DNA of 64,000 bases from a bacterium. GTDB taxonomy: Bacteria > UBA8248. The notes under the pieces were generated by a model. That model ran no database searches and had not been told where the DNA came from. It saw only the letters and a list, made by a program, of their open reading frames with translations. Shown one piece after another: positions 1 through 64,000 of the stretch; the stretch's first letter is position 1, and every line of letters starts with the position of its first letter. The stretch spans positions 2,368,001-2,432,000 of the forward strand of contig OZ241875.1 of NCBI GenBank assembly GCA_965203325.1. The letters are read 5' to 3'. The position numbers and the translations under genes were made by a program.

Positions 1-870
1 GACGTCATCGCGGCCCTGCCGGGCGTCACCGCCGTCATCGCGGGGGCGGAGCCTTATACGGCGGGCGTGATGGATGGCGCGCCCGGGGTGAAAATCATCG
101 TGCGCGCCGGCGTGGGCCTGAACAACGTCGACATACCGGCGGCCACGGAACGCGGCATACTCGTGGCGAACTCGGCGGGGCAGAACTCACAATCCGTGGC
201 GGAGCATCTGTTCGGCATGCTGCTCTGCGCCGTCCGGCGCATCGGCTGGCTGGACACAGAAATCAGAAAGGGTCTCTGGCGGGAGATTCAACCGCCCATG
301 CGCCCCCTGAACGGGATGACGATGGGGATACTGGGGTTCGGGAACATCGGCAAGCAGGTGGCGAAACGGGCCGTTGCCTTCGACATGAAGGTGATCGCCC
401 ACGACATCGTGCAAGACGAGGAGACGGCGGCAGAACTCGGGGTGCGCTTCGTGAGCCTGGAAGAGCTGGCGAGGGAGTCGGACTACCTCACCTGCCACGT
501 GCCGCTGACGCCCGAGACGACGCACATCATAGGCCGCGAGGTTTTAAGCCTCATGAAGCCGGACGCCTACGTCTTCAACACCTCGCGGGGTCCCGTGTTC
601 GATCTCGACGCAGTTACGGAGGCTCTTGAGAATGGCGTCATCCGCGGCGCGGGGATCGACGTGTTCCCCGAGGAGCCGCCCGATTATTCGCATCCCGTCT
701 TCACGCTTGATAACGCCGTGCTCGCCCCCCATCTGGGCGGCAGGGGCGAGGATGCGATTCGCAACACGCTCCGCCACACGACCGAGTGCGTCCTCGCCTA
801 CTTCCGGGGCGAGCGGCCTTCCACCCTCGTGAACCCCGAAGCCTATGAGGTCCTGGCAAGGGGGAGGTGA
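1..870 (+). CDS. D-2-hydroxyacid dehydrogenase (phosphoglycerate dehydrogenase-like), 5' truncated by the window edge
   Basis: Open frame from base 1. Motifs RAGVGLNNVD, GILGFGNIG (NAD binding), NTSRG, DVFPEEP, APHLGG. Confidence 0.9.
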   Translation, partial: DVIAALPGVTAVIAGAEPYTAGVMDGAPGVKIIVRAGVGLNNVDIPAATERGILVANSAGQNSQSVAEHLFGMLLCAVRRIGWLDTEIRKGLWREIQPPMRPLNGMTMGILGFGNIGKQVAKRAVAFDMKVIAHDIVQDEETAAELGVRFVSLEELARESDYLTCHVPLTPETTHIIGREVLSLMKPDAYVFNTSRGPVFDLDAVTEALENGVIRGAGIDVFPEEPPDYSHPVFTLDNAVLAPHLGGRGEDAIRNTLRHTTECVLAYFRGERPSTLVNPEAYEVLARGR

Positions 871-980
871 GGTAGCCTGTGAAACCCCGGTGTGTTCTTG
901 TGCAAGTCGTTCCCGACCGAATATAGAAGTAATTCGCTCCCCCTTTGAGGGTTATCGCCGCGCAGGGAGAAAGAATATCA

Positions 981-1131
981 ACTCCCCCCTTGAGGGGGAG
1001 TCGCAGAAGCCAAGCGGTTTGTGCGAAGGCTGATGCGGTGGGGGGACATGCCACAGAAAAAATATCCCCCCACCAGTTCGCTTGCGGGCTTGCGCCCTTA
1101 GCTCACTGACTCCCCCTCAAGGGGGGAGTTG
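981..1131. repeat. ~150-bp palindromic MITE/REP-like element, copy A
   Basis: Terminal inverted repeats ACTCCCCCCTTGAGGGGGAGTC ... GACTCCCCCTCAAGGGGGGAGT. Similar copies at ~5248 and ~10539. Confidence 0.85.
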
Positions 1132-1269
1132 ATTTCTTCTTTCGTCGGTTGGCAAAGGCTTTCAATAGGGGAGTGATTTCGGAACATGTTGGTTCCGTAG
1201 GGGCGCTTCGTGTAGTGCCCATTCCCTAACGAAGCCTATGGAGTATGCAGGCGGGGGAGGTGAGGCCCC

Positions 1270-1728
1270 CTACAGCGTCCCGTTGATGGCGTAGTTGAGG
1301 ATCCGCACCACCTGCTCGGGTTCCTCGGCCACGGCCATGGCGGCGGCGTCGACTTCCTTGAGGGCGTGTGTGTGGCCCGGGTCGTGCAGGGTGATGAGGG
1401 CTTTCCCCAGAGCCGCCGCGTAGCCCGCGTCGAAGGCAGCGTTCCACTGCCTGTATTTCTCCCCGAAGCGCACGACCACCACGTCCGCCTTCTCGATGAG
1501 CGTGCGCGTCCTGATGGCGTTCACGCCCGCGCCCTTGCGGTCTTTCCAGAACGGCTTTTCCTCACCGCCCAGGATGGAAACGCCGCAATCGTCGCTCGCA
1601 TCGTGGTCCGTGACGGGGGCGAGGAAGGTGATCGGCAGGCCCGCCCTCTCCGCGCCCTCGGTAATCCGCTCGCGCCAGTCGGTGTGCACTTCTCCGGATA
1701 GATAGACCGTCCAACTCGTCTGCGGCAT
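1270..1728 (-). CDS. YtoQ family protein (nucleoside 2-deoxyribosyltransferase-like fold)
   Basis: VYLSGEVHTDWR, VRFGEKYRQWNAAFDAGYAAALGK, HALKEVD. Confidence 0.85.
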   Translation of the reverse strand: MPQTSWTVYLSGEVHTDWRERITEGAERAGLPITFLAPVTDHDASDDCGVSILGGEEKPFWKDRKGAGVNAIRTRTLIEKADVVVVRFGEKYRQWNAAFDAGYAAALGKALITLHDPGHTHALKEVDAAAMAVAEEPEQVVRILNYAINGTL

Positions 1729-1796
1729 CGAATCCTGCTCCTTATGCTTTGAGGATAAATTGCGTGAAAGATGAAAGTTTTCATATGGCGCGACGT

Positions 1797-1826
1797 GAAA
1801 AACCCCGGCCCTCGTGGACCGGGGTC
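1797..1826 (-). terminator. Rho-independent terminator of the minus-strand small transcript
   Basis: Minus strand GACCCCGGTCC-ACGA-GGGCCGGGGT followed by a T run. Confidence 0.75.
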
Positions 1827-1966
1827 TTTCATCGTTCGGTGACCTGGTGGGGATTCGCCTGGGCGAAGATAAACCCGTGGGAATCTCCCGAGGGCATCTC
1901 CCCTAGGCGCCGGTCACCTCGTCCCTACAGTGTATTTTCATATTAGGATCACCTCCTTTCTGACGT
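1797..1966 (-). ncRNA. Candidate structured small RNA / leader with a 12-codon sORF (MKIHCRDEVTGA, 1941-1903)
   Basis: Bounded by a promoter and a terminator. Contains AGAAAGGAGGTGATCC, an ATG..TAG sORF and nested stems (GGTGACC/GGTCACC, GGGGA/TCCCC, TTCGC/GCGAA). Confidence 0.55.
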
Positions 1967-1973
1967 ACCTGGA

Positions 1974-2002
1974 ATCATCGGGAAAGCGAGGCGAAAAGTC
2001 AA
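1974..2002 (-). promoter_or_regulatory. Sigma70-like promoter TTGACT-N17-GATGAT
   Basis: Minus strand -35 at 2002-1997 and -10 at 1979-1974, with a 17-nt spacer. Confidence 0.55.
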
Positions 2003-2101
2003 GGCGCAATATGCAGGGCGGACTGACAGCACGGCGCCCTCCGTGATATACAAACCCCCGCATGGCCTGCGCCCAGGCTGAGGCGATGGCCCCACTCCCG
2101 C

Positions 2102-2194
2102 GGAGAGGTGTCCGAGAGGCCGAAGGAGTACGACTGGAAATCGTATAGGTGCCCACAAGGTGCCTCGAGGGTTCGAATCCCTCCCTCTCCGCCA
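2102..2194 (+). tRNA. tRNA-Ser (anticodon GGA)
   Basis: GGAGAGG/CCTCTCC acceptor stem, anticodon arm TACGA-CTGGAAA-TCGTA, long variable arm, GGTTCGAATCC T-arm, encoded 3' GCCA. Confidence 0.97.
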
Positions 2195-2320
2195 CCCACG
2201 AATACCGGAAGGCCGGATAGAAACCCGGGCTTGTCGCAGCCTTATATATCCATATATCCGCAACCCTGGTTCCAGATTCCGCAGCCCCTCCTTTCTCAGT
2301 CGGGTCTGACCCCGGGATCA

Positions 2321-2350
2321 TTGACAGCCGAACAAATTCCCGTCTATAAC
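2321..2350 (+). promoter_or_regulatory. Sigma70-like promoter TTGACA-N18-TATAAC upstream of the selenoprotein operon
   Basis: Near-consensus hexamers ~85 nt before the ATG at 2436. Confidence 0.55.
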
Positions 2351-2435
2351 TGATCCATCTAAGCATACTGGAAGACCGCGGCTGAACCCCATGGCGCGGA
2401 GTGCGTGTTCCCCTTGGATTGGAGGGAGTTTGTCT

Positions 2436-4046
2436 ATGGGCGAGAACGGTCGAATCGAAATCATCAACCCCATCGCCGCCGTGGCGGATGAGGGAGGTTC
2501 CGGCGAAGGCGCCGTAGTCCAGGGCCTGGACGGGCTCCGCATCGCTTTACTTGATAACTCCATGCCCCACGCGGGCGATTTCCTGAACCACGTCGGCGAA
2601 GCCTTCGCCGAGCGGCACGACGCGAAGCTCCTCGTGCGCAAGAAGGGCTGGGCCGCGCAGGGCGCCGGCCAGGAGACGCTCGACGAGATAGCGTCCAACT
2701 GCGACGTGGCGGTGACCGGCTTCGGGGTCTGAGGGGGCTGCACGTCGTGGAGTGTCCACGACTCGGCAGAGCTTGAAAAACGCGGCGTCCCCACCGTCGT
2801 GGTGGTGGGCACCGGGTTCGAGACGGCGGCGCGCAGCTTCGCCAAGGCCTACAAATCCCCCCATCTCCGCCTTCTCCTCGTCGATGATACCGTGGCCCAC
2901 CAGGGCGGCGACGCCCTGATGCGCATGGCGAAAAACGGCGTCGATACGGTGGCCGCCGAGTGGATGAACACGGCGAACGGGGGAGAGGCCGAAGCCGTCG
3001 CCGATGACCCCATCGAGCGGGTGCTCACGATAGCGGGCGACCCCATAGGTGCGAACGGCGCGCTATTCGATCTGGGGGCGACCGACGGGATGCCCGTCAT
3101 CCCCCCCACCCTGGATATGGTGGAGCGGTTCGTGGCGGCCTCGGGCAGAAAGGGCGATGAGGTAATCGCGCGCCTCATGCCGAGGCTGGCGGATATCACC
3201 GTGGAGCGGATCGCGGCCAACGCCATCATGGCGGGCTGTACGCCCGGCGTCATGCCCATCCTCGTGACGGCGGTGCAGGCCATGGGGGCGGAGGAGTACC
3301 ACGTCAACCACGTCATCACCACGGCGCACACGCTGTTCCCCATCGTCGTGGTGAGCGGCCCCATCGCCCGGGAGGTCGGGATGAGCGACGGGCGCGACTT
3401 GAGCGCAGCGGGCTGGGGGGTGAACGCCTCGGTCGGCCGCGCGATCAAGCTCATCATGTTCAACTGCATCGGCGACCTCGAAAACCGGGGCGCCACTTGC
3501 CAGGGCCATTTCGCCAAGTATTTCGACGCCATCACCGAGAACGTCGAACAGAGCCCTTGGGAGCCGCTCCACGTGGAGAAGGGCTTCGCCGAGTCCGACA
3601 GCGTGGTGACGGTGTTCACCGCCGAACCCCTCCACATGGTGGACGACCACAGCGCGCTCACCGCGCAGGGCATCCTGGGCACCTTCGGCACGGTGGCCGC
3701 CTGCTCCGGCACGCGGCCGCAGTTCGGCCGCTGCGAGATCATGCTCATCTTCGGCCCCACCCACGCGAACAAGGTCGCGGAAGCGGGGTTCGACAAGAAG
3801 CTCGTGCGCGATTACCTCTGCGAGGTCCACCGGATTCCGGTCAACACCTATCCTCCCGAATCGCGCGAGCGCTGGAGCGACTGGAAGCAGATGCTCTACG
3901 GGGTGAACACGATGGAGAACGCGACCCTGCCCATCGTCGAGGAGAGGGAGGACATCACCATCCTGGTGCACGGCGGCGCGGGGCCGAACTCGCTCATGGC
4001 GCCCGGCGCGCTGAACCACCGATCCATAACGCGGAAGATCGGCTAG
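2436..4046 (+). CDS. Probable selenoprotein: UGSC-family (here U-G-G-C) domain fused to a 'TDGxPVIPPT' domain; Sec at TGA 2730-2732
   Basis: ORFs 2391-2732 and 2799-4046 are in the same frame. Readthrough gives VAVTGFGV-U-GGCTSWSVHDSAELEKRGVPTVVV. RBS GGAGGGAG precedes ATG 2436. A hairpin follows the TGA. Confidence 0.85.
2738..2769 (+). promoter_or_regulatory. Putative bacterial SECIS hairpin
   Basis: GTCGTGGA-GTG-TCCACGAC stem-loop (2744-2762), extended by CTGC/GCAG. Loop G lies 20 nt after the UGA. Confidence 0.65.
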
Positions 4047-4049
4047 GCC

Positions 4050-5084
4050 ATGCCCGGGGCGCTTCTGAGCGAACTCTCGCCGGGTGCGGAGGCCGCGCTC
4101 GAAGCCGCGATGGAGAACGGGCCGGGCGACGGCCTTCCTCTCATCCCGCCGACCTGGAGAGCGGTGGACGCCATGCTCGCCTCCACCCAGGAGGGTTCCG
4201 GCCACGTTCTGGGGATGATGGCGCCCGGCATGGTGGACGTGACGGTCGGGGATGCGGCCGTCTGCGCGGTCTTGGCAGGTTGCAAGCCGGCGCACTTCCC
4301 GGTGGTCCTGGCGGCGCTCGAAGCCGTCATGGAGCCCGAGTTCAATTTCCTGGCCATCCAGGCGACCACCGAGCTCGCCTCGCCCCTGGTCATCGTCCAC
4401 GGTCCCGTCGCCGAACGGTTGGGCGTGCACTCGGGCAGCGGGTGCCTGGGGCCGGGCTTCCGGGCGAACGCCACCATCGGCCGCGCCGTCCGCCTGGCCG
4501 CCGTGCGGCTGGGGATGGCGGTGCCCGGCGAGACCGACATGGCCACCTTCGGCCACGGGGGCAAGTTCTCTGCCTGTTTCGCCGAGGCGGCCTGCGGCTG
4601 GGAGCCGCTCCACGCGACGCGGGGGTTCCGCGCGGAGCAAAGCGCGGTGACGGTGGTGGCTGCGGACGCGCCGGTGAACGTGAACGATTACGCGAGCGGA
4701 AGTGCGGAGAGCGTGCTTCGCATGATAACCGCTACGATGTCCTATCCGGGTTCCAACAACGCGCAGGGCGGCGGGGAGGTGTTGGTCGTCATCAGCCCCC
4801 AGCACCTGGGGCTCCTCGCCTCGGGCGGCATGGGCCGTGAGGACGCCCAGCGCGCGCTTTTCGAGGGTGCGCGTGTGCCGCTGACGAGTTTTTCGCCCGA
4901 GATCGCCGAGCGCGTGCGGGGCAGACGGCCGGGGCTTTTCGAGGACTCAAGCCCCGATGCCGTTCCGGTGGCGGACGGGCCGGAGAGCATTCTCATCGCC
5001 GTGGCCGGGGGGCCGGGGAGCCACACGCTTTTCTTCCCGACCTACGGCGAGACCCGGGCGGTGACGAAGGCGGTTCGGGGTTAG
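4050..5084 (+). CDS. Uncharacterised paralogue of the C-terminal domain of the upstream selenoprotein
   Basis: Shares DGLPLIPPT, AVLAGCKP, NATIGRAV, WEPLH, SAVTV and GGPG motifs with 2799-4046; starts 3 nt after its stop. Confidence 0.85.
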   Translation: MPGALLSELSPGAEAALEAAMENGPGDGLPLIPPTWRAVDAMLASTQEGSGHVLGMMAPGMVDVTVGDAAVCAVLAGCKPAHFPVVLAALEAVMEPEFNFLAIQATTELASPLVIVHGPVAERLGVHSGSGCLGPGFRANATIGRAVRLAAVRLGMAVPGETDMATFGHGGKFSACFAEAACGWEPLHATRGFRAEQSAVTVVAADAPVNVNDYASGSAESVLRMITATMSYPGSNNAQGGGEVLVVISPQHLGLLASGGMGREDAQRALFEGARVPLTSFSPEIAERVRGRRPGLFEDSSPDAVPVADGPESILIAVAGGPGSHTLFFPTYGETRAVTKAVRG

Positions 5085-5247
5085 ATGAACGATACGGGGG
5101 AGATTCACGGTTTTGTAGGGACAGGCCTCCGTGCCTGTCCGACGTTCTGACAAAGGCAACCCCGTCGGGCGGGACAACCCCGAGGGGGGTTGTTGAAAAA
5201 GTTTCGATGAATGGGGGTTTGACGCGACTGGGGAAAGAGCAAGATAA

Positions 5248-5398
5248 ACTCCCCCCTTGAGGGGGAGTCGAAGAGGCCGAGCCCTTGGGCGAAGGCCGAT
5301 TCGGTGGGGGGACATGCCACAGAAGAAATCTCCCCCCACCAGCTCGCTTGCGGGCTTTCGCCCTTACCTCGCTGACTCCCCCTCAAGGGGGGAGTTGA
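5248..5398. repeat. Palindromic MITE/REP-like element, copy B
   Basis: Same terminal inverted repeats and inner GGGGGGACATGCCACAGA..TCCCCCCACC hairpin as copy A. Confidence 0.85.
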
Positions 5399-5607
5399 TT
5401 TGAAATTCTCCTCGGTGGGGAGCGTCTTCGTAGGGATCGTATAGCGGCTTTTTCAACGCCCCCCTCAAGGGGGGAGTGGTTGTCGGGTGCTCTCAAGAGG
5501 GGCGTGAAAACCCCAAGCCGCAGAGAGTGGTTATGGAGCAGGACTGATGAACTGACCGGCCAAAAGGTCGTCAACCGAAGCATATCATTCCAGAAAAGGA
5601 GACGCCC

Positions 5608-6993
5608 ATGGCGGACAGGAGCAACGTCGACGTTCTCGTAGTCGGAGCCGGCATGGCCGGTGTGTGCGCTGCCATCGCAGCGGCGCGGGGCGGCGCGCGG
5701 ACGGTCCTCACGGACCGCTACGCCTTCCTGGGGGGCAACGCGACCGCGGGCCTTCTCGGCAACTTCCTCACCTTCCACAACATGAAGGGGGAGCAAATCT
5801 GCGACGGCATCCCCCAGGAGATCGTGGACGAACTCATCAAGCTGGGCGGCGCCTTTCCCGAGGGCCATCTCCACAACGCCTACGGCAACTCCTACTCCGT
5901 GACGCCACAGGACGGCGAAGTGCTCAAGCTCGTGAACCAGAAGCTCTGCCTGGAGGCGGGCGTGGACCTGGTGCTGAACACCTACACCATCGGACCCGTC
6001 ATGGACGGCGACCGGGTGGCCGGCGCGCGCATCGTGAACAAGAGCGGGGAGAGCGAGATACGCGCGAAGGTCGTCATCGACGCGAGCGGCGACGCGGACA
6101 TCGCCGCGCAGGCGGGCGCGCCCTTCCACCTGGGTGACGAGGAGGGGAAGATGATGTCCATCAGCCTCTTCTCGCGTATGGGGAACGTGGACTTAGAGCG
6201 CCACCTCCGGCACGTGAAGGAGAACCCGACGAACTTCATGCTCGGCGAGGACCCCTACATCGGCAAGTCGCGCGAGGAGATAGCCGCAGGCCTTCGCACC
6301 CACAAGGATTACCCCCTCGTGACCGGCTATTACGAGTCGGTCAAGCTCGCCCAGTCGCGCGGCGAGTTCCACCCGAACCGCCAGCGCGTGGTGTTTTCCG
6401 TCACCACCACGCCCGGGGTGGTCACCATCAACTCGACGAGCATGCTCGGCTACAGCGGCGTCGACAACGACGACCTGAACCAGGTCGCCATCGAGGGCCG
6501 CGAGCAGATATTCAAGGTGCGCGATTTCTACCGCAAATACGCCCCCGGTTTCGAGGAGTGCTACGTGATCGATTCGGCCTCGGCCATCGGGGTGCGCGAG
6601 ACGCGCCGCATCATCGGGGAGGAAACCCTCACCGACGATGACTGCATCGATGCGCGCAAGGGGCCGCGCGACATCGGCCAGGGGGCCTACTGCCTCGACG
6701 TCCACCAGCCCACCGGGGTCATCGAGCACAAACACGTCAGGGACGGGGAGGCCTACGGCATCCCCTACGGCGTCATGCTCCCGCAGAAGATAGAGAACTG
6801 CCTCGTGGCGGGCCGGCCCGTCTCGAGCGACCGCTTCGCGAACGGCTCCGTGCGCAACCAGGCCCACATCATGACCATCGGCCAGGCGGCGGGTACGGCG
6901 GCGGCCATGTGCGTGGAGCGCAGGACGACCCCGCGTGAACTGCCGGTGGAGCCGCTCAGGGAAAAACTACGACAGGACGGGGCGGTGGTATGA
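5608..6993 (+). CDS. FAD-dependent oxidoreductase (FAD_oxidored family)
   Basis: VLVVGAGMAG, LGGNATAG, IDASGDADIA, GVRETRRIIGE, YGIPYG, GQAAG. Confidence 0.9.
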   Translation: MADRSNVDVLVVGAGMAGVCAAIAAARGGARTVLTDRYAFLGGNATAGLLGNFLTFHNMKGEQICDGIPQEIVDELIKLGGAFPEGHLHNAYGNSYSVTPQDGEVLKLVNQKLCLEAGVDLVLNTYTIGPVMDGDRVAGARIVNKSGESEIRAKVVIDASGDADIAAQAGAPFHLGDEEGKMMSISLFSRMGNVDLERHLRHVKENPTNFMLGEDPYIGKSREEIAAGLRTHKDYPLVTGYYESVKLAQSRGEFHPNRQRVVFSVTTTPGVVTINSTSMLGYSGVDNDDLNQVAIEGREQIFKVRDFYRKYAPGFEECYVIDSASAIGVRETRRIIGEETLTDDDCIDARKGPRDIGQGAYCLDVHQPTGVIEHKHVRDGEAYGIPYGVMLPQKIENCLVAGRPVSSDRFANGSVRNQAHIMTIGQAAGTAAAMCVERRTTPRELPVEPLREKLRQDGAVV

Positions 6994-7045
6994 CCGCTCC
7001 CTGGAATTTGCATCTTCCGATCACCCAGAAAAAGGAGGAGAAACG

Positions 7046-8317
7046 ATGAAACGTACCGGACGCCGGCTATTCAGCATTATCGCCGTGGCCGCCTTTGTGG
7101 CGGGGCTCGCGCTGCCCGCAGCGGCGGCCAAGAATGTCACCCTCCTCATCCACCCGACCCTGTTCAAGGCGGCGGGGGGTCCCAAGGGCGTGGTGGCTGA
7201 CCTCGAGAAGGAAAAGGGCATCAAGGTGACCGTGGTGACCACCCCCTACGGGAAGATCAAGGACAAGGCGGTGCTCTCCTTCGCAGCCGGAGGCGGGCAG
7301 TTCGACGTGGTGTCCTGGGTGGACGCGTGGGTCAACCCCGAGACCATCGGTTTCCTGGAGCCGCTGGACAACTACATCAAGAACGCGCCCAAGGGCTACG
7401 ACTACGGGGACCTCATCCCCGCCCTCTCGGGCACGACCCGCTTCCCCAAGCCGAAAGGGCCCGCCTACGGCGTTCCCTACCGGACGGGAACCGGAATCGT
7501 CTACTACCGCAAGGACCTCTTCGCGGCGGCCAAGGTCGCGATTCCCAAGACCTGGGACGAGTTCCTCGCCGCGGCCGAGAAGCTGAACCAGCCGGGCAAG
7601 GTCTACGGCGTCGTGCAGCGCGGAAAACCGGGCGTCCACGTGGAGCAGGACTTCCTGCGCTATCTCCACAGTTCGGGCCACGGCGTGCTCTCCGCCGACA
7701 ACAAGACCTGCCTGCTCGACCGCGCCGACTCGATCAAGCTGCTCGAGGTGTTCGGCAAGCCCTTCCGCAGCGGCTGGTCCCCGCCCGACATGCTGGCCTG
7801 GGGACGCGACGAATACCGGAACGCCATGATGCAGGGCCGCGCAGCGATGGGGGTGTACTTCTCCCCCTACTGGGGCCTGATGACCAACCCCAAGAAATCC
7901 AAGACGGCCGACAAGCTGGGCTACTTCCTCGTCCCCACGCTGGACGGCAAGAACCGCGGCGCCACGCTGAACGGCGGCTGGCACCTCGTCATGGACAAGA
8001 AGAGCAAGAACAAGGCGGCGGCGTGGGAGCTCATGATGGCGCTCTCCAACAAGAAGAACCAGCTTCGGGGCGCCCTCAACTGGGCGAACGGCCCCGTGCG
8101 CAGTTCGGTCTACAACAACGCGGAATATCTCAAGAAGTTCCCGGTGGCGAAGGCGTGGCTGACCGCCATCAGCCGGGGCAGCGGCGCGGCGCAGCATCCG
8201 CGCGCGTCCGAGATAAGCGACGTCACCTCGAAGGAGGTCATCAACTACCTGCAGAAGAAGAAGAGCGCGAAGCAGGCCATGGGGGACGCCTGCAAGCAGA
8301 TCAACGCGGTACTGTAG
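7046..8317 (+). CDS. Carbohydrate-type ABC transporter substrate-binding protein
   Basis: Signal peptide, YYRKDLF, PKTWDEF; RBS AGGAGG before ATG 7046. Confidence 0.9.
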   Translation: MKRTGRRLFSIIAVAAFVAGLALPAAAAKNVTLLIHPTLFKAAGGPKGVVADLEKEKGIKVTVVTTPYGKIKDKAVLSFAAGGGQFDVVSWVDAWVNPETIGFLEPLDNYIKNAPKGYDYGDLIPALSGTTRFPKPKGPAYGVPYRTGTGIVYYRKDLFAAAKVAIPKTWDEFLAAAEKLNQPGKVYGVVQRGKPGVHVEQDFLRYLHSSGHGVLSADNKTCLLDRADSIKLLEVFGKPFRSGWSPPDMLAWGRDEYRNAMMQGRAAMGVYFSPYWGLMTNPKKSKTADKLGYFLVPTLDGKNRGATLNGGWHLVMDKKSKNKAAAWELMMALSNKKNQLRGALNWANGPVRSSVYNNAEYLKKFPVAKAWLTAISRGSGAAQHPRASEISDVTSKEVINYLQKKKSAKQAMGDACKQINAVL

Positions 8318-8381
8318 CAGCGGGACGAAAACAAAGGCGTACCGGGGGGTGTTGGAAAAGTCCTCTCCTCAGGGGATAAAA

Positions 8382-8526
8382 GCAACCCCCCTACCCCCCT
8401 TGTCAGGGGTCAAACGCGAGTGATGAACGAGCGTTTGCATAAGCCATTGACGAGAAACACATCGTCTTGCAAAACCTCCCTCTTCGGTCGGTTTTGACCC
8501 CTGACAAGGGGGGTAGGGGGGTTGCT
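8382..8526. repeat. Long inverted repeat (second palindromic repeat family)
   Basis: GCAACCCCCCTACCCCCCTTGTCAGGGGTCAAA ... TTTGACCCCTGACAAGGGGGGTAGGGGGGTTGC. Confidence 0.8.
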
Positions 8527-8711
8527 TTTGTTTCCTGCAAGAGGGGTTGTAGGGGCCGCATATATGCGGCCCTCCTCCTCGGTATGCGGGTCGCATATAT
8601 GCGACCCCTACAATTGGGGCGGCGATGATGCCGCCCCAGACGCGAAGGCGTACCCCGGAGGAGAGGCGGATTGGGGGCGCGTCCGGCGCGGACGCAAGCA
8701 CGGAGAAGATC

Positions 8712-9641
8712 GTGAATACCGGAGCCGTTCAGGATACGGCGCGGCGGGGCGGCCGCGGCTGGCTCACCCCCGCGCGCAAACAGGCGATGGCGCCCTACCT
8801 GCTCATGGCGCCCGCCTTCATCATCCTGGGCGCGATACTGGTCTATCCCTCCATCTACAACATCTATCTCTCGCTGTGGAAATGGCGGCTCACGACGCCC
8901 CATCTCTCCACCTTCGTCGGCTTCGCGAACTACGTCCACCTGCTCTGGGTCGACCCCGACTTCTGGGAGGTGACCCGCTTCAGCCTGGGCTTCACCGTGG
9001 CCACCATCGCCCTGGAATTCATCATCGGGGTGGCGAGCGCGCTGCTGCTCTACGGCCTCGTGCGCGGCAGGCGGCTCATGACGTCCTTTCTCCTCACCCC
9101 CTACATGGTCGCCCCCATCGCGGTGGGCCTCGGCTGGCGGCTCATGTGGGACCGCGACATCGGCATCGTGAACCTCCTCATCACCCTCGTGGGCGTCGCC
9201 AAGGTGAACTGGCTCGCGGAGACCGGCCCCGCCTTCTGGGCCATCGTGATCTGCGAGGTCTGGCGCTCGACGCCCTTCGTCACCATGATCCTCCTGGCGG
9301 GCATCACGGCGCTCCCCAACGAGGTGTTCGAGGCCGCCCACGTGGACGGCGCGAACCGGGTGCAGGTGTTCCGGCGGATCACCTTCCCGCTCATCCTGCC
9401 CCCGCTGGTGGTGGCGCTGCTCTTCCAGACCATCTTCAAGCTGCGGGTGTTCGACATCCCCTACATACTCACAGAAGGAGGCCCCGGCACGTCCACCATG
9501 CCATACGGCCTGTTCATCCAGCGCATTTATTTTCGCTATTTCGACGTGGGCAACGCGGCGGCCACCTCGGTCATCCTCCTCGTGCTGGGCGCGGGGATCG
9601 CGTTTGCCTATCTGCGGCTCATCCAGGACAGGGACGGCTAG
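8712..9641 (+). CDS. Carbohydrate ABC transporter permease (start codon uncertain)
   Basis: FVGFANY, EAA loop EAAHVDGA, multiple TM segments. Confidence 0.9.
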   Translation: MNTGAVQDTARRGGRGWLTPARKQAMAPYLLMAPAFIILGAILVYPSIYNIYLSLWKWRLTTPHLSTFVGFANYVHLLWVDPDFWEVTRFSLGFTVATIALEFIIGVASALLLYGLVRGRRLMTSFLLTPYMVAPIAVGLGWRLMWDRDIGIVNLLITLVGVAKVNWLAETGPAFWAIVICEVWRSTPFVTMILLAGITALPNEVFEAAHVDGANRVQVFRRITFPLILPPLVVALLFQTIFKLRVFDIPYILTEGGPGTSTMPYGLFIQRIYFRYFDVGNAAATSVILLVLGAGIAFAYLRLIQDRDG

Positions 9642-9644
9642 GCC

Positions 9645-10493
9645 ATGGCGCGCGGCGAAGAGCAGATCGGGCCGGGGATTCCCTCCTTCCCGGCGGCGCG
9701 CGGGGCGATGATGGTCCTGCTCGCGTTCAGCCTGTTCCCGATCGTCTGGATCATGCTCACCTCGGTGAAGAACGAGACCGCCATCTTCTCCATCCCGCCC
9801 AAGGTCTTCGTCACCCCGGATTTCTCCTCCTACTGGAAGTTCCTGGGCTTCGGAAACGAATCCGCACTCCGGTTCATCTGGAACAGCACCTTCATCGCGG
9901 TGGTGACGACCTTTCTGACGCTCCTGGTCTCCTCCCTGGCCGCCTACGCGTTCTCGCGCTACCGCTTCCGGGCGTCGAACTACCTGCTCTTCTTCATGCT
10001 GGCGACGCGGCTGCTGCCGCCCGTCACGGCGGTGGTTCCGCTCTATCTTCTGTTCCGCTATCTCCAGATACTCGATACGCGCTTCATCCTGATCCTCATC
10101 TACACCGCCTTGAACATCCCGTTCGGCACCTGGCTGATGAAGGCGTTTTTCGACGGCATCCCGAAAGAACTCGAAGAGGCCGCGGCTTTGGACGGCTGCG
10201 GCGCGCTGCGCACGCTGGCGCGGGTGACCTTCCCCCTCGCGTCATCGGGCATCGCGGCGACCTCCATCTTCGTCTTCCTGCTGGCCTGGAACGAGTTCAT
10301 GTTCGCGTTCATGCTGACGAACGTGTACGCGCGCACCATCCCCGTCCGGCTGGCGGAGACGATGGGCGAGATGCAGGTCTTCTGGCAGGACATGTCCACC
10401 CTGGCGACGCTGATCATGCTGCCCGCCCTGCTGGTGGGCTTTTTCATGCAGCGCTATCTCATCCGCGCCCTGACGGCCGGAGCGGTGAAGTGA
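9645..10493 (+). CDS. Carbohydrate ABC transporter permease
   Basis: ELEEAAALDG, AWNEFMFA. Confidence 0.92.
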   Translation: MARGEEQIGPGIPSFPAARGAMMVLLAFSLFPIVWIMLTSVKNETAIFSIPPKVFVTPDFSSYWKFLGFGNESALRFIWNSTFIAVVTTFLTLLVSSLAAYAFSRYRFRASNYLLFFMLATRLLPPVTAVVPLYLLFRYLQILDTRFILILIYTALNIPFGTWLMKAFFDGIPKELEEAAALDGCGALRTLARVTFPLASSGIAATSIFVFLLAWNEFMFAFMLTNVYARTIPVRLAETMGEMQVFWQDMSTLATLIMLPALLVGFFMQRYLIRALTAGAVK

Positions 10494-10538
10494 TGGATGT
10501 GTTGGGGGTCGAACGCGACCGGGGAGGGAGAATACTTC

Positions 10539-10709
10539 ACTTCCCCCTTGAGGGTCTGGCTTCCCGAGGGGAAAGCCAGACGATGAAGCCGAGCGGTTTG
10601 TGCGAAGGCTGAATCGGTGGGGGGAGATTTATTCTGTGACATGTCCCCCCACCGAATCGCTTGCGGGCTTACGCCCTTAGCTCTTCGACTCCCCCTCAAG
10701 GGGGGAGTG
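10539..10709. repeat. Palindromic MITE/REP-like element, copy C (inner loop inverted, extra hairpin)
   Basis: Flanks match copy A. Inner loop is the reverse complement of that in A/B. Extra TCTGGCTTCCC..GGGAAAGCCAGA hairpin in the left arm. Confidence 0.8.
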
Positions 10710-10868
10710 AAATTCAACGCGCTCCCTCAGGGGACTTTTTCAACAACCCCTTCAAGGGGGGGAGTGGTTGCCGGGCGCTCTGCATGGGAGAAGTAATCCC
10801 GCCCGGCCTGCAAGGCGTTTTTCACCAGCCGCGTTCGGGGCGCGGCACGCGATGATGGAGGAGTCGGT

Positions 10869-11945
10869 TTGGGCACGGTGAGTCTCGAGAACCTGAGCAA
10901 GCACTTCGGCAGCGTGCGCGCCGTGGACGGCATCGACCTCGAAGTCGCCGAGGGGGAGTTCCTCGTCTTGGTGGGGCCGTCGGGCTGCGGGAAGACGACG
11001 ACGCTGCGCATGGTGGCCGGCTTGGAGTTTCCCACCGACGGGGAGATCCGCGTCTCGGGCGAGCGCGTGAACGAGATTCCCGCCAAGGACCGCAACATGG
11101 CCATGGTGTTCCAGAACTACGCCCTCTACCCCCACATGACGGTCTACGAGAACATGGCCTTCGGCCTGCGCGTGCGGCGGTTTTCCGCGGGCGACATCGA
11201 CCGCCGCGTCAAGGAGGCCGCCGCCCTCATGGGGCTCGAAGACCTCCTCCACCGCAAGCCCCGCCAGCTCTCCGGCGGCCAGCGCCAGCGCGTGGCGGTC
11301 TGCCGGGCCATCGTGCGCGACCCGGTCGCTTTTCTTTTCGACGAGCCGCTCAGCAACCTGGACGCCAAGCTCCGCGTCACCGCCCGGGCGGAGATACGCA
11401 AGCTCCAGCGCCGCCTGGGCACGACCTCGGTCTACGTCACCCACGACCAGACCGAGGCGATGACGATGGGAGACCGCATCGTCGTCATGGACTTGGGAAA
11501 AATCCTGCAGGTGGGGCCGCCCATCGATCTCTACGACCGGCCCGTCAACCGCTTCGTGGCGGGGTTTCTGGGCAGCCCGGCCATGAACTTCATCGAGGGC
11601 CGCGCGCAGCGGGCGGAGGGCGGCCTCGAACTCGAAGCGGGCGCCCTGCGCTTCCCGCTGCCTCGGGCGTGCCGGGAGGGAGAGGCCTATGTTCTCGGCT
11701 TCCGCCCCGAGCACCTGGGCTTTCAGGACGCAGGCGCGCGCCCCGTCTCCGCCGAGGGCCGGGTGGAGCTCGTCGAGCCGCTGGGTTCGGACACCTTCGT
11801 CGCCCTCGATATCGACGGAATCGTCCTCACCGTGAAGGAAGAGGGCCATTTCCGCGCCCGGGTGGGCGAGAACATCCGGGTGTTCTTCGACATGGAAAAC
11901 GTCCACCCCTTCGACGGCGCTACCGGCGCGCGTGTGGAGGGGTGA
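10869..11945 (+). CDS. Sugar ABC transporter ATP-binding protein (MalK/UgpC-like)
   Basis: GPSGCGKT, LSGGQRQR, DEPLSNLD, VTHDQ, C-terminal TOBE region. Confidence 0.95.
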   Translation: MGTVSLENLSKHFGSVRAVDGIDLEVAEGEFLVLVGPSGCGKTTTLRMVAGLEFPTDGEIRVSGERVNEIPAKDRNMAMVFQNYALYPHMTVYENMAFGLRVRRFSAGDIDRRVKEAAALMGLEDLLHRKPRQLSGGQRQRVAVCRAIVRDPVAFLFDEPLSNLDAKLRVTARAEIRKLQRRLGTTSVYVTHDQTEAMTMGDRIVVMDLGKILQVGPPIDLYDRPVNRFVAGFLGSPAMNFIEGRAQRAEGGLELEAGALRFPLPRACREGEAYVLGFRPEHLGFQDAGARPVSAEGRVELVEPLGSDTFVALDIDGIVLTVKEEGHFRARVGENIRVFFDMENVHPFDGATGARVEG

Positions 11946-11989
11946 GGGGGGGACGAATTTCCCTCGTTCCACACCTTTCCCTCATAACA

Positions 11990-12110
11990 ATCCCTCTTCA
12001 CTCTGAGTAGTCCTGAGCTTGTCGAAGGACGTATCGAAGGGCGCTCCCCGGATCTTGATGCGGCTCCCTCGATACGGCGCGGGGGCGCGCCTACTCGGGA
12101 TGAGGGAGAT
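11990..12110. repeat. Palindromic intergenic repeat (CTGAGCTTGTCGAAGG type)
   Basis: CCCTC..CTGAGTAG / CTACTCGGGATGAGGG inverted ends, with inner GTATCGAAGG / CCCTCGATAC. Confidence 0.55.
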
Positions 12111-12350
12111 TTCCGCACGCGCACCCTCGCCGACGAATTTCTGAAAAATATGATTAATCATTGTCATGAACCCGGTGTCGGCGCGATAGTATGATTGGCT
12201 CCGTTTGTCTACGATAACATGTTGTTTATAATATTATATTTCTGTTATTCCGTACCCAGCTACCCCTTCCGTTTTCGCCAAATATCTGCTTGAATAGCCC
12301 CCGGTATGATGCCGCGCGTATGCGATTTGATTACAGATTCGGGAGGCGGG

Positions 12351-13319
12351 ATGCCGAAGCGAAGCGATCTGAAACTCACGAAGCGCACCGTCGACGCCCT
12401 GGAAGTGGATTCTAAAAACGCTCTTTTCTGGGACCGGGAGCTGGCGGGCTTCGGGGTGCGCGTCCACGCCACGGGCCGGAAGACCTGGGTGGTGCAGTCC
12501 CGGGGTCCCGGGGGTCCCAAGCGTCTGACGCTCGGCCGTCACGGGGAGTTGCCCGTCGACGAGGCCAGGAAACAGGCCGCCCACATCATCGCTCGCATCA
12601 AGGCGGGCGAGGAGGCGGTGCCCGAACCGATGAAGCCTGCGGGAGGCCCCACGGTAAATGAGGTGTGCGCGCGCTATCTCACGGAATACGTCTCCGTGCG
12701 GTGCAAGCCGGGCACCGCCGCGCTCTACCGCTCGGTGATCGACCGCCACGTCCTGCCCGCCCTGGGCAAGCTGCCGCTGGCTGCGCTCTCGCGCGCACAG
12801 GTGGCAGAATTCCATGAGAGTCTTTATGAGACGCCCGCGGTGGCGGCCATCCGGCTTCTGGCGCTTACCGGGTGCCGCAGGAGCGAGGTGCTCGGGCTGC
12901 GCCGCGAGGACGTGGCGCTCGAAGCGGCCGAACTCAGGCTGCCCGATTCCAAGACGGGCGCGCGGGCGGTCCCGCTCCCGCCGCAGGCGGTCGAGCTTCT
13001 CAGAAGTCTCCTGAGGGCCCACGACGGCCCCTGGGTCATGCCGGGCAGGAAGCCGGGGACGCGCTTAAGGAACATCGACGAGGCATGGCGAATGATAAGG
13101 GAGCACGCGGGCCTGGAGGACGTAAGGCTGCACGACCTGCGCCATTCCTGGACCTCGCGGGCGCTTGCGCTCGGCGAGGCGCTGCCCGTGATCGGGAAGC
13201 TCCTGGGCCACAGCAAGATGGAGACGACGGCGCGCTACGCGCACCTCGCGCGCGATTCGGCGCAGGAGGCGGCCGAGCGGGTCGCGCAGAGCATCGAGGC
13301 GGACATGCTGCAAGGATAG
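12351..13319 (+). mobile_element. Tyrosine recombinase/integrase with arm-type N-terminal domain; probable in-frame internal deletion near 12835
   Basis: WDRELAGFGVRV arm domain. Catalytic R (GCRRSE), K (DSKTG), HDLRH, LGH and Y (RYAH) all present. The core-binding domain runs straight into the catalytic helix (ETPAV|AAIRLL). Confidence 0.85.
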
Positions 13320-13719
13320 CGGGAGCGCAGCGAGCAGGCGGCGGAATACCGGCCACGCGGCCGCCTGCGTCGTGGTCGAGCGACTCCCGGCGTTTTTGTT
13401 CATGCACCTCTCCTCTTGTCCCGCTCGCCCGTCCTGCGTCATGCAGGCGGGAATCCGCACCGTACCTCCGACCAACTGTGCGGGACACGCATAACCGATG
13501 GGATGGACGCGCCCGATTGTTCGGCTTTCCAAACCTTCACCAACTCGCCGGAATACGCCTCGCCTTCCAAATCCGTAAAAGCATCCGGGGCTCACACGCA
13601 CACATTCCCCACGTCATCGACATCGAAGGTTCGGCCATCGGAGGGTCCGTTTCTATCGGAATGAAAACCGGAGTGCGTTCTGGTGGAGGTCCTGGTTTCA
13701 CCTCGAGCCTTCAGGGCGT

Positions 13720-14874
13720 TCAGAAGACACCCTCCCGGGTTTCGGCGAGCACCATATCCACCACGGAGCGCATGGCCTCTTCGCGGCTGTCGCCATTCAG
13801 GCGGCAAAGACGGAAATGATCGGCTTGCCGGTCCGCGCTGCTGCCCTCCCGGATGATGGTGAGCACGTGGCGCATTTCATCCTCGCACGCCAGCGCCCGG
13901 GCGTCGGGGGAGAGTTTCCCGATCAGCTCCGTTGCGTAGTCCTCGATGTCCACCCGCCCTCCGAGGTCCATGTCGCCCAGAAAGGCCAGCACGCCGTATC
14001 GCTGGGCGAGCCAGCGGTTCTCGGCGATAATCTCCGTGGGCGGCTCGGGCGGGAGGCGGCCCTCGCGGTCCAGGCGCGCCAGCCACCGGATCAGGGAGGC
14101 GTAGAGGGCGATGATGCTCGCTGCGTCCTCGAGGCGCGGGCAGGTATCGCATATGCGAAGCTCCAGCGTCGGGTGAGCGTGGGAGGGGCGGATGTCCCAC
14201 CACACTTCGCTGCCGTCCCTGATGACCTCGATGCGCCGGTAGTCTTCCACGATGCGGTCGTACTCCGCCCGGGTGCGCAACGGGCCGGGAATGCTGGTGC
14301 GCGGAAGCACGCCGAGGAGGTTCAGCCGCCAGGATTTCAAGCCGGTCTCGCCCCCGCCGTAGAACGGCGAGGACGTCGACAGCGCGTGGAAAAGGGGAAG
14401 GTATCTCCGCAGCGACGTCATGACCCGGATGCGCGATTCCGGGTCGCCGAAGCCGGCGTGGACGTGCATGGCGGTCAGGCAGATCCGGCGGAAGCTCTCC
14501 TGATAGGTGGCCGCGAACCGCTCGTAGCGCTCCTTCGGCGTGACCAGCTGCGTTCGCCATTGCGCGAAAGGATGCGTGGAGGCGGCCATCACGGCTGCGC
14601 CGTGCTCCTCGGCCGCCTCGATAACGACCCGCCGGGTCTCGCGCAGCGCCTCGCACGCCTCGGCCACCGAGCCGCAGACGCGTGTGTTGGTTTCGAGTTG
14701 GGCGCGAAGGAATTCGGGCACCACCTTGTGAGGGCCGCGCCTCCTCTCGCAGGCCGCGAGGATGCCCGGGTCGGGTTCGGCCAGAAGGTCGCGGGTGTCG
14801 GGGTCGACGAGAAACAGCTCCTCCTCCACCCCAAGAGTAATCTCCGGAACTTCCCGGTGCGCTGAGCCACTCAC
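13720..14874 (-). CDS. Carboxylate-amine ligase / glutamate-cysteine ligase family 2 (YbdK-like)
   Basis: TLGVEEELFLVD, QLETNT, MHVHAG, STSSPF, WWDIRPS, TLELRICD. Confidence 0.9.
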   Translation of the reverse strand: MSGSAHREVPEITLGVEEELFLVDPDTRDLLAEPDPGILAACERRRGPHKVVPEFLRAQLETNTRVCGSVAEACEALRETRRVVIEAAEEHGAAVMAASTHPFAQWRTQLVTPKERYERFAATYQESFRRICLTAMHVHAGFGDPESRIRVMTSLRRYLPLFHALSTSSPFYGGGETGLKSWRLNLLGVLPRTSIPGPLRTRAEYDRIVEDYRRIEVIRDGSEVWWDIRPSHAHPTLELRICDTCPRLEDAASIIALYASLIRWLARLDREGRLPPEPPTEIIAENRWLAQRYGVLAFLGDMDLGGRVDIEDYATELIGKLSPDARALACEDEMRHVLTIIREGSSADRQADHFRLCRLNGDSREEAMRSVVDMVLAETREGVF

Positions 14875-15608
14875 GATTCGCCGCCTCCATTCAGTGCGCA
14901 ATGCCGCCTTTCGGTGAATCTGGATATAGAAGAGCGAGTTGAAGACTCATGATACCTGGCAGGGCAGTGCTTGTCATGCCATGGCGCATCATAGCCGGCC
15001 ACTTCTGGGACGCGCCCCTCTCCGCTCACGCGGTAGCGCTCCAGCGTCTTGGGCGAGAGGCCGAGCCAGGCGGCCGCCTCCCGTGTGTCCAGGTGGCTCT
15101 CCTCCGCGCGCTCATCGACGTCTCCCGCGGCGCCGGGTTCCCCGGCGGCGTCCCACGTCCCGTCGAACGGATCGGAGAGGTCCGCGAGCCTCTCGCGTAT
15201 GGCGCGGATCTCCTCTCGGGTCGCGCCCGCCGCCATCCAGGCGCGCACCCGGTCGAAGGTCTTGAGATACGGCGAGACGCCCCGGCGCAGCCGCCCCACG
15301 AAGGAGGGGTTCCCCACGGTCTCCTCGCCCAGGATCGAGACCTTGGTCCCGCTCACCGCGAGAAACGCCTCGACCTCGGCCCGCAGGAGCGGTCTCAGGG
15401 GCGGGTACCCCATGAACGCGAGCACCCGGTCCGCCGTGTCGACCCGCAGGGGCCGCCCCCGGGCGTGCAGTCCCACGAAGCCGGGAACCCCCAGCGCGCC
15501 CACCCCGAAGCGCCTCGCGCTCATCCCGCGGCGCGCGCGCCAGAGCGCAATGCTCCGGCGCAGCCGCTCGTCCAGCGGGGTGCCGGTATCGTCGTCGAAC
15601 GCGGTCAT
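14871..15608 (-). CDS. Multi-HTH DNA-binding protein (two tandem HTH-like repeats plus an apparently truncated excisionase-like HTH)
   Basis: Repeats FVGLHARG..TADRVLAFM and FVGRLRRG..TFDRVRAWM, then LDTREAAAWLGLSPKTLERYRVSGEG, after which the sequence loses similarity. Confidence 0.6.
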   Translation of the reverse strand: MTAFDDDTGTPLDERLRRSIALWRARRGMSARRFGVGALGVPGFVGLHARGRPLRVDTADRVLAFMGYPPLRPLLRAEVEAFLAVSGTKVSILGEETVGNPSFVGRLRRGVSPYLKTFDRVRAWMAAGATREEIRAIRERLADLSDPFDGTWDAAGEPGAAGDVDERAEESHLDTREAAAWLGLSPKTLERYRVSGEGRVPEVAGYDAPWHDKHCPARYHESSTRSSISRFTERRHCALNGGGES

Positions 15609-16556
15609 GGCGCGCGAACATAAGGAAAGAACGAGCGCCCGTTCAATCGTTGTTTCTAGTGCGGAAGGTACACCCGGGAAGAGTCCGCGCCTGCGTCCGT
15701 GCGCGGATCGCTCATCGGTTCAGCCTGAAATCAAGGGGGTTTTCAAAGAAGCAAGGACGTAAAATGATACAGAAACAAACGCTACGGAAAAAAGGAACAA
15801 TGGCGCTCACACCGCAGTGGGCTGTTTCGCGAGTCGTCCCTGCGAATGACCGGCGATTGGCGGTGAACGGTATCTCGAACTGCCGCAGTTCGGGAACTGC
15901 TGTTACGGCTTGGCTGAATGATTGGCCCGAGCGCTCGTAATCGTTCAACCAAACCGTGACGGATTAGGTCTCAGAGCCAAACAGAGACGAGTTGACGGTG
16001 ACCTCTACGAGAAGAAAGTCGATGTCGGAATGCAGTCCATGCACCAAAGTTGCCTGAATGTTCTGCCGATTCGGGTGGTGGCAAAAATATTAGGCCGGGC
16101 AGTCACGTTTGGACAACCACCGAACCACCGCTGCCTGGATGCTTCCATCACGGCCTGCTTGAACGGTTACGCACGATGCTCCGGCAGGCACGCCCCGGGA
16201 TGCGCAGAGGCTTGATTCCCCTCATTTCCGTTTTGATTACTTGCTGCGAATGGTGGATTCCGAACGAGACCCGGGGGAAATGAATGCTTCTCAATGATAT
16301 CAACGGGATCAGGAGATTTTACAGCCGCTGAAAACCCCCCACTGCCTGAAAGCGGGCGCAATATTCAACTTAGATTTGAAAGCTCATCAAACTGTGTTCA
16401 CAAGTTTCTGCTCTATACATTCAAGACGCTACTTTGACTTCCACCACCTAACCCATGGAACTTGCGTGTGGCTTCTGAATCTTTGGCGATTATCCCCTTG
16501 ATAAACCCTTAATGCTATAGCAATGTCTTCTCTGCAATTTCCAGGAAGGAGATATT

Positions 16557-17112
16557 GTGAATATTGGAGAAGAAAATTGCGGTGAATATCTGCGCTGGTT
16601 CAAGGGCTGTGATTTCGTTCAATGCAATACAAAGCTTATAGATGCGCAAGGGGAAATAGATGTTGTAGGCATCAATCTTGCCGACAGAATTGTCTGCGCT
16701 TGCGAGGTCGCGACCCATTTGGTTCTCGGATTGCAATACGTCAAGAACAAAAGGCCGGATAATGTGGATCGGCTGACGAGAAAATTCGAGAAAGATTTTG
16801 ATTATCTGGAAAAATTATTTCCTGACTACGAAAAAACCATGATGCTATGGTCTCCCATCGTAAAAAACCAAAAGCCGGGTTCAAAATATAATCAGTGCGC
16901 TGATGTTCGAAGAATTGCCGACCGGGTCAAGAAAAGTAAGGGAGTTGCCGTACAAATTGTTCATAAACGAATCCTGCCAGGAAGTCCTGATGAAGCTCCG
17001 AGAAATAGCCGGCGGAGAAACGAAAGAACTCGGATCATTCATGCGCTACATGCAGATTGAAGAGTATCTAAAAAGGCATGTAGCAAGAATAAGCAAATCA
17101 GGGAGAAGATAG
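16557..17112 (+). pseudogene. Low-GC PD-(D/E)XK nuclease-like gene, frameshifted near 16960
   Basis: GEIDVVG...CEVATH nuclease-like motif. The C-terminus (INESCQEVLMKLREIA..) continues in another frame to the stop at 17112. Confidence 0.6.
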
Positions 17113-17346
17113 AAGTTATTTCTTGCCTGGCGGGCTTTTCTGATCAGACTTCTTTTCCGGTTTCGCTTGCATGAGCGCACCAACGAGAGAAGGAAAAGGC
17201 TTGTTGCCTATCTTTTGGGGAAGGGGAATTGTTTTGAACAGGGAGCAAGGCCCCAACCAACTCTAGAAAATAAAAGATGACCGGCATGAACCGGATCGCG
17301 TTGTAATTAAGTATAATTCCCTTTTCCGAAGCGTTCGGTGCCCGGG

Positions 17347-18357
17347 CTACTGGCGTTTCGCGCCGAAGGCCCCCACGATACCGTTCCTCCGGAATTCGCC
17401 ACCCACTTCCTGATGCCTGGGGCCGGTGAACATCCCGGTGATGTACTCGTTCCCGTCTCTCTCTCCAGTAAGTCCGCCGAACAAGCCGTCGTCCTGTATG
17501 CGAAGGTTCTCCCAACTCACGTCATCATGAGGGGTTCCCTCGGTGACGTTATGGATATTGGTGAATGAAACATCGACATCGGGAGCCGCGAGATCGTCGA
17601 TCGTGATCCGCGCGTCGCCGAGAAACACATCCGGCCCGCTCCGTAACAAAGCCAGGGCCCTGTCGGAGCCGGCTTCCGGGGATTCCATCCCGACCATGAC
17701 GCCCGCCCATGTGGCTGACCCCACGCCCGTGGGCGTCGTTCCGGAGTAACTGCCCGCCATGAAGCCGAAGGCAATTCCGTTTTCGTAGTCCGGAGCCGTT
17801 CCCGAACACCCTGCCACGCCGACCGAACACCAGCGGGAGACGGAAACGCGGAATTCCGTGTGATCGAGCCAACCGCCGTAGGTTAGAACATCCAAGAGAG
17901 TTGTCCGAGCTGTCTCCCCGGCTTCGAGCACCGGCAGGTTTCGGGTGATGCGGGCCTTGTATTCAGCGACAGGAACATCGTTGTGGTCCAGCACTGGAGC
18001 GAATTGCCGAGTGTTGTCCGGAGGCGGCTCCAGGTCGCACTCGCCGGGCGAGCATGGGTCAGTCTCTACCTGGACGGCCGATGCGGGGTTTGCGCCGATA
18101 CTGACAGGCCCCAGGATCACTCGGTGGGTAGACTTCCTCGTGGCCGCCCTCCAGGCCGTGGACACTTGTGCGCTTGTCATGCGAAGCGTTGGGTTGCCGT
18201 CTGCGAAGCGTTTCCACTTGTCCGATAGCGACATCTTGCTGTCATCGCCGTTGGGGCCGCCCATGGAAACCGTGCCGCCACCGCCGCATCCGGAGAGCGC
18301 CAACGCAAGCGCCACCACTATAGCGAGCGAAGAAACGCCTGGCCGCCGGGAATGCAA
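17347..18357 (-). CDS. Secreted lipoprotein with a transferrin-binding-protein-like C-terminal beta barrel
   Basis: Lipobox LSGC then GGGG; SATWAGVMVG; GMFTGPRHQEVGGEF..IVGAFGAKR. Confidence 0.75.
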   Translation of the reverse strand: MHSRRPGVSSLAIVVALALALSGCGGGGTVSMGGPNGDDSKMSLSDKWKRFADGNPTLRMTSAQVSTAWRAATRKSTHRVILGPVSIGANPASAVQVETDPCSPGECDLEPPPDNTRQFAPVLDHNDVPVAEYKARITRNLPVLEAGETARTTLLDVLTYGGWLDHTEFRVSVSRWCSVGVAGCSGTAPDYENGIAFGFMAGSYSGTTPTGVGSATWAGVMVGMESPEAGSDRALALLRSGPDVFLGDARITIDDLAAPDVDVSFTNIHNVTEGTPHDDVSWENLRIQDDGLFGGLTGERDGNEYITGMFTGPRHQEVGGEFRRNGIVGAFGAKRQ

Positions 18358-18526
18358 TTCCGAAACCCTCCTCGCACTTGCCGTAAAGAAGCCGCCTGAG
18401 GTCTTGCCGCCAACTTACTATCCCGCCGCGAACGCTGCAAGCAAATATCCGGCGGTATCGGGAACCTCTGTCGTGGTATGCGGGCACTCGCGATTGCTTC
18501 GCGCATCCCTCCGAATCAGCACCGGA

Positions 18527-18625
18527 CAGCTTGCGTTTGACGGCCCCTGCCACCCGCTCTGCCGCGTCTCTCGGCATCGCGTCGTCGAGATGGACGTAGC
18601 GGATAGTGGTGGAGGCGCGCCCTTC
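18527..18625 (-). pseudogene. C-terminal remnant of a second tyrosine integrase
   Basis: STTIRYVHLDDAMPRDAAERVA resembles ETTARYAHLARDSAQEAAERVA of the integrase at 12351. Confidence 0.65.
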
Positions 18626-18986
18626 CGGGAACATCACACTATGGCGAGATGACAACGTTTACCCGTGTCCGATTATTTTATACGTCTCCAAAGTCCGGCC
18701 CGCAACGACATGCGTCTGACCGATGCGAAGGCGGCGGCCGCACGAACATGGCCGCCCATCCTCCGCCTCCGGCCGGCAGATTCGCAAGTGCGGGCGCGCG
18801 CAAAGGCGTGAGCCTGTCGACGGGGACGGTGCGCGGCGGCGCGCCCGCCGATGAGGTTCTGGCGTATCTGCGCGCGGTGACGACCAACAAGCCGGCCAAT
18901 ACGGTCGGGTTCGGGACGCTTCGCGACCAGCCGGGGGACCGGAGTGCTGCCGCGCAACTGGCCGAGCGAGCTTGCCTGCTTTCGAT

Positions 18987-21296
18987 TCATCGAACACTCG
19001 GGGCCTTTTCGGGAACCCGGGCACGGACCGCGGTCCGCTCCGGGACGGCACGCCGGCATGGGCGGGAGCACGCTTCTCCGCGCCCTTCGAACAGGGCCGG
19101 CCCTCGCCCCAAATCCTCCAGCAACTCCACGATCCGGGCGGCGGCGGGCTCGGCGAACATGGATCCGTGTCCGCCCTCCACGGCGAGGACCTCCGCGCCT
19201 CTGGATTCGAGGAAAGCGACCTCCTCGCCGGTCAGCCGGCCGATCGCCTGATCCATCGTGCCGTAGGCGTAGATGACCTTCGAGAGGTCCTTACTCGCAA
19301 GAAGACGGGTGTAGCGGTGTTTCCCGAGCGCACCCTGGAACGCCGCCTGCATCCGGAGCCACCTCGGCAGCATGCCGTTCCTGAGGGGCGCGTCCGGATC
19401 GTCTGCCAGATCGAGCCGGGTGAGCGTCGTGCCGCCCTCGTAGTAATAGGCGACGGTGCTCCCGTCGTGAAGCTTGCTCAGCCGGTTCTCGTACATCTTG
19501 CGCTCGATGTCGAGCCGGCCCGCCATGATCACGTAGCGGTCCGCCGCGCCCGGTCCCTTGAGCGCCAGATAGCGCGGCACGATGAAGGACCCGAAGGAGT
19601 GGCTGAACACCACCACCCGCTTGCCCCGGGCCTTGAAGTGCCGAATCACCCGGTCGAGGATCTCGACGCTGACGTCCATCTCCGCCTGGACCCGCGCGAC
19701 GCTGTCGAGCCTCGCGTCGTCGATCAGCCCGGGGTTCAGGGTCTGCACCTGGTGCACGTTGACCAGGATCCGCTTCTCGTGGCCGGGGAACTCCGTCAGG
19801 TCCGATCCGGAGTCCAGCTCGGTGACGGGGCCTCCCTGCGAGAACAGCCAGACGGTGTCCGCGTCGGGGTCGCCGCCCGTCACCGTATCGTAGAGCCGCG
19901 TCACGTCCTCGGGAAGCGAGGTGAGCGGAACGAGCCTCGGGACGGCGGCCTGCCGTACCGCGACGATCTTCTCGCGCTCGACGAGGGCGAGGAGGTCGGG
20001 CTTCCCCTCCCCGGCGCAACGCCCGGCCGCCGCCCCGAGGCGGAAGGTCAGGCCGAGACGCGCCGCCGTCTCGCCGCGGCGGGTGTCGCGCTCGATGTCG
20101 AGCCCGAGCCGTGCGCAGCCGAGCCGGTAGCTTGCACCGACCGCCAACCGCCAGCCGTTCCCGGCGCCGGAGCCCTCGCCTCGCCAACCGCCGCGGCCGG
20201 TCTCGCGGAATGCCCTTCCACTCAGCGTCCATCGGTCGTCGAGGGCCAGGCGGTAGCGCAGTTCGGGGCCGCCCACGGCGTATTCGGTCAGCCGCGCCTG
20301 GCCGGACTCCCACCCGCGCCGCCCGGTAAGGGGGATGTAGTAGTTGGCCCCGATCCGGCTTCTTCCGATCTGGTAGTCCGCGCCGAGGCTCGCCTGCCGG
20401 TGCGTCCTGTCGCGGCCGGAGCCGGAGATCCGGTTCAGGTCGTGGAACGCGTTGAGCCCGACGATGCCGCCGCCGGCCTCGAACCGGAATACGATCCCGA
20501 GCGAGGCGCCGTGGAGGGCGCGCCCGTCCGGCCCTTGCGAGAGCACCGCACCGGGCTGGAGGAACAGTGCGCTGTTGCGCCGGCTCTCCAGCCCAATCGG
20601 GAATGCCGCGTCGAACTCGATTCGGCCGGCGCCGCCGCGCTCCCGCGTTTCGCCGTCGGCCGCGATCTCGTAATACGACCGTTTTCCCCCGTCCGCCGCC
20701 CGGACCGCTTCGCCGGCAGAGGCGACGGCGACGGCGAAAAGCGCCATAGAGGTGTCTGGTATGTTGAACTCCACGTCGTGACGGGCGCCGGCTTCGCTGA
20801 GCCGCCTGACTCGCGCGGCGTTCACGTCCGCGGCCGCGATAACGTGGCCGAGCGCAGTGGACGGATTGCTCGGAGCGGTATCGACGATATCGTTCAAACC
20901 ACCCCGGATGGTATAGAGCGCGTTCGGGTCGAAGCTGCCACCGCCTGCGGCGAGGTGCATTTCGATCTGCTCCGTCAACGTCGGCGCGGCATCCTGGTTG
21001 CAGGAGGTGGCCGGGTTCATGCACGCCCCGGCGAAGGCGTAGTTCGTCCCGCCCGCGAGCGAGTACGCGCCCGATGCGCCATAAGCCTCTGCGACGATCT
21101 CAGCCCGGACGGGGTCCGGGTTCGTGGTGAAGCCGGTGCCGGGGGGAAGCGGAAGCCCTGGTCCTGCGGCCGCGTTGCCCGAATCGTCCAGGCTGTCGCC
21201 GAACACGACGACATTGCTGAAACTCTGCGCCCATGCGCTCCCGGCGAGTCCCAGTACGAGAAGAAAGACGCCAATCAGACGAAGATGACGAAGCAT
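18987..21296 (-). CDS. Chimeric secreted protein: partial GDSL/SGNH esterase + inverse-autotransporter-like beta domain + alpha/beta hydrolase
   Basis: Signal peptide; VVFGDSLDD, GTNYAFAGA, GGLND; GLNAFHD, ANYYIPL; FSQGGP, SHSFG, GTMDQA, GGHG. Confidence 0.7.
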   Translation of the reverse strand: MLRHLRLIGVFLLVLGLAGSAWAQSFSNVVVFGDSLDDSGNAAAGPGLPLPPGTGFTTNPDPVRAEIVAEAYGASGAYSLAGGTNYAFAGACMNPATSCNQDAAPTLTEQIEMHLAAGGGSFDPNALYTIRGGLNDIVDTAPSNPSTALGHVIAAADVNAARVRRLSEAGARHDVEFNIPDTSMALFAVAVASAGEAVRAADGGKRSYYEIAADGETRERGGAGRIEFDAAFPIGLESRRNSALFLQPGAVLSQGPDGRALHGASLGIVFRFEAGGGIVGLNAFHDLNRISGSGRDRTHRQASLGADYQIGRSRIGANYYIPLTGRRGWESGQARLTEYAVGGPELRYRLALDDRWTLSGRAFRETGRGGWRGEGSGAGNGWRLAVGASYRLGCARLGLDIERDTRRGETAARLGLTFRLGAAAGRCAGEGKPDLLALVEREKIVAVRQAAVPRLVPLTSLPEDVTRLYDTVTGGDPDADTVWLFSQGGPVTELDSGSDLTEFPGHEKRILVNVHQVQTLNPGLIDDARLDSVARVQAEMDVSVEILDRVIRHFKARGKRVVVFSHSFGSFIVPRYLALKGPGAADRYVIMAGRLDIERKMYENRLSKLHDGSTVAYYYEGGTTLTRLDLADDPDAPLRNGMLPRWLRMQAAFQGALGKHRYTRLLASKDLSKVIYAYGTMDQAIGRLTGEEVAFLESRGAEVLAVEGGHGSMFAEPAAARIVELLEDLGRGPALFEGRGEACSRPCRRAVPERTAVRARVPEKAPSVR

Positions 21297-21316
21297 GGAG
21301 AGGATTCCTTTATATG

Positions 21317-21370
21317 ACGAACCCCATCGAGTCGACCTTCGCCCCGATCCGGCTGCGAACGGCGAAGACG
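21317..21370 (+). mobile_element. IS256-family transposase fragment
   Basis: TNPIESTFAPIRLRTAKT resembles the conserved TNxIESxFxxxRxRT motif. Confidence 0.6.
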
Positions 21371-21394
21371 GACCGTGGCGAAGGACGCCCCGGG

Positions 21395-21487
21395 TTCCGT
21401 TTCTCCCTGCGAGCGGCAACCCGGCAGACCCTGTACCCGCACGCTGCAACCTTCCCCGGAACAGTGAAGAACGATCTCGTACTTCAT
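21395..21487 (-). pseudogene. HicB-like antitoxin N-terminal fragment
   Basis: MKYEIVLHCSGEGCSVRVQGLPGCRSQGETE (LPGCxSQGET motif). Confidence 0.65.
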
Positions 21488-21607
21488 GGTGCGCGCCTCC
21501 TTCCCTGGACCCCTGGGGTACCGGGCCGCCGGGCATTCGACCTTTCCTGGTCCGGTTTTTCAAAGATGGCTTCAAGAACAAGAATCCGGGCATGGCGCGT
21601 CGACGGC

Positions 21608-24040
21608 TCAGAACGCCCGCCGCCAGCCGGCGAGAAAGGTGAGCCTCGGTCCGGCGGCGCCGCTGTGGCCGGGGTTCCGGCTCCAGACGACGCCGAGGCG
21701 GAGCCGCCCTTCTGCCAGCGGCCTCTCCCAGGTGGCGGCCAGATCGATCTGGCGCTCATCGGGCGCGAGGGGCGAGGCGAGCGATGCGTGCAGCACCCTG
21801 CCGTACCTGGTTCGCGCCACCGGAAGCGTCAGCGACGCCCGGCCGTCCTCGACGCGCAGCGGCTGCGCCAGGGAGAAGCGCACGGTGTCCTTATCGGTAA
21901 CGGCGGCGCGCGCGTGCAGGGCGAACGCGCTGGTCGTCATCGGCGAGACCTCCTTGATGAGCCCGCCCCGCGCTTTCGGACGGGCGCGCCCCCATTCCGC
22001 GCCTGCCCCGAGCCGCCACGCGCCGAGCTTCACGTCTCCCTCGAGGCGGATGAAGGCGGTATCCGCCGCCAGGGCTCCGAAAGCGCCCCGGCCTTCGCCT
22101 CCGAGAATGGTCTCATCCTCTCCAATCCAGCCGAGGCGAAGTCCGAGAGGAGAACCTTCAGGCCGCCAGCCCAGCGCGCCGCCCACCGCGTCGTAATCCT
22201 GGTGGGAGCCAAAAACGGAGGCGGAAAAACCCGCCTGGTTCGTGAAGGTCGCCATCATCCCGCCTTCGGCAAGTGAGAGGTGTCCCCCGTCCACTTCCGA
22301 GGAAGTCTCGCGGACCCACACCCCGGGCTTTCGGGATCCGCCGAGGGGATCCGCCAGGAAGCCCCGTACCCTCGTGTCCACTCCCGGACCCTTCGCCGTC
22401 GCCACGAGATCGCCCAGCATGTACCAGAACGGCGCGCCCAGCTCGTCCAGTGCCATGATTTCACGGTTCGCGACAGAGCGCGCGAGTCCGTCCCCGAGCG
22501 GGGCCCCGAGACGCAGGCGCGTCGCGTGCAGGCTGTTCCCGGCCCGGTTCGTGTTCGTGCCGAGGGGAACATCCAGGACGCCCACCGGGTGCGTGGCGGC
22601 GGCGAGGTCGAGCTTGCCCCGGCCGTAGACGGCTCTGTCCGAGTAGACGCCGGTATCGTCGGCGGTCTCGAAGAGGCGGGTGACCAGTTCGGTGTTCGAG
22701 AGCTGATCCCGGAAGAGTTGTTTCATGATCGCGAGCCCGCCGGCCACGAACGGCGCGGCGACGGACGTGCCGCTTTCGTTCGGGACGATGCCTCGAACCG
22801 TCCTGGTGTCGTCGTCGGGGTCGGGCCCGAAATAGGCGCCGCGAACGTCCTGGCCTGGCGCCGCAATGCAATAGTCCGCCGCGATGCCGCAGCGGTTGGA
22901 AAAATCGGCGATCCTCTCATCGCCGGGTCCCAGCGCCACGACGGCGACGGTATGTCCCCTGAGTTCCGCGATGCGCGCGGCAAGGCCCGGAAAGACCTCG
23001 ACCGAAACCGCGTCGATCCCGTCGCTGTGGCAATCGGGGGTCGGCGGTTCGCAGACGGCGGCGCCCTGGCCGTGGGCGTTGCCCGCCGCCCAGACGAGGA
23101 TGGTCTTTTCGCCGGCGCCCGCCTGCGCCATGGCGGCGATGGCGCTGTCGAAGTTCTGGCGGAGCTGCTGCTCGGTGTAGTCGTCGATGATGCCGTTGGC
23201 GCCGAAGCTGAGGTTCAGGATGTCAACTTTCCGGGCGCCGTCCCGCCAACCCAGAACGGTGTCGAGATACAACGCCATTCGATCGTCGTAGCCGTCCAGT
23301 TCGGCGAGGGACACCGGGATGTAGCCGTCACCGACGGCAGGAAACGGGATGGCGAACATGGCGATGCCGGCGCCCGGCGCAACGCCCTGCGGGGAGGTGG
23401 AATCGGAGGGCGCGTGAACGCCGGCGGCGACGCTCGCGACGGCCGTGCCGTGGGAATACCCTGCAGCACCCGTCTCGTCCGCCGCGCCGCTCAGGAACAC
23501 TTCGGTAACCGTCTTGCCCGCGAACATCGGATGTGACGTGTCGATGCCGCTGTCCATGAAGCCGATGGTCACTCCGGCGCCGGGCTCGACGTTTTCACCT
23601 TTGAGCAGGTTCACGTGGGCGTAGGCCGAATCCGCGCCGATGGTCCCCAGACCCCACTGGTTCCTGAAGGGACCCTCCAGGCGGTATCCCCCGGCGAGCC
23701 GCTGCGCCTCGATATTGAAATCACCGATTGAGGCGCAAGTCCCGTCGTGAAGCGGGATGCATCCCTGCGTAGGCTGAGGCGGCGGTGCGGTGCAGTTCGG
23801 AGGCGTCCCGACCTGCCCGATCGGACAGGCCAGCGGCTGAGGCGGCGGTGCGGTGCAGTTCGGGGGTGTCCCGACCTGCCCGAGCGGACAGGCCAGCGGC
23901 TGCAATCTGGCCCTTCCGCCCCCGCCGCCGCAGTTCGTGAGGACGAACGTCATGCAAATGACAATCGCGCAAATCAGGGCCCGGTTCGGCGTGAACGCGG
24001 CTTTGGAGCCGTTTGCGCTCCCGGTTCGGTCGCACATCAC
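21608..24040 (-). CDS. S8 (subtilisin-like) serine peptidase, lipoprotein with a C-terminal beta-rich domain
   Basis: LTNC lipobox; catalytic triad motifs FMDSG, SHGTAVA, SGTSVAAP; AAGN oxyanion motif. Confidence 0.9.
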   Translation of the reverse strand: MMCDRTGSANGSKAAFTPNRALICAIVICMTFVLTNCGGGGGRARLQPLACPLGQVGTPPNCTAPPPQPLACPIGQVGTPPNCTAPPPQPTQGCIPLHDGTCASIGDFNIEAQRLAGGYRLEGPFRNQWGLGTIGADSAYAHVNLLKGENVEPGAGVTIGFMDSGIDTSHPMFAGKTVTEVFLSGAADETGAAGYSHGTAVASVAAGVHAPSDSTSPQGVAPGAGIAMFAIPFPAVGDGYIPVSLAELDGYDDRMALYLDTVLGWRDGARKVDILNLSFGANGIIDDYTEQQLRQNFDSAIAAMAQAGAGEKTILVWAAGNAHGQGAAVCEPPTPDCHSDGIDAVSVEVFPGLAARIAELRGHTVAVVALGPGDERIADFSNRCGIAADYCIAAPGQDVRGAYFGPDPDDDTRTVRGIVPNESGTSVAAPFVAGGLAIMKQLFRDQLSNTELVTRLFETADDTGVYSDRAVYGRGKLDLAAATHPVGVLDVPLGTNTNRAGNSLHATRLRLGAPLGDGLARSVANREIMALDELGAPFWYMLGDLVATAKGPGVDTRVRGFLADPLGGSRKPGVWVRETSSEVDGGHLSLAEGGMMATFTNQAGFSASVFGSHQDYDAVGGALGWRPEGSPLGLRLGWIGEDETILGGEGRGAFGALAADTAFIRLEGDVKLGAWRLGAGAEWGRARPKARGGLIKEVSPMTTSAFALHARAAVTDKDTVRFSLAQPLRVEDGRASLTLPVARTRYGRVLHASLASPLAPDERQIDLAATWERPLAEGRLRLGVVWSRNPGHSGAAGPRLTFLAGWRRAF
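23772..23902 (-). repeat. 63-bp tandem repeat encoding QPLACPxGQVGTPPNCTAPPP
   Basis: Two near-identical units starting at 23772 and 23835. Confidence 0.9.
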
Positions 24041-24532
24041 GGATTCGCCAAAAGCTTATTGCGTCCTGCCATTGCCATGCCCCCTTCTGGAAGGCTCAAC
24101 CATTCCTCCGGTCATCGTTCCGGCGGACTTCCCGCAACAGCAAAATTTTGTAGTGAAAACCTGGGAAGGATAACGCCGAATTGCGATAAACCCGGGGCGG
24201 GCTCCGCCTGGTGCGCCGGACGGCGCTGCGCGCTCTTGCCAGCCTCTTCGGATGACGGAATGTAGCGGATTCCGCCCACAGGCTGCAAGAGCCTGGGGGC
24301 TCTCTCCACGCGATTTCTCATTCGTGTTCCTCCCCTTCCTCTCCGGTGGCCGAAAAAAAGCGGGCAATAAGTCCGCCTGGTCCGCCGCCTTTCCGGGCAA
24401 TGCAAATCCACTCATTGGATACAGATTCATTATACAGAATCTGTATACCCTATGCGCATCTATTGCCTTCAGTATCATGTACATATTGTGTTTTATGGAA
24501 TTGTTGCCGTATTTTCCGGTCCGGGGGGAGCG

Positions 24533-24847
24533 ATGAACGGAAGCGACGAGGCGGGGCGCATCTCGCGTCTGTTCGCGGCGCTCGGGCGGATCACCGCAAG
24601 TCTGGAGCCTGAGACCGTGCTCACCGAGGTGGTCGAGGGCGCCCGCGCGCGCTCGGTGAATGCCGGGCGTGTGGTGACCCGCGACGCGCTGCTGCGCCGG
24701 GTCTGGTCTAGGCGCGAGGACGCCACCGTGCAGGCGGTGCGCAACTTCGTCAAGAAACTCCACCGGAAGCTCGGCGACGACCCCGCACAACCGGCCTTCA
24801 TCCACAACGTGCGCGGCGTCGGCTACAAAATGCCGAAAACCCGGTGA
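24533..24847 (+). pseudogene. Internally deleted relic of a GAF-kinase-OmpR hybrid (N-terminal GAF helix fused to a winged-helix C-terminus)
   Basis: RITASLEPETVLTEVVEGARA and AGRVVTRDALLRRVWS..KLGDD..GVGYKMP match both ends of the 47509-49854 protein. Confidence 0.75.
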
Positions 24848-25210
24848 GGCGTAGCGCGCCACGCCGGAGCGGCCCCGGTCTTCGACGACTCGCGCCCCCT
24901 GGGATGCTCTGGGGTTGTAATGAGTCCGCTTGCGGCTTGATTACATTTATTTCAATAAATTTATAACTAGCTTGAAAACAATAATTTAATTTTTATATTC
25001 TGGATATTTCGATAAAATTGGATAAATACCGATAAATTAACGGGGTATTTCTGTAAATTGTTTTCCCGAAAACGCCCCCGCCGCGGGCGCACTTACTCCC
25101 GCGACCAGGATGATTCGGAGTATAGGGGGTTTCCGGCGAAAGCCGCGACGGCAAATGCGCGCAGTTGCGGGCAGATGCGCGGGTCGTTCCACGGGGAACA
25201 CTCAGGAAGG

Positions 25211-26239
25211 CTATCCGAAGAACAGTTCCGCGGAATCGAAGAAGTCCTCCCTGAGCGTGTTCACCTTGCCGAGCACGTCCTCGAGCGGCACCGGGTTGAT
25301 GTCGCGCCCCTGCAGCGCGGCCATCACGCCCCAGGTTCCCTCGTGCGCGAGTTCGCTCGCCCGCACGCCCAGGCGCGTCGCCAGCACGCGATCGTATGGC
25401 ACGGGGGAGCCGCCGCGCTGGATGTGCCCCAGGATGACGGCGCGCGTATCCACGTTCATCCGGTCGCCGATCTCCTTGGCGAGGTATTCGCCGACGCCGC
25501 CGAGCTGCACGTGCCCGAACTCGTCCACCGTCTGGCTGCGTGTGATGTAGTCCTCGATGCCCTTGGGCTTTGCGCCCTCGGCCACGACCACGTTGGCGAA
25601 GTTGCGCCCGCGCGCGAATCGCGCCTTGAGCACCTCGACGACCTCTTCGATGTTGAAGGGCCGCTCGGGCACGAGGATGAGGTCCGCCCCCCCGGCGATG
25701 CCCGCGTAGGTGGCGAGCCAGCCCGAGTGGCGCCCCATGACTTCGAGGATGATGACGCGGTCGTGCGCCTCCGCCGTGGTGCGCAGGCGGTCGATGGCGT
25801 CGGTGATGACGCCGACGGCGGTGTGGAAGCCGAAGGAGTAGTCCGTGAGGCCGATGTCGTTGTCGATGGTCTTGGGCACGCTGATGACGTTGTAGCCCTC
25901 TTTGCTCAGGTAGGCGGCCACGCTCAGCGTGTCGTCCCCCCCGATGGCGATGAGGCCGTCGATTCGCGAGGCGCGCCAGTTCTCCTTGAATTTCTCGAGC
26001 ACGGCGGGGTCCTTCGTGGGGTTCGTCCGCGAGGAGCCCAGAATGGTGCCCCCCTTGTCGAGGATGCCGGAGATCATCGGGCCCGTGATCTCCACGAAAT
26101 CGCCGTCCACCAGGCCGCGCCAGCCCCGGCGGATTCCCAGCGTATGGCTGCCGCGATGGAAATTCGAGGCCGTCACCGCGCGGATGACCGCGTTCAGGCC
26201 GGGGCAGTCTCCGCCCCCCGTCAATACGCCTAGCTTCAT
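25211..26239 (-). CDS. pfkA: 6-phosphofructokinase
   Basis: LTGGGDCPGLN, GGTILGSSR, GGDDT, PKTIDND, EVMGR, LGHIQRGG. Confidence 0.95.
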   Translation of the reverse strand: MKLGVLTGGGDCPGLNAVIRAVTASNFHRGSHTLGIRRGWRGLVDGDFVEITGPMISGILDKGGTILGSSRTNPTKDPAVLEKFKENWRASRIDGLIAIGGDDTLSVAAYLSKEGYNVISVPKTIDNDIGLTDYSFGFHTAVGVITDAIDRLRTTAEAHDRVIILEVMGRHSGWLATYAGIAGGADLILVPERPFNIEEVVEVLKARFARGRNFANVVVAEGAKPKGIEDYITRSQTVDEFGHVQLGGVGEYLAKEIGDRMNVDTRAVILGHIQRGGSPVPYDRVLATRLGVRASELAHEGTWGVMAALQGRDINPVPLEDVLGKVNTLREDFFDSAELFFG

Positions 26240-26589
26240 ATCTTATACTTCCTTCTGCTGAGGTGGGGTTCATCTGTTTTTCGCACTGAAACCATTTTAT
26301 CACAGCCGGATTACGATTGGGTGTTGCGCGCGTTACGGTTGGATGAACGGCCCCGGCCGGTTCCCCTGATAACGCGATTCTACACGGATTCGCCGCGCGC
26401 GAAAGACGGATCTCCGGGCGGGGCCCGCGAAACAAAATTTGGCGGCTTGCGTCTTTCGTGCTAGGATTACCGTCAGTCGAAAAATGAAAATGTGTTGGAA
26501 GATTCTGGGTGGATTTTGCGCCAGAAGGGCCGTAGTCGGCCACTGATTGATACCGAGTGGTCGTTTCATCTCAACCGGAGGAGAGCATC

Positions 26590-27735
26590 ATGTCCAAGAA
26601 AGAGCTTCATGAGCATCCCGAAATCATCGTTCCCGAATCATCCGATCTCTCGCGCAGGAGCTTCATCCAGACCCTTGGGGTCGCCGGCGTCGCGGCCGCG
26701 GCGCCGATGGTGCTCACGACCAGAAAGGCGGACGCCGCGAAATGGCCCGCCCGCCCGATCACGGGGGTGGTGATGTACGCCGCCGGCGGCGGCACGGACA
26801 CCGTCATCCGCACCCTGTGCGGCGAGATGGCGCGCACCACCGGCTGGCCCGTCAACGTCATCAACCGTCCCGGCTCCGTGGGAGGCGTGGCCACCCGCTA
26901 CGTGCTCAACAAGGCGGCCGACGGCTATACCTGGCTGGGCGCCGGGAACTACAACAAGTTCGTCCGGCCGATGGGATACACGGATTCGGCGGCGTGGGTG
27001 GACTGGCAGCACTTCGCGGCGGCGGCTTCGCTCGCGAGCTGGTCGGTGCGGCCCGACTCGCCTTTCAAGACCTTCAACGACGTGGTCGCCGCGGCCAAGA
27101 AGAAATCCGGCAAGCTCACCATCTCGACTTCGGGCGTGGGCAGCATCTGGCACGAGGTGGGCGCCACCGTCGCGGACGCAGCGGGCATCGAATTGCGCTT
27201 CGTGCCGTATAAGGGCGGAAAACCCGCGACCGTCGCGGGCCTTCAGGGCGAGGTGGACATCGCAGGCGGCGGCGTGCACGAGCACGTCGAGTTCCTGCGC
27301 GCCGGCAAGCTGAGAAACCTCATGCACACGGGGCCGAAGGATCTGGACATTTCCAACTACGGGAAGGCTTACACCATCGCCAACTTCATACCCGCGCTCA
27401 AGGCCCTGTTGCCGATGGGCGGGATGTACAGCATCGCCCTGAGGCGGGAGACGCCCGTCGACGTGCTCAACAAGATCAAGCCGGTATGGGTCGCGGCCGC
27501 GAAATCGGATGCCTTCGGGAAGATCGCGACGCGCAAGTACTTCCAGATCGACGTCCGCGTGGGAGAAGCGGCCGATCGCCGGGCCGCGCAGCTCGAGTGC
27601 CTGAGCGCAGCGACGCTGCTCAAGCTGCAGAAGCATATCGGCAAAAAGGTGCGCGGACCCAAGGAACTCGGGCTTCCCGAACCGAAGGATTTCGACGCCT
27701 GGTGGCCGCCGAAGGGCTACAAGCCTCGCATTTGA
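26590..27735 (+). CDS. Tripartite tricarboxylate transporter substrate-binding protein (TctC/Bug), Tat signal
   Basis: SRRSFI twin-arginine motif, AGGGTD, ADGYT, VPYKGG. Confidence 0.88.
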   Translation: MSKKELHEHPEIIVPESSDLSRRSFIQTLGVAGVAAAAPMVLTTRKADAAKWPARPITGVVMYAAGGGTDTVIRTLCGEMARTTGWPVNVINRPGSVGGVATRYVLNKAADGYTWLGAGNYNKFVRPMGYTDSAAWVDWQHFAAAASLASWSVRPDSPFKTFNDVVAAAKKKSGKLTISTSGVGSIWHEVGATVADAAGIELRFVPYKGGKPATVAGLQGEVDIAGGGVHEHVEFLRAGKLRNLMHTGPKDLDISNYGKAYTIANFIPALKALLPMGGMYSIALRRETPVDVLNKIKPVWVAAAKSDAFGKIATRKYFQIDVRVGEAADRRAAQLECLSAATLLKLQKHIGKKVRGPKELGLPEPKDFDAWWPPKGYKPRI

Positions 27736-27845
27736 GCCAAACGGCTCATCGCGCAATGCCTGCCTCGAGCGGGCCGCCTTGGAGACGAAGCGGCCTGCTC
27801 GGGGAGGCCGTATTCATTGATTTTGTTCTATGCAGAGAGAGTTGC

Positions 27846-28478
27846 ATGGTTTCCTCGAACGACGATGACCGCAAGGCGCATTCGCCCGCGGATGAACCCG
27901 AAGACTCCGCCGCCTCGCAACTGCTTTCCGAGGAGGGGGGGGACGCCGCCACGCCGGGCAGGGATCTCGCGGCGGCGAGCGTCGTGGGCGTCGTCGCTAT
28001 CCTCGCCGTCATCCTCGGGCTGCTCATGCCCAACCCCGAGAAGAACATCTTCACCGCGCCGGGCTTCATGCCCATTCTCACGGGCCTGAGCCTGCTGGCC
28101 ATGGCCATCGGACTGGGAGCGGGCGCGCTCAAACGGGGCGGCGGTTCGGAGCTGAACCTCTCGCCCGCTGAATTGCTGGGCAGATATTTCGCCGACTATG
28201 AGAACCAGTGGGCGCTCATCCTGATGGGCCTGGTGGTTGTATATATAGTGCTCCTCGACTGGGTGACCTTCGTCATCACGGTTCCGCTGGTGATAGGAGG
28301 CTTCCGGCTCGGCTTCAGCAGCTTCGAGGCCGTCACCATACCCATGCTGGCCATCGCCCTGCGCATCTTCTGGCCGAAGTCCTTTCTGCAGTGTCTCGTC
28401 GTCTCCGCGATTTCAACGCTCGTTCTGGCCGCCGCGTTTCGCTACGGCTTCCGCATTCCGCTGCCGGGTTCGGGGTAG
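27846..28478 (+). CDS. TctB-like small membrane subunit
   Basis: Hydrophobic, APGFMP motif, ends FRIPLP, lies between tctC-like and tctA-like genes. Confidence 0.75.
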   Translation: MVSSNDDDRKAHSPADEPEDSAASQLLSEEGGDAATPGRDLAAASVVGVVAILAVILGLLMPNPEKNIFTAPGFMPILTGLSLLAMAIGLGAGALKRGGGSELNLSPAELLGRYFADYENQWALILMGLVVVYIVLLDWVTFVITVPLVIGGFRLGFSSFEAVTIPMLAIALRIFWPKSFLQCLVVSAISTLVLAAAFRYGFRIPLPGSG

Positions 28479-28481
28479 GCC

Positions 28482-29963
28482 ATGTTTTTCCTGGAACAAC
28501 TCATCCACGCCATGAACCCGTATCTGGTGTTCGTCTGCATCCTGGGCACCATCCTGGGACTCCTGTGGGGTTCGATGCCGGGCATCTCGACGACCATGTC
28601 CATGGTGCTGCTCATCGGACTCTCCACCCAGATGAGCCAGGACGTGGCCATCATGTTCCTGCTGGGCGTCTATACGGCGAGCGTGTTCGGCGGTTCGATT
28701 ACCGCGGTGCTCATCAACATCCCCGGTACGCCCGCCGCCGTTCCCACCATGATCGAGGGCTACCAACTCGCCCAGAGAGGAGAGGGAGGACAGGCGCTCG
28801 GCACCGCCCTGGTGGCGTCTTTTCTCGGAAACTGGGTGGGCATCCTGATCCTGGTGGCGTTCATACCCCTCATCCTGCTCATCGCCCTGCAGTTCCGCTC
28901 CTGGGAGATGTTCCTGCTGGCGCTTTGGGGGATAGCCATCTGCGGCACCCTCACCTCGGGCGAGGCGCCCATCAAGGGCTGGATATCCGGCTGGCTGGGG
29001 CTTCTCATCGCCTACGTGGGACTCGACAACATCTTCGGCGTTCCGCGCTTCACCTTCGGGAGTTTTCTCCTCGAAGACGGCATCAGCTATATTCCGGTCA
29101 TCATCGGCTTCTTCGGACTCACCGAGGTGCTCTGGGTGCTGCCCCAGAAAGAGCCGCCCGTGATCCCCGAAAAAGTGGACCGGGTGGTGCCCCCCTTCAG
29201 TATGTTGTGGCGCTATGCGCGCGCCTCGGTGCGCTCCGGCATCATCGGCACGGTGATAGGCGCCATCCCCGGGGCGGGAGGCAACATCGCCGCCTTCGTC
29301 GCCTACGACGTGGGAAAGCGCCGCGCCAAGCCCGAGGAGCGCGAGAAATTCGGCAAGGGGAGCTATGAGGGCATCGTGTGCGGCGAGGTGGCGAACAACG
29401 CGTGCATCGGCGGGACCATTCTCCCCACGCTCACGCTCGGGATACCGGGCAGTCCGCCCGCCGCCGCCTTCATGGCCGCGCTGGAACTCAAGCACGTGGT
29501 GATGGGGCCCACCATCGACGTCGAAAACCCGGGGCTTGTCTATTTCATCTACGGGGCGCTCATCGTGGCGAACTTCCTGATGTACGTTTTCGGCCTCCTG
29601 CTGGTGAAGCCCGCCGTCAAGCTCTACAGCCTGCCGCGCACCCTGCTGATGCCCATCATCATCCCGATCTGCATCCTGGGGGCGTACGCGGTGCGCCTGA
29701 GCATGTTCGACGTCTACGTCATGCTGGCCGCCGGCTTCGTCGGCTACGCGCTCAGGTGCCTCGGCCTCCCGCTGGCGCCCATGGTTCTGGCCGTCATCCT
29801 GGGGTCGCTGGCCGATGAGAACCTGCGCCGCGCGCTCATCACCTTCGAGAACAAGCCGTTCTGGTATTTCCTCACGAGCCCCGTCGGCACGATCCTGATG
29901 ATCGTTTCGGTGTTCACCTTCTACGACGGCATCTTCCGCAGAGGGCGCGGGAAGAAGACCTGA
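28482..29963 (+). CDS. TctA family transporter permease
   Basis: NIPGTPAA, GAIPGAGG, EVANNA, TLGIPG. Confidence 0.92.
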   Translation: MFFLEQLIHAMNPYLVFVCILGTILGLLWGSMPGISTTMSMVLLIGLSTQMSQDVAIMFLLGVYTASVFGGSITAVLINIPGTPAAVPTMIEGYQLAQRGEGGQALGTALVASFLGNWVGILILVAFIPLILLIALQFRSWEMFLLALWGIAICGTLTSGEAPIKGWISGWLGLLIAYVGLDNIFGVPRFTFGSFLLEDGISYIPVIIGFFGLTEVLWVLPQKEPPVIPEKVDRVVPPFSMLWRYARASVRSGIIGTVIGAIPGAGGNIAAFVAYDVGKRRAKPEEREKFGKGSYEGIVCGEVANNACIGGTILPTLTLGIPGSPPAAAFMAALELKHVVMGPTIDVENPGLVYFIYGALIVANFLMYVFGLLLVKPAVKLYSLPRTLLMPIIIPICILGAYAVRLSMFDVYVMLAAGFVGYALRCLGLPLAPMVLAVILGSLADENLRRALITFENKPFWYFLTSPVGTILMIVSVFTFYDGIFRRGRGKKT

Positions 29964-30073
29964 GGAAGGAAACACCCTCCACGCCTCGGACATGCCCGCG
30001 CGATTGACATTAGCGGAACAAGCGCATAGCATCTCCTTATATCATTCAATTTCATACACGGCTTTTTCATCTC

Positions 30074-30451
30074 GTGCGGGACAAGTGTTCGGGGAGACGG
30101 GGATTGGGCGACCGAGAAGCCTGTCTGATAAGGCCCGAAAACCAGAAGCACAAGGTGCTCGACGGCGGCGCGCAGGCCTGGCGGATGACTTCGCAGGAGG
30201 ACCACGGCTGGAACGTCGACGCCTGGCTCACGGTCTTCCGCCCCGGCGAGACGCACGAGTGGCACGATCACGAAGAGGATGAACTCATCTACATCATCGA
30301 GGGCGAAGGTCGATACGAACTTGAGGACAGGAGCATCGAGTTTCGAGGCGGAGACTGCATTTTCCTGCCCCGGAAGACGATGCACCGCAGCATGACGGGA
30401 GGAGAGAAAGACGTAAAGCTGCTGGCCATATTTCACCCGGCGAGAGAGTAA
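30074..30451 (+). CDS. Cupin domain protein (start uncertain)
   Basis: WHDHEEDELIYIIEGEG...GDCIFLP..MH. Confidence 0.85.
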   Translation: MRDKCSGRRGLGDREACLIRPENQKHKVLDGGAQAWRMTSQEDHGWNVDAWLTVFRPGETHEWHDHEEDELIYIIEGEGRYELEDRSIEFRGGDCIFLPRKTMHRSMTGGEKDVKLLAIFHPARE

Positions 30452-30536
30452 TAGGCCCTCTTGCCGGTTCCGATCGTTTTATCTCTGTTTGACGTAGTAG
30501 AGGCAACGGGTTCTCTCAATCGTGGAGGAAGATAAG

Positions 30537-31532
30537 ATGAAAAGGTTCGGCCTGATTTTGATCGCAACGTTCGTCGTATTGGGTATGGCCTCGAACGCGC
30601 TGGCTGCGAAAGGCGTCGTCAAGTTAATTCACGACAACACCTCGCACGCCGCCATCCCCTACATCGCTGAAAAGAAAGGCTTCTACAAGGCCGAGGGCGT
30701 GGAAGTGCAACGGCGGGTCACGAGCCCCCGTGCGCTGATCGACGCGCTCATCGGCGGCACCGCCGACATCATCAGCACGCGCGGCTCCCGCGTGGGCCAG
30801 ATTGCGGCGCGCGGCCTGGACGTGGTGGGTATCGCGCTCAACCGCTACGGGAACCAGAACATGGTTCTCGTGCCCATGAAGGACACGACCACCAAGTCGG
30901 TCAAGGACTTGAAGGGCAAGACCGTCGGCGCGCAGATGGGCACCGGCACCTGGGCCACCTGGATGACGTATCTCTCGCGCATCGGCATGTCGGACAAGGA
31001 CTTCAAGATCCGCAATACCAAGACGGGTTCGCTTCCGGCCGCTTTCGAGCGCGGCGCTCTGGATGCGGGTCTGACCTGGGAGCCGTGGGGCTCGATTATC
31101 GTCGGCAAGGGCCTGGGCCGGATGGTCATGGGGCCGAAGGACTATGACGACCTGCTCGGCTACACCTCCCCGGTGTTCCTGACGACTTCGTGGTCCTACA
31201 TCAAGAAGAAAAACCCCGACGGCGCGCAGCGCTTCATCAACGCGCACGTTCGCGCGATGCGTTTCCTGAACCGCAACCGCGACGAGTCCGCGAAGCTGAT
31301 GCACGAGTTCTGGAAGAGCCAGGGCTTCAAGTTCAGCGTGGCGAAGGTGAAGACCGACCTGTACAAGTTCATGCGCTGGGACCGCGCGATGATCACGCAC
31401 AGGGACATCAAGGAAGTGCAGGACGGCGTGGACGTGAGCGTCAAGAAGGGCAAGCTGCCCAAGCGCATCGACGTCACCAAGCACATCGACATCACGTTGG
31501 TGGAAAACGCTTACTTCAATTTGATGAAGTAA
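30537..31532 (+). CDS. NitT/TauT-type ABC substrate-binding protein
   Basis: Signal peptide, IAEKKGFY, DLKGKTVG, TWEPW. Confidence 0.88.
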   Translation: MKRFGLILIATFVVLGMASNALAAKGVVKLIHDNTSHAAIPYIAEKKGFYKAEGVEVQRRVTSPRALIDALIGGTADIISTRGSRVGQIAARGLDVVGIALNRYGNQNMVLVPMKDTTTKSVKDLKGKTVGAQMGTGTWATWMTYLSRIGMSDKDFKIRNTKTGSLPAAFERGALDAGLTWEPWGSIIVGKGLGRMVMGPKDYDDLLGYTSPVFLTTSWSYIKKKNPDGAQRFINAHVRAMRFLNRNRDESAKLMHEFWKSQGFKFSVAKVKTDLYKFMRWDRAMITHRDIKEVQDGVDVSVKKGKLPKRIDVTKHIDITLVENAYFNLMK

Positions 31533-31649
31533 GACGGCAGATATAATTCCGAACCGTATTTTACCCCTCCGGGGGGCGTATGCAGCCTTCCGGAGGGGTG
31601 AGATTGTATTCGTATGCTTGTGAAGTGCGTTTGAGGAGAATCGCGAATC

Positions 31650-32999
31650 ATGGATGAGCTTCAAAAGAAAGTCGTCGACGCGGTGGATGAGGATTTCCTC
31701 GTAAAAACCACGATGGAACTCGTGGACATACCCAGCCCCACCGGCTACGAGGAGGAGGCGGCCCGCTACATGCACGCGAAGTACGAAGAGGCCGGTTTCG
31801 AATCGCATCTGCAAAAAGTGGCCGAGGGCCGCTACAACGCGGTCGGCATCTCACCGGGCACGGGCGGCGGCTATTCGGTGATGTTCAACGGCCACCTGGA
31901 CACCTCCTATTCCGGCGAAGAGCCCGAACTCACCCAGCCGGGCTACAAGAACAAGGCGATTCGCGAGGGGGACTGGATCATCGGAAACGGCGCGGCCAAC
32001 ATGAAAAGCGCCGACGTCTCCTACCTCGGCGCGGCGAAGGCTCTCCAGGACGCGGGCGTGGAGCTCAGGGGCGATATCGTCCTCGCTTCCGTCGCGGGCG
32101 AGATCGAGAAAAACCGCATCGACCAGTACCAGGACGTGCTCTACGACGGCTACGGCGTCGGCACCCGGCATCTTATATCGCACGGATATCTGACGGATTT
32201 CTGTATTCTCGGGGAGCCGACCGGCATGCAGGTAGCACCCTGGCATGGGGGCACAATCTGGTTCAAGGTCATCACGCGGGGTTCGATGGGCCATACGTGC
32301 TACGGCCACTACACGGCCAGCGCCATCGAGCGTATGGAACGTGTGCAGGCGGCGGTTCGCAAGTGGATTCCCGAGTACCGGGGCCGCAATGAATTCCTGG
32401 GCGAACGCCCCCACGTGAACGTGGCCGCCATCGAGGGCGGATGGCCCTACCGCTGCGCGCGCTCGCCTATCGAGTGCCGTCTTTACGTGGACGTCCGCCT
32501 GGTACCGGGTCAGACGATTCAGGACGTGCAGGCGGAGTTCAAGGGCGTCATCGAGCAGGTGAACAAGGAACACCCCGACGTCGGCGCCAAGGTCGAGGTG
32601 TTCTCCTCGCATCCGCCCTCGGGCATTCCCGTAGATTCGCTGCCTTCCAAAGCGATGATTCAGGCGCATGAGCAGATTGTGGGTGAGAAGCCGAACATCA
32701 TCGTGAAGACTTCCTATCTGGACGCCGCCCATATGAACCGCTACGGGGTCCAGACCATCACGTACGGATTGGCGGGCCGAACGTTTGATGCGGATTACGG
32801 CTGGAACGCCGATATCGGCGAGCACATCCACGTCGACGCGCTGGTGGACACGACGAAGATATTCGCCCTCGCAGCGCTGGATCTGTGCATGCGGGAGCGT
32901 GACGCCTCCGCCATCGCGCCGGACCCCTACGCGAACCTGCCCGAGCCCGGGCAAATAGAAGCTCTCGGAAGCGGACGCATAACGGCTCTCGGAAGCTGA
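31650..32999 (+). CDS. M20 family metallohydrolase (ArgE/DapE-like) with non-canonical ligands
   Basis: FNGHLDT, GAANMKS, GEIE, LGEPT. Confidence 0.85.
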   Translation: MDELQKKVVDAVDEDFLVKTTMELVDIPSPTGYEEEAARYMHAKYEEAGFESHLQKVAEGRYNAVGISPGTGGGYSVMFNGHLDTSYSGEEPELTQPGYKNKAIREGDWIIGNGAANMKSADVSYLGAAKALQDAGVELRGDIVLASVAGEIEKNRIDQYQDVLYDGYGVGTRHLISHGYLTDFCILGEPTGMQVAPWHGGTIWFKVITRGSMGHTCYGHYTASAIERMERVQAAVRKWIPEYRGRNEFLGERPHVNVAAIEGGWPYRCARSPIECRLYVDVRLVPGQTIQDVQAEFKGVIEQVNKEHPDVGAKVEVFSSHPPSGIPVDSLPSKAMIQAHEQIVGEKPNIIVKTSYLDAAHMNRYGVQTITYGLAGRTFDADYGWNADIGEHIHVDALVDTTKIFALAALDLCMRERDASAIAPDPYANLPEPGQIEALGSGRITALGS

Positions 33000-33013
33000 G
33001 AAAGGAATTTTTC

Positions 33014-33874
33014 GTGGCGTCGGCCGATAAAGCGCGAACCCAGCCCGGAGAAACGCCGGGGACCGAAAGACAACTCGGGCCTCCCAACTGGGGCGTGGTT
33101 TTCAGAAACTCGGGCAAGGCCTTTTTTCTGATGGCGGCGCCTCTCATCGGACTGCTCATCTTCTGGGAGTTGCTCGCACACTCGGGCACGCTCCATCCTG
33201 TGCTTTTCCCTCCGCTGGAAAAGATATGGGTGACGATGGTGGATCAGGCGAAATCCGGCATCCTCTGGCTGGACATCTACGTTTCGCTTTACCGGCTCCT
33301 GGTCGGAGCGTTCCTCGCCCTCGTTTCGGGAACTGTGGTCGGCCTGATAATGGGGATGAATCAGACGGTGGAGCGCATTCTGGCCCCGCCGATGTATTTT
33401 TTCCTGGCCGTGCCGGGCCTCGCATTGTTTCCCATCGTCATTCTCTGGTTCGGACTGAGCGATTTCACGCTGATCTCCGTGCTGTGGTTCGAGGGCATGA
33501 TCACCGTCATGGTGAACGCGTGGACGGGCGTGAAGACCGTGGACGCCTCCCTCATCCGCGCAGGCCGCGCCATGGGCGCCAAGGGCATGACGCTTTTCTT
33601 TCAGGTGATGGTGCCCGGCGCGCTGCCGAATCTCATCGCGGGCTACCGCATCGCGTTCAGCCGCGCATGGCGCATCGTCGTGACCGGGGAGATGATAGTC
33701 GCGCTCGAGGCGGGCCTGGGCTTTCGGATTTTCGCGGCCCGCGATTTCCTCGCGGCGGACATGATGTACGGAGGGGTGGTGGTCGTTGGTATTCTGGGCG
33801 TGATCGTGGAGCGCGTCTGCCTGCGGAGCATCGAGCTGGCCACGGTTCAGCGCTGGGGAACACTGCGCGAATAA
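33014..33874 (+). CDS. NitT/TauT ABC permease
   Basis: SLYRLLVG, WFGL, RAGRAMGA, PGALP. Confidence 0.9.
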   Translation: MASADKARTQPGETPGTERQLGPPNWGVVFRNSGKAFFLMAAPLIGLLIFWELLAHSGTLHPVLFPPLEKIWVTMVDQAKSGILWLDIYVSLYRLLVGAFLALVSGTVVGLIMGMNQTVERILAPPMYFFLAVPGLALFPIVILWFGLSDFTLISVLWFEGMITVMVNAWTGVKTVDASLIRAGRAMGAKGMTLFFQVMVPGALPNLIAGYRIAFSRAWRIVVTGEMIVALEAGLGFRIFAARDFLAADMMYGGVVVVGILGVIVERVCLRSIELATVQRWGTLRE

Positions 33875-33894
33875 CGCGCCGATAGGAGCATATC

Positions 33895-34710
<816 letters not shown>

Positions 34711-34736
34711 ACGAAAACCAAAAGAGGAACGAGAAG

Positions 34737-35174
34737 ATGATCCAGAGACAGTTCATGCAGCCCGACGATATGTGGTCCCGCGTGGAAAACAACGAGCTTC
34801 TTTACGTGCCCGTGGTGACGATTCATGGTTCGGACCACGCCCATATCTATCTTTCCGGTCAGGTGCCCCGCAAGCCGAGCGGCGAAGTGGAAGGCGTCGG
34901 TGACATGCGCACCCAGATACGAGTGACTTGCGAGAACATCGGCAAGGGCTTGGCCCACGCGGGTGCTACGTTCGACGACATCGTCAGTTCCACGACGTAT
35001 GTGACCGACATCATGGAGTATTACAAGCATTCCGATGAGCGCTTCAAATACTTCAAGAACGTTCGCCCGGCCAGCACGCTGATCGAGATATCCCGCCTCG
35101 GTCCTCCCGACGCGATGATCGAGATAACGGCGGAGGCCATCATCGAGCCCGAGCGGCTGCGGGTCCAGCCGTAG
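34737..35174 (+). CDS. RidA/YjgF family protein
   Basis: IYLSGQV, RPASTLIEI, MIEITAEA. Confidence 0.88.
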   Translation: MIQRQFMQPDDMWSRVENNELLYVPVVTIHGSDHAHIYLSGQVPRKPSGEVEGVGDMRTQIRVTCENIGKGLAHAGATFDDIVSSTTYVTDIMEYYKHSDERFKYFKNVRPASTLIEISRLGPPDAMIEITAEAIIEPERLRVQP

Positions 35175-35268
35175 GCGCGGTTTAATCTGGACTCCTTGGC
35201 GGTAACCGGGCCGGGGCGATCGTATAGGTTTCGAGTATCTTCCATTCAAAATGCCTCGGGAGTCTTGC

Positions 35269-36635
35269 ATGGATGAACTCAGAGTATTGTCCGTTTGCGG
35301 CAATCTCGGCTACGGATTCCCCAAGGCCTCTCTCGATAACGGCCTCGCCCGCGACCCGCACATCATGGGGGCGGACAACGGCTCGACCGATGCGGGTCCC
35401 TATTACCTCGGCAGCGGCGATCAGCTCACCAAGCGCGAGCAGATTCGCAGAGACTTAGGGTTTCTCGCTGGCCGCCGCGAGAAAGAAGAAGATTCCCTAC
35501 ATCATCGGCTCCGCCGGTACGGCGGGCGGAAATCCCCACGTGGACAGCGTGCTCGACACGATGAATGAATTGGCGAAGCGCGACGGGCACCGCTTCAAAC
35601 TCGCGGTGATCCGCTCCGAGATGGACAAGGAGTTCATCAAGCGCGCCGTCCGGGAAAAGAGAACGCGCACCCTGGGGAAGCTCCCCGAACTCACCGAGGA
35701 GATGGTGGACGAAAGCGTGCGCATCGTGGGTCAGATGGGGCTGGAACCTTTCATGACGGCCCTGGAGGGCGGTGCGGAGGTCGTTCTTGCCGGACGCTCC
35801 TGCGACACGGCCATCTACACCTCTTACGCCGCGATGCAGGGCTTCGACCTTGGGCCTCGCCTTCCACATGGCGAAGATCATCGAGTGCGGCGCGCAATGC
35901 GCTCTCCCCATCGGGGCGAACGACTGCATTCTGGGCACTTTGCGCGAGGATCACTTCGAGCTCGAACCGATGAACGAGGGGATGCGTGTGACGCCTAATT
36001 CCGTGGCGGCCCACATGATGTACGAACAGCCCGATCCCTACCTGTTCTACGAACCGGAGGGGGTGATCGATCTCAAAGACTCGGAGTTCGAGCAAGTCAG
36101 CGAGCGCCGCGTGCGGGTGAGCGGCAGCCGATTCGTGCAAGCGCAGACCCCCACTATCAAAATCGAAGGCGTGCGCTTGAGGGGATACCGCACCATCGCC
36201 GTCGCCGGTATGACGGACCCGCGTCTCATCGCGAGTCTCGACGAGGTGGAGGCGAACGTGAAGAACACCGTCGCGGACATGGTTCGGAGTACGCTCTCGC
36301 CCGAGGACTACGAACTGCGCTTCATCTTCTACGGGCGCGACGGCGTGATGGGCCGTCCGGCGGCGGATGAATCAGGCGCTCCCCGGGAAGTCGGCGTGGT
36401 GATGGAGGCAATCGCCAGGGATCAGACGACGGCGAACGCGGTGCTCTCACTCACGCGGAGCACGTTCCTGCATTCGGGCTTCGAGGGCCGAAAAGCCACC
36501 GCCGGGAACCTCGCCTTCCCGTTCTCGCCGTCTGATTTCGAGGGCGGACCGGTGTATGAGTTCCACATCTATCACCTCGTGGAGCTGGAAGACGCCGCGG
36601 CGCCCTTCGAGGTCGAATTCGAGCAGGTGGGCTGA
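35269..36635 (+). pseudogene. Acyclic terpene utilisation AtuA-family gene with two apparent +1 frameshifts (~35462, ~35852)
   Basis: LGYGFP, DNGSTDAGPYYLG | IIGSAGTAG, AGRSCDTA | HMAKIIECGAQCA, AAHMMYE, GNLAFPFSPSD spread over successive frames. Confidence 0.8.
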
Positions 36636-36637
36636 GG

Positions 36638-36949
36638 GTGGAGCGACTCTACGACCTCGCCGAGGTGCTGCGAAGCAAAAACGCAGGCCCCCTGCACATC
36701 ACGCTGGATCTGTTGTTCGCCGATGAGGCGACTTATCGGCGCGTGGCTGACAGCGAGGCGCTCACGCCGGGCGTGGTTTCAGAACTCTACGAGATGGCGA
36801 CCGAGGATGTGAAGATAGTCCATTTCGACGCGGCCAACGCCATCAAGATCACCATACCGAGGAAAGGGCCGACCTCGGGCGCGCCGGGCGACCGCGACGT
36901 GTACGGGGCGCAGCAGCACGGCCCGCTGCTCGGTCTCATGATTCCCTGA
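36638..36949 (+). CDS. DUF4387-like small protein (AtuA partner)
   Basis: RSKNAGP..TLD, AIKITIPR, GDRDVYGAQQH. Confidence 0.85.
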   Translation: MERLYDLAEVLRSKNAGPLHITLDLLFADEATYRRVADSEALTPGVVSELYEMATEDVKIVHFDAANAIKITIPRKGPTSGAPGDRDVYGAQQHGPLLGLMIP

Positions 36950-36989
36950 TGGCTTGCGTATCCCCCGAAGGGGATGAGGAGGTTTTCCG

Positions 36990-38375
36990 ATGGACGTCGA
37001 ACGGGTCATCGCGCAAATCGAGGCGGATTTCGAATCCGCCCATATCGAGCGTCTCCTGAAATACATTCGACAGCCGAGCGTCTCCGCGCTCAACCTCGGC
37101 AACGACGAGATGGCGCGGATGCTGGCCGATGAGATCATCGAGGTCGGCGGCGAGGCGGAGGTGGTGGAAACGGCGGAGTTTCCCGTCGTCTACGGACTTA
37201 TCGACGCGGGCGCGGATCGCACGCTGCTCTGCCACGGCCTCTACGACGTGACGCCGGCGGAAGAACCAAACTGGATTAACCCTCCCTTCGAGCCGGAGAT
37301 TCAGGAACTGGAAGGCCTGGGGCTCTGCATCGTGGGACGGGGAGCGGAGGACATGAAGACCGGCATCGCCTGCGTGATGAACACGGTCTACGCGGCGCGC
37401 GCCGCAGGGGAGAAGCTCCCGCTCAATCTCATGTTCGTCCACGAGGCGTCCGAACTCGGCAGCGGCGGCATCAAGGATTTCTTCCCGCGCTACAGGGAGA
37501 AGATGCAAAAGGCGAACGCGGCCTACTGGCTCTGCCCGATGGGGCAGACCGACGGAACGCCCATCGTCCCGCTGGGGCTCAAGGGCAACCTGATGGGCAG
37601 GCTCTTCTGCCGTCCCGGGGAGTGGGGCGGGCCGGTGGGCAACGAGATTCACGCGCTCAACTGCAACTGGATAGGCAATCCGGCGGAGCGCATCGTGGAG
37701 GCGATCGCCTACCTGCAGGCGAGGCTCGAAGAGATCTACCAAAACGGCGAGGGCTGGACGCCGAGCGAAGCCGAAGAGGAATTGTGCCGAAAGCTCGCCG
37801 CTCGCATGGACCCCGAGCGGATGAAGCAGAGCCTGGGCGTCGAGCGTTTCCGGCAGGATGATTTTCGCGCCGCCGTCCGCTCGCATCTGTTCAAGGCGGA
37901 ATTCACCCTGACGGGCCTTCACGCGGGCTTCGTCGGCGAGGGCAAATCCGTCAAGGTCAGCATTCCCTCCGAAGCCCAGGCCGTGGTGAACATGCGCTTC
38001 CAGCCGGGCGAAGACCCCGACGAGCGTATCGGGAACGTCCGCAACATCCTGGCCGAGGGCGGCTACGGCGATGTCGAGTTCGTCGTGAACAACCACTACG
38101 CGGGCGGCGGAACGCCGCTGGATCATCCCCTGATCCAGTGTTTTCTCCAGGCCCACGCGGACATGGGCGCAAACCCGGAAGTCTGGCCCGTGCACCCGGC
38201 GGGGATGCCCGTGGCCTTGTGGACCGAAGAGTTGGGTGTGCCCTGGATCGGCGGGCTTCCGTGCAACGCCATGCGAAAACACGCGGCGAACGAATACGCA
38301 CAGGTATCGGGGGTTCTCCAGTCCGAGAAATTCCTCGTGCACCTGTTCGAGGGGTTCTCGAAACTCACGTATTGA
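36990..38375 (+). CDS. M20/M25/M40 family metallohydrolase (dipeptidase-like), non-canonical motifs
   Basis: RQPSVSA, GLYDVTP, PPFEP, GRGAEDMK, LGLKG, HAANE. Confidence 0.85.
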   Translation: MDVERVIAQIEADFESAHIERLLKYIRQPSVSALNLGNDEMARMLADEIIEVGGEAEVVETAEFPVVYGLIDAGADRTLLCHGLYDVTPAEEPNWINPPFEPEIQELEGLGLCIVGRGAEDMKTGIACVMNTVYAARAAGEKLPLNLMFVHEASELGSGGIKDFFPRYREKMQKANAAYWLCPMGQTDGTPIVPLGLKGNLMGRLFCRPGEWGGPVGNEIHALNCNWIGNPAERIVEAIAYLQARLEEIYQNGEGWTPSEAEEELCRKLAARMDPERMKQSLGVERFRQDDFRAAVRSHLFKAEFTLTGLHAGFVGEGKSVKVSIPSEAQAVVNMRFQPGEDPDERIGNVRNILAEGGYGDVEFVVNNHYAGGGTPLDHPLIQCFLQAHADMGANPEVWPVHPAGMPVALWTEELGVPWIGGLPCNAMRKHAANEYAQVSGVLQSEKFLVHLFEGFSKLTY

Positions 38376-38416
38376 TTGTGGGGTGCTTGTCCATCACCAC
38401 AACGAAGGCCGAAAAA

Positions 38417-39142
38417 TTAACTATCCCCCGCCGGCGGCCAGATGCGCTCGCCCAGACTCGGGGAACTGGGCGCGTGGACGAGGGTGTTCACGGCCTGGCG
38501 CGAGCGGGGTATCTTCTCCGTCGTGAAGTTCTTCTGAAGCGATTCCAGGGATACCCACTCATAGAGAATCCCGTGCTTCGCCCAGCCCGATACCGATACG
38601 AGATTGCGCGCGCCGACACATCCCTCCATGCTCACGAGGCGCGGCATACGCACCTGGGCGTACCAGCAACCGAGCTCGTCCTCGTTCTCGACGGCGTTGA
38701 TGTTGAAGGTTCCGAACTGGATACCCGGACCCGGCGTGATTCCCGGCGCGCGGGTCTTGAACTCGGGACCGTCGATGCGGTTGTGCTCCATGAAGATGCA
38801 AGAGCGCGCGTTCAATCGCCGCCCGAGCATTTCCCGGTCATCCGCCGTCATCTTCTCCGCCATCTGTTCGGGACTCGGGTCCAGAAAAGCGTTCGGCGAG
38901 AGTGCGCCGTAGAGCATCAGGTACTGAACCCCCTTAGGCACGCTCGCGTCGTCCGTGTGGTGGACGACGCCCCGGATCCGTTCCTCACGCTCGGGCGTGA
39001 CGACGTTCTTCACGTGCGCCGCCCAGAGGTAACCCGGACGCGCAAGCGCTTCGGGGATGTGGACCTCGTGAAGCCAGGTGATGTATTCATCCGCTCCCTC
39101 TTCGGGAAGGTCGTACCATACCGCCCAGATTCCTCGGTCCAT
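38417..39142 (-). CDS. Hypothetical protein with two dimeric alpha/beta barrel-like repeats
   Basis: WLHEVHIPEALARPG and WYAQVRMPRLVSMEG repeats; downstream of and co-oriented with the AhpD-like gene. Confidence 0.6.
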   Translation of the reverse strand: MDRGIWAVWYDLPEEGADEYITWLHEVHIPEALARPGYLWAAHVKNVVTPEREERIRGVVHHTDDASVPKGVQYLMLYGALSPNAFLDPSPEQMAEKMTADDREMLGRRLNARSCIFMEHNRIDGPEFKTRAPGITPGPGIQFGTFNINAVENEDELGCWYAQVRMPRLVSMEGCVGARNLVSVSGWAKHGILYEWVSLESLQKNFTTEKIPRSRQAVNTLVHAPSSPSLGERIWPPAGDS

Positions 39143-39180
39143 TTATCGTTTCTCCTCTTTGGTGTGATTCATAATTGCTC

Positions 39181-39834
39181 TCAATCGTTGGGTTCGGGGA
39201 AGGCGTCCGGCCAGTTGTCCAGAACTTCCTGCAGATAAGCCTTGAGTTTCGCCGGGTCGGGCCGGAGGCGGCCTACGTCCTCGACGATATCTATTTCGTC
39301 GTTCGGCAGCTTGAGTGAATCGTGGTAGCGGTTTCTCATGTTGAAATAGCTGATGACGAAGGTGAGTTCCACGAACTCTGCGTCCGTGAAATGCTTTTGC
39401 ACTTCCTCGGCCACGTCGTCCCGGAACTTGGCGGAGTTGCGCGTGACGTGTTCGGCCCAGAGGACGGTCGCTTTTTCCCTTGGGGTCAGCAGCGGCGAAT
39501 CCATGTACTCATCCGAGCCGATGGCGGCGACGTGTTCATCGGTGATTCCCAGCACCCGGCCGAGAGCGGTGTTGTGCGCGAGTCAGTAGTCGCACCCGTT
39601 CAACTGGCTGGTCTTGATGACGGCGATCTCTTTTATCTTGGAAGAAAGCACGGTGCCGAGCCCCTCGCGCATCAGTGTCTGGACGAGGGGATAGAAGATG
39701 CGCGCGAGAAACGGGGAGTGCGCCGTCGCCCGGGTGGAATTGACCTGCCTGCTTTGGAAGTTGTTCAGGATGTCGAAGGTGCGCGCGACCTCGCCTTCTG
39801 CTCCCTCCCTGCCGAGCAACGGAACTCTGGACAT
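39181..39834 (-). CDS. Probable selenoprotein of the AhpD/carboxymuconolactone decarboxylase family (C-D-Y-U-x-x-H); Sec at TGA 39585-39583
   Basis: ORFs 39583-39924 and 39181-39555 are in frame. Readthrough gives KEIAVIKTSQLNGCDY-U-LAHNTALGRVLG. RBS GAAGGAG precedes ATG 39834. Confidence 0.88.
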
Positions 39835-40323
39835 GGCCACTCCTTCTCGAATGCGTGCTCCGAGTGTTTTGCTGAGGAATAATTCATCTTCCCACAATGA
39901 GCGCCATCTTTCACGCAGGCGCACGGAATCGCGACAGACTTCTATGGTGGTCTATATCAACAGAGCACAAGTTGAAGTGCAGAGGCATCGATTGAATTTT
40001 CGCTTTGCATGAGTAGATTTTACCCAACGGCATGAATATTTTCTAATGAATTACACCCAAGAAATTGGAATGAAAAAAGTCGAGCCGATAAAATCTCTTC
40101 CCACCAAACGAAATTCCTCCCATCCCCAAAAGGGACGCTATGGCGTAAATTGAATTGAGAAACATAATGTGAAGCCTGCCCTTGGGCCATGCTTATCGTT
40201 TTTTGTTGCCATATTTCCATAGGTGTGAAGTTCTCAGGGAGAGGATGTAACAATTATTGCGAGGTGTATTTGACTGTGATATACGCATTTTTTGCCGCCC
40301 GTTTTTTTAGAAGGGATGCGTGA

Positions 40324-41148
40324 GTGGTTCACACCTTTGGGAAGCAAAAACTCAAAGTACTGATCACAGTAAAAACCTATCCAATTCCATCTGTGAAATA
40401 CGACGAATTGGTTTGCACTGCAGGAGTAACAGAGAATGGGGACTTTGTGCGCCTCTATCCAATTAATTTTCGGGACTTGGAATTCAGTAAACAATATAAG
40501 AAATACCAATGGATTGAGATCATGGCTGAGAAACATCAAGGGCGTGATGTTCGAAAGGAAAGTTATCGACCTGACAGTGAATCAATCAAGATTATAGGTG
40601 AGCCAATTAAGAGTAATCCAGGAAATTGGAGAGAGCGTGCCCGCTATGCGTTGTTGAAAAAAGCACGCTCTATGGAAGATCTATATGAACGTCAGGAAAC
40701 CGACAGAACATCTCTTGGTATTTTCAAACCTAAGAAAGTACATGATCTTGTCATATCTGAAGACGACCCGAATTGGAAGCCTGCTTTCTTAGATGCACTC
40801 CGCCAAGCTAGGCTATGGGAGACACGCAAGAAGAGCAAAGAACCTCCCCGTAAAGTGCCTTTTAAGTTTCATTATAAATTTGAGTGTGATGACGAAAGAT
40901 GCAAAGGGCGCCATAAGATGATGATTGAAGATTGGGAAGTAGGTGCTCTTTTTTGGAGGCTAGTGGATCAAGGATATTCACATTCTGAGGCTGCAAAATC
41001 TGTAAGGAGAAAATTCTTAGATGAACTTTGTGGTGATGACAAAGACACCTATTTTTTTGTTGGAACGATCCTTGCCCACCCGAAAAGTTGGGTTGTAATC
41101 GGAGTTTTCTATCCTAAGATTGAACAGCAAACACGGCTGTTTGATTAG
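40324..41148 (+). CDS. Low-GC conserved hypothetical protein, partner of the DUF488 gene
   Basis: ITVKTYP..YDELVCTAG, RLYPI, RKESYRP, SLGIFKP, IEDWEVGAL, FFVGT. Confidence 0.75.
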   Translation: MVHTFGKQKLKVLITVKTYPIPSVKYDELVCTAGVTENGDFVRLYPINFRDLEFSKQYKKYQWIEIMAEKHQGRDVRKESYRPDSESIKIIGEPIKSNPGNWRERARYALLKKARSMEDLYERQETDRTSLGIFKPKKVHDLVISEDDPNWKPAFLDALRQARLWETRKKSKEPPRKVPFKFHYKFECDDERCKGRHKMMIEDWEVGALFWRLVDQGYSHSEAAKSVRRKFLDELCGDDKDTYFFVGTILAHPKSWVVIGVFYPKIEQQTRLFD

Positions 41149-42023
41149 AGATGAGAGATCTTCATACCAGTTATATCCGCTACCGAATTGGCAAGTCTAC
41201 TACGATGACAGCACTGGAAATCCTGTTCTACACACACTAGAACGGAAGGTTTCTGGATCATAAATTGTCCTAACTTTTTCACTTCGGTATGTCGTTTAGG
41301 AAGTATAGTTTTTTCATATTGACTGAGTAGGTGTTGATAAGAGGCAAAACTACCAAGTCCGATTCTGTCATTGCTAGATACTCCCAAACTAGGGAAATGA
41401 AGATATTCAAACCCTAGATTTTCGCAAAATTGTCTTAGGCGCGAACCAGCGAATCCATACTTTCGAGAAATAGGATTTGCTCTTACATCTATAACTGCCT
41501 TAATACCTTTCTTTAGAAGATGATTAAAAAAGGCTTCTACGGATTTACCTTCATAGCCAGTCGTATAAACGGCAGGTGAAGCTTTCTTGGGTGGTTGAAT
41601 CGAAACTAAACTGCGCTGAGGTAATTCACTATTAAGCGCAAACCAAGGGTAACTACAATAGACATTGTTGATTAAAGTGTTTTTGTTCATTTGTCCATAG
41701 CGCCTGACTATTTCGCCTACAGCGGACTTAATCGACTTAGTTAACCCTTCATTTTTTTTCGTAGAATCGGGATTTGGTTTGCAGAGAGCGATGTCGTCTT
41801 CTTCGGGTTTTATGTATCCATTTTTTCGAAGACGGTCGAGATCACGATATAGAGTAAAGGAGAATGGACCGTATTTATATGGCACGAAGTCATAAAAGTT
41901 CTGTGTGCCCTTTAAAGTAGTTTCATGGCGAAGTAAGAAAATGAGCTTTACAAAGACGGTTTTTGCGAGTGGTCTGTTGACCTGTTTTAGGAGATTTAAG
42001 ATTATTTTTTCTCTAGTTAACAT
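41145..42023 (-). CDS. DUF488-family protein with an N-terminal Panacea/SocA-like winged-helix domain
   Basis: N-terminal KLIFL..FVPYKYGPFS; C-terminal YTTGYEG, IDVRANPISRK, LG, LVCVE...CHRS. Confidence 0.78.
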   Translation of the reverse strand: MLTREKIILNLLKQVNRPLAKTVFVKLIFLLRHETTLKGTQNFYDFVPYKYGPFSFTLYRDLDRLRKNGYIKPEEDDIALCKPNPDSTKKNEGLTKSIKSAVGEIVRRYGQMNKNTLINNVYCSYPWFALNSELPQRSLVSIQPPKKASPAVYTTGYEGKSVEAFFNHLLKKGIKAVIDVRANPISRKYGFAGSRLRQFCENLGFEYLHFPSLGVSSNDRIGLGSFASYQHLLSQYEKTILPKRHTEVKKLGQFMIQKPSVLVCVEQDFQCCHRSRLANSVADITGMKISHL

Positions 42024-42356
42024 ATTGTTCCCATACGGAATAATGGTGACTATGTCAATAATAAATCACTATTTTGTGTTGACACACGGCGTATTCAACC
42101 AGCCAACCTAGACACATGGCAGGTGTTTTCTACTAGTCTTTAACAAGAAAAGTCATGGCGTCTAGGCTTTTCTTTTAGCTAAGGTGAAACCCACAATTGA
42201 TCGTCCTCTCAAGATGACACGCGCGGCGATTCTTGCTAGCCTGTTTCCCATACGCAGAAAAGATACAAGGCGGTTTCAGCGTCCCGGAATCTGGGCTTTG
42301 TTCTCGGCGCGTGAATGAGAACGACCAGTATTCCATATACGTGAAAAGGGCTGAAC

Positions 42357-42833
42357 GTGCGGAAAGCCGATATTTACACAGCCGTCATTTTTATACTCTA
42401 CAGCGTCATCGGCTTTTTCTATATCATTCCCACGCAGATTCAATACGCCATTCCGCCCGAAGAAGTCACGAACGCCGTCTTTTTACCCACTTTCTTCCCC
42501 ACCTCCGCCGTCGTCACGTTCGGGCTGGTGAGTGCGATGTTCCTGTTCGGGGCTCTCAGGCGGAGTGAAGCGGGCGGGCAGGTGATTTCGGGCAAAAGGG
42601 CGTTATGCCAAGTCTGCGCCGTTTTCGTTCTATGCTACGTCTACGTCGAGTCTTTGGCGTATTTCGGTTTTCTGGTGAGTACTCCCGTATTTCTCGCAAT
42701 CCTCGTTACGTCCATGGGCACGCGCGACTGGCGTTACGTTGCGGCGATGTCGATCCTGTTTCCCATCGTGGTGAACTATTTCTTCTGGTTCGCCTTCAAG
42801 CTGGCGCTGCCCGAGGGCAGTCTCTTCAGTTAG
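42357..42833 (+). CDS. TctB family membrane protein
   Basis: PTFFP, YFGFLVST, FKLALPEG. Confidence 0.82.
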   Translation: MRKADIYTAVIFILYSVIGFFYIIPTQIQYAIPPEEVTNAVFLPTFFPTSAVVTFGLVSAMFLFGALRRSEAGGQVISGKRALCQVCAVFVLCYVYVESLAYFGFLVSTPVFLAILVTSMGTRDWRYVAAMSILFPIVVNYFFWFAFKLALPEGSLFS

Positions 42834-42840
42834 GGCGCGT

Positions 42841-44379
42841 ATGTTCGAACAGATAATCCAGGGAGTTACGATGGCGCTTACGTGGCAGGGTATCGCCATG
42901 ATAGCGCTGGGCGTCTTCGTGGGCATCACGGTGGGCGCCATTCCGGGGCTCACCAGCGTGATGGCGACGGCGATTCTGGTTCCCTTCTCCTTTTTCATGC
43001 CTCCCGTGCTGGGCATTCCCTTCTTGCTGGGGATTCACAAGGGAACCCTTTTCGGAGGTTCCATCCCCGCCATTCTGGTGAACACGCCGGGAACCGCGCC
43101 TGCTGCTGCGACGTGTATGGACGGGTTTCCGCTCGCGCAAAAAGGAGAGGCGAGGAGCGCGATCCAGATGGCGCTCTACTCCTCGACCATCGGCGATACT
43201 TTCAGCGATCTCGTGCTGATTCTCGCGGCGCTTCCGCTGGCCGCTGTGGCGCTCCTGTTCGGGCCGACCGAATTTTTTGGACTCCTGCTCATGGGGCTGG
43301 CCATCATTTCCAGCGTGACGGGCGCCTCCCTGGTGAAAGGCGTGTTGTCGGCCCTCATCGGACTCCAGCTCGGCATGGTGGGCACGGACATCATCTCGGG
43401 CGGAGAGCGCTTCACGTTTGGTCTTCACGGACTGGCCGAAGGGATTGGGGTGGTTCCCCTGCTCATCGGGCTTTTCGCCGTGAGCGAGGTGTTCATACAG
43501 GCGGAAAAAAAGGCTTCCGTCCTCTCGAGCCCGCCCGATACCCTGCATCTGCGAGGCGGCAGGAAACTCAAGATCATCGAGGTCTGGTATTCGGCGCGCA
43601 CCATCGTGCGCTCGTCCATGATAGGCACCTTCGTCGGCGCGATTCCAGGCACCGGAGCAGCCATCGCCACCTTCGTGAGCTACGCGGCGGCGAAACGGGC
43701 TTCCAAGAAACCCGAAGAGTACGGCCACGGCAGCTACGAGGGCGTCGCGGCCTCTGAAGCCGCCAACAGCGCCGTCGCGGGCGCCGACCTCATCCCCACC
43801 CTCACTTTCGGTATTCCGGGAGACCCGAGCGCGGCGATCCTCATGGGCGCGTTCATCGCCCAGGGGCTGCGGCCCGGCCCGAGCCTTTTCCAGGAACACG
43901 CCCCCGTCATGTACGCCATCTTCACCCTGCTGCTGATAGGGAACCCCATCATGCTGGTTCAGGGCTGGCTCTTGACGGGCATGTTCGCCAAGATCGTCAC
44001 CATCCGCCAGTCGTTACTGGTGCCGGGCATCATCGTCTCCTGTCTGGTGGGGGCGTACGTCTATCACAGCAACCTGGGAGACCTCGTGCTGGCGCTCGTC
44101 GCGGGCCTGTTCGGATACGGGTTTAGAAAACTCAAGTTTCCGATGGCACCGCTCGTCATCGCATTCATCCTGGCGCCCAGGGCGGAAGAAGCGCTTCAGC
44201 AGGCGCTTATCATCTCCGACGGCGATTATTCTGTCTTCATCACTCGCCCCATCGCGGCTTGTTTCATCGGTTTGACCGTGCTCATGCTGGTGACCAGCAT
44301 CTGGAAGCGACCGTGGGCCGAGACCATGAGGCCGCAAACGGTAGCCGATTCATCCAATTCAAAGGAGGAACCAAAATGA
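42841..44379 (+). CDS. TctA family permease
   Basis: GAIPGL, NTPGT, SEAANSA, FGIPGD. Confidence 0.93.
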   Translation: MFEQIIQGVTMALTWQGIAMIALGVFVGITVGAIPGLTSVMATAILVPFSFFMPPVLGIPFLLGIHKGTLFGGSIPAILVNTPGTAPAAATCMDGFPLAQKGEARSAIQMALYSSTIGDTFSDLVLILAALPLAAVALLFGPTEFFGLLLMGLAIISSVTGASLVKGVLSALIGLQLGMVGTDIISGGERFTFGLHGLAEGIGVVPLLIGLFAVSEVFIQAEKKASVLSSPPDTLHLRGGRKLKIIEVWYSARTIVRSSMIGTFVGAIPGTGAAIATFVSYAAAKRASKKPEEYGHGSYEGVAASEAANSAVAGADLIPTLTFGIPGDPSAAILMGAFIAQGLRPGPSLFQEHAPVMYAIFTLLLIGNPIMLVQGWLLTGMFAKIVTIRQSLLVPGIIVSCLVGAYVYHSNLGDLVLALVAGLFGYGFRKLKFPMAPLVIAFILAPRAEEALQQALIISDGDYSVFITRPIAACFIGLTVLMLVTSIWKRPWAETMRPQTVADSSNSKEEPK

Positions 44380-45365
44380 TGCGCAAAACATGGAAGATCG
44401 CCCTGGCGGTAGTCTTGTCGCTCGGGCTCCTCGCTTTCACCGCCCCCCCCGCGGCGGCGGACAAGTATCCCTCGAAACCCATCAAGATCATCGTGCCTCT
44501 GGGCGCGGGCGGATCGCACGACCTCCACTCGCGCGCCGTGGCGAGCGTGCTTCACCAGTACATCGGTCAGCCCGCTTACGTGCAGCTCATGCCGGGCGGC
44601 GGCGGAAAGATAGGGATGGGAGCGCTCAAGCGCGCCAAGCCGGACGGCTACACCCTCGCGATGGGCGCGAACAGCCATCTCTACATGTCGCCCCACGTGA
44701 AGGACATGGGTTTCGACCCCTTCAAGGATTTCATCCCCGTGTTCCAGATCAACGAACTGCCCTACATGCTGGCCACGCTGGGGAACCAGCCGTGGAAGAA
44801 CTTCAAGGAATACATCGCCGCGGCGAAGAAGAGCAAAGGCAAGATCAAGCACGGCTCCACGGGGACGTATGGCCTGAGCCACACCATGATGCTCAAGATC
44901 GCATACGACACGAAGGCCCCGTTGCCCCACGTTCCCTTCCGCGGCGGCGGCCCGGCCATGAAAGCCATGCTGGGCGGACACGTGCAAACGGCGGGCGCCA
45001 ACCCGGCGACGGGCGGCGTTCTCTCCAACTACAAGTCCGGTAAAATCCGCATTCTGGGCGTCGCCGCCGCCAAGCGGTTCCCGCTGTTCCCGGACGTGCC
45101 GACATTCAGGGAGCAGGGGGTGGACCTCCTGCTGTCTTCGAAGCGCATCGTCATGGCGCCGGCGGGAACGCCCAAGGATCGCATTGAAATCCTGGAGAAG
45201 GCCCTGCTCAAGGTGGCGAAGGACAAGACCTTCAAGCGTCTGCTCAGGAAGATGGGCGTCAAGGCCGAACCTGTCGTCGGCGAGAAGCTCCTGAAAGAGG
45301 TGAGAGCGGAATACGAGAGCAACAAGGACATCTACAAGAACGCAGGGGTGAAGATCAGAAACTGA
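44376..45365 (+). CDS. TctC/Bug substrate-binding protein
   Basis: YPSKPIKIIVP, AGGSHD, KPDGYTL, HVPFRGGG, PDVPTF. Confidence 0.92.
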   Translation: MMRKTWKIALAVVLSLGLLAFTAPPAAADKYPSKPIKIIVPLGAGGSHDLHSRAVASVLHQYIGQPAYVQLMPGGGGKIGMGALKRAKPDGYTLAMGANSHLYMSPHVKDMGFDPFKDFIPVFQINELPYMLATLGNQPWKNFKEYIAAAKKSKGKIKHGSTGTYGLSHTMMLKIAYDTKAPLPHVPFRGGGPAMKAMLGGHVQTAGANPATGGVLSNYKSGKIRILGVAAAKRFPLFPDVPTFREQGVDLLLSSKRIVMAPAGTPKDRIEILEKALLKVAKDKTFKRLLRKMGVKAEPVVGEKLLKEVRAEYESNKDIYKNAGVKIRN

Positions 45366-45456
45366 AGACTCAAGCGTTCAGAAAAGCCGGTTTTCAAGGC
45401 GGGGGTGTGCTACGCGCCCCCGCCTCGGCGTTTAGTTTATAAGTGGAGCGTGAATC

Positions 45457-46320
45457 ATGCGGCGCCTGAGCGATCATCTCGTGGCGGAGACGGAATATCT
45501 CTGGGCGAACGTGGGCGCTGCCGTCACCGAGGCTGGCGTGGTGCTCATCGACTGTCCCGTGCGCCCCTCGGACTCGCGGGTTTGGCAAGAGAAATTAAGG
45601 GCCCTAAGTCCCAAGGGCATCCGCTGCCGCATATCGACGGATTATCACGGTGATCACACCATTGGTGCTGCGTTCATCGAAGATGCGGGGGTCGTCTCCA
45701 TCGCGCCTCAGCGCGTGTACGATGCGCTCGCCGCGAAGGAAGGCTCTCTCGCCGGACGCGAGACTTTCATCGACACGCTGGATGACATCGGCGCGCATGA
45801 TGAGGCGAAAGAGGTCGCGGAAGCCGTCCTGCCCCTCCCGCAGGTGTGCTTCGATGAGGGAATGACACTCCACTTGCATCCACTGACATTTCAGATTTAC
45901 CGCCTGGGCGGCCACACGCCCGCCTGCAGTTCGGTATACGTGCCCGAAGAAGGCGTCATCTTCACGGGCGACGTGATGATCAACGAACCGGGCCCCGGCA
46001 TGCGCGAGGCGCGCTTTCGGGAGTGGATCGGGGCGCTCGCGTGGATGGAGAGCCTGCCCGTGGCGCACGTCGTCCCCGGCCACGGGGAGATATGCGGCGT
46101 TGAGGAGGTGCGCCGCTTCAGGAACGAATTCGAGGAAATGTGGGGGATGATGGAGAGATTGGTGGAAAAGGGTATGACGCAGGAGGACGCCTCAACCGAC
46201 GATTCGTTCGAGAAATTCTTCTGGTCCGATACGGGGCGGGGCGAATCGTGGATTGCGCACAGGCGAAGGACTTTCAGGCGGGGGCTCGAGAACCTCTACG
46301 CGGAGGTGAAGGAGGGATAG
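45457..46320 (+). CDS. Metallo-beta-lactamase-fold hydrolase (cyclase-like)
   Basis: LIDCP, TDYHGDH, GGHT, FTGD, VPGHG. Confidence 0.88.
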   Translation: MRRLSDHLVAETEYLWANVGAAVTEAGVVLIDCPVRPSDSRVWQEKLRALSPKGIRCRISTDYHGDHTIGAAFIEDAGVVSIAPQRVYDALAAKEGSLAGRETFIDTLDDIGAHDEAKEVAEAVLPLPQVCFDEGMTLHLHPLTFQIYRLGGHTPACSSVYVPEEGVIFTGDVMINEPGPGMREARFREWIGALAWMESLPVAHVVPGHGEICGVEEVRRFRNEFEEMWGMMERLVEKGMTQEDASTDDSFEKFFWSDTGRGESWIAHRRRTFRRGLENLYAEVKEG

Positions 46321-46322
46321 CA

Positions 46323-46739
46323 ATGCGAGCGGAAGAGAAGAAGCTGGGCCGCGTTTTTCATCTGGAATTCGATGAGGACGATGATTTCTTCGATGAGTTC
46401 GAGCGTTTCGTCATCAAGGAGAACATACGGAGCGCCTCGCTCATCGTGTTCGGCGCGCTCAAGGAATCGGACATCCGCACGGGTTTCCGGGAGGTAATCG
46501 GCCCATCGGCGCGGCGCTATTTCCACGACTGGCGCGAACTCATCGCCGTGGGGAACATCTCCTGGCCCGAACAGCCGCCCGCCGTTAGGGACGATGAAAC
46601 GTGGGAGGAACCCAAACCCTACATCCACCTCCACCTGGCGCTGAGCGGCGGCCCCTATCAGCCGGGCGAAGTCCTCGTCGGCCACCTGAGCGGGGGCGTC
46701 GTGAAGGGCATGTTCGCCGAAGTGCACGAGTTCATTTGA
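46323..46739 (+). CDS. PPC/DUF296 domain protein
   Basis: FGAL, ELIAVGNIS, PYIHLHLAL, GHL. Confidence 0.75.
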   Translation: MRAEEKKLGRVFHLEFDEDDDFFDEFERFVIKENIRSASLIVFGALKESDIRTGFREVIGPSARRYFHDWRELIAVGNISWPEQPPAVRDDETWEEPKPYIHLHLALSGGPYQPGEVLVGHLSGGVVKGMFAEVHEFI

Positions 46740-46752
46740 GCAGAGAAACCTC

Positions 46753-47376
46753 ATGGAAGCGGAGAGAAGAATTCAGGAGAACGCCGACAAGAGCGAGATA
46801 AAGGACGTTCTTTCGGTCGTGAACTACGCGCGCGACGCAGGCCTCTGGGAGGCGTGGCGTGAGTGCTATCACCCCGACGCCACGCTCACGACCTCGTGGT
46901 TCAGCGGAACGCGGGATGAATTCGTCGAAGCCGCGAAGAAGATGAAAATCGCCCGCCATCCCGGCGAGAGCCAGAAACACACCGTCACGAACCCCTGGGT
47001 TCGCTTAGGCGGCGCGCGCGCCGCCGCGGAGCACGACCTGATCCTCTACCAGAGAAGGCTCATCGACGGCGTGGTGCTCGATTTCACCACCTGGAGCCGC
47101 GTCCTCGCATTGCTCGAAAAACGGGACGGCGCGTGGCGCATCTGGAAGCGGACCAACATCTACGAAAAAGACAGGATGGACCCCTACAAGCCCGACGAAG
47201 TGCCCGTCTCGTTCTACGCATCCATCGACCTCGCAGGCTACCCGGCGGCCATTCGCTACCATTGCTGGCGGAACGCGAAAATCGGCCACCCGCCAGCTAA
47301 AGGCATCGTTCTCCAGCACAGCGCGGAAGAGGCGGCCGTCCGGGAGGAGGCGGAGGCGTGGCTTGCGGGGAAATAG
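46753..47376 (+). CDS. NTF2/SnoaL-like protein
   Basis: ARDAGLW..YHPDA, EKRDGAWRI..IYEKDR. Confidence 0.8.
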   Translation: MEAERRIQENADKSEIKDVLSVVNYARDAGLWEAWRECYHPDATLTTSWFSGTRDEFVEAAKKMKIARHPGESQKHTVTNPWVRLGGARAAAEHDLILYQRRLIDGVVLDFTTWSRVLALLEKRDGAWRIWKRTNIYEKDRMDPYKPDEVPVSFYASIDLAGYPAAIRYHCWRNAKIGHPPAKGIVLQHSAEEAAVREEAEAWLAGK

Positions 47377-47378
47377 CC

Positions 47379-47450
47379 TGTAGGGACAGGTCGCGACCTG
47401 TCCCTACTTGATTATCCTTCATCAGGACAGGCACGGGGGCCTGTCCCTAC
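47379..47450. repeat. GTAG-type REP-like palindrome pair
   Basis: GTAGGGACAGGTCGCGACCTGTCCCTAC and GGACAGGCACGGGGGCCTGTCCCTAC; relatives near 1197, 5115 and 8549-8610. Confidence 0.7.
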
Positions 47451-47508
47451 CACTTAATACCTACCGACTCGGTTGACCCGAAACGCCGTCATTCCGGCGC
47501 CGAGGCGT

Positions 47509-49854
47509 TTAGGGGTCGTCCGGACGGGGCATGCGGTAGCCGACTCGGAGCTCGGTCAGGATGTAGGCGGGCCTCTTGGCGTCGTCGCCGAGCTTCTTGC
47601 GCAGCCTCTTGACGTAGGCCCGCACGATCTTCGCGTCGCTGTTCCGGCCGCTCCAGACCTGTCGCAGCAGGGCATCGTATGTCAACACACGCCCGGCGCC
47701 CAGCGAGAGGGTGCGCAGCAGATCGTATTCCGTTGCCGTGAGCGCGACAGGGCGCCCGCCTACGCTCACCCGGCGCCGGTCGTAGTCGATGGCGAGGTCG
47801 CCCAGCATGAAGGGTTCCGGCCTGGTCCGGCGCCGGAGCGCTGCCCGGACCCGCGCCATCAGTTCGGTCGGCGAGAAGGGCTTGACGATGTAGTCCTCGG
47901 CGCCCGCCTCGAGCGCCCGCGCGATTGTCTCGTCCCGGCCGTAGCCGGAGATAAAAACGACCGGGACGTCCGAGAGCCCGGCAACCTGTTCCATCAGTTC
48001 GATGCCATCGGTCCCCGGCAGCATCAGGTCGAGCAGAACCAGGGCGGGCTTCTCCGTATCGAGGACGTGCACGAGATCCTCATGGCCGCCCGCCACCAGT
48101 GGGGCGTAGCCCGCCTCGCCTAACGCGTCGCGGACAAAGCGCAGCATCTCCGGATCGTCGTCGACCACGAGGATGCGCGTCCGTTCGCCGTCGTCGATAC
48201 GTGCCGTCGTACGGCTTCGCTCGGCGCCGGCAGCGGCCCCACCGGTATCGTCGGCTGCTAGGAGCGTGAAGGTGAAGCGCGCTCCCTGGCCGGGCCCGCC
48301 ACTCTCGGCCCGGATGCGCCCGCCATGCGCCTCGACCAGGCCCTTGCAGATAGCGAGGCCGAGCCCGCCCCCGGCCCAGCGCTTTCCGTCGCGGGCATAT
48401 TTGCGGAACAGCTTCGCCAGCCGCTCCGGTGTAAGGCCGTGACCCTCGTCGGATACAGCTATCGCGACGTGGACGCCCTCGCGAGCCGCCTCGACCCGGA
48501 TTGGCGAAGACTCTGGCGAGTACCGGGCGGCGTTGGCGAGCAGGTTGTTCAGCACTTGCACGATGCGCTCCCGGTCGGCCAAGACCTGGGGGAGGTCTGG
48601 CGGCAGGTCGATGACCACCCGGTGACGGCCGCCGCCGGAAAGGAAAGTGATACGCGCCCGATCGAGCAGGTCCGCCACCTCCGAAGTCTCGGGCGCGACC
48701 GAGAGCGTACCCGTCTCGATGCGCCCGGCGTCGAGCAGGTTGCCGATCAGGCTGTCCATGCGGTCGGCCTGCTCCTCGATGATGCGGAAGAACTGTTCGA
48801 TTTCTGCCGGTGCGAAGTTCCGCGAGTGACCGAGCACCGTGGCGGCCGAGCCCTTGATCGAGGCCAGGGGCGCGCGCAGCTCGTGGCTCACCATGCTCAG
48901 GAATCCGGCCCGCATGCGCTCCAGATCCTCGAGTGGTGCGAGGTCCTGCATGGTGACCACCACGGAGACGAACGCGCCGTCCTCGCCGCGGATCGGGGTG
49001 GCGTTAATCAGCGTGGTCACGCTGCGACCATCGGGGACGGAGAATTCGATCTCCTCGGCGCGCATCGTCTCCGCGCTGGTCAGCACCGCGGCCATGGGCA
49101 ACTCGGCGAGCGCAATCTCGCGCCCGTCTGCGAACCTGCAAGTCATGATCTCAAGCAATTGCTCCGGCGGCTTGCCCGGCATGCGCAGCCTCTCCACAAT
49201 CCGCCTCGCCTCACGGTTGAACGAGACCGGGTTGCCACTCGCCGCGTCGAACACGACCACTCCGACCGGCGAGGTTTCGATGAGTGCTTCGAGGTCGGCG
49301 CGGGCGCGTTGCTCGTCGTGGTAGGCGCGGGCATGGGCGATGGCGGCCGCTGCCTGAGCGGCGAACAGTACCAGCACCGCCTCGTCCTCGTCGGTGAACG
49401 CCTCGCCGCCTTCCTTCTCGGCAAGGTAGAAGTTGCCGACGTGCGCCCCCCGGTGGCGCATCGGCGTTCCCTGGAAAGTCTTCAGCGTCGACGGCAGGAA
49501 ATCCGCCGAGAAGCCGAGCGAGCAGATATAGCCAGGCAAGTCGGCGATGCGCAGCGGCCCCGGCATGTCGCGGAAGAACGCGAAGAGCTTCGGGCCGTCG
49601 GGCCATTCGAGCATGTTGCGATACTCCTCTTCGGTAAAGCCTGAGGAGACGAAGTCCCGGGGCGCGCCTGTTTCGTCGATGGTGGAGATGCCGCTGTAAC
49701 GCGCGCCGGTCAGCGCGCGGGCGCTTTCCACCACCTCGTTGAGGACGGTCTTCAGATCGAGGCTCGCACCGATGCGCAGCATCGCCGCCGCCAAACCGGA
49801 ATGGCGCGCCTCATGCCTCTGCTCGGCGACTTCTCGGTCGTTAGGATTACTCAT
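47509..49854 (-). CDS. Soluble hybrid sensor: GAF-PAS-HisKA-HATPase-receiver-OmpR winged helix
   Basis: SHELRAPL, NLLANA, DEGHG, GLGLAIC, ILVVDDD, LLDLMLP, KPF, LTATEY, GYRM. Confidence 0.92.
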   Translation of the reverse strand: MSNPNDREVAEQRHEARHSGLAAAMLRIGASLDLKTVLNEVVESARALTGARYSGISTIDETGAPRDFVSSGFTEEEYRNMLEWPDGPKLFAFFRDMPGPLRIADLPGYICSLGFSADFLPSTLKTFQGTPMRHRGAHVGNFYLAEKEGGEAFTDEDEAVLVLFAAQAAAAIAHARAYHDEQRARADLEALIETSPVGVVVFDAASGNPVSFNREARRIVERLRMPGKPPEQLLEIMTCRFADGREIALAELPMAAVLTSAETMRAEEIEFSVPDGRSVTTLINATPIRGEDGAFVSVVVTMQDLAPLEDLERMRAGFLSMVSHELRAPLASIKGSAATVLGHSRNFAPAEIEQFFRIIEEQADRMDSLIGNLLDAGRIETGTLSVAPETSEVADLLDRARITFLSGGGRHRVVIDLPPDLPQVLADRERIVQVLNNLLANAARYSPESSPIRVEAAREGVHVAIAVSDEGHGLTPERLAKLFRKYARDGKRWAGGGLGLAICKGLVEAHGGRIRAESGGPGQGARFTFTLLAADDTGGAAAGAERSRTTARIDDGERTRILVVDDDPEMLRFVRDALGEAGYAPLVAGGHEDLVHVLDTEKPALVLLDLMLPGTDGIELMEQVAGLSDVPVVFISGYGRDETIARALEAGAEDYIVKPFSPTELMARVRAALRRRTRPEPFMLGDLAIDYDRRRVSVGGRPVALTATEYDLLRTLSLGAGRVLTYDALLRQVWSGRNSDAKIVRAYVKRLRKKLGDDAKRPAYILTELRVGYRMPRPDDP

Positions 49855-50377
49855 GGCATCTGCCCTCTCCCGGCGGGGGTTGGCCGGATCGGTTACCGGA
49901 AGATGCAGAATTCGTGCGGAAGTCATGTGAATACTGAATTATTCACACCTAATTCATATCATTATTCGTATAATCCATGCAATTGCAAAGGGCAAGTTCA
50001 AAGACTGCGACAGTTGGCGCATGGGCGACATGGAGAGCTTCGAGGCCTCCATGGGAAGGAGCATGTTCGCGGAACGTCATCAAGTCGCTCGTAATTTTTT
50101 TGGCAGGCCGAAGGCACTGTGGTCGATTCGTGGTCCAGGCTGGTTGCGACACAATCCATGAGGTATAGGTTCTTGAAGTGGGTTCCCGCCTGTCGGCCTT
50201 CCGGGGAAGGCCGACAGGTATTCAATTGGCAGCCGGGATCCGGTGATGGTTCCGGCATCCCGCGCAGTTCAAGGAGGTGGTAGAGCGTCTTCTCGGGGCG
50301 GAAACCACCTTCTGCGAAAGCCGCGAACCCTCCTTCTGCGGGCGGTCTATTCCTCCCGCATTGGCCGGAATTGATCC

Positions 50378-51553
50378 TTAGGGCCTGAGCTTTTCCATCA
50401 GCCAGTCGGCGATGTAGGTGACGCCGAGCGAGAGGTTGTCGCGTTGGCAGTGCTGGGAGCCGCCCTCCTTCACCGTGAAAATCTTGAGCGTCTTGTCCTT
50501 CGAACCCACGGCGTTGAATAGTTTTCTCGCGTCGCGCGTGGGCACCTGCTTGTCGTCGATCCCGTGGGTGAGCAGAAAGGGACACCGCATTTTCTGCACC
50601 ACGCCGTCGAGGCGGAAACCCTCGAGTTTCTTGAAGGTGTCCTCGAAGTTCGTCGTGTTGAAAATCCACAGGATGTGGTGGCCCGGCACGGAGAGTTCCG
50701 TCTGCATCGAGGCGGCGACGCGCTTTTTCCACGTCGCGTGGTAATCCCAGCACGCCCCCCAGGCGACGCACGCCTTGTAGCGTCTCTCCATGCTGGCGAT
50801 GCGGGGCGCGTAGTATCCGCCCAGGCTGATGCCGATCACGGCGGCCTTCCGGGCGTTCACATCCCCGCGCGCCTCCAGATAATCGAGGGCGGCGGAGCCT
50901 GCGACCTCATAGTCGGGGCGTAGGTATTGTTCGCGGAACCGGATGGCCTCGCCCGTTCCCGGCCCGTCCATGACGAGGCAACTCATGCCGCGCCGCACGA
51001 ATTCCTCAACGCCGCGCAGGTATTGAATCTCCTTCGTGATGTCGAGACCGTCGAAGTAGACGACGACGGGCGGTTTGGCCTTTTTCGTGTTCTGCGCGTG
51101 CACGAAATACCCCGGCAGGTTCACGCCGTTCTCGTAAGGCACCTCCACGCGCTCGATCCGGGGCGCGTCGGTGAGCCTCGTGAAGCGCAAGAAGCTGTCG
51201 AGGGCGAGCCGGTAGGCGTCTTTCGCCCGCTTGTCCTTGGGCGTGCGGAAACGCTCGCCAATTTGAAAGTACATCGCGGCGCGCTTGTGGTGGTAGGCGG
51301 CGCTCAGGCGGTGTTTTTTCTTTTCCGCCTCCAGGCCTAAATCGCGCACCTTGTTCGCCATGCGCACCCACTCGCGGAACCATAGCGCGTCGTTTCCGAC
51401 GTCTTTCCTGAGCCGTCTGCCCACCTGATCGACCTCGCCGATGTCGGCTCCGCCCCAGGGGGCCACGGAGAGGCAGTTCACGACACCCGATGACCAGCGG
51501 TAATCCTCGGGGAAATAGGTGAACCATCGGGTGTTGGCGGGTGCTTCCGGCAT
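50378..51553 (-). CDS. Alpha/beta hydrolase (FrsA / 2,6-dihydroxy-pseudooxynicotine hydrolase-like)
   Basis: GLDITKE, DGPGTGE, GISLGGY nucleophile motif, HGIDD, HCQ. Confidence 0.85.
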   Translation of the reverse strand: MPEAPANTRWFTYFPEDYRWSSGVVNCLSVAPWGGADIGEVDQVGRRLRKDVGNDALWFREWVRMANKVRDLGLEAEKKKHRLSAAYHHKRAAMYFQIGERFRTPKDKRAKDAYRLALDSFLRFTRLTDAPRIERVEVPYENGVNLPGYFVHAQNTKKAKPPVVVYFDGLDITKEIQYLRGVEEFVRRGMSCLVMDGPGTGEAIRFREQYLRPDYEVAGSAALDYLEARGDVNARKAAVIGISLGGYYAPRIASMERRYKACVAWGACWDYHATWKKRVAASMQTELSVPGHHILWIFNTTNFEDTFKKLEGFRLDGVVQKMRCPFLLTHGIDDKQVPTRDARKLFNAVGSKDKTLKIFTVKEGGSQHCQRDNLSLGVTYIADWLMEKLRP

Positions 51554-51836
51554 GACGCGCTCCTTTGCTGGGTGATGAGGCCGCCCGGTTTTCGCCGGGA
51601 CGCTCTCTATCAAATGGATGGAAACGAAAAATCATCCTAGCACTTTCGATGCGTGCGCCGGAACCGAGGGAGGTCTTTTCGCGCTCGGGATGGGTTCGAC
51701 GATAAAGGCGGCAAGTATCCACGATCCTTAGTCTCACGCCCAAAACCTGCTAAGATGCTTGGCCCGGGTAACGGCGCATGGAATCGCCGGAAGCCCGTTT
51801 TCGATCTCGTCAGGCCATCCATACGCAATCGAGGAA

Positions 51837-53261
51837 ATGAGAATGTCCACAACCGAAATCTGTGATCTCACGATTGATGACCTCTCGAAAAAAATCTCTC
51901 GCCGGGAATTATCCCCCGTTGAGATTACCGAAGTGCATCTCGCGCGGGTCGACGCGCTGAACCCGGCGGTGAACGCCTTCACCACCGTGGCGCACGAGCG
52001 CGCCCGCGCCGAGGCGAAAGCGGCCGAAGCCGAAATTATGGGAGGCAGGATTCGCGGGCCGCTGCACGGCGTGCCCATCGGCGTCAAGGACATCATCGAC
52101 ACGGCGGGCGTGCGCACCACGCAGGGGTCGAGCTTTTTCCGCGACAACGTGCCGGAAGAAGACGCCGAGTGCGTCCGCAGGCTCCACGAGGCGGGCGCCG
52201 TCATGATCGGCAAGTGCAACACGGCGGAGTTCGCCGCCGAGTCGGCGACCAAGAACCCCCACCACGGCGCGTGCCGCAACCCCTGGGACCTCACCCGCGT
52301 TCCCGCCGGTTCGAGCGGCGGTTCCGGCGCGGCAGTCGCGGCAAGAATGGCGCCCGGCACGCTCGGAACCGACACCGGAGGCTCCGTGCGGGGGCCGGCG
52401 GCGATCTGCGGCGTGGTGGGTCTCAAGCCGACCTACGGGCGCATCAGCCTGCGCGGCGTGTATCCCAACGCAACGAGCCTCGATCACGTAGGCCCCCTGA
52501 CGCGGACGGTGCGCGATTGCGCGCTGCTGCTCCAGGCGCTCGCGGGCTACGACGCGAAAGACCCATTCTCCGCCGATATGGATACGCCCGATTTCACCGC
52601 CGATCTGGAAAAGGGCGTCGGCGGCATGCGCTTCATGATTTCGTCCGATCTGATCGACGTCGAGATCGATGCGCCGATTCTGGAGGCTTTCCAAGCGGTG
52701 CTCGACGTGCTGCGCGGGCTGGGCGCCGAAATCGAAGAGGTGCGCTGCCCCTTCGCGGGAGAGATCAATCCCCACCGCCGGGCCATCGCGGACGCGGAGT
52801 TCTACCGCGTGCACGGCGAGCGCTACCACGCCCATCCGGAGGGCTACGGTCTGCGCTTGCGGGAGCGCATCGCAAACGCGGAGAAAACCACGCTTGCGAC
52901 CTATATCGACGCGCTCAACCACCGAAGGGCGATCAGCCGCCGGATGCTCGACCTCATGGAGCCTTACGACGCCATGCTCTCGCCGGGCTACCCCTGCCTC
53001 GCAGCGCCCGTCGAAACGACCACCGCGCTCGTGAACGGAAAAGAGATGGATTTCATCGGCCTGGGACGCAACCTGACGGGCGTTCAGAACTTTCTCGGCT
53101 TCCCCGGCCTGATGGTCCCCACGGGCTTCGATTCGGTTCACGGACTCCCCATGGCGATGCAGATTACGACCCGCCCCGGCGATGAGGCCCGCGGTTTCCG
53201 GGTCGGCCACGCCTATGAGGAAGCGACGCCCGAATGGCGGGGGAGAAAACCCGATCTCTAG
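51837..53261 (+). CDS. Amidase signature family protein
   Basis: GPLHGVPIGVKD, GSSGGS, GTDTGGSVRGP, GLKPTYG. Confidence 0.93.
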   Translation: MRMSTTEICDLTIDDLSKKISRRELSPVEITEVHLARVDALNPAVNAFTTVAHERARAEAKAAEAEIMGGRIRGPLHGVPIGVKDIIDTAGVRTTQGSSFFRDNVPEEDAECVRRLHEAGAVMIGKCNTAEFAAESATKNPHHGACRNPWDLTRVPAGSSGGSGAAVAARMAPGTLGTDTGGSVRGPAAICGVVGLKPTYGRISLRGVYPNATSLDHVGPLTRTVRDCALLLQALAGYDAKDPFSADMDTPDFTADLEKGVGGMRFMISSDLIDVEIDAPILEAFQAVLDVLRGLGAEIEEVRCPFAGEINPHRRAIADAEFYRVHGERYHAHPEGYGLRLRERIANAEKTTLATYIDALNHRRAISRRMLDLMEPYDAMLSPGYPCLAAPVETTTALVNGKEMDFIGLGRNLTGVQNFLGFPGLMVPTGFDSVHGLPMAMQITTRPGDEARGFRVGHAYEEATPEWRGRKPDL

Positions 53262-53501
53262 GGGTTGTCGGATAACCCCTGCAATGCCGGGATGACGAGC
53301 ACCAGCGCGTTCGGCGCGCCTTCCCCGATCCGTCAGGTCAACCGCTCCTTTTCGGGGCTTTTTCGACGTCCCCGAAACGCCCGGAGTGCGCGGCGAATAT
53401 CCGTACCGGCGCGTGGACCCGATCCTGTTTTGACAGCTTCGATGCGCGACCTTAATATCCCCTCGCCGCTGTTCTCATCGTTCTCATGAAAGGGGTTTTC
53501 C

Positions 53502-54815
53502 GTGGTTGAGGTAAGGGCGTTTCGCGCGCTGAGGTATTCGAACGTCGCACCCGAAGAGATGGGAGAGGTTTCCTCCCCGCCTTATGACGTCTTCACGCCT
53601 GAAATGAGGCGTTCGTTCTATGAGCGCCACCCCCTGAACATCGTGCGGCTGATTCAGGGCGAAATCCTGGAGAATGAGGACGGGGACGCGGGCCGCGTGG
53701 GACGCGCGGTCGAATATCTCGAAAACTGGCGCGCGAGCGGGGCGATGATCCTGGACGATACGCCCGCGCTCTATCCCTACCGCCAGCGCTTCGCGCTGCC
53801 CGACGGGACGCGCCTGGAGCGGAATGCGTTTTTCGCGGTCGTGAAGCTGGAACCCTACGGCGCGGGCGAAATCCACCCCCATGAGCAGACCTTCCCGAAG
53901 CCCAAGGGCTACCTGTTCGACCTGTGGGGGAGGAGCGGCGCGCACCTGGGGCCGATCTTCGGTTTTTACGACGAGCCCCGGGAGACGGCGAACAATGCCT
54001 TGAGGAGCGCGGAGAAGGGCGCGCCCATCGCCGATTTCGAAGACGACGGCGTGCGTCATACCCTGTGGCGGTGCGATGACCCGGCCGTCATCGCGCTCGC
54101 GCAGGAATCGCTTCTGGAAAAGGAGGTGTTCATCGCCGACGGACACCACCGCTACGAAACGTCCCTGGACTTGAGAGACGCCGCCCGCGCGGGGGGCGCT
54201 CCCGCAGGGGGTGAGGCGGATTACACGCTCATGTGCCTCGCCAACGTCGCGGACCCGGGCATGGTGATCCTGCCCACATACCGGCTCCTCAAAAAGGTTT
54301 CCGCGACGACGGAAGACGCTCTCGCAGTACTTGCGGAGAAATACGATATTCTGGAAGAGCCGGCGCCCGAGGCGGGAGCCTGCGGCCGGGTGGCGGAGCG
54401 TCTGTCGGCGTTATCCCAAGAAAACGGGGGAGCCAGCGTGTTTTGCCTCTATGACGGCGGCGCGAACGTGCGCTATCTCATCGGGAGGCATGACGGAGAT
54501 ACCTCCTCCGTGGAAGAGGCCGTCGCCGCCCTCGACGTGAGCCGCCTTCATGAGGAGATCGTGGACGGCGCATTCAAGGCCTCTCACGAGGAAGGGGATA
54601 TCGCCTTCACGCCGGATCCGGAACTGGCGTTCAACTCCGCGAGAAGCGGGGAGTGCGCGGCGGCCGTTTTGCTGAACCCCACTCCACTCGAGTCGGTGTG
54701 CGAGATCGCCAAGGCAGGCGGCAAGATGCCGCACAAGTCCACCTATTTCTATCCCAAGATACGCACCGGCCTCGTCGTTCACGCATTCGCTCCCCCGGCG
54801 GGGGATTCCTCCTGA
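53502..54815 (+). CDS. DUF1015 family protein
   Basis: PPYDV, HPHEQT, IADGHHRYET, MPHKSTYFYPK. Confidence 0.9.
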   Translation: MVEVRAFRALRYSNVAPEEMGEVSSPPYDVFTPEMRRSFYERHPLNIVRLIQGEILENEDGDAGRVGRAVEYLENWRASGAMILDDTPALYPYRQRFALPDGTRLERNAFFAVVKLEPYGAGEIHPHEQTFPKPKGYLFDLWGRSGAHLGPIFGFYDEPRETANNALRSAEKGAPIADFEDDGVRHTLWRCDDPAVIALAQESLLEKEVFIADGHHRYETSLDLRDAARAGGAPAGGEADYTLMCLANVADPGMVILPTYRLLKKVSATTEDALAVLAEKYDILEEPAPEAGACGRVAERLSALSQENGGASVFCLYDGGANVRYLIGRHDGDTSSVEEAVAALDVSRLHEEIVDGAFKASHEEGDIAFTPDPELAFNSARSGECAAAVLLNPTPLESVCEIAKAGGKMPHKSTYFYPKIRTGLVVHAFAPPAGDSS

Positions 54816-54825
54816 CGCCCCGGCC

Positions 54826-55452
54826 ATGAGAATTCAAAACGCGCGGTTCATCAAAAGCGCCGCCGAGCGTGCGGGCTGGCCGAGGGCGGAATTGCCCGAG
54901 GTCGCCTTTGCGGGAAGAAGCAACGTGGGCAAATCCTCGCTCATCAACTTCCTGACCAACCGCAAGAGCCTCGCCAAGACGAGCGCGACGCCCGGCAAGA
55001 CGCAGCTCGTCAATTTCTTCGGCGTGGACGGGCGCTTCAACCTCGTGGACTTGCCGGGCTACGGCTACGCCCGGGTGCCGCTTGCCGAGAGGGCGCGCTG
55101 GCGGCCCATGATCGAGACCTATCTCGAACACCGCGAGACGCTCCAGGGCGTGGTGGTGCTCATCGATTCGCGCCGGGGCGCACGGGAGATGGATTTACAC
55201 CTTTTAGAGTGGCTCGCGGCGGTGAACCTGCCGGCCTGTCTGGTGCTCACCAAGGCGGACAAGCTGAAACAAAACGAGCGCAAAGGCGTTCTGGACGCGC
55301 TCGTCAAGACCATGGTGGACGGCGGTGGATTGTACGGCCACTGGTCCGGGCCGATTCTCTGCAGCGCGAACACGGGGCTGGGCAAGCGGGAAATTCTCGC
55401 CCAGATGGCCGAGTGGCTGAACGAGCCGCCCCGCGACGCGCCCGCCGCCTGA
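54826..55452 (+). CDS. engB: Ribosome biogenesis GTPase YihA/YsxC
   Basis: GRSNVGKSSLIN, PGKT, DLPGYGY, TKADK. Confidence 0.95.
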   Translation: MRIQNARFIKSAAERAGWPRAELPEVAFAGRSNVGKSSLINFLTNRKSLAKTSATPGKTQLVNFFGVDGRFNLVDLPGYGYARVPLAERARWRPMIETYLEHRETLQGVVVLIDSRRGAREMDLHLLEWLAAVNLPACLVLTKADKLKQNERKGVLDALVKTMVDGGGLYGHWSGPILCSANTGLGKREILAQMAEWLNEPPRDAPAA

Positions 55453-55574
55453 ATTCACAAGGGAGGTTTCTCGCAGCATGCGCGCATATCTGCTAGAGTG
55501 GGCCATCGACCGCCTGAAAGAGCGATCCGACAAAAAGACAGCGCCTTCGCGCAACAAATCTTCTGAGGACGAGC

Positions 55575-56579
55575 GTGCCGGAAAAGAAAAAAGCGGCTCC
55601 GAAAGCCGCGACGAGGAAGAAAGCGGCGAAGCCAAAAGCTGACGTGCGCGGCTGGGCGCCGGGGGTTCCGAAGGAAAAGCCGAAGGGCAGAACCTATGAC
55701 GGCCCCCTGAGCGTGAACGCGAAACCCAAGCGGGCGGACCGGATTTTCTTCGGCACGGGCGGGGTCCCGCACTCCACCAAGCCGCAGACACACCCCGCCG
55801 CGGTGCGCAGACTCCACGAACTGGGCCTCGGCGTCTACGAGATGGAGTTCGTCCACGGCGTGCGCATCCGCGAGGAGACGTGCGATGAGGTGCGGGCCGC
55901 CCAGGCCGATACCGGCGTTCAGATCACCGCACACGGGCCCTACTACGTGAACCTCTATTCGCTGGAAGAAGAAAAAGTTGTGGCGAGCCGTAAGCGCGTG
56001 CTCGACACCGCGCGCGCCCTGGCGAAGTGCGGGGGCGACGGCGCTTGCTTTCATCCCGGGTTCTACCAGAAACGAGACCCCAGGGAGGTCTACGACTTCA
56101 TCTGCAACCAGATAGGAGAGCTCGCCGACATTCTGGAGGATGAAGGCTGTCCGGTTCGCCTGGACCCGGAGACGACGGGCAAGGGCACACAGTTCGGCTC
56201 GCTCGAGGAGATCGCCGACATGGGCGGCGATCTTAAAGAAAAGAATGTCGGCTTCACGATAGATTTCGCGCACATTCACGCGCGCTCGGCGGGCGCGCAC
56301 AACACGTATGACGAGTTCGGGGCGCAACTGGAGCTTCTCAAGAACAAGATGGGCGACGACGTTCTCAAAACCATGCACATCCACCTCTCGGGCATCGCGT
56401 ATTCGGACAAGGGCGAGGCGCATCACCTGGAACTCGACGAGTCGGACATGAACTACAAGGACTTGTTCCGCGCGCTCATCGATTTCGGCGTCGAAGGCCG
56501 TGTGGTGTGCGAAAGTCCTGCGCTCGAATACGACGCGCTCATCATGCAGCGAGCATACAGAAAACTGCACGGCGGCTAG
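55575..56579 (+). CDS. nfo: Endonuclease IV-family AP endonuclease with a Lys/Ala-rich N-terminal tail
   Basis: EMEFVHG, AHGPYYVNL, FHPG, PETTGK, DFAHIHAR, HIHLSG, CESP. Confidence 0.82.
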   Translation: MPEKKKAAPKAATRKKAAKPKADVRGWAPGVPKEKPKGRTYDGPLSVNAKPKRADRIFFGTGGVPHSTKPQTHPAAVRRLHELGLGVYEMEFVHGVRIREETCDEVRAAQADTGVQITAHGPYYVNLYSLEEEKVVASRKRVLDTARALAKCGGDGACFHPGFYQKRDPREVYDFICNQIGELADILEDEGCPVRLDPETTGKGTQFGSLEEIADMGGDLKEKNVGFTIDFAHIHARSAGAHNTYDEFGAQLELLKNKMGDDVLKTMHIHLSGIAYSDKGEAHHLELDESDMNYKDLFRALIDFGVEGRVVCESPALEYDALIMQRAYRKLHGG

Positions 56580-56623
56580 CCCGCGCATTCCCTAAAAAAC
56601 CGGATCGAGGAAGGAAAGACGAC

Positions 56624-57994
56624 ATGACGATTGTGGAACAGATTGCGGCGTTCGCCGCGAACACCAGTTTCGATGACCTCTCGGACGAGATGCGTACCCA
56701 GTTAAAGACCCTCATGGTCGACACCATCGGCTGCGCCATCGGCTCGCTGGGCGAAGGCCCCGTCCGCTACCTGCGCGAGCAGGCGGATGATTTCGGCGGT
56801 GCTGCGCATTGCACGCTCATCGGCGGCGGCAAGACGGCACCCGATGCCGCGGCGTTCTACAACACCTCGCTGATCCGCTATCTCGATTTCAACGACGGCT
56901 TCATGGGCAAGCTCGCCACCTCACACCCGAGCGACAACACGGGCGCCGTGATGGCGGCGGCCGAATACGCCGACGCGAGCGGGGCGGAGTTCATGACGGC
57001 CCTCGCGCTGGCGTATGAGGTGCAATGCCGCCTCTGCGACAGCGCGCCTTACGAGAAAAGGGGGTTCGACCAGCCCATGGCGGGCGCCTACGCCGTGGCG
57101 GCGGGCGCCTCTCGCGCCCTGGGGCTGGATGCGGAGAAGACGGCCAACGCGATCGCGATCAGCGGCGTGCGCCAGAACCCCCTGCTCATCACGCGCACGG
57201 GCGAGCTCTCCCACTGGAAGGGCTTCGCCTATGCGGCGGGTTGCCACACCGGTGTGCACTCGACGTTTCTGGCCATGCGCGGGGTGACGGGGCAGCTTCA
57301 GCTGATCGAGGGTCCCCTGGGCGTATTCGAGTCCGTGACGGGGGAATTCGAGGTCGACTGGTCGGACACATCCTTGCGCAAGATGCTCGAGATCAGCGTG
57401 AAGCGCTACAACGCGGGCCTCCATTCCCAGACGGCCATCGAGGGCGTCATCGGCATGAAGCGCGAGCACGGCTTCAGCCCGGAGGACATCGAAGAGGTTG
57501 AAATCGGGATTTACGAGCGCGCCTATTTCATCATGGGCGAGGGCAAGGCTGGCGCGCGCGAGCACGTGCTGAACAAGGAGACGGCGGACCACAGCCTGCC
57601 GTACGTGCTCTCCGCCGCCATCATCGACGAGCAGGTCCTGCCCGCCCAGTACGAGGAAGCGAGAATCCGCGCAGACGACGTGCAGACGCTTCTGAAAAAG
57701 GTGCGCACCACCAATTCCGATGAGATGACGGCCAGATACCCCGCGCAATCGCCCGTGCTCATCACCATCACGTTGAAAGACGGGAGCGTCCACAAGCTGG
57801 ACAAGCCCACCTGGGAGGGGCATTTCACCGCGCCGATGAGCTGGGCGACGGTGAACGAGAAGTTCGAGGCCTTGAGCGAGGCCCACGCGGACGCCTCCTT
57901 GCGCGGGGAGATCGTGGACGCCGTATCGAGGCTCGATTCGATACGTATCACGGAGCTGGCCGCCCTGCTCGAGCGGGTGAACACGCCGAGGTAG
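56624..57994 (+). CDS. MmgE/PrpD family protein (2-methylcitrate dehydratase-like)
   Basis: RYLDFND, HPSDN, LSHWKG, ETADHSLPY. Confidence 0.9.
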   Translation: MTIVEQIAAFAANTSFDDLSDEMRTQLKTLMVDTIGCAIGSLGEGPVRYLREQADDFGGAAHCTLIGGGKTAPDAAAFYNTSLIRYLDFNDGFMGKLATSHPSDNTGAVMAAAEYADASGAEFMTALALAYEVQCRLCDSAPYEKRGFDQPMAGAYAVAAGASRALGLDAEKTANAIAISGVRQNPLLITRTGELSHWKGFAYAAGCHTGVHSTFLAMRGVTGQLQLIEGPLGVFESVTGEFEVDWSDTSLRKMLEISVKRYNAGLHSQTAIEGVIGMKREHGFSPEDIEEVEIGIYERAYFIMGEGKAGAREHVLNKETADHSLPYVLSAAIIDEQVLPAQYEEARIRADDVQTLLKKVRTTNSDEMTARYPAQSPVLITITLKDGSVHKLDKPTWEGHFTAPMSWATVNEKFEALSEAHADASLRGEIVDAVSRLDSIRITELAALLERVNTPR

Positions 57995-58079
57995 CGCAAA
58001 ACACCCCCTGGAACGATATTGATCATGGAGCGCGCCCTGCCGCCGGAGCAGATTTCACAGGCTTCAAAGGAGACTTGAG

Positions 58080-58325
58080 ATGTCCGATATGGAGGTGACG
58101 GTCTATTCGTCCACGTTCTGAGCGCCGTGCAAGGCGGTGAAAGAGTTTCTTTCCCATCATGGCGTGGCGTACACGGAAAAACTCGTCGATCAGGACGAAG
58201 AGGCCCTGGAGGAACTCTTCCAGCGGGCGAACATGCGGGCCACGCCCGTCATATTCATCGGCGAGGAGAAGGTGGTCGGCTTCGACCGGGCGAAGCTCCA
58301 GGCGCTTTTGGGACTCGCCGCGTGA
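58080..58325 (+). CDS. Probable selenocysteine-containing glutaredoxin/NrdH-like redoxin (U-A-P-C); Sec at TGA 58119-58121
   Basis: MSDMEVTVYSSTF-U-APCKAVKEFLSHHGVAYTEK..ATPVIFIG..VVGFD. RBS AAGGAG precedes ATG 58080. Hairpin GAAAGA-GTT-TCTTTC follows. Next gene is trxB. Confidence 0.9.
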
Positions 58326-58499
58326 ACGGGAGGCGAAAGTCGCTTCCCTGCCCCGGCTGAGGGTGGAGCAAGCTCAAGTGTCAAACCCCTCGCGGGCTTG
58401 GCATGGGTTGGGGGCCGGTGTTAGAATCTGCCCGGTTTTTGGGCCTGACCTATCGGTTTCATTTCTTGCTGCCTTTTCTTTTGTATCTGGAGATTCGTA

Positions 58500-59456
58500 G
58501 TGGCTAAGCGTGATTTCGAAATCATCATCATCGGAGCGGGGCCGGCCGGGCTGACGGCGGGGTTGTATACGGCGCGCTCGAAACTGAACGTGGTTTGCTA
58601 TGAAAAGCTCGCCCCGGGCGGCGAGATTCTCAACACCGAGCACGTGGAAGACTACCCGGGTTTCGAACTGGTCGGCGGCCAGGAGCTTGCGGCCAAATTC
58701 GCCGATCACGCCATGAAGTTCGGCCTCAACATCGAAATGGAAGAAGTTCAGGAGGTCAAAAAGGACGGGGATGATTTCCTCGTCACGACCGACATGGGCG
58801 TGCGCCGCTGCGGGGCGGTGATCTACACCCCCGGCGGCTATCCGAGAAAGCTCGGCATTCCGGGCGAGGAGAAATACGCCGGCAAGGGCGTGAGCTACTG
58901 CGCGCTTTGCGACGGCGCGTTCTTTCAGGATGAGGTCATCACCGTCGTGGGCGGCGGGAACAGCGCCGTGGAAGAGGGACAGTTCCTCACGAAGTTCGGC
59001 ACGAAAGTCTACATCATCCACCGCCGCGATCAATTCCGCGCCCATGCGGTGCTGGTGGACAAGATTCGCGAGAACCCGAAAGTCGAGATCATCACCGACT
59101 ATGTGGCCGAGGAAGTGGTGGGCGATGATCGGGAGATGAAGAAGCTGCGCATCAAGAACGTGAAGACCGGCGAGACGAAAGAACTCGACGCCACCGGCCT
59201 GTTCGTCTTCATCGGTTTTATTCCGAACACGGATTTGATAAAAGAGCATGTGGAGAAAGACGATGCCGGCTTCATCCTGACGGACCAGAACATGGAGACG
59301 AACGTTCCGGGCCTGTTCGTGGCCGGTGACTGCAGAAGCCAGTTAATCCGCCAGATCACCAACGCGTCGGGCGACGCGACGACGGCGGCGGTGGCGGCGG
59401 AGAAATATCTCGAAGCCCAGGAAGAGGCCAAGAAGGCCGCCGCGGCGGCTTCCTAG
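58500..59456 (+). CDS. trxB: Thioredoxin-disulfide reductase
   Basis: IIGAGPAG, GVSYCALCDG, VGGGNSAVEE, HRRD, FVAGD. Confidence 0.95.
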   Translation: MAKRDFEIIIIGAGPAGLTAGLYTARSKLNVVCYEKLAPGGEILNTEHVEDYPGFELVGGQELAAKFADHAMKFGLNIEMEEVQEVKKDGDDFLVTTDMGVRRCGAVIYTPGGYPRKLGIPGEEKYAGKGVSYCALCDGAFFQDEVITVVGGGNSAVEEGQFLTKFGTKVYIIHRRDQFRAHAVLVDKIRENPKVEIITDYVAEEVVGDDREMKKLRIKNVKTGETKELDATGLFVFIGFIPNTDLIKEHVEKDDAGFILTDQNMETNVPGLFVAGDCRSQLIRQITNASGDATTAAVAAEKYLEAQEEAKKAAAAAS

Positions 59457-59478
59457 AGCACAAGGCGAGGAGAGGGAA

Positions 59479-60033
59479 ATGGAGTTCACCAGGGGGATCC
59501 AGAAGTTCTTTCTCTGGGATATCGTGAAGGGCATGTCCGCCACGCTTCGGCACATGTTCAAAAAGCCCGTCACGCTGCAATACCCGACGGAGCGTTGGGA
59601 GCCGCCCGAGCGTTTTCGCGGATTCCTGGGCCTCACGCGCGACTTCAAGACGGGCGAGGAGCTTTGCATCGGCTGTCTGAACTGCGAGAAGGCCTGTCCG
59701 GTCGACTGCATCACCATCGTCACGGCGGGCAAGGGCCGCGAGATGTACGCCAAGGAGTTCTACATCGACTACATGCGCTGCATGTATTGCGGGCTTTGCA
59801 CGGAGGCGTGCCCCACGACGCCCAAATCCATCGTCCACACCCACCAGTACGAGACGCCCGGCTATTTCCGCGACGATCTCGTCTACGAGAAAGAGCGCCT
59901 CTACGACGTCTGGGAGAAAGAGGTGAACTACACCGGCCCCAGGCCGTGGGGCAAGCTGTTCGGCTTGAGGAACGAGGAAGCGGACATGCGGCCCGAGCCC
60001 GAGACTCCCGCCGAGACGGCACCCGCCGAATAG
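59479..60033 (+). CDS. nuoI: NADH-quinone oxidoreductase subunit I-like 2x[4Fe-4S] protein
   Basis: TLQYP.E..RFRG, CIGCLNCEKACP, CMYCGLCTEACP. Confidence 0.85.
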   Translation: MEFTRGIQKFFLWDIVKGMSATLRHMFKKPVTLQYPTERWEPPERFRGFLGLTRDFKTGEELCIGCLNCEKACPVDCITIVTAGKGREMYAKEFYIDYMRCMYCGLCTEACPTTPKSIVHTHQYETPGYFRDDLVYEKERLYDVWEKEVNYTGPRPWGKLFGLRNEEADMRPEPETPAETAPAE

Positions 60034-60058
60034 CGGGTTTCTCTGGCGGAATCCTCTT

Positions 60059-61231
60059 TTGCGTCTGTTCACCGCCGATTTCGACGACATCCGCTCCGGC
60101 AAGGTGGCGGACGTCTATTTCGAGCGCACCCTCAAGATTCTCGAAGCAAAAGGCATCAGAAAAAACGTGCGCGCGGAATTCGCGGCCAAATCACTCCCCT
60201 CGGGATGGGGCGTGTTTACGGGGCTGGAGGAAATCCTGCGCTTACTCGAAGGATTCCCCGTGGACGTCCGCGCGGTGCCCGAGGGAACGGTTTTCCGGCC
60301 CTCGCAGCCGGTTCTGGAAATTACGGGAACCTACAACGATTTCTGCAGGCTGGAGACCCCTATCCTGGGGCTGATGTGCCAGGCGAGCGGGGTCGCGACC
60401 AAGGCGGCGCGGTGCCGCATCGCGGCGGAGGGCAGGCAGCTCGTGAGCTTCGGCGCGCGCAGAATTCATCCCGCCATCGCGCCGATGGTCGAGCGCGCGG
60501 CCTACGTCGGCGGCTGCGACGGCGTTGCCCTCGTCAAGGGCGCCGAGCTTCTGGAGATTCCGGCGGCGGGCACGATGCCCCACGCGCTGGTGATCCTCAT
60601 GGGCGGCCTCGTGCCTGCGGCGAAGGCGTTCGATGAGGTCATCGAGCCGGAGGTGGGCCGCGTAGCCCTTGTGGACACCTTCGGGGATGAGCGGTTCGAA
60701 ACCCTGGAGGCGGCGCGCGCGCTGACCGATCGCCTCTCGGCGGTGCGGGTGGATACGCCGGCTTCCAGACGGGGGAATATCTACCAGATTCTGGAAGAAA
60801 TCCGCTGGGAGCTCGACCGCGCGGGCTTCCCGCACGTGAAGCTCTTCGTGAGCGGGGGGCTGGACGAGCAGAAGATTCTGGAACTCAACCCCGTGGTGGA
60901 CGGCGGTTACGGCGTGGGCACGTCCGTCAGCGCCGCGGCCACGATCGATTTCTCGATGGACATCGTCGAGGTCGAAGGCGAGGCTATCGCCAAGCGCGGC
61001 AAGCAACCGGGCGCCAAGCATCTGCTGCGCTGCCGCGACTGCGAAGAGGAGCGCGTCATCCCGATGGACAAGCCCTACGGCGATTGCGCGTCGTGCGGCG
61101 GCGTGATGGAGCAACTGCTCGCAGATGTGATGAAAGGCGGCGAGCGCGCTGACTCCGCGCCTTCGGCAAAGGAGATCAGGAGCTACGTTCTGCGCCAGAT
61201 CCACCGCGTGGGCCTGGAACCATCCGCATGA
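60059..61231 (+). CDS. pncB: Nicotinate phosphoribosyltransferase with a C-terminal zinc ribbon
   Basis: ADVYF, SFGARR, GTMPHA, LVDTF, RVDTP, SGGLD, GVGT, CRDC..CASC. Confidence 0.88.
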   Translation: MRLFTADFDDIRSGKVADVYFERTLKILEAKGIRKNVRAEFAAKSLPSGWGVFTGLEEILRLLEGFPVDVRAVPEGTVFRPSQPVLEITGTYNDFCRLETPILGLMCQASGVATKAARCRIAAEGRQLVSFGARRIHPAIAPMVERAAYVGGCDGVALVKGAELLEIPAAGTMPHALVILMGGLVPAAKAFDEVIEPEVGRVALVDTFGDERFETLEAARALTDRLSAVRVDTPASRRGNIYQILEEIRWELDRAGFPHVKLFVSGGLDEQKILELNPVVDGGYGVGTSVSAAATIDFSMDIVEVEGEAIAKRGKQPGAKHLLRCRDCEEERVIPMDKPYGDCASCGGVMEQLLADVMKGGERADSAPSAKEIRSYVLRQIHRVGLEPSA

Positions 61232-61244
61232 GCACGGAAAGCGC

Positions 61245-62279
61245 ATGAGTACGGAGCAAACGAAAAGCCCGAGCCGGTTTCAGCCCTTAAGAGATTTCCT
61301 CGCACGACACGATCGCATCTTGTTGCTCACCCATATCGGGCCGGACGGCGACGGCCTCCTCGCTTGCCTTGCCCTCAGCCGCTATCTCAAGGCGATCGGT
61401 AAACACGCCACCGTCGTCACCGAGGACAAGGCGCCCGTCTTCGTCGCGCCTTTTGATCCGGAGGGCCTCGTCCGCGCGCGGAAGGATCTTCTCGCGCAGG
61501 AAGACTGGGCGGAGCGCTTCGATGCCTGCCTTATCCTCGACACCGGCAAGGCGAGCCGTCTGGGCAGGCTGGAGGAGCCGCTCATGTCCGCCGGGCTGCC
61601 CCTGGCCGTCATCGATCACCACATCAGGGAAGAGGACAACATCGACTGCCCCTCCGTCATCGACGCGGAAGCCGCCGCGGTGGGCGAGATGATAGCCGAT
61701 TATCTGGACGAGGAGGGCTATTCGTTCGATGACCTGCTCATCACCCGCGCGCTCATGGCGGCCCTCGTCTACGACACGGGCCAGTTCCGCTTCACGAACA
61801 CTTCGAAGCGCACGCTGAACTGGGCGGCGCGCCTGGTGGAACTCGGCGCGAGCCCCGGGGAGGCCTACTCGATCTTCTGGGAATCGAACGGCGCGGGCTC
61901 GTTGAAGCTGCTGGGCACGCTGATGAGCCGCATGGCGCTCGACTGCGGGGGACGCCTCGCCTGGTTCACCCTGAGCGCGCAGGAACTCGACAGGTTCGGG
62001 GTCTCGCGCTCCGAGACGGAGGAATACATTTCGGTTCCCCGCTCGATTGAGTCCGTCGAGGTCATCGCCTTTTTCTCCGAACTCGAAAACGGGCGCATCC
62101 GCGTGAGCCTGCGCTCGAAGGGCCGCGTGGAGATTCACGACGTGGCGCGCACCTTCGGCGGCGGCGGCCATGCCTTCGCGGCGGGCGCGCGCATGCGGCC
62201 CCCGCTCGAGGAGGCGGCGAGGCTCATCACCACCGCGCTCGCCGAGAAGATACGGGACGTTCTCGGACCTGATGAATAA
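61245..62279 (+). CDS. nrnA: DHH/DHHA1 phosphoesterase (NrnA-like)
   Basis: THIGPDGD, LDT, IDHH, DTGQF, SLRS, GGGH..AAG. Confidence 0.85.
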   Translation: MSTEQTKSPSRFQPLRDFLARHDRILLLTHIGPDGDGLLACLALSRYLKAIGKHATVVTEDKAPVFVAPFDPEGLVRARKDLLAQEDWAERFDACLILDTGKASRLGRLEEPLMSAGLPLAVIDHHIREEDNIDCPSVIDAEAAAVGEMIADYLDEEGYSFDDLLITRALMAALVYDTGQFRFTNTSKRTLNWAARLVELGASPGEAYSIFWESNGAGSLKLLGTLMSRMALDCGGRLAWFTLSAQELDRFGVSRSETEEYISVPRSIESVEVIAFFSELENGRIRVSLRSKGRVEIHDVARTFGGGGHAFAAGARMRPPLEEAARLITTALAEKIRDVLGPDE

Positions 62280-62282
62280 TGC

Positions 62283-62660
62283 CTAGACGCCGAACTCCTT
62301 GAACACGCGCAGAGACTCGTCCGTCGCGCCCACGGCGTTGGGCGCGCCCGCATAGATCGCGCATATCAGGATGATCTCCTGAATTTCCTCTTTCGTCATG
62401 CCGATGCGAAGCGCCGCCTTGGCGTGGTAGCCGAACTCCCTGTCCCGGCCCTGGGCGCAAAGGACGGAGAGGATCACGGTTTCACGGGTCTTGTCGTCGA
62501 TGCCGTCGCGCGCATACAGATCGCCGTACACGGATTCGGTGACGAACTGCGCGAACGCGGGGCTCGCCTGCGCGAACGCCTGTCGCCTCTCCTCGCCTTC
62601 TTCGCCGAAGATTCTCGCACGGGTTTTGAGTCCTCTTTCGAGGCGTGTTTCTTCGCTCAT
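62283..62660 (-). CDS. Carboxymuconolactone decarboxylase family protein
   Basis: YGDLYARDGID.KTRE, H..AALRIGMT.EEI.E, AIYAGAP; no CxxC. Confidence 0.85.
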   Translation of the reverse strand: MSEETRLERGLKTRARIFGEEGEERRQAFAQASPAFAQFVTESVYGDLYARDGIDDKTRETVILSVLCAQGRDREFGYHAKAALRIGMTKEEIQEIILICAIYAGAPNAVGATDESLRVFKEFGV

Positions 62661-62799
62661 CAAATCGACCTCCTGTCTGGGGACGGGCGAGGCGCCCATC
62701 CAAGATGATTGCGGGCGGCCCCCTCCGGGGCTCGCGGGTGGTTTTGCCGGAATGTTTCTCGGGGCTTATATTGAATAGCGTATGTAGGAGCGTATTTCC

Positions 62800-63072
62800 A
62801 TGTCACCAGGGAGATTCGACGTGAAACTGGACGCCGTGAAATTCGGACTGGCCGCCGGCATCATCTACGGGGCCATGTTTTTCTTCTACGCCTTTCTGGG
62901 CGCGCTGTTCGGCGTGGGTGGGGATATGCTGAAGCTGATTGCCGATTTCTACCCGGGCGTTTCCCCCACCTATCCGGGCGCGATCATCGGCGCGGCCTGG
63001 GGGTTCGCGATAGGCTTTTTCTTCTTCACCATCCTGGCGTGGATCTACAACCGCCTGCTGGGGGAGGAGTAG
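62800..63072 (+). CDS. Small membrane protein
   Basis: Hydrophobic helices, YPG, GAIIG..WGF, AWIYNRL. Confidence 0.65.
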   Translation: MSPGRFDVKLDAVKFGLAAGIIYGAMFFFYAFLGALFGVGGDMLKLIADFYPGVSPTYPGAIIGAAWGFAIGFFFFTILAWIYNRLLGEE

Positions 63073-63079
63073 ACGCTCC

Positions 63080-63526
63080 CTATCCCAAAGACTTGGCGAG
63101 GGCTTCCCCCCACGCGCGCATCTCGGGCGTCATGGACTCGTTGTGGGGCAGGAACGCCATGGCGACGAATATGTCCTCGATGCCGTCGCCCTTCGAGAGG
63201 TTGCGGTAGAGCGGCTGGGGGTAGAAGTCGCTCATGGGCTCCGCATGGCCGATGCGCTCCTCGTTTCTCGCGAAGTGGTAGGCGATCACCGCCCTCGGGG
63301 GAACCCACCGCTGGCGCTCCTCGCCTTCTGCGTTCACGTCGCGCACAAAGCCGCCGAAGCCCTTGGTGAACGAGTCGCCGTATATGAATTGCGCGGTAGC
63401 CGCCTCGTCGCAGGTGTCCATCTCCGCGAGCTGGATGTAGAGGATGTCGTTCGGATCGTCCACACCGTCGAGCGGCAGTTCGGTTATTCCGCACGCGGGG
63501 CAGATGAAGGTGACGTTTTCAGCCAT
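63080..63526 (-). CDS. Hypothetical protein (N-terminal CPAC)
   Basis: ORF with plausible composition; AGGAA upstream of ATG 63526. Confidence 0.55.
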   Translation of the reverse strand: MAENVTFICPACGITELPLDGVDDPNDILYIQLAEMDTCDEAATAQFIYGDSFTKGFGGFVRDVNAEGEERQRWVPPRAVIAYHFARNEERIGHAEPMSDFYPQPLYRNLSKGDGIEDIFVAMAFLPHNESMTPEMRAWGEALAKSLG

Positions 63527-63686
63527 ATCGGTGTTCCTGTTCCGAGGGCCGCCGGAGAGAGTCTCCGGGACGGCGCGCGTAAATGTTTTTAGAGTGTTCC
63601 GCCGAGACCGAATCGTGCCAGAGGTCACCCTTCCGCGCAAGTTTGAAAGCGGGTTTCGGTTCGTAAGAGAGAGGGCGCGATGGCGA

Positions 63687-64000
63687 TCAACCCCGCGCCC
63701 GGGGGTCGAGCGCGTCGCGCAGCCCGTCGCCCACGTAGTTGATGCTCAGCACGGTGAGCGATATCGCGAGGCCGGGCCAGAGGACGCGCCCGGGGTATTG
63801 CTGAAGGTAGTCGGTCGAGTCGTAGAGCAGCCTCCCCCAGGTGGGGAAATCAGGCGGAAAGCCAAGCCCCAGGAACGAGAGGGCCGATTCGGTGATGATG
63901 GCGTCGCCCACCCCCAGAGCCGCCGATATCATGATGGGCGAGACGACGCCCGGCAGGATGTGGCGGAAGATGATGCGCCCCGCCGGCGCTCCCATCGCGC
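63687..64000 (-). CDS. Peptide ABC transporter permease (DppC/OppC-like), 5' part outside the window
   Basis: RHILPG, ESALSFLGLG, TWG, GDGLRDALDPR. Confidence 0.92.
   Translation of the reverse strand, partial: AMGAPAGRIIFRHILPGVVSPIMISAALGVGDAIITESALSFLGLGFPPDFPTWGRLLYDSTDYLQQYPGRVLWPGLAISLTVLSINYVGDGLRDALDPRARG

Follow-up and report, generated by a model that had tools for sequence, protein, structure and literature searches.

A putative divergent homologue of the Ms_IGR-5 small RNA combines a Shine-Dalgarno sequence matching the whole 16S tail with a conserved micro-ORF

Ms_IGR-5 (Rfam RF02471, 'Actinobacteria sRNA') was first found in Mycobacterium smegmatis between MSMEG_5794 and MSMEG_5795. 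Ribosome footprints have been reported on its homologues in two mycobacteria, M. abscessus and M. smegmatis (PMC4974804), and two other studies describe it as validated with its function uncharacterised (preprint 10.1101/2021.12.14.472595) and as detected in S. lividans by RNA-seq (PMC8079986). CC2171 (Rfam RF01867), an RNA of Caulobacter and other Alphaproteobacteria, is seen on Northern blots and has an unknown function, as stated in 10.1101/2022.01.24.477521. For years, Rfam has listed both without a function and has linked each to a single lineage. In the library searched, we found no description of an ORF or an extended Shine-Dalgarno (SD) sequence in either RNA, nor of a fixed GAGGUG-N9-stop spacing in Ms_IGR-5. 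Related principles are known from other systems. The STAB-SD elements, 5' mRNA stabilisers of Bacillus, bind the 16S tail through a strong SD-like sequence close to their 5' end; to our knowledge, they have no start codon at initiation spacing. In leader-peptide switches, translation of a tiny ORF remodels the RNA structure. In prfB, an internal SD is located a few bases before the stop codon, and the anti-SD acts there on the elongating or terminating ribosome.

The element studied here occupies 1798-1966 on the minus strand of the window, the whole 64,000-nt stretch of DNA that was analysed, and is probably an independently transcribed sRNA gene, since it is flanked by a promoter and a terminator of its own (Table 1). 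The promoter TTGACT-N17-GATGAT of the original prediction (2002-1974, minus strand) was the sole site returned by the scanner, versus a mean of 0.4 in shuffled sequences. Among the 28 phylum relatives with upstream sequence, 27 have TTGAC and one has TTGGC at 45-47 nt 5' of GGAGGTG, and the position equivalent to the -10 hexamer reads GATGAT, GATAAT, CATAAT, CATCAT, TAATGT or TAAGTA. A transcription start at 1966 is suggested by the promoter geometry together with A3, which is invariant in the alignment A1. The strong terminator that had been proposed was recovered in the predicted fold as a 16-bp hairpin followed by U5, and 10 of 14 terminator pairs vary on both sides across the phylum. A simple terminator scanner listed the palindrome on the plus strand only, and it was absent from the minus-strand list. 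The minimum free energy of the element is -78.1 kcal/mol (z -4.77), and 0 of 200 shuffles was as stable. As predicted, the element is divergent from a tRNA gene, tRNA-Ser(GGA) at 2102-2191.

RNA libraries of relatives from three studies contained contigs of 184, 186 and 298 nt that correspond to 1778-1954, 1782-1947 and 1660-1954, respectively. They start at 1954 in two studies and at 1947 in one. These contigs are assemblies with a depth of 2.7-5.8 from libraries that may also contain DNA, and are uninformative on transcript ends, strand or level. The element is covered by contigs in three of the four runs (run X2 has none), and 1959-2090 lies outside all contigs, a gap that was given no weight in placing the 5' end.

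Table 1. Features of the element, in window coordinates
Feature	Position	Strand	Remarks
-35 hexamer TTGACT	1997..2002	-	promoter scan and relatives
-10 hexamer GATGAT	1974..1979	-	17-nt spacer to -35; promoter scan
Putative transcription start	1966	-	invariant A of conserved ACG, 8 nt after -10
Extended Shine-Dalgarno AGAAAGGAGGTGATCC	1946..1961	-	complementary over all 16 nt to the 16S 3' tail of this genome
12-codon micro-ORF MKIHCRDEVTGA, then stop	1903..1941	-	ATG 1941-1939, TAG 1905-1903
UGUAG motif (Cys codon UGU + AG)	1925..1929	-	TGTAG in 26 and TGTAT in 3 of 29 phylum copies
Internal SD-like GAGGUG	1915..1920	-	9 nt before stop; 29/29 phylum copies
P1 5' strand GGTGACCGG, last ORF codons	1910..1918	-	fold and alignments
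Rod interior: P2 and variable apical hairpin	1856..1909	-	fold, alignments
P2, CGCCT with AGGCG	1909-1905 with 1860-1856	-	stop codon inside; predicted fold
Bulge AATCCCCA separating P2 from P1, unpaired and conserved	1848..1855	-	rod model
P1 3' strand CCAGGTCACC, anti-SD-like	1838..1847	-	fold and alignments
Intrinsic terminator, GC-rich stem, ACGA loop, then U-run	1798..1829	-	fold prediction

The element was found in 43 of 51 genomes, which make up the whole phylum (the class set is identical), with one full-length copy each. A pattern scan placed it in many other phyla among the matches listed. When the genome was searched against Rfam, RF02471 at this exact place was the best match (19.9 bits, genome-wide E 0.036, model positions 1-184), and the next match in the genome reached 12.1 bits (E 4.1). 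The score of the window element is below the RF02471 gathering cut-off of 45 bits. Ten of the 12 phylum relatives scanned scored 25.7-43.5 bits, and eight loci from Actinomadura, Streptosporangiaceae, Acidobacteriota and Tectomicrobia scored 52-106 bits, above the cut-off. A model of the window's genus (R1) matched motif-preselected copies from Actinomadura, Acidimicrobiia and Acidobacteriota with E values of 1e-12 to 1e-3. Five other genomes checked for Ms_IGR-5 contained a single copy each. Beyond Actinobacteria, the record titles of Ms_IGR-5-like copies name Acidimicrobiia, Streptosporangiales, Acidobacteriota, Binatia, 'Deltaproteobacteria', Zixibacteria, Eisenbacteria, Tectomicrobia and the Nitrospinota-labelled phylum of the window.

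The order of motifs is also shared, as judged from the RF02471 consensus against alignments of the element's relatives. Both have AC..GAAAGGAGGUG(G/A)UCC at the 5' end, then UGUAGG, GAGGUGRCYG and the stop codon, followed by a variable hairpin, GGCGAAU.CC, CAG.YCACC and the terminator. In contrast to Ms_IGR-5, the host organism here is not an actinobacterium. Also different is the SD-sequestering helix GGUGGU/GCUGCC that Rfam draws for Ms_IGR-5. By eye, this helix fits Actinomadura-type copies but neither the main genus of this phylum nor the Acidimicrobiia, and it was rejected for the element. These comparisons of sequence indicate that the element is a divergent, sub-threshold homologue of the Ms_IGR-5 sRNA (RF02471) and not new in kind, which takes away part of the novelty considered in the original prediction.

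The sequence AGAAAGGAGGTGATCC had been described as the exact complement of the canonical 16S tail. The genome's own 16S 3' end reads ...GGATCACCTCCTTTCT, and AGAAAGGAGGTGATCC complements it exactly as well. With up to one mismatch allowed, the 15-mer has just two sites in the 4.39-Mb genome, the element and the 16S gene. The predicted duplex with the 16S tail has an energy of -28.4 kcal/mol, versus -8.7 kcal/mol for GGAGG alone. Among the matches listed, 14-16 nt of pairing to the 16S tail (Watson-Crick and GU) was observed in 70/70 accepted relatives from many phyla, and the full 16 nt in 43 of these 70 hits. The search pattern forced only AGGAGGTG of the SD, and the remaining tail pairing was unforced. 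Such pairing is also present in 12/12 CC2171 RNAs, and the proposal that the RNA binds the ribosome or its 30S subunit fits these data. With its full 16S-tail pairing and tiny conserved ORF, the gene looks built to engage ribosomes.

The predicted micro-ORF was found where it had been placed, and it is intact in 28/28 phylum relatives that retain the SD. Its ATG begins 10 nt after GGAGG in the window element. Among the matches listed, 76 of 81 distinct copies have an in-frame start 4-13 nt after GGAGG, while the other frames have one in 5 and 4. The cross-phylum set was drawn with an element-derived pattern, and TGTAG, GAGGTGRCYG and AGGAGGTG are present in it by construction. The second SD-like motif claimed inside the ORF, GAGGTG, was likewise present, and its predicted pairing with the 16S tail is -14.9 kcal/mol. 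Exactly 9 nt separate GAGGTG from the first in-frame stop codon in 78 of the 81 distinct copies among the matches listed. The stop codon itself differs between the 70 accepted copies among these matches (TAG in 57, TGA in 8, TAA in 5), and their spacer between TGTAG and GAGGTG is only 4 or 7 nt. The two families of the phylum are distinguished by synonymous codon changes and by two differences in length of one codon each. An in-frame ATG, GTG or TTG start is absent from three Acidimicrobiaceae copies. A second ORF from an ATG 6 nt past the stop was rejected, as two close relatives have AAG at that ATG.

The last codons of the ORF form one strand of helix P1, which closes the structure. The original prediction had proposed a multibranch fold, and its closing helix was seen, as GGTGACC(GG)/(CC)aGGTCACC. 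When 43 sequences drawn from several phyla were aligned independently with MAFFT, P1 was 91.5% paired versus at most 49.2% when the partners were slid, and 3 of its 9 pairs vary on both sides. The proposed interior did not hold. The GGGGA/TCCCC pairing and the TTCGC/GCGAA hairpin are consistent within the genus but never informatively variable, and in the sister genus the GGGGA/TCCCC pairing is disrupted. Within the genus, the multibranch interior has 3 compensatory pairs versus 6 for an unbranched rod. Pair 63/117 of the rod changes from GC to AU in two genus members. The rod consists of CGCCT/AGGCG, GG/CC, GGAGAT/ATCTTC, GCCC/GGGT and GGGA/TCCC, a pattern that holds across the phylum, and on these alignments a rod describes the interior better than a multibranch structure does. 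In a model-fitted alignment, rod and terminator together are 90.8% paired versus at most 56.8% when slid, and 26 of 43 pairs vary on both sides. The register of P2 differs by one base between lineages (by eye), which leaves its pairing without a cross-phylum count on one column structure. At the position of the bulge, an AAU(N)CC-like stretch is retained across phyla. A further helix, P0, would pair the 3' extension of the SD (GRUCC) with the bases after UGUA (GGAYC). It fits many lineages, with a few compensatory changes (GAUCA/UGAUC versus GAUCG/CGAUC; GAUCC/GGAUC) and also clear misfits. When stem covariation was set against codon conservation in the homologues, as had been suggested, P1 and the rod were found to covary, and the start, frame and stop of the ORF were found to be kept.

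Besides Ms_IGR-5, CC2171 is a close described RNA. It is also a stand-alone sRNA with GAAAGGAGGUGAUCC at the 5' end, and 12/12 copies show 15-16 nt of 16S-tail pairing. Its start codon, 7 nt downstream of GGAGG, opens a short ORF, and a closing helix and a terminator come after it. However, the window scores only 22.2 bits against the RF01867 gathering cut-off of 75 bits. The CC2171 ORFs have 22-32 codons and begin with MS(H/S/N/T), whereas the ORF here has 12 codons; the start lies 7 nt after GGAGG there and 10 nt here; and the TGTAG...GAGGTG pair is found in 0/12 CC2171 copies. The two families may represent a parallel design. Like a STAB-SD, the element has an SD-like sequence near the 5' end that could shield the RNA, but an in-frame start follows it in the 76/81 copies counted above. 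A tiny ORF with an SD-like element shortly before the stop also recalls leader-peptide switches and prfB. Unlike a leader-peptide attenuator, the element has no conserved downstream gene and no evident terminator/antiterminator alternative, and unlike prfB it has no slippery site or second frame.

Our main reading, to which we assign a probability of about 0.45, is that the element acts as an mRNA-like riboregulator: it would capture 30S subunits, and translation of its micro-ORF would remodel it. The conservation, the extended SD, the ORF geometry and the covariation of P1 and the rod observed above are its basis. In this mechanism, the 5'-proximal SD would form 14-16 bp with the entire single-stranded tail of the 16S rRNA and capture a 30S subunit, and the 16-bp duplex could slow the escape of the ribosome instead of favouring translation. 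The ribosome would then translate the 12-codon micro-ORF. The last five codons and the stop are predicted to be locked in P1/P2, and translation would have to unzip the base of the rod. Termination would occur 9 nt past the invariant internal SD GAGGUG, a spacing at which the anti-SD could hold the ribosome. The unzipping may free the conserved 3' segment, which comprises GGCG, the AAUCCCCA bulge and the anti-SD-like strand CCAGGUCACC, and this segment might then pair anew with the 5' SD or have some other target. Re-pairing of the 3' strand with the 5' SD is predicted at -11.2 kcal/mol versus -13.3 kcal/mol for P1; it is almost automatic, because the two SD-like strands resemble each other.

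An alternative that we consider unlikely is that the gene acts through its 12-residue peptide, M-x3-C-[RS]-x-E-V-[TA]-x-x, with the extended SD just driving high expression and the rod and terminator stabilising the mRNA. The small-peptide gene of the original prediction stands in so far as the alignments speak strongly for a translated ORF: its start, frame and stop persist through synonymous changes and the use of all three stop codons. Each of the 70 accepted copies among the matches listed contains Cys and Glu-Val, although Glu-Val was required by the filter. Conservation at the peptide level did not stand. The conserved residues correspond to nucleotides that are fixed even at synonymous sites: in the 29 phylum copies the Cys codon is TGT and never TGC (TGTAG in 26, TGTAT in 3), despite high-GC genomes, and GAG GTG is invariant. 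The motifs are not bound to one frame, either. UGUAGG is retained in a different reading frame in three Acidimicrobiaceae copies, and two Planctomycetota copies have GAGGTG outside the usual frame. Furthermore, three C-terminal codons covary with the 3' strand of P1, the N-terminal residues and their number vary, giving 50 distinct peptides in the 70 copies among the matches listed, and conserved unpaired sequence is present in the 3' untranslated half. As far as these alignments suggest, the peptide has no conservation beyond the demands of the invariant nucleotide motifs and helix P1, and it is probably a by-product rather than an effector.

In another reading, the RNA would occupy all of the anti-SD tail to titrate or park small subunits. 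It would do for translation what 6S RNA does for transcription, or would aid hibernation, and micro-ORF translation would be the release. The strength of the predicted SD duplex speaks for this decoy role, as do its being the sole such site of the genome besides the 16S gene and the keeping of full-tail complementarity in two separate Rfam families. The ribosome footprints reported on Ms_IGR-5 homologues (PMC4974804) point the same way. We nevertheless regard it as quite unlikely. Titration requires an abundance comparable to that of ribosomes, but the depth of the contigs is low, and for M. smegmatis the accessible part of 10.1101/2021.12.14.472595 emphasises the abundance of Ms1 and IGR-2, not of the Ms_IGR-5 homologue.

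The conserved bulge and the C-rich 3' strand could also be a seed for target mRNAs, with the 5' SD serving mainly as a ribosome-bound stabiliser in the STAB-SD manner and the ORF being incidental. The location of the SD about 5 nt from the putative 5' end, the unpaired AAUCC-like bulge and the CACC strand are consistent with such a base-pairing sRNA. However, the start, frame and stop position of the ORF are far too regular for an incidental one, and this reading is very doubtful.

Two further options of the original prediction concern other genes. A YtoQ-family gene (Pfam PF11071, E 9.8e-66) begins on the same strand about 70 nt past the terminator. Downstream genes vary between genera: YtoQ was found there in 3 of 4 loci checked from the window's genus, and the ORF downstream of the other 12 loci encodes URO-D, an amidase, LexA, a cupin-HTH protein, a glyoxalase, an amino-acid kinase or a product with no Pfam match. 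The downstream neighbour is on the opposite strand in 4 of the 16 loci. A cis-acting leader or attenuator of the YtoQ gene, which the position of the gene and one relative's RNA contig running from the element into it (1660-1954) might favour, is therefore contradicted by synteny and highly improbable, the terminator also being a 16-bp perfect stem with no antiterminator evident in the fold. A GGA-motif CsrA sponge was discarded, as CsrA (PF02599) was not found in the 95.5%-complete genome with a search that was positive in the controls E. coli, B. subtilis and T. maritima. At five high-GC loci from other phyla, crude ORF calls were mostly without a Pfam match, and no tRNA was nearby.

Ms_IGR-5-like genes are now placed well outside Actinobacteria. 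Their conserved core is a ribosome-engaging module, which consists of a full-tail SD, a micro-ORF, an internal SD 9 nt before the stop and a covarying helix. An 'unknown sRNA' thereby becomes a concrete hypothesis that is testable in M. smegmatis or Streptomyces. A broader view, which at present seems quite doubtful, is that Ms_IGR-5, its Nitrospinota-like version and CC2171 are one widespread design, in which one RNA per genome mimics a perfect initiation site and pairs over the full 16S tail. It would take up free 30S subunits, and it would be reset when its micro-ORF, which ends one SD-spacing past an internal SD, is translated. If true, such an RNA would be to translation what 6S RNA is to transcription, and would sense or buffer the capacity of free ribosomes. 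This raises the general question of whether bacteria may use one dedicated RNA to read out anti-SD availability.

In the minus-strand element, promoter, RNA and terminator are conserved, as is a translatable frame, and the SD matches the whole 16S tail. The internal SD precedes the stop codon by exactly the distance from an SD to the P site, and the last ORF codons and the stop are paired in covarying helices, in which the 3' partner strand resembles an anti-SD. The original prediction was a real and good observation: its promoter, its 12-codon ORF with a second SD-like motif, its strong terminator and its divergence from tRNA-Ser were all recovered. The promoter is the only sigma-70-like site that the scanner reported in 1200-2600 (shuffled sequences average 0.4). 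The genome's own 16S gene ends in ...CTGGATCACCTCCTTTCTAAGG, so the 16-mer proposed as an exact complement of the canonical 16S 3' end is perfectly complementary to this organism's own tail. A 15-mer of the extended SD, with at most one mismatch, has two sites in 4.39 Mb, the element and the 16S gene, and the predicted duplex of the extended SD with the 16S tail reaches -28.4 kcal/mol, versus -8.7 kcal/mol for GGAGG alone. The predicted fold of the 176-nt RNA is -78.1 kcal/mol (z -4.77), and none of 200 shuffles folded equally well.

Features of the element and its surroundings, with RNA contigs of close relatives (window coordinates)
Feature	Position	Strand	Source
Promoter TTGACT-N17-GATGAT	2002-1974	minus	sequence and promoter scanner
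Extended SD AGAAAGGAGGTGATCC	1961-1946	minus	complement of 16S tail
Micro-ORF MKIHCRDEVTGA	ATG at 1941, TAG 1905-1903	minus	sequence read-out
Internal SD-like GAGGTG	1920-1915	minus	sequence read-out
Long hairpin, closing helix GGTGACCGG/CCaGGTCACC		minus	sequence read-out
Terminator hairpin, 16 bp, GC-rich, then five U		minus	sequence read-out
tRNA-Ser(GGA)	2102-2191	plus, divergent from element	tRNA annotation
184-nt RNA contig	1778-1954	not given by contigs	metatranscriptome
186-nt RNA contig	1782-1947	not given by contigs	metatranscriptome
298-nt RNA contig, extending into ytoQ	1660-1954	not given by contigs	metatranscriptome

The contigs come from RNA libraries of three studies (sponge and marine metatranscriptomes), and two of the three begin at 1954; a fourth RNA run gave no contig on the element. 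Such contigs, which show no ends, strand or level and come from libraries that can contain DNA, weakly support expression of the element.

By BLASTN, the element is present in each of the 22 further genomes of the genus and also in one sister genus, with 91% identity among the 24 aligned sequences. When a covariance model built from these 24 sequences (R1) was searched against the class, which here equals the phylum, a full-length copy was found in 43 of 51 genomes (37/41 in family f1, 5/7 in family f4). The surplus matches were all weak (<31 bits), three being terminator-only partial and two nominally full-length. In 27 of the 28 copies having upstream sequence, TTGAC precedes GGAGGTG by 45-47 nt, indicating that the promoter is conserved together with the RNA. 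The ORF is intact in all 28 phylum copies retaining the SD, and one more copy is truncated by a contig end. It starts with ATG or TTG, stops with TAG or TGA, and has 12 codons in f1 (MKxxC[RSI]xEV[TA]xx) and 14 in f4 (e.g. MKKSSCSDREVAEV), a difference of whole codons. Synonymous changes occur (ATA/ATT, AGG/AGA, GAC/GAT, AAG AAA/AAA AAG), and silent sites are frozen in some codons (TGT never TGC, GAG GTG invariant).

Beyond the phylum, one genome per species was scanned with the pattern AGGAGGTG-N14-30-TGTAG-N3-9-GAGGTGRCYG, which gave at least 119 loci versus a chance expectation of <10 by our own rough estimate. Among the matches listed, record titles include Actinomadura, Spirillospora, Streptosporangiaceae, Acidimicrobiia (with sponge-associated Spongiisociaceae), Terriglobia, Bryobacterales, Binatia, 'Deltaproteobacteria', Zixibacteria, Eisenbacteria and Tectomicrobia; copies near the window's own are titled Nitrospinota or plain 'bacterium'. 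Eighty loci were fetched, and 70 passed a filter that asked for SD pairing over 12 nt or more and for a Glu-Val-containing ORF in frame. In these 70 copies, 16S-tail pairing covers 14-16 nt (Watson-Crick plus GU; the full 16 nt in 43), the start is ATG (54), TTG (13) or GTG (3), the TGTAG-GAGGTG spacer is 4 or 7 nt and nothing else, and the stop always falls exactly 9 nt past GAGGTG (TAG 57, TGA 8, TAA 5). The pattern imposed its literal motifs alone and did not force the start, spacer, stop and pairing-length features. Among 81 distinct copies with an extended SD, 76 have an in-frame start 4-13 nt after GGAGG, versus 5 and 4 for the other two frames, and in 78 the frame first meets a stop at +9.

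The filtered copies encode 50 distinct peptides that have in common just Cys and Glu-Val, the latter demanded by the filter. Both coincide with invariant nucleotide motifs, and the last three residues follow P1, the helix formed by the last ORF codons. Three Acidimicrobiaceae MAG copies (L093, L145, L146) keep the 16-nt SD, UGUAGG in a shifted frame and GAGGUG with an 8-nt spacer. No in-frame ATG, GTG or TTG was found in them; CTG stands where relatives have TTG, and a 14-codon frame ..LEVAGR* is readable from it, so these copies may rely on the rare start codon CTG together with compensating frameshifts. Two Planctomycetota copies have GAGGTG in another frame, yet their 12-codon ORF stops ~10 nt after it. 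Taken together, the regular start, frame and stop, the freely varying peptide and these frame exceptions indicate that what is conserved is translation itself and its geometry rather than the peptide. A functional micropeptide gene, for which the intact frame and synonymous changes would speak, is a clearly less probable reading than the riboregulator proposed below.

The original prediction also contained a multibranch fold. It is compatible with the copies within the genus, as is an unbranched rod, but it gains fewer compensatory pairs (3 versus 6), and its GGGGA/TCCCC helix is broken in the sister genus. In 29 full-length phylum copies, whose alignment was fitted to the model and is thus biased towards that structure, the rod and terminator are 90.8% paired versus at most 56.8% with slid partners, with two-sided changes in 26 of 43 pairs. 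The closing helix P1 was tested in a MAFFT alignment built independently from 43 copies of several phyla, where it is 91.5% paired versus at most 49.2% when slid, with two-sided changes at 3 of 9 pairs (43 cells; variants CGG/CCaG, UGUC/GGCA, CGAG/CUCG, UGAG/CUCA and CGCG/CGCG). The final ORF codons form its 5' strand, which overlaps the internal GAGGUG. The stop codon sits in the next helix inward, P2 (CGCCU/AGGCG), and a conserved unpaired AAUCCCCA separates P2 from P1 on the 3' side.

No Rfam family matched the window at gathering scores. Below threshold, Ms_IGR-5 (RF02471, an actinobacterial sRNA) and CC2171 (RF01867, an alphaproteobacterial sRNA) matched the element with 19.9 and 22.2 bits. 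The genome-wide best RF02471 match falls on the element (E 0.036; runner-up 12.1 bits). The element's score is below Rfam's 45-bit cut-off, and 10 of 12 phylum relatives scanned reach 25.7-43.5 bits. Scores above the cut-off come from six actinomycete-type copies (69-106 bits), one copy from Acidobacteriota (55) and one from Tectomicrobia (52). The motifs follow the same order in the Rfam consensus and in the element. The best genome-wide match, the graded scores and the shared motif order identify the element, at the level of sequence, as a divergent homologue of Ms_IGR-5. In published work, Ms_IGR-5 of M. smegmatis is described as 'validated but uncharacterised' and seems to carry an NAD cap; its gene lies between MSMEG_5794 and MSMEG_5795 (preprint 10.1101/2021.12.14.472595). 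It overlaps ncMSMEG15794c (PMC10454040), was detected by RNA-seq in S. lividans (PMC8079986) and has been seen in S. avermitilis as a transcription unit (PMC8780764). For M. abscessus and M. smegmatis, its homologues are reported to have 'significant ribosomal reads' (PMC4974804). In the literature searched, no account of the ORF, full-tail SD or stop spacing of Ms_IGR-5 turned up.

Twelve alphaproteobacterial RF01867 matches (L196, L198-L208), three of them above the cut-off, were compared with the element. Like the element, all 12 pair with the 16S tail over 15-16 nt, and in all 12 the start lies 7 nt after GGAGG. Their predicted ORFs are longer (22-32 codons), beginning MS(H/S/N/T) and in several cases MSHCH, and TGTAG...GAGGTG was found in none of the 12. 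CC2171 and the element may share one design, either in parallel or as very distant relatives. A conserved CAACAAC box directly precedes the 15-16-nt SD in most of these copies. A MAG titled Kiloniellales (Alphaproteobacteria; G059) carries an Acidimicrobiia-type copy (L137, MSESSCRTLEVAER; RF02471 50 bits), whereas CC2171 had no match in that MAG; the record title or binning may be wrong.

With this arrangement, a 30S subunit would dock at the 5' SD, and the ribosome would translate the 12 codons, opening P1 and P2. Termination would occur while the ribosome's anti-SD can grip GAGGUG, and the liberated 3' segment (GGCG, the AAUCCCCA bulge and CCAGGUCACC) could re-pair with the 5' SD or act elsewhere. 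The predicted energy of this re-pairing is -11.2 kcal/mol versus -13.3 kcal/mol for P1. The element may thus be a translation-coupled, ribosome-engaging riboregulator (probability about 0.45). A pure 30S decoy, for which the conserved whole-tail SD would speak, ranks slightly below the micropeptide. A stabilised base-pairing sRNA is improbable.

A cis-attenuator for the downstream YtoQ gene is very improbable. Among 16 loci, YtoQ follows the element solely within the window's genus (3 of 4 loci checked there). Outside it, the element is followed by URO-D, amidase, LexA, cupin-HTH, glyoxalase or an ORF with no Pfam match, and the downstream ORF is on the opposite strand in 4 of 16 loci. This variation indicates that the element is its own gene rather than a ytoQ leader. 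A CsrA sponge, also proposed originally, has practically no standing because no CsrA was found in the genome.

Several other features of the neighbourhood were observed. In f1 loci the element is always divergent beside a tRNA gene, tRNA-Ser(GGA) (n=6) or tRNA-Cys(GCA) (n=3) (window, L053, L054, L055, L056, L058, L061, L064, L065), and three scanned f4 loci have no tRNA nearby. In 3 of 4 f4 loci examined (L069, L071, L072), a same-strand LexA gene (LexA_DNA_bind + Peptidase_S24) follows the element at ~130 nt, and an SLT/LysM gene lies upstream in all three f4 loci with upstream sequence. A bacterial small SRP RNA gene is ~0.2-1.5 kb from the element in two genera (L065 1260-1358; L053 3085-3162), and in L065 it also adjoins a DNA polymerase III gamma/tau (dnaX-type) ORF. 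Elsewhere in the window, ~950-1050 and ~5100-5480 (e.g. 5377-5474) hold a long near-perfect inverted repeat, TCCCCCTCAAGGGGGG ... CCCCCCTCAAGGGGGG, which drew a chance-level miRNA match. Spurious ORFs of several intergenic stretches encode the same PLKGGV/SPLEG-type strings, which together with the inverted repeat suggests a dispersed palindromic repeat element.

The novelty of the element is reduced, since Rfam already describes its family, even if the family is unexplained. The spread of this family across many phyla and its conserved ribosome-centred geometry appear to be new, and the geometry makes two orphan sRNA families directly accessible to experiment.

Follow-up and report, generated by a model that had tools for sequence, protein, structure and literature searches.

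The window, i.e. the whole 64,000 nt stretch of DNA that was analysed, carries a gene in which a selenocysteine (Sec)-containing domain of the UGSC family is fused in frame to a divergent copy (Xa) of the partner domain Unknown_1, followed by a separate gene for a canonical copy of that domain (Xb). The fusion and Xb probably form a selenium-dependent reductase. A two-chain, thioredoxin-linked, selenol-dependent enzyme is the best explanation of the pair, with a probability of roughly 0.55. Positions of all features are listed in Table 1.

Table 1. Features of the UGSC/Unknown_1 locus and its downstream flank, numbered from the first position of the window.
Feature	Position	Strand	Remarks
Promoter-like TTGACA / 18-nt spacer / TATAAC	2321..2350	+	Read directly; hexamers 2321-2326 and 2345-2350
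Ribosome-binding site GGAGGG	2421..2426	+	9 nt before ATG 2436
UGSC::Xa fusion selenoprotein gene	2436..4046	+	536 aa; Sec is residue 99 (U114 in P0001 numbering)
UGSC domain (Pfam PF24696)	2457..2963	+	130.1 bits
In-frame TGA read as Sec, motif UGGC	2730..2732	+	TGA conservation; Sec machinery in genome
SECIS-type hairpin, 8-bp stem and GUG loop	2744..2762	+	Comparative evidence
Xa, divergent copy of Unknown_1 partner domain	3075..4043	+	TDGMPVIPPT, MAGC, NASVGRA, PWEPLH
Xb, stand-alone canonical partner domain copy	4050..5084	+	344 aa; 3 nt past fusion stop
FAD-dependent oxidoreductase (PF12831)	5608..6993	+	Syntenic neighbour
ABC transporter (SBP_bac_1, two permeases, MalK-type ATPase)	7046..11945	+	Syntenic neighbour

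The list of open reading frames breaks the fusion gene at the internal TGA into ORFs 2391-2732 and 2799-4046. As the preliminary description of this DNA had proposed, a single open frame (...TGFGV-U-GGC-TSWSVHDSAELEKRGVPTV...) is obtained when that TGA is read as U, and it ends at a TAG at 4044-4046, with a further ATG at 4050. Translation from the conserved ATG 2436 yields the 536 aa protein; the ATG at 2391 is not kept among relatives. The GGAG of the ribosome-binding site and the ATG are invariant in all 11 aligned sequences. Further upstream, both hexamers of the promoter-like element are kept in relatives, and homology between genomes begins just upstream of TTGACA. A consensus promoter scanner lists no promoter at this position because the second hexamer, TATAAC, is without T at position 6. 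The ribosome-binding site described earlier is borne out by these data, and the promoter described with it has the backing of conservation but not of the scanner.

Sequence evidence identifies the fusion gene as a true Sec-encoding member of the UGSC family. Its TGA recurs in 16/16 close relatives, all independent assemblies, and the sequence on either side of it stays in frame and is constrained at the protein level. Among distant UGSC domains the same column could be read in 65 cases and is TGA in 62 of them and Cys in the other 3, in line with the expectation that homologues would carry one or the other here. Such a marked bias towards Sec and away from Cys suggests a need for selenium chemistry. 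The genome also encodes the machinery that Sec decoding presupposes, with selA (571.4 bits), selB (392.8 bits), selD (333.2 bits, itself carrying one TGA) and tRNA-Sec (75.9 bits) all scoring above their cut-offs.

The 8-bp stem with a GTG loop noted earlier after the TGA was also recovered, 11 nt downstream (GUCGUGGA / UCCACGAC, loop GUG in the RNA). In 16/16 relatives the stem is invariant and the loop has a single change (L038), whereas flanking third positions vary. Across 61 distinct sequences, 91.2% of cells pair compared with at most 48.8% when the stem is slid, and double-sided, compensatory changes occur in 16 cells, a number matched in 0/500 shuffles. The folding energy of the 67-nt hairpin stretch alone is indistinguishable from that of shuffled sequences (z -0.77), and an Rfam gathering scan of the whole window returned only a tRNA-Ser and no match to a curated bacterial SECIS. 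Support for the putative SECIS element is comparative and does not come from single-sequence folding energy. A rival view, in which two genes are separated by a genuine stop codon, or by a TGA due to sequencing error or pseudogene decay, might be suggested by gene callers, which split the gene here and in related records, and by the many database homologues that begin MEKRGVPT right after the TGA, but the identical in-frame TGA in the 16 independent assemblies, a Sec column that is TGA or Cys in 65/65 readable distant homologues, the covarying hairpin and the complete Sec machinery refute it as far as sequence data allow.

Metatranscriptome contigs with a likeness of 90-97%, drawn from four runs in three studies, match segments of the fusion gene and of Xb. 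One of 182 nt crosses the TGA (spanning 2677-2858), and two of 719 nt and 225 nt bridge the 4046/4050 junction. These contigs come from RNA libraries of relatives and give a weak hint, not proof, that the two genes are transcribed or share a single transcript.

Assignment of the N-terminal domain to the UGSC-type selenoproteins, as initially suggested, was upheld. Residues 23-191 of P0001 match profile positions 1-170 of the 172 in PF24696 at 130.1 bits (cut-off 25), and the UGGC at U114 occupies the Sec column of the family, whose motif is of the U/C-G-S-C type. The score against the NCBIfam equivalog NF041046 is 100.6 bits, below the cut-off of 125, and the domain is therefore filed under the Pfam family and not under the equivalog. 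The U-x-x-C at the Sec column, the SWSVHD...ELEKRGVPT block and the SECIS hairpin are those of the UGSC family (PF24696/NF041046; Zhang and Gladyshev 2007/2008), but the motif reads UGGC instead of UGSC, a form found in 2/67 distant domains and in only this one of the 8 UGSC copies in the genome, and the domain is fused instead of free-standing. The predicted structure places Sec114 between a beta strand (106-112) and a helix (115-130). Foldseek matches to the UGSC model that align over about 160-200 columns are flavodoxin-like (WrbA, flavodoxin and the flavodoxin domain of a flavodiiron protein), but all are weak, with TM on target of 0.25-0.59, and no thioredoxin is among the matches listed. 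The nearest folds of the model differ from the thioredoxin-like fold proposed for UGSC in PMC2398784. Of the 7 full-length fused database homologues aligned, five carry DSG or DMG at the motif, with neither Cys nor Sec; redox activity is therefore not a constant property of the N-terminal domain. In the metagenome survey of PMC2398784, UGSC ranks near the top in abundance among selenoproteins predicted from aquatic metagenomes, with 255 Sec forms in Global Ocean Sampling (GOS) data. Among cultivable bacteria, Hyphomonas neptunium is given in PMC1976440 as carrying the module. The sections on UGSC in two reviews, PMC9312934 and PMC13188914 (the latter from 2026), report no activity or substrate for any member.

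The C-terminal domain of the fusion recurs as a separate gene, as the preliminary description stated. Xb aligns to fusion residues 229-550 with 28% identity (E 9e-44) and is a paralogue of Xa, and single chains of about 710-740 aa with two partner domains also exist. The partner family comprises 8165 cluster representatives, yet the domain matches no model in Pfam, even at E<=10, or in NCBIfam, and a partner profile has 0 matches at E<=1 among PDB sequences. A Foldseek search of the PDB gave no confident structural relative for the partner domain (best E 4.9e-4, TM ~0.2), and the partner chemistry is for this reason deduced from fusions and neighbours only. The folds of class I fumarate hydratase and cyanuric acid hydrolase were considered and rejected (E 5e-4 to 1e-2, TM ~0.2, rmsd >11); hhalign against the class I fumarase and the AtzD-like protein of this genome gave probabilities of 0.3% and 1.3%, respectively. 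The best Z from a wide VIA-align comparison of Xb was 5.6, over residues 177-331 of Xb only, and in the ESM Atlas the partner domain fell only into clusters without annotation, under automatic names of the thioredoxin type. Of 18 aligned homologues, 3 lack the conserved Cys of MAGC.

The preliminary description regarded the system as hidden, but the fusion is not new, since a UGSC/Unknown_1 fusion with an AxMAGC motif was already reported by Zhang and Gladyshev in 2008 and is depicted in Fig. S1A of PMC2398784. The architecture is the same, with Unknown_1 at the C-terminus, in one frame with UGSC and no stop between the domains, as is the conserved Cys block, A-[VI]-MAGC-x-P-x-x-M/L-P (AANAIMAGCTPGVMPIL in the window and AVNGVMAGCRPEYMPIL in Fig. 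S1A). What differs here is that the fused copy is a divergent paralogue followed by a canonical copy in a separate gene, with which it probably dimerises. The passages on the fusion and supplement 1 of PMC2398784 do not describe a second subunit alongside it.

Coupling of the two domains extends across the family at the sequence level. With the partner domain alone as the query, 79 distant loci were collected, and a UGSC domain adjoins the partner in 65 of them. The 67 UGSC domains in these loci are fused to the partner (22), upstream of it (37) or downstream (8). This genome contains 8 UGSC and 15 partner domains, and every one of the 8 UGSC domains has a partner domain next to it. The partner is without an adjacent UGSC domain in 6 distant loci with room on both sides and in three copies within this genome. 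In other proteins the place of UGSC is taken by cytoplasmic CPTC thioredoxin-fold domains (PF08534/PF00578) fused to the partner, and thioredoxin-reductase-like Pyr_redox_2 genes are directly upstream of UGSC in three loci (L047, L085 and L105) and nearby in a fourth (L078). These alternative CxxC fusions follow the logic of the MsrA/B-Trx, peroxiredoxin and TlpA-type fusions, in which a catalytic domain is joined to a dedicated reductant, but in this case the catalytic domain falls outside all described families.

In the glycine/sarcosine/betaine and D-proline reductases, GrdB and PrdB depend on partner subunits and are reduced by the thioredoxin system. By analogy only, the present pair would share with them these two properties, a strong preference for Sec and its U-x-x-C context, the last being the setting given for GrdB/PrdB in Table 2 of PMC2398784. 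The partner domain here is, in contrast, unrelated to known families. The resemblance to selenoprotein B pointed out earlier lacks statistical support. Pfam GRDB (PF07355) has no match to the UGSC protein at E<=10, and hhalign gave a probability of 0.45% with a single GRDB protein from this genome and of 0.52% (E 0.11) with a 34-sequence GRDB profile. These non-significant alignments place the UGSC Sec column over the T-x-G-N-G site of GRDB, and ELEKRGVP over the e-L-k-x-x-G-V block in its C-terminal part. The genome holds a separate, Cys-type GRDB protein elsewhere, and the Pfam matches obtained for nine genes around the locus include no pyruvoyl proprotein of the GrdE/PrdA type and no selenoprotein A.

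The proposal that the two paralogous domains form a heteromer agrees with the predicted structure. The Xa/Xb complex has an ipSAE of 0.83 (0.84, 0.83 and 0.83 in three runs) compared with 0.00 for the best control, and the mark applied is attained by 116/157 solved complexes and 2/215 mismatched pairs. Agreement of contacts reaches 84% or more, and partner pLDDT is 80 or higher. The predicted interface, formed by residues 231-237, 280-282, 345-350 and 527-533 of chain 1 and 26-33, 76-77, 129-145 and 319-325 of chain 2, is built from the conserved motifs of the partner family, and the 3-nt gap between the two genes is kept in relatives. A heterodimer of Xa and Xb is supported by this prediction and its controls, with the caveat that, where a family probably forms homodimers, paralogues can score well through their resemblance to each other. 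A paralogous second copy is not, however, a general feature of the family, as only 3/79 distant loci have one adjacent.

Direction of electron flow, reductase chemistry and class of substrate are what we infer from these observations. Chain 1 would consist of the UGSC domain, with Sec-Gly-Gly-Cys at the start of a helix, followed by the divergent Xa, and chain 2 of the canonical Xb. Since Xa and Xb are predicted to pair through conserved family motifs, the substrate site or sites may lie at the dimer interface. The UGSC domain would serve as a tethered redox arm, its selenol attacking either the substrate or a partner cysteine that has become oxidised. The adjacent Cys would then resolve the adduct to form a selenenyl-sulfide, to be reduced again by the thioredoxin system. 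Overall, the enzyme would reduce a small compound, imported or catabolic, or cleave it reductively; an organic acid or CoA ester is the probable substrate. A catabolic setting is in keeping with the recurring neighbours of the family, which are solute receptors (TctC, 7 loci), CoA-transferases, enoyl-CoA hydratases, acyl-CoA dehydrogenases and Amidohydro_2 proteins. The neighbourhoods are heterogeneous, and recurrence was counted without a background control.

It is possible, though improbable, that the partner is instead a housekeeping repair or detoxification reductase outside any catabolic pathway, which reduces oxidised cellular species (a sulfoxide, persulfide, peroxide-type compound or damaged cofactor) as methionine sulfoxide reductases and peroxiredoxins do, the UGSC or thioredoxin-fold domain recycling a partner cysteine. 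Fusions of the partner to Redoxin/AhpC-TSA-type domains are consistent with this, as are housekeeping settings beside MreB/MreC (L092, L095) or ClpB, an IMPDH-like gene and DnaE (L091, L094), the change of neighbours from locus to locus and the Atlas names 'thiol-disulfide oxidoreductase' and 'thioredoxin family'. The presence of so many UGSC and partner domains in one genome, many of them by transporters or CoA-ester enzymes, resembles substrate diversification, and the partner domain has no similarity to Msr or Prx catalytic domains.

The preliminary description suggested that the enzyme may act on a substrate which the ABC transporter encoded downstream brings in or the FAD oxidoreductase oxidises, and we regard this as unlikely. 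The order UGSC::Xa, Xb, FAD oxidoreductase, binding protein, permeases and ATPase is found in 14/14 relatives whose locus reaches past Xb, and their upstream flanks differ, with an Xb-oxidoreductase spacer of merely 42-92 nt in three of them (L031, L035 and L037), and other members of the family adjoin ABC binding proteins or permeases (L050, L111). However, all 14 are close relatives (78-98% identity), which makes the synteny weak evidence, and within the window the two units are set apart by 523 nt of spacer containing repeat elements. Among the distant neighbours scanned (250 of 276 proteins), PF12831 was seen only as a weak N-terminal side-match (L047, L065), and different genes surround the seven remaining UGSC modules in this genome.

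A non-reductive enzyme (isomerase, hydratase, lyase or transferase) whose Sec or Cys serves as a catalytic nucleophile or redox switch, with thioredoxin-type partners only keeping it reduced or regulating it, is doubtful. It could account for faint fold echoes of class I fumarate hydratase and YjgF/chorismate-mutase-like modules, for neighbourhoods rich in enoyl-CoA hydratases and MmgE/PrpD proteins, and for fused forms that have no Cys in the UGSC-like domain. The fold matches are nevertheless at noise level by TM, Z and hhalign probability alike, and the near-obligate pairing with U-x-x-C or C-x-x-C domains and the adjacent flavoprotein disulfide reductases are a better fit to stoichiometric supply of electrons.

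A broader and more tentative reading of the selenol-dependent reductase is that UGSC and its partner constitute a widespread enzyme class with a fold unseen in solved structures, in which a tethered selenol reductively cleaves small organic compounds under non-fermentative conditions, making it an aerobic/marine counterpart to the Stickland-type selenoprotein B reductases. In this Nitrospinota lineage the class may have radiated to the eight selenoproteins and 15 partner domains seen here, including obligate canonical-divergent heterodimers, each tuned to another imported substrate. For a partner family this large that has neither a matching Pfam or NCBIfam model nor a solved relative, the locus is a compact test object, consisting of one fused selenoprotein and one partner predicted to bind it. 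The locus alone does not reveal the reaction; the neighbours of the eight parallel modules in this genome could guide the search for substrates.

The TGA that splits one frame of the window into two listed ORFs (see table) is decoded as selenocysteine (Sec). Translated as U, it leaves the frame open up to a TAG and gives a single product reading ...TGFGV-U-GGC-TSWSVHDSAELEKRGVPTV..., in which a UGSC domain is fused to Xa, a divergent copy of the "Unknown_1" partner domain. The genome, a single contig of 4.39 Mb, contains selB (392.8 bits), selA (571.4), selD (333.2) and tRNA-Sec (75.9), all over curated cut-offs, and its selD (L011, C1:1726679-1727641) itself carries one in-frame TGA. Seventeen related loci sharing 78-98% protein identity were found in the genome collection, with titles that, where a phylum is named, say Nitrospinota. 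TGA is present in all 16 that cover the site, with both flanks in frame, and the stem following it is identical in the same number, with one loop change (GUG to GUA in relative L038) and variable third codon positions just 3′ of the stem. A distant set of 79 metagenome loci, retrieved by the partner domain alone (33-49% identity), includes 67 UGSC domains with TGA (62) or Cys (3) in the Sec column, the other 2 being cut by contig ends. Two of the items that the preliminary description proposed to look for, sel genes in the genome and Cys or TGA at this column in homologues, are therefore present.

In an ungapped alignment of the window with 61 distant TGA sites, the same 8-bp stem is seen, with 91.2% of cells pairing against at most 48.8% when partner columns are slid. 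Double-sided changes occur in 16 cells, a count reached in 0 of 500 shuffles, and compensatory changes affect 4 of the 8 pairs. Some stem changes replace encoded residues (W becoming C alongside V to M) with pairing retained. Because the single-sequence folding energy of the region is unremarkable (z -0.77), the hairpin, which had been noticed earlier, is argued from comparison. As far as sequence data can do so, they exclude both a sequencing error and a true stop at the TGA, and the preliminary description of a real selenoprotein gene was correct and careful.

When the upstream region was aligned with ten related loci, ATG 2436 and a GGAGGG box nine bases before it were invariant and ATG 2391 was not conserved, indicating a product of 536 aa, the length first reported. 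Sec is residue 99 of this product and residue 114 of P0001, the protein numbered from ATG 2391. Homology between genomes starts about ten bases 5′ of a TTGACA box, which is kept in relatives together with a TATAAC box. The sequences proposed as promoter and ribosome-binding site are present and conserved; a consensus scanner reported no promoter at the two hexamers, as the second lacks T at position 6. The 85 nt from the TATAAC box to the start codon (GCGCGGAGTGCGTGTTCCCC...) are well kept among relatives; they match no Rfam family at gathering score, and are possibly a regulatory leader. Xb, a stand-alone canonical partner-domain gene, begins 3 nt past the fusion-gene stop, and its 344-aa product aligns with fusion residues 229-550 (28% identity, E 9e-44), confirming that the C-terminal domain recurs downstream.

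Positions of features within the window
Feature	Position	Location
tRNA-Ser(GGA)	2102-2194	just upstream of cassette
TTGACA box	2321-2326	
Leader	2351-2435	promoter-like boxes to start codon
ORFs split by TGA	2391-2732, 2799-4046	
Fusion gene (+)	2436-4046	
TGA (Sec)	2730-2732	
Hairpin stem	2744-2762	
TAG stop	4044-4046	
Xb gene (+)	4050-5084	
Palindromic element	982-1000, 1110-1128, 5249-5267, 5376-5394, 5458-5476, 10689-10707	intergenic
Inverted arms of palindromic element	5244-5399	
Tyrosine-integrase gene	12306-13319	just after ABC transporter

Residues 23-191 of P0001 belong to Pfam UGSC (PF24696; 130.1 bits, cut-off 25), in agreement with the family first assigned, and score 100.6 bits with the NCBIfam equivalog NF041046, below its cut-off of 125. 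UGSC was termed "a selenoprotein of unknown function" in 2007, in the accessible part of PMC1976440. The available text of an ocean survey (Zhang and Gladyshev, PLoS Genet 2008; PMC2398784) ranks a UGSC-containing protein as one of the most abundant selenoproteins, counting 255 Sec forms and 21 Cys homologues, and describes a "UGSC/Unknown_1" fusion. The Unknown_1 block in its Fig. S1A, AVNGVMAGCRPEYMPIL with Cys highlighted, matches AANAIMAGCTPGVMPIL of the window in the same architecture. The fused arrangement was therefore published as early as 2008, from computational analysis and with no function attached in that text, and UGSC is still without a role in the accessible portions of reviews from 2022 (PMC9312934) and 2026 (PMC13188914). 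A thioredoxin-like fold was suggested for UGSC in the 2008 text, whereas fold-search rows covering 160-200 columns of the fusion model (mean pLDDT 84.5, pTM 0.86) are flavodoxin-like proteins, all weak matches (TM on target 0.25-0.59). Sec114 of P0001 lies between strand 106-112 and helix 115-130. The resemblance to selenoprotein B of glycine/proline reductases noted earlier is an analogy of logic only, as the UGSC domain has no GRDB match (Pfam, E ≤ 10) and an hhalign probability of 0.5%; in that weak alignment the Sec column falls on the GRDB T-x-G-N-G site. The genome separately encodes a full-length GRDB-family (selenoprotein B type) protein (L162, C1:522903-523937) with no in-frame stop, hence a Cys form, and three short ORFs of ~175-205 aa (at 3076038, 2665631 and 2498551) show similarity to the GRDB model over its C-terminal third alone.

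Neither Xa nor Xb matches Pfam, even at E ≤ 10, or NCBIfam; a partner-domain profile search of PDB sequences found nothing, and structure searches gave no convincing relative. With a profile of the partner domain, 8165 cluster representatives are retrieved at E ≤ 0.001, of which 2620 pass E ≤ 1e-30. UGSC and partner domain are coupled family-wide. The 67 distant UGSC domains, spread over 65 of the 79 loci, are fused in frame to the partner (22), in a separate gene just upstream (37) or just downstream (8). The partner is alone with at least 700 nt free either side in six loci, and at a contig edge in eight. An adjacent second partner copy is found in only 3 of the 79 (L054, L085, L105); another locus, L079, has one 2.5 kb off, and L070 and L073 each carry two whole modules. 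Of 51 genomes from the phylum, 43 carry PF24696, as do all 41 other genomes of the window's own family, with one TGA in every match among the matches listed. A six-frame HMM scan of the window's genome detected 8 UGSC domains, each with one TGA and all adjoining partner domains, of which there are 15; three partner genes have no UGSC beside them. True fusion is limited to the window's copy, which is also the only one with UGGC, the others being six UGSC and one UGSS.

The partner domain also occurs fused to Redoxin/AhpC-TSA-type domains, and the five such fusions examined have a CPTC motif and no signal peptide. Among 7 aligned full-length fused database homologues, 2 have CGSC and 5 have DSG or DMG and no Cys. 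The latter (P0052, P0059, P0115, P0119, P0122; ~570-590 aa) keep a UGSC-like domain and may, judging from sequence, be a non-redox version of the N-terminal domain. The MAGC Cys is Ala in 3 of 18 aligned homologues. Cys-less forms and partner genes lacking a nearby UGSC indicate that other modes of action are open to the partner domain.

The heteromer of paralogous domains first envisaged is supported by prediction. Xa (residues 205-551 of the fusion) with Xb (model pLDDT 92.5, pTM 0.92) gave a score of 0.83, and the best of three controls gave 0.00; 116 of 157 solved complexes attain that mark, as do 2 of 215 mismatched pairs. Contact agreement between runs was at least 84% and partner pLDDT at least 80. 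This supports a predicted Xa/Xb heterodimer, but similarity alone may let paralogues of a homodimeric family pass the test. Single chains of ~710-740 aa with two or three partner-domain stretches (P0361, P0378, P0379, P0429, P0438, P0482) fit a dimeric working unit. The predicted interface is built in both chains of conserved family motifs (DGxPxIP loop, MAG(C), NAxxGR, GGxGxH), suggesting a conserved surface between two protomers where the active site or sites probably lie. Across 47 family members, 63 columns are conserved at 90% or more; 54 of them are retained by Xb and 47 by Xa, with several polar losses in Xa (N to H, T to A, D in a deleted loop, N to M, N to R), and a few columns are lost in Xb yet retained in Xa. 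The dimer would thus be asymmetric. Database homologues share 62-66% identity with Xa and 60-72% with Xb, and their equal-sized longest contigs in four cases (181404, 6541, 5450, 5319) hint that the pair may be older than the genus.

Xb is followed by a PF12831 FAD-dependent oxidoreductase and an ABC transporter of the sugar type. This order is kept in all 14 relatives reaching beyond Xb, with differing upstream flanks, but all are closely related and the combination is repeated in no distant locus, leaving the proposed functional link possible but unsupported. The Xb-oxidoreductase spacer ranges from 42 nt (L035) to ~1970 nt (L033) in relatives; the window's 523 nt include copies of a 19-nt palindromic element (CTCCCCCTCAAGGGGGGAG), found in six intergenic copies (0 expected by chance) and also forming 33-nt inverted arms separated by 90 nt, which resembles a REP or miniature-transposon element. 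L032, a relative, has an integrase fragment upstream. The block may lie in a variable or mobile region.

Neighbours of the other modules in the genome include enoyl-CoA hydratases, acyl-CoA dehydrogenases, a family III CoA-transferase, a molybdenum hydroxylase, peptide ABC and TRAP transporter parts, an HpcH aldolase and a luciferase-like oxygenase. At one locus (L153, C1:2772659-2779991), four tandem partner genes precede a molybdenum hydroxylase and UGSC gene, followed by two enoyl-CoA hydratases and an acyl-CoA dehydrogenase. Across 250 of 276 neighbour proteins scanned in the distant loci, TctC receptors (7 loci), CoA-transferases (4), MmgE/PrpD (3) and Amidohydro_2 (3 loci) recur and no single metabolic partner is constant; the catabolic setting is therefore suggestive only. 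A pyridine-nucleotide disulfide oxidoreductase gene immediately precedes UGSC in L047, L085 and L105; in L078 one (Pyr_redox_2) lies near it, with selA/selB adjoining the module, and selB adjoins the module in L100.

Domain identities, alternative CxxC partners and adjacent flavoprotein reductases are established; for electron flow, chemistry and substrate class we infer the following. Substrate would be bound at the interface of the predicted Xa/Xb dimer, and the tethered UGSC domain would bring the selenol to attack the substrate or an oxidised partner cysteine. A vicinal Cys would then form a selenenyl-sulfide, restored by thioredoxin or a thioredoxin-reductase-like flavoprotein. Overall, a small organic compound would be reduced or reductively cleaved.

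Both the family of the locus and its type of fusion had been described in silico before. Its particular features are UGGC as the motif, fusion to a divergent paralogue, the canonical partner being the predicted second subunit, and a lineage that has 8 UGSC and 15 partner domains.
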